Shown here piece by piece: positions 1 to 5,935 of a DNA stretch of 5,935 nucleotides. Made by a program: the position numbers and the translations under genes. The notes beneath the pieces were generated by a model. The model made no database searches and was not told where the DNA came from. It was given only the letters and a program-made list of their open reading frames with translations. Source of the DNA: Paramicrosporidium saccamoebae KSL3 (taxonomy: Eukaryota > Fungi > Cryptomycota); the NCBI GenBank assembly GCA_002794465.1, contig MTSL01000036.1:1-5935 (forward strand). The letters are read 5' to 3'. Position 1 is the first letter of the stretch. Each line of letters starts with the position of its first letter.

Positions 1-438
1 TTCTATCGACGCAAAGCGACAGCCATTAAGCGAGCCACACAGATTCTCAAAACGTCTTACGATAGCGATATACCTGATTCTCTTGAAGAATTGCAGAAGC
101 TACCCGGTGTAGGCCCCAAGATGGCCTGTCTCGTAATGCAAAACGCATGGGGTCGTAACGCAGGCATTGGGGTGGATGTTCACGTTCACCGAATTTGCAA
201 CCGTCTGGGCTGGGTCAAAACCAAGACACCAGAGGAGACGCGCACTGACCTTGAAGACTGGCTTCCACGGGAATTGTGGACTGATATCAATCCGCTTCTT
301 GTAGGATTTGGACAGACAGTCTGTCTTCCAGTCAAGCCCAAATGCTCCGATTGCCTGCTGAACAGTACATGTCCGGCAGCGAAATCCTTCTTACCACAAA
401 CCGCCAAGAGGAAAGGGGAGCCCCTTGAACAAGCATAG
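1..438 (+). CDS. NTH1: Endonuclease III-like DNA glycosylase/AP lyase (NTH1/NTHL1 family), 5'-partial
   Basis: Frame +1 is open from base 1 ([42 protein letters not shown]...), so the track start at 91 is an internal TTG and not the true start. It contains the HhH motif LPGVGPKMA with the catalytic Lys, [11 protein letters not shown] with the catalytic Asp, and the 4Fe-4S motif C-x6-C-x2-C-x5-C ([17 protein letters not shown]). Stop TAG at 436-438. Confidence 0.96.
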
Positions 439-473
439 CCACCCTAATATTGTGAGGTAGTGGAATGGTTAGC

Positions 474-536
474 TGGGTGTTGAGTGCTGAGTGCCGAGTG
501 TTGAGTGCTGAGTGCTGAATGTTGAGTGCCGAGTAT
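474..536. repeat. Degenerate 7-bp tandem array, consensus TGAGTGC, 9 units
   Basis: Units read directly: tgggtgt tgagtgc tgagtgc cgagtgt tgagtgc tgagtgc tgaatgt tgagtgc cgagtat. Confidence 0.92.
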
Positions 537-703
537 TTGGCCCAATATGAAAAGGAGGGTCAGAGCTTCCAATGGTTGGAGATACTGGCCCTTCCATGTT
601 TGGACGCATGCTGGTAAATCCATACCAGTGGATAATGAACAGTTTCCTGTTACCCATTTATATTATTGACACTGTGATAACACTTCCACCACACAACAAT
701 GTA

Positions 704-722
704 ATTGGCTCTGCTATAAATA
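704..722 (+). promoter_or_regulatory. Putative core promoter of the CYSTM gene: inverted CCAAT box plus TATA box
   Basis: ATTGG at 704-708 and TATAAATA at 715-722, about 45-60 nt upstream of the ATG at 767. This is a motif match only. Confidence 0.5.
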
Positions 723-766
723 GCTTGAATAGATATATTTATGTGATATTTACAGTGGCGGAGCAA

Positions 767-1167
767 ATGAGTCGCGCATTCATGGGTGGCTCGAACCTCC
801 CTCCGCCTTATCCTGGAGCCTATGGCTCATCATCCGTACTTTTGTAGCATGATTTTCTCACATCCCAGTTCCCCATGGCTCACACTGAACAACCGGTGAA
901 ATATTATGACGCTCAAGGCAACCCCGTCTCAGTGGTGTACATGGCCTCTCCTGGTGCCTACGCCGCTGGTCAGCCTGTATACATGTACCCTCAGGGAGCT
1001 ATGCCTCCTCCGCCAGTGGCACAGCCGAACAGCTGTGGCGGTAACAACCCACCCAGCAATCAACGCACAGAAGGATGTCTGGCCGGGTATTGCATGCACA
1101 AGCTCTTTAACTTTACAGTATATGCGCCGCTGTTTTATGTTGCTGCTGTTTGGACATTTGTACTTGA
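767..1167 (+). CDS. CYSTM-family (cysteine-rich transmembrane module) Pro/Tyr/Gln-rich small protein, 111 aa. Exons 767-835, 869-1086, 1119-1167
   Basis: Removing two GT-AG introns (836-868 and 1087-1118) gives MSRAFMGGSNLPPPYPGAYGSSSFPMAHTEQPVKYYDAQGNPVSVVYMASPGAYAAGQPVYMYPQGAMPPPPVAQPNSCGGNNPPSNQRTEGCLAGICAAVLCCCCLDICT-stop (TGA 1165-1167). The tail GCLAGICAAVLCCCCLDIC matches the CYSTM pattern (GCLAALCCCCxLD-like) and follows a typical low-complexity P/Y/Q/G region. Exon 1 is less certain than exons 2-3, and ATG 782 or 875 are alternative starts. Confidence 0.85.
836..868 (+). other. Spliceosomal intron 1 of the CYSTM gene (33 nt, phase 0)
   Basis: gtacttttgtagcatgattttctcacatcccag. GTA donor, CTCAC branch-like motif, CAG acceptor. 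It contains an in-frame TAG (845-847), and removal fuses two same-frame Pro-rich ORF pieces. Confidence 0.75.
1087..1118 (+). other. Spliceosomal intron 2 of the CYSTM gene (32 nt, phase 2)
   Basis: gtattgcatgcacaagctctttaactttacag. GTA donor, TTAAC branch-like motif, CAG acceptor. Removal restores the CCCC-containing CYSTM tail. Confidence 0.9.
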
Positions 1168-1215
1168 TAATACATTTCACAATTATTCATGCTTGGTGTT
1201 TTTCTGAATGGATCT

Positions 1216-1256
1216 GATTCGCCAATTTCTTGCAACTTGGCTTCAGAGTCGCCAAT
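1216..1256 (+). promoter_or_regulatory. Tandem CCAAT boxes upstream of syntaxin paralog A
   Basis: gattcgccaat (1216-1226) and gagtcgccaat (1246-1256) match at 10 of 11 positions, lie exactly 30 nt apart, and end about 50 nt before ATG 1307. Confidence 0.5.
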
Positions 1257-1306
1257 AGGATTCTTCTAAAGATAATAGTCGTGGGCCCGGCGAAAGAACA
1301 CTTGGC

Positions 1307-2305
1307 ATGGCAGTCGATCGGCTATCAGAGTTGCAACAAGCCGTCAGTCAGTTTCCACAGAATATCCCCAAGCCTCTTGATGATCCTCCAAAGCCTCAGG
1401 TACAAGAAACTGGCAAGAAGAAGGCGAAAAAGCGCAATAAGAAAAACGTTTCCCCAGCTGCGCCTCCGCCCCCTCCACCGGTGCCGAAAGATCAGCTAAA
1501 CATGGAAGCTTTCTTCAAGCAAGTTTCCCAAATCGAGGAGGACCTCCAGAAAATTGAGAGGAATTGTGATGCGGTGGATATGGCACACCAAGTAATCATC
1601 CACTCCGTGTCCGAGGAAGAGATCAAGGAGCAAGAAGCAATCATTGGGAGCTTTATGGACTTGACTAACAAAACTTCGACGAGCGCCAAGGGGCTTTTAA
1701 AGTCGATTGATTCAGAAACTGAGGCTCTTGCGTCTCAAGCGCCTCGAGGATCGGGCGATTTGCGGATGCGGAGAGTGAAGCATGCTGCATTGGTGAAAAA
1801 GTTTTCTACGACAATGAAGAGATTTCAGGAAATTCAACAGCGCGCCTCTTCAAAACACCAGGCACAAATCCAAAGGCAGTACAAAATTAGTACAAATTGT
1901 TTCGAGATACTAATAGATTTAGTGAATCCAACTGCAGATCAGGACGAGCTGGACAATGTTGCCAATACTGTGGGAGCAATGACTCTTACGTCTCAGCAGA
2001 TATTCTCCCTCGGCCAGTCCCGGAATCCGCTAGAGACGCTGGAGAGAATGAAGGAACGACGAAAGGACGTGATGGCCATTGAGAAGGGCATTGTGGTACT
2101 GGCTCGATTTGACTAATTTTGGTAGACTCTCAACCAAATGTTTATTGATCTTAATAATATGATCGAAGAGCAAGGCGCTCTACTTGACAGCCTGGAAGGC
2201 TACCTCGGGGAAACGGTCGAGTACACTGAAGAGGCCGAGAAGACGATGACCGAGGCAGTTGGTACTCAGAGGAACATACGAAAACTTCACTGCAGCGTAG
2301 TGTAG
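1307..2305 (+). CDS. Syntaxin-1/Sso-family Qa-SNARE paralog A, 311 aa, no transmembrane domain, ends in CaaX-like CSVV. Exons 1307-1889, 1923-2095, 2126-2305
   Basis: N-peptide-like MAVDRLSEL, Habc helices (MEAFFKQVSQIEEDL..., GDLRMRRVKHAALVKKF), linker QRQYKI|MNP, and SNARE motif LERMKERRKDVMAIEKGIV|TLNQMFIDLNNMIEEQGALLDSLEGYLGETVEYTEEAEKTMTEAVGTQRNIRKLHCSVV-stop with the zero-layer Gln in EEQG. The last exon (2126-2305) is missing from the ORF track. TAG at 2303-2305 is followed by AATAAA at 2308. Confidence 0.9.
1890..1922 (+). other. Intron 1 of syntaxin A (33 nt, phase 1, in frame, no stop codon)
   Basis: gtacaaattgtttcgagatactaatagatttag. GTA donor, TACTAAT branch site at 1908-1914, TAG acceptor. 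Removal gives QRQYKIMNP, collinear with ERQYKIVNP and ERQYLIVKP in the two paralogs. Confidence 0.85.
2096..2125 (+). other. Intron 2 of syntaxin A (30 nt, phase 0)
   Basis: gtactggctcgatttgactaattttggtag. GACTAAT branch site, in-frame TAA at 2114-2116. Removal gives IEKGIVTLNQMF, collinear with IEKSIKELHQMF and IETSILELHQLF. Confidence 0.92.
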
Positions 2306-2307
2306 GG

Positions 2308-2313
2308 AATAAA
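2308..2313 (+). terminator. Candidate polyadenylation signal (AATAAA) of syntaxin A
   Basis: A canonical hexamer 2 nt after the TAG, followed by a T-rich tract (tcatttttt, 2317-2325). Motif match only. Confidence 0.4.
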
Positions 2314-2323
2314 ATATCATTTT

Positions 2324-2373
2324 TTGATTGGATATTGGCGCGAGCTGTAACTTTACGCAGTTCTGACCAATTG
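2324..2373 (+). promoter_or_regulatory. CCAAT-box cluster upstream of syntaxin B
   Basis: TTGATTGG at 2324-2331, ATTGG at 2334-2338 and ACCAATTG at 2366-2373. Confidence 0.4.
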
Positions 2374-2506
2374 AAACCAAATCTGTGGAGTGTGACGAAT
2401 TAGAATCCAGTTGTCGCTCGCTCTGAGTAGAAGACTGGCGCAGTCATTCTGGACCAGTGATTTATCCCTAGCAGCATAGAGGCCGCTGCTCAACTGACTC
2501 GCAAGT

Positions 2507-3469
2507 ATGGGAGTTGATCTTCTAGGCCAATTCAATCAAGCGACCAAACAGGCTGCGGCCGATGGGACTGCCTATGAGCAGGCCGATCGACTAGAGCGTG
2601 GGGATCCTCCCCCCACTGAAACGAATATAGAGGATGAGGCAATGAACATGAAGCACTTTTACGAGCAATGCGAAGAGATTTCGAGCCATACGAAAAAGGT
2701 AGAAATGTTCACCAGCGAACTCGACAAGCTACACAAGCAGGCACTGACAACCACTGGATCTGAAGCGTCTGCAGACACTTCCTCCAAGATTGACATTATC
2801 ACTGCCAAGGTGAATCAGCTCTCAAACCAGAGTCGAAACACGCTAAAGGCGATTGAGCTTGAAAACTCTCAGCTTAAAGAGATTGCACCACCAGCAAGTG
2901 GACACATGAGGATGCGAGAGTCAAAGCATCGTGCCCTTGCCACTGCCTTTCTGAGTGCAACCAAGAAGCTGCAAAAGCTGCAACAGAACTACCGGGACAA
3001 GTACAAGCAGCAGCTGGAGAGACAATACAAAATTGTCAACCCGAACGCCACTCCCGAAGAAATTGCCCAAGTCACCAAAGACACAGAGGGAGCTCAAGCC
3101 AAGATCTTTGCCTCTGCTGTTAGGGACGACGCCAAAAAGACTTTGTCACAGATGAAAGACCGATTCCAAGATGTCAAAACCATCGAAACGAGCATTTTGG
3201 AACTGCATCAGCTCTTTTTAGACTTGCAAACACTAGTCGTGGAGCAGGGAGACGTCATCAACCGCGTAGAGTACAATGTTGACCACACACTAGACTACAC
3301 TGACGAAGCTGCAGCAGATATGAAGCTGGCGGTTGAATATCAAAAGTCGATTTGGAAGAAGAAGTGGATAATGATTGTTCTTATTATCGTTGGCATCGTT
3401 CTGCTTATCCTCATTTTACTTTGGCTATTGAGGCCATTATTTCAAATTGCGGCCACGCCCCGATACTAG
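2507..3469 (+). CDS. Syntaxin-1/Sso-family Qa-SNARE paralog B, 320 aa, intronless, C-terminal transmembrane anchor
   Basis: A single ORF with N-terminus MGVDLLGQF, Habc region (MKHFYEQCEEI..., GHMRMRESKH), ERQYKIVNPNATPEEI, SNARE motif with LVVEQGDVINRVEYNV, and basic KKK followed by a 22-residue hydrophobic segment WIMIVLIIVGIVLLILILLWLL and a short tail RPLFQIAATPRY. Confidence 0.95.
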   Translation: MGVDLLGQFNQATKQAAADGTAYEQADRLERGDPPPTETNIEDEAMNMKHFYEQCEEISSHTKKVEMFTSELDKLHKQALTTTGSEASADTSSKIDIITAKVNQLSNQSRNTLKAIELENSQLKEIAPPASGHMRMRESKHRALATAFLSATKKLQKLQQNYRDKYKQQLERQYKIVNPNATPEEIAQVTKDTEGAQAKIFASAVRDDAKKTLSQMKDRFQDVKTIETSILELHQLFLDLQTLVVEQGDVINRVEYNVDHTLDYTDEAAADMKLAVEYQKSIWKKKWIMIVLIIVGIVLLILILLWLLRPLFQIAATPRY

Positions 3470-3520
3470 ATTATATAACTATAGATTTCCAAAATACAGC
3501 ATTATTAGCAAATTTGTGGG

Positions 3521-3580
3521 TTGATTGGTTGTACCACTTGAGCCTGATTTGTTCTTTAAAACGTACCAATTGGCCGGCCA
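3521..3580 (+). promoter_or_regulatory. CCAAT-box cluster upstream of syntaxin C
   Basis: TTGATTGG at 3521-3528, the palindrome CCAATTGG at 3566-3573 and the overlapping palindrome TGGCCGGCCA at 3571-3580, ending about 40 nt before ATG 3621. Confidence 0.45.
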
Positions 3581-3620
3581 CATGGCATAGGTTGCATAAC
3601 ACAAACCTCCCTAGTGTTGA

Positions 3621-4617
3621 ATGAAAAACCGACTGGAAGACTTTCACGCCGTAACATTGCCGGCTTGTTCACTAATTTTTCCATAGGCTGCTGCCACAAG
3701 TCCTTACATGTCTGCTACACCACCGCCCATGGTGGAAAGGTCGGCCCATGACGGCGACTTGGAACTGGGCGTCCTCTCTGCTGCCACACCCACAGACCGT
3801 TTTCTCTCCTCAATAGAGGAAGTTCGAGTCCGTCTTGAGAAGATTAACAAGTCTGTTGGTGATATTGAGCACTTGCACCGACAGGCTCTCAATGCTATTA
3901 ATATGGACGAGGCCACCCGTCTAGGCCGCCTCATTGACGAAATGGTAAGCCGCAACAATGCAGACGCGCAGTTTGTCCGACAGACACTAAAAACCCTTAC
4001 GGGAGAGACTGAAAACCTCAAATCGACGGGAGCGGTAACTTCCTCCGACTTGCGGATCCGTATGACACAACAGTCGCGGTATGCTAAAAAGTTTATGGGG
4101 GCAATGAACAAGTTTCAAGGGATGCAGACTACCTACCAAGGAAAGTACCGCCAACAGCTGGAGCGACAATATCTGATTGTAAAGCCCAACGCGTCACGAG
4201 AAGAACTGGATCGGCTAACTCACTCTGCCGACGCCACGGCCATGCTGAATCAACAAGTAAGCACGCTCACCAAACTAACTTTAGATTTTTGCAATGGCTA
4301 ATAAGGCACAAGCACAGAAAACATTGGCCGAGATGAAGGAGCGACATCAAGATATAATAGCTATAGAGAAGAGCATCAAGGAGCTGCATCAAATGTTTGT
4401 CGACATGGCGATCATTGTGGAGCAGCAAGGCGAGCTGATTGACAAGGTGGAAGACTTTGTCACCAACACGGCAGAGTACACAGAGGCAGCTGCGGAGGAG
4501 ATGCGCGGAGCAGTGGTTCGACAGAGGAGCACCCAAAGGAAAAAGTGGATACTGACCATAACCATTATTATTATCTTGGCAGTGGTTGGTATAATTGTTT
4601 GGGCCACCTGGAACTAA
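3621..4617 (+). CDS. Syntaxin-1/Sso-family Qa-SNARE paralog C, 310 aa, C-terminal transmembrane anchor. Exons 3621-3650, 3687-4256, 4285-4617
   Basis: A 10-codon first exon MKNRLEDFHA resembles the syntaxin-1 N-peptide (MKDRxxEL-like). It also has SSDLRIRMTQQSRYAKKF (compare syntaxin-1 DLRIRKTQH...RKF), ERQYLIVKPNAS, the splice junction MLNQQ|IFAMANK, SNARE motif IVEQQGELIDKVEDFV, and RKK plus WILTITIIIILAVVGIIVWATWN-stop. This model joins track ORFs 3708..4301 and 4294..4617. Confidence 0.92.
3651..3686 (+). other. Intron 1 of syntaxin C (36 nt, phase 0)
   Basis: gtaacattgccggcttgttcactaatttttccatag. CACTAAT branch site. The acceptor TAG is itself an in-frame stop. Confidence 0.85.
4257..4284 (+). 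other. Intron 2 of syntaxin C (28 nt, phase 0)
   Basis: gtaagcacgctcaccaaactaactttag. GTAAGC donor, ACTAAC branch site, TAG acceptor. It explains the frame change between the two track ORFs. Confidence 0.95.
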
Positions 4618-4839
4618 TAAAAGATGATATATACCGAATATGCAGTGAAGAGGAGTAAATATGGGCATTGCGAGGTCGTTAGCGTTGGGCCTGCAAAGTA
4701 GTGAAATGACAATGTCTATTTAGAGCATGATCGGATGAAAGAATTTGTCTATAAAGGAGAGTATATTGTATATTACATTATCACGTAAAATATGACTATG
4801 AGAAGCAGACACTAATTAGAACTTGACACTTAGTTCCGA

Positions 4840-4913
4840 GGCCTACTGGCCAAATTGGACAAGGCGCCAGACTACGAATCTGGAGATTGCAGGTTCGACC
4901 CCTGCGTAGGTCA
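4840..4913 (+). tRNA. trnR-ACG: tRNA-Arg, anticodon ACG, intronless, CCA not encoded
   Basis: Cloverleaf folded by hand: acceptor stem GGCCTAC (4840-4846)/GTAGGTC (4906-4912), discriminator A, D arm GCC/GGC with TGG loop, anticodon stem CCAGA/TCTGG with loop CTACGAA (ACG at 4874-4876), T stem GCAGG/CCTGC with loop TTCGACC. Confidence 0.96.
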
Positions 4914-4918
4914 CTCTC

Positions 4919-4923
4919 TTTTT
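4919..4923 (+). terminator. RNA polymerase III terminator (T5)
   Basis: TTTTT begins 5 nt after the tRNA discriminator base. Confidence 0.75.
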
Positions 4924-5061
4924 GGTGGTTTCAAGCTTATTATTGTAAGAGTGAGTACCTATTGACAGTAGATGTCACTCTACGGTAACCGTTAGTAAAG
5001 TGGGATGGCCATTTGGATTGGGACCACTAACAATATAAGCAAGCCTTATTGTGATGGTGTA

Positions 5062-5105
5062 ACTACGGACTACGGACTACGGACTATGGACCACGGACCG
5101 GGGAC
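5062..5105. repeat. 7-bp tandem array, consensus ACTACGG, about 6 units decaying rightwards
   Basis: Units read directly: actacgg actacgg actacgg actatgg accacgg accgggg ac. Confidence 0.9.
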
Positions 5106-5188
5106 AACCAAAGAGTCTCTACCTCTATTCGGGTCTTACAATCACGCTAAATTTTTCACTCAAATTTTAACAAATAATATATAGTCTA

Positions 5189-5935
5189 TTATTGGGGCTT
5201 TCGGTGTGAAGGATGAAGAAGGCGATAATCCGCGCTGTCTTGGTCAATTTCGAAATCTGGATCATTAAAGAGGTCTGTAAAGCGATCATCTTTGAGCAGC
5301 GCCTTGGCAGTATCTCTGGCCCTTTTCTTATTCTTGATATCCTTGCTGGACACTTCCTGTTCCTCATCCACCTCAACATTCTGTTCTTCAACAAGCTTGG
5401 TAGCCAGACTACGATTGACTTTGGCAGATTTTGAGGGATCGCGGGCTCGAATGCGAGATTGCCGCTCTTTCTCCAATTTCTCCAGCTTCTTGCGAGCCAG
5501 ATATTCCTCGTAGGCAAAGGGATTGGCAATGGCCTTTGCCTTTTCGTAGAGCCGCAGATCGATGAAATATCCGTGCATGTAGGCACGAAGAAGATTACTG
5601 CCTACCAAATGGTCCAGACCGAGCTGGGCCAACTCTGACTTTGTGACAAATTTAAAGTTGTCATATACAGCGACGTTTTGAGAGGAATCCTCCTCCATCT
5701 CCTCAGTCATGTTTTCCAGGAAGGAGCACCACCGCGGAGCTGGCCCTAACGAGGGAACAAAGTAAGCCGAGATTGGCGACCCTTCATTGGCAACCAAAAT
5801 GAGGCCTGTACCCTGCTGGAGGGTGAAATCGTTCACATCTTGCTCCGACTCGATAGTGGTAAATAGCCGTGATGAGGGATCATTGGAGCCGGACCGCCAG
5901 AATCGGATAGACCTCTTATCGGCGGAAGTGAGCAT
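5189..5935 (-). CDS. ENP2: ENP2/NOL10 small-subunit ribosome biogenesis protein, 5'-partial (end of WD40 region through NUC153 motif)
   Basis: Contains the family signatures LGPAPRWCSFLENMTEEMEE, VYDNFKFVT, LLRAYMHGYF, ANPFAYEEY and the NUC153-like DDRFTDLFNDPDFEIDQDSADYRLLHP. The Met at the window edge is probably internal. Stop TAA at 5191-5189. Confidence 0.96.
   Translation of the reverse strand: MLTSADKRSIRFWRSGSNDPSSRLFTTIESEQDVNDFTLQQGTGLILVANEGSPISAYFVPSLGPAPRWCSFLENMTEEMEEDSSQNVAVYDNFKFVTKSELAQLGLDHLVGSNLLRAYMHGYFIDLRLYEKAKAIANPFAYEEYLARKKLEKLEKERQSRIRARDPSKSAKVNRSLATKLVEEQNVEVDEEQEVSSKDIKNKKRARDTAKALLKDDRFTDLFNDPDFEIDQDSADYRLLHPSHRKPQ

Follow-up and report, generated by a model that had tools for sequence, protein, structure and literature searches.

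Whether membrane fusion mechanically requires the transmembrane (TM) helices of SNARE proteins has been under debate for 25 years, and most of the arguments rest on engineered constructs with lipid anchors. In yeast, geranylgeranylated Sso2 and Snc block exocytosis (PMC2192637). These engineered proteins (ggSNAREs), Snc-CIIL and Sso-CIIL, were reported to be lipid-anchored, membrane-associated and correctly targeted and to enter SNARE complexes; for Snc-CIIL, geranylgeranylation was sufficient for both membrane attachment and correct targeting, and over-expressed Sso2-CIIL acted as a dominant inhibitor of exocytosis (PMC2192637). Among natural TM-less syntaxins, vertebrate STX11 has the SM protein Munc18-2 and SNAP23 as partners, according to two reports (PMC4049605, PMC4791091). 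The initial annotation of the locus described here had cautioned that earlier examples might exist in protists, and the caveat was apt: a predicted prenylated, TM-less Qa-SNARE of Leishmania major was described in 2006 (PMC1626469), but it is syntaxin-16-like. For a natural CaaX family of the Sso/syntaxin-1 type we found no report in the openly searchable literature, and no CaaX syntaxin is mentioned by Kienle et al. 2009 in their survey of SNAREs in fungi.

The locus lies in a window of 5,935 nucleotides, the whole stretch of DNA that was analysed, from Paramicrosporidium saccamoebae KSL3. It encodes three syntaxin paralogues, A, B and C, on the forward strand. Gene A (1307-2305) yields a 311-residue syntaxin once two tiny introns are spliced out (open reading frame plus splice model). 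The features are the following:

1307-1889, forward strand: exon 1 of gene A (open reading frame plus splice model), which also encodes the Habc domain
1307-1342, forward strand: N-peptide MAVDRLSELQQ in exon 1, kept as DRL(A/S)E(F/L)Q in orthologues
1412-1447, forward strand: K-rich cluster GKKKAKKRNKKN of the disordered Pro/Lys-rich linker in exon 1
1890-1922, forward strand: intron 1 of gene A, 33 nt, phase 1, GTACAA...ACTAAT...TTTAG
1923-2095, forward strand: exon 2 of gene A, linker with the family signature VGAMTLTSQQIFSLGQ and SNARE layers -7 to -5 from 2069
2096-2125, forward strand: intron 2 of gene A, 30 nt, phase 0, GTACTG...ACTAAT...GGTAG
2126-2305, forward strand: exon 3 of gene A, SNARE layers -4 to +8, basic linker, CaaX box and stop
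2171-2173, forward strand: zero-layer Gln268 in exon 3
2267-2290, forward strand: basic linker QRNIRKLH in exon 3
2291-2302, forward strand: CaaX box Cys308-Ser-Val-Val in exon 3, predicted prenylation site (Cys codon 2291-2293)
2303-2305, forward strand: stop codon TAG of gene A in exon 3
2308-2313, forward strand: AATAAA, possible polyadenylation signal, three bases after the stop of A
2507-3469, forward strand: syntaxin B, intronless TM-anchored paralogue of 320 residues with Pfam Syntaxin and SNARE matches and a TM helix after KKK-W
3621-4617, forward strand: syntaxin C, TM-anchored paralogue with Pfam Syntaxin and SNARE matches (exons 3621-3650, 3687-4256 and 4285-4617)

Both introns of A follow the pattern GTA...CTAAT...TAG. 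Removal of intron 1 joins ...QRQYKI-M-NPTADQ, which can be aligned with ERQYKIVNPNAT of B, and an intron is found at the same position in L001, L004 and L010; the position of intron 2 is shared with L001 and L010. The splice model confirmed the end of the gene as initially annotated, CSVV-TAG followed by AATAAA (2291-2313), and the start given there for the finding, 2126, is the exact first base of exon 3. The AATAAA is the sole such hexamer in 2306-2506. For C, the 5' exon was read off the sequence and the 28-nt intron was taken from the splice model. Orthologues (1:1) are 61-67% identical for B and 60-70% for C. A minus-strand open reading frame of 66 residues at 2180-2380 overlaps exon 3 of A and is without supporting evidence. 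Intron style (GTA...CTAAY...TAG) and long arrestin-domain neighbours hint at a fungal affinity; NOL10, with 221 bits for human, 190 for Chaetomium and 172 for yeast, does not discriminate.

Apart from its anchor, A has the architecture of a plasma-membrane syntaxin. The Pfam Syntaxin profile PF00804 matched residues 65-211 with 76.2 bits against a cut-off of 26.7. An AF2 model (mean pLDDT 69.5) displays an N-peptide helix, three Habc helices (66-99, 103-142 and 150-195) and a continuous helix from 230 to 310; its best Foldseek matches were closed syntaxin-1 in Munc18 complexes and Sso1 (target-normalised TM-score approximately 0.7), and Habc crystal structures gave target-normalised TM-scores of 0.8-0.9. 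By phmmer, A scored 85 bits with syntaxin-1A over a full-length alignment, 65 with Monosiga syntaxin-1 and 48 with Sso1, while syntaxin 7 and 13 scored lower (25-27 bits); its nearest solved relatives are thus exocytic syntaxins, not those of the Golgi or endosomes. The SNARE motif has Gln at layer 0; its 16 layers, aligned with syntaxin-1A, are V I I L F L I Q L L L T T A M A, and each of them agrees in residue type with its counterparts in B and C. The gathering score of the Pfam SNARE profile PF05739 was not reached by A (16.1 bits, E = 0.012, cut-off 26.8), which matched profile positions 2-40 of 53; B and C reach approximately 40 bits, and several A-type relatives carry a precomputed PF05739 match. 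The N-peptide is of the DRxxEL type in A and appears as MPVDRLAEFQQ, MASTDRLAEFQE, MTSVDRLAEFQK and MARDRLEDFQK in orthologues; it is predicted to be of the type that binds Sec1/Munc18 proteins. Absent from A are a C-terminal single-pass TM tail anchor, which is a syntaxin trait, a Cys-rich C-terminal cluster of the STX11/STX19 type (the tail holds a single Cys), and the longin domain and layer-0 Arg of the Ykt6 type, in place of which A has a Habc domain and Gln268. Judged from these sequence features, gene A is likely to be a functional, conserved paralogue of the plasma-membrane syntaxins (Sso1/syntaxin-1, Qa.IV) in which a CaaX box takes the place of the TM helix.

A Cys four residues from the end, together with an aliphatic residue at a2, is the defining grammar of CaaX prenylation. 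The C-terminus of A is AVGTQRNIRKLH-C308-S-V-V, with the Cys at exactly this distance and with Val, an aliphatic residue, at a2. There are only two Cys in the 311 residues of the protein. Of the 8 residues preceding Cys308, 4 are basic and none is acidic, a stretch that could act as a second membrane signal. The residue 40 positions after the zero-layer Gln is Trp in both B and C but Cys in A (junctions AVEYQKSIWKKK-WIMIVLII in B and AVVRQRSTQRKK-WILTITII in C), so that the Cys indeed falls on the Trp that opens the TM helix of the neighbours. Alignment of A with syntaxin-1A extends up to R263 and places C308 on I266, the first residue of the TM domain, and the stop in A falls three residues past the position at which the helix starts in B, C and syntaxin-1A. 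We searched for a hidden TM exon by translating three frames of 2250-2520 and by combining GT or GC donors in 2200-2305 with AG acceptors up to 2700. As the initial annotation had stated, there is no TM-like segment between the stop of A and the next gene, in any frame of 2306-2506, and this 201-base spacer to B holds no hydrophobic open reading frame. The GT dinucleotides at 2262, 2297 and 2302 that it had considered as donors are present, and no TM tail arose from any of the 385 GT/GC...AG pairs with donors in 2200-2305. The best spliced tail had a mean Kyte-Doolittle value of 0.89 over 18 residues, whereas the TM helices of TM-anchored syntaxins among the search matches exceed 2.4. A hidden TM exon for A was rejected on the basis of these frames and splice routes. 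As read from the sequence, a predicted CaaX box stands in A where the TM helix would be, its Cys taking the exact place of the residue that opens the helix.

An exhaustive search of representative proteins, combined with a broader profile, revealed a family of such sequences; a word-indexed protein search with the last exon of A alone had returned only 4 proteins, and scanning metagenomes for the locus had yielded one locus. The 27 A-type sequences collected all come from independent, unannotated assemblies and share about 30-98% identity. A canonical C-x-[I/V/L]-[V/F/I/L/A/C] end is found in 25 of the 27 tails, and TM helices are absent from all A-type sequences whose C-terminus is complete. 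Across the 25 canonical tails a2 is always I, V or L (18, 4 and 3, respectively), and X is V in 8, F in 8, I in 4, L in 3, A in 1 and C in 1. The syntenic orthologues end in CNIL, CNLV, CSII, CNVV and CNIV, the wider family in CSIF, CTIF, CNIF, CFII, CAIF, CVIV, CSLA and CNII. Among orthologues a1 (S/N/T/A/V/F) and X (V/F/I/L/A/C) vary and the Cys at -4 stays fixed, as would be expected of a selected CaaX Cys whose neighbours drift; the initial annotation had proposed this comparison, including the lack of TM helices, as a test. The -4 Cys is one of just 7 columns, out of 118, that show no variation in an alignment of 15 diverse members (A3). Throughout the family, 3-6 of the 8 residues preceding the Cys are basic and none is acidic, with one Glu in the chimeric P0021 as the sole exception. 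Non-CaaX ends occur in two members (KCCCCSCC in P0013, ECIAE in P0021), and P0015 has a second Cys beside its CaaX box (CCVIV). In L014 and L015 an extra intron sets the last six codons (LRCSVV* and LRCSIC*) on their own 21-nt terminal micro-exon; the CaaX codons are thereby isolated, and splicing is needed to make the box. Together, these sequences make up a family, not described before, of over 25 genes for predicted CaaX syntaxins.

Selection on A was estimated against a close orthologue. At a dS of 0.69, dN/dS was 0.057 overall, 0.011 for the SNARE half and 0.013 for exon 3. Of the three paralogues, A evolves fastest: between the same species its identity is 41-57%, compared with 60-70% for B and C. 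In a neighbour-joining tree from which the anchor region was excluded, the CaaX forms fell into one clade, separate from the B-type and C-type TM clades. Bootstrap support for this clade was 41%, and monophyly of the CaaX forms is thus suggested rather than established by the sequences. The core proposal of the initial annotation, a functional Qa-SNARE whose TM anchor has given way to a basic stretch plus CaaX box, gains support from the conserved Cys, from selection and from the shared stop.

The best reading of these sequence data is that A is a prenylated, probably geranylgeranylated, lipid-anchored plasma-membrane Qa-SNARE whose basic linker would also bind the membrane. In CaaX boxes, L or F at X points to GGTase-I, and V and I are ambiguous. 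The initial lean towards GGTase-I holds in part: the X residues of the family (V 8, F 8, I 4 and L 3 of 25) fit it, while the Val of A itself is ambiguous, being a clean signal for neither GGTase-I nor FTase. Cytosolic A would be prenylated on Cys308, most likely with a C20 geranylgeranyl group through GGTase-I; because X is Val, farnesyl or mixed modification is possible. The -SVV tripeptide would then be cut off and the new C-terminus methylated at the ER. The prenyl group and the acid-free linker QRNIRKLH would hold A on the cytosolic leaflet, most probably that of the plasma membrane. There A could act as a syntaxin, offering its N-peptide and a closed Habc/H3 conformation to a Sec1/Munc18 partner and pairing its full 16-layer SNARE motif with Sec9/SNAP-25-like and Snc/synaptobrevin-like partners. 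Since its anchor reaches one leaflet only, A is expected to act beside the TM-anchored B and C in fusion of a specialised or modulatory kind, not in bulk exocytosis.

Given that Sso2-CIIL is inhibitory when over-expressed, a straightforward fusogenic role for A is not to be assumed. It is possible, if on the unlikely side, that the anchor is read correctly and A works chiefly as a negative regulator, a naturally occurring analogue of Sso2-CIIL that sets the rate or place of exocytosis, either by forming SNARE complexes stalled before full fusion or by titrating Sec9, Snc or Sec1. The engineered geranylgeranylated Sso2 and Snc proteins bound membranes, were targeted and entered complexes, and yet caused a dose-dependent block of fusion after docking (PMC2192637); phospholipid-anchored SNAREs reportedly do not fuse liposomes (PMC2185554); and the adjoining TM-anchored B and C could do the bulk work. 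However, the natural TM-less syntaxin 11 does not inhibit lytic-granule secretion but is needed for it, and in this role it depends on its lipid tail (PMC4049605, PMC4791091), and the constraint on the SNARE layers (dN/dS 0.011) and the kept N-peptide would fit a productive SNARE equally well. Broader still, and rather doubtful, is the proposal that in a whole eukaryote clade, probably of early-diverging fungi, a dedicated plasma-membrane syntaxin with a geranylgeranyl anchor is kept to brake or gate exocytosis. If that were true, we would expect docked, hemifusion-arrested or reversible SNARE complexes, or cycling on and off the membrane; exocytosis would then be controlled in a way for which yeast and animals offer no known example, and the syntaxin would be nature's equivalent of the dominant-negative Sso2-CIIL.

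The lipid itself could be a different one, with Cys308 S-acylated (palmitoylated) as in STX11 and STX19, or the residue could serve a disulfide or metal contact. The Cys-cluster end of P0013 and the CCVIV tail of P0015 would suit S-acylation, as would an unrelated syntaxin, P0072, in which poly-Cys occurs together with CVIM, and a basic stretch adjoining the Cys also favours it. S-acylation follows no spacing rule, yet the Cys stands at -4 in 25 of 27 tails, with an aliphatic a2 and with X mostly V, F, I or L, and a dedicated CaaX micro-exon is kept in two species. We therefore regard this alternative to prenylation as improbable.

The weakest alternative, that A is a paralogue which has been truncated and is decaying, or else an artefact of annotation or assembly in which the real TM exon or a read-through was missed, could draw on its rapid evolution and its score below the Pfam SNARE cut-off, but is highly improbable and already contradicted by dN/dS (0.057 at dS 0.69), by a stop position shared among independent assemblies, and by 385 splice routes and a 201-base spacer to B that offer no TM tail. 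Strong purifying selection excludes decay, and a pseudogene was rejected on dN/dS and the intact SNARE layers; the initial annotation had likewise judged the motif and zero-layer Gln intact, and the 16 layers are as in B and C. An assembly error at the TAG, which it had named as a possible refutation, was rejected too: the same stop position recurs in independent assemblies from many samples, among them L010, whose last exon is 98% identical to that of A and whose stop position is unchanged, making such an error unlikely.

With A read as a prenylated Qa-SNARE, the three genes offer a naturally matched set in which the abilities and limits of a single-leaflet Qa-SNARE could be explored, and the family as a whole would allow the need of fusion proteins for a TM anchor to be tested in nature. 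Eukaryotic CaaX SNAREs are few, and A would bring a Qa-SNARE into their number. The A-type family would escape any gene finder or SNARE survey for which a TM tail is obligatory.

Compared with described systems, A shares with the SNAREs of Legionellales (e.g. LseA) and of some giant viruses a CaaX box after the SNARE motif and the lack of a TM helix (bioRxiv 10.1101/810531, 10.1101/2022.01.28.478187). Those, however, are effector or viral proteins lipidated by the host, whereas A is encoded by a spliced eukaryotic chromosomal gene, has a full syntaxin architecture and lies in conserved synteny with housekeeping genes. LmjF33.1340 of Leishmania major (Besteiro et al. 2006, PMC1626469) is, like A, a SNARE of the Qa/syntaxin group with no predicted TM helix and a predicted prenylation site, and its 3' cloning primer implies a CILM tail. 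In contrast to A, this kinetoplastid protein is syntaxin-16-like, gave punctate GFP-fusion signals and has prenylation as a prediction only; its description did not extend to a conserved family, and it is related to the A clade only as a syntaxin. Ykt6, which is prenylated and conserved across eukaryotes, resembles A in ending in a CaaX box (CCIIM type) without a TM helix, and the CCVIV tail of P0015 resembles its double-Cys form. Unlike A, a Qa-SNARE with Habc domain and zero-layer Gln, it is an R-SNARE with an N-terminal longin domain able to shield the lipid.

Vertebrate STX11 and STX19 are, like A, TM-less plasma-membrane or exocytic syntaxins with lipid on C-terminal cysteines. They differ from A, with its single Cys at -4, in having an S-acylated Cys-rich cluster that lacks CaaX grammar; P0013, a member of the A family, has converged on such a Cys-cluster tail. 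The loss of the TM helix in the A-type family looks independent of STX11/19, as judged from a tree without these two proteins. Sso2-CIIL (Grote et al. 2000, PMC2192637) resembles A in being a Qa-SNARE of the Sso/syntaxin-1 type in which a CaaX box replaces the TM helix at the same junction, with aliphatic a2 and X; the A-family tails CSII and CNIL come very close to CIIL. Sso2-CIIL, however, is a laboratory construct that is toxic when over-expressed, and the natural proteins carry in addition a K-rich N-terminal insert. Gene A occurs naturally, experiences strong purifying selection and is conserved, beside its TM paralogues, across a wide clade: it would be the Sso-CaaX construct made by nature and kept under strong selection in many species.

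The window is gene-dense eukaryotic DNA with a G+C content of 47% and very short introns, and carries three syntaxin genes (A, B and C) in tandem on the + strand. Features used here are as follows.

1-438: endonuclease III/Nth gene, 3' end (Pfam HhH-GPD)
472-534: intergenic heptamer microsatellite GCTGAGT ×9 (alternatively a 21-mer ×2.8)
875-1086 and 1119-1167, + strand: small CYSTM gene between Nth and syntaxin A; intron 1087-1118, 32 nt
1307-1889, 1923-2095 and 2126-2305, + strand: syntaxin A exons; introns of 33 and 30 nt (GTA...ACTAAT...TAG)
2303-2305: stop codon TAG of syntaxin A
2308-2313: AATAAA
3621-3650, + strand: apparent extra 5' exon of syntaxin C
4840-4914, + strand: tRNA-Arg(ACG) without intron, between syntaxin C and NOL10
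5062-5098: intergenic heptamer microsatellite ACTACGG ×5.3
5189-5935, - strand: NOL10/Enp2 gene, 3' part

The five introns of the window (1087-1118, 1890-1922, 2096-2125, 3651-3686 and 4257-4284) are all 28-36 nt long, an unusually narrow size class that may be of use in taxonomic placement, and have a GTA donor and, shortly before a TAG or CAG acceptor, a branch-like motif (CTAAY or TTAAC). Intron style, together with long arrestin-domain genes as neighbours, hints at a fungal affinity. The spliced small gene encodes a Pro/Tyr-rich protein of 86 amino acids with the C-terminus GCLAGICAAVLCCCCLDICT followed by the stop, assigned to the cysteine-rich TM module (CYSTM) by Pfam PF12734 (26.8 bits, cut-off 25.2). 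Syntaxin C seems, from our reading of its 5' region, to begin with a predicted exon of 10 codons (MKNRLEDFHA, a DRL-type N-peptide) and an apparent 36-nt intron (3651-3686), both of which are missed if the gene is taken as the long ORF from 3708.

The spliced product of syntaxin A has 311 amino acids and the C-terminus AVGTQRNIRKLH-CSVV, at the place where its TM-anchored neighbours read KKK-WIMIVLII (B) and RKK-WILTITII (C). The initial annotation had described this tail as a basic stretch plus CaaX box; its coordinates, the CSVV tail, the comparison with B and C and the GT positions were all correct on re-reading of the sequence, and the observation is thus confirmed. Position +40 from the zero-layer Gln is W in B and C and C in A, which places the Cys, as proposed, on the Trp opening the TM helix of the neighbours. 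Nor did a TM segment, said to be missing before the next gene, emerge from the 201-base spacer between A and B, which has stops in every frame and no hydrophobic stretch, or from joining each GT/GC in 2200-2305 to each downstream AG up to 2700: the best of these 385 combinations reached a Kyte-Doolittle mean of 0.89 over 18 residues. TM helices of the TM-anchored syntaxins among our search matches have means above 2.4.

A is a real syntaxin. It matches the Pfam Syntaxin (Habc) model with 76 bits, and phmmer against PDB aligned its residues 61-305 with residues 26-263 of syntaxin-1A (85 bits), while Monosiga syntaxin-1 and yeast Sso1/Sso2 scored more weakly and the endosomal syntaxins 7 and 13 were barely detected. 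When this alignment is extended by three ungapped residues, Cys308 falls on syntaxin-1A Ile266, which we take to be the first residue of the TM helix. The SNARE motif and zero-layer Gln, initially annotated as intact, are indeed so: with Gln268 at layer 0 and the layers counted by heptads, each of the 16 layer residues (V I I L F L I Q L L L T T A M A) agrees in kind with its counterparts in B and C. The Pfam SNARE model gave 16 bits for A, under its cut-off of 26.8, and the match spans profile positions 2-40 of 53, so that the last 13 positions are unmatched; A is more divergent than B and C. An AlphaFold2 model of moderate confidence (mean pLDDT 69.5) consists of an N-peptide helix, a disordered linker (15-65), three Habc helices and a long helix (230-310), and structural comparison matches it best to closed syntaxin-1 from Munc18 complexes and to Sso1. 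The N-peptide DRL(A/S)E(F/L)Q is kept in all orthologues examined. Between it and Habc lies a Lys-rich cluster common to A-type proteins (at 1412-1447 of the window, residues 36-47 of A, GKKKAKKRNKKN), which is basic-hydrophobic in distant members (KKKSIFGRKKK, KKKHLFRRK, KRSFFSRKKKR) and might serve either as a second patch for membrane binding or in nuclear localisation.

The initial protein search yielded seven ORF-style fragments, which come from metagenome and SRA assemblies. The gene order Nth, small gene, A, B, C, NOL10 is kept in at least three further species (loci L001, L004 and L007), and the block survives in species whose A is only 41-57% identical. The same genes are linked in rearranged order in L014, and an intronless A-type gene with the tail CSLA again adjoins Nth in the AT-rich L012 (33% G+C). 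Orthology by tblastn is cleanly 1:1:1, with identities between species of 41-57% for A, 61-67% for B and 60-70% for C, and of about 30-35% for A against B or C, which marks A as an old paralogue evolving faster than its neighbours. Up to the stop codon, the A tails read NIRRLR-CNIL (L001 and protein P0011), NIRRLR-CNLV (L004), NVRRKK-CSII (L007), NIRKLH-CNVV (L010) and NIRRLR-CNIV (L011). At about 5640-5720 of L004, exon 1 of the A orthologue (MARDRLEDFQK) seems to connect to the following exon via an intron with a GC donor in place of GT; by eye, no GT was found in a suitable place in this stretch.

The ORF calls of two further proteins, P0164 and P0166, first seemed to lack a CaaX box, and the DNA points to an extra intron just before the last six codons. 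L014 (5346-5418) reads AAT ATC CGA CGG / GTACGC...GTACTAAT...TGTAG / CTA CGC TGT AGT GTC GTC TAG, or NIRR-LRCSVV after splicing, and L015 (1340-1393) reads CGA AAG / GTAATA...CTTAAC...TGTAG / CTG CGA TGC AGC ATT TGT TGA, or NIRK-LRCSIC. In these two species the last six codons would thus lie on a predicted 21-nt terminal exon, and if the tail were dispensable, it would be difficult to account for a splice kept only to supply LRC-a-a-X.

Selection was estimated between the window and L010 over 308 aligned codons (Nei-Gojobori). For the whole gene dN/dS was 0.057 (dS 0.69, dN 0.039), with values of 0.175 for the N-terminal linker, 0.054 for Habc and 0.011 for exons 2 and 3; within the last exon only one residue differs, a1 (Ser to Asn). 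Decay of gene A, already doubted in the initial annotation, is excluded by this strong purifying selection.

Two profile searches, the first of them exhaustive over 1.84 billion representatives, brought up further TM-less syntaxins ending in QKNIR+x+-CaaX, with the tails CSIF (four), CTIF, CNIF, CFII, CAIF (two), CVIV (as CCVIV), CSLA, CNIL, CNVV, CNII, CNLV and CSII; tails from ORF-style gene calls were taken only when the reading runs to a stop codon. Among the best 150 representatives, all sequences nearest to A with a complete C-terminus carry a lipidation-type tail, and the TM-bearing matches resemble B or C or are syntaxins further removed. Relatives keep the terminal Cys while neighbouring residues drift, a pattern named as a check in the first reading: when 15 diverse members, with 32-62% identity to the window, are aligned over their final 118 residues, Cys is one of only 7 invariant columns. 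The 25 canonical tails carry S (10), N (10), A (2) or V, T and F (1 each) at a1, I (18), V (4) or L (3) at a2, and V (8), F (8), I (4), L (3), C (1) or A (1) at X; the eight positions before Cys hold 3-6 basic and 0 acidic residues. Two tails depart from the pattern. P0013 (KCCCCSCC), on an ENA contig of 54,676 bases that also bears the B-type P0041 and C-type P0032 genes, is by its sequence an A-type orthologue with CaaX swapped for a Cys cluster, reminiscent of STX11/19. P0021 (ECIAE; ENA contig, 1,383 bases) is an ORF whose N-terminus, bacterial-looking and dehydrogenase E1-like, continues in frame into the C-terminal half of an A-type syntaxin; this contig is probably a chimeric assembly, and P0021 was left out of the canonical count. 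All family members found come from unannotated assemblies (Logan, ENA, JGI), which may explain why the family escaped notice.

In a neighbour-joining tree of 56 syntaxins (243 columns, with the Cys/TM position and everything after it removed), all A-type CaaX proteins fell into one clade, apart from the B-type and C-type clades. Its bootstrap of 41/100 is weak, and a single origin of the CaaX forms is thus suggested, not proven. P0072, an exocytic-type syntaxin with a long poly-Cys and CVIM end, lies outside this clade and apparently represents an independent TM loss.

A is a conserved, selected syntaxin gene without a TM helix, whose CaaX box stands exactly at the TM start, after an acid-free basic linker. 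Cys-a-a-X is a signal for prenylation, after which the protein is cleaved by Rce1/Ste24 and methylated by Ste14 at the ER; GGTase-I is favoured by Leu or Phe at X, Val and Ile being less decisive, and a prenyl group with a polybasic stretch targets the plasma membrane, e.g. in K-Ras4B and Rho GTPases. Cys308 would be prenylated, most likely with geranylgeranyl, and A would attach to the plasma membrane at its inner leaflet, bind an SM protein and enter SNARE complexes. A is best regarded as a probable lipid-anchored Qa-SNARE, and replacement of the TM anchor by a basic stretch plus CaaX box is supported at the level that sequence can reach. SNARE complexes with such an anchor may or may not complete fusion. 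Over-expressed Sso2-CIIL and Snc2-CIIL, engineered yeast SNAREs with CaaX in place of the TM helix, block exocytosis after docking (PMC2192637), and phospholipid-anchored SNAREs do not fuse liposomes (PMC2185554); secretory-lysosome exocytosis, in contrast, depends on S-acylated syntaxin 11, which cannot do without its lipid tail (PMC4049605, PMC4791091). We favour the reading that A forms SNARE complexes and serves a specialised or modulatory function next to B and C; given the anchor, a mainly inhibitory role seems rather unlikely.

SNAREs held by lipid anchors are a known class: Ykt6 is an R-SNARE that has a longin domain and is prenylated, the syntaxins STX11 and STX19 lack a TM and are S-acylated, and SNAP-25 is a further example. 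In the literature searched, which covers few subscription journals, we found neither a natural conserved CaaX family of Sso/syntaxin-1 type nor the phrases 'prenylated', 'farnesylated' or 'geranylgeranylated syntaxin', and Kienle et al. 2009, surveying fungal SNAREs, mention no CaaX syntaxin; such a family seems to be new, a prior description being possible. Effector SNAREs of Legionella carry CaaX, as do a few SNAREs from giant viruses (bioRxiv 10.1101/810531, 10.1101/2022.01.28.478187). A Leishmania major Qa-SNARE, LmjF33.1340, was noted in 2006 to lack a TM domain and to have a predicted prenylation site (PMC1626469); like A it is a Qa-SNARE without TM, but it is syntaxin-16-like, whereas A is of the Sso/syntaxin-1 type.
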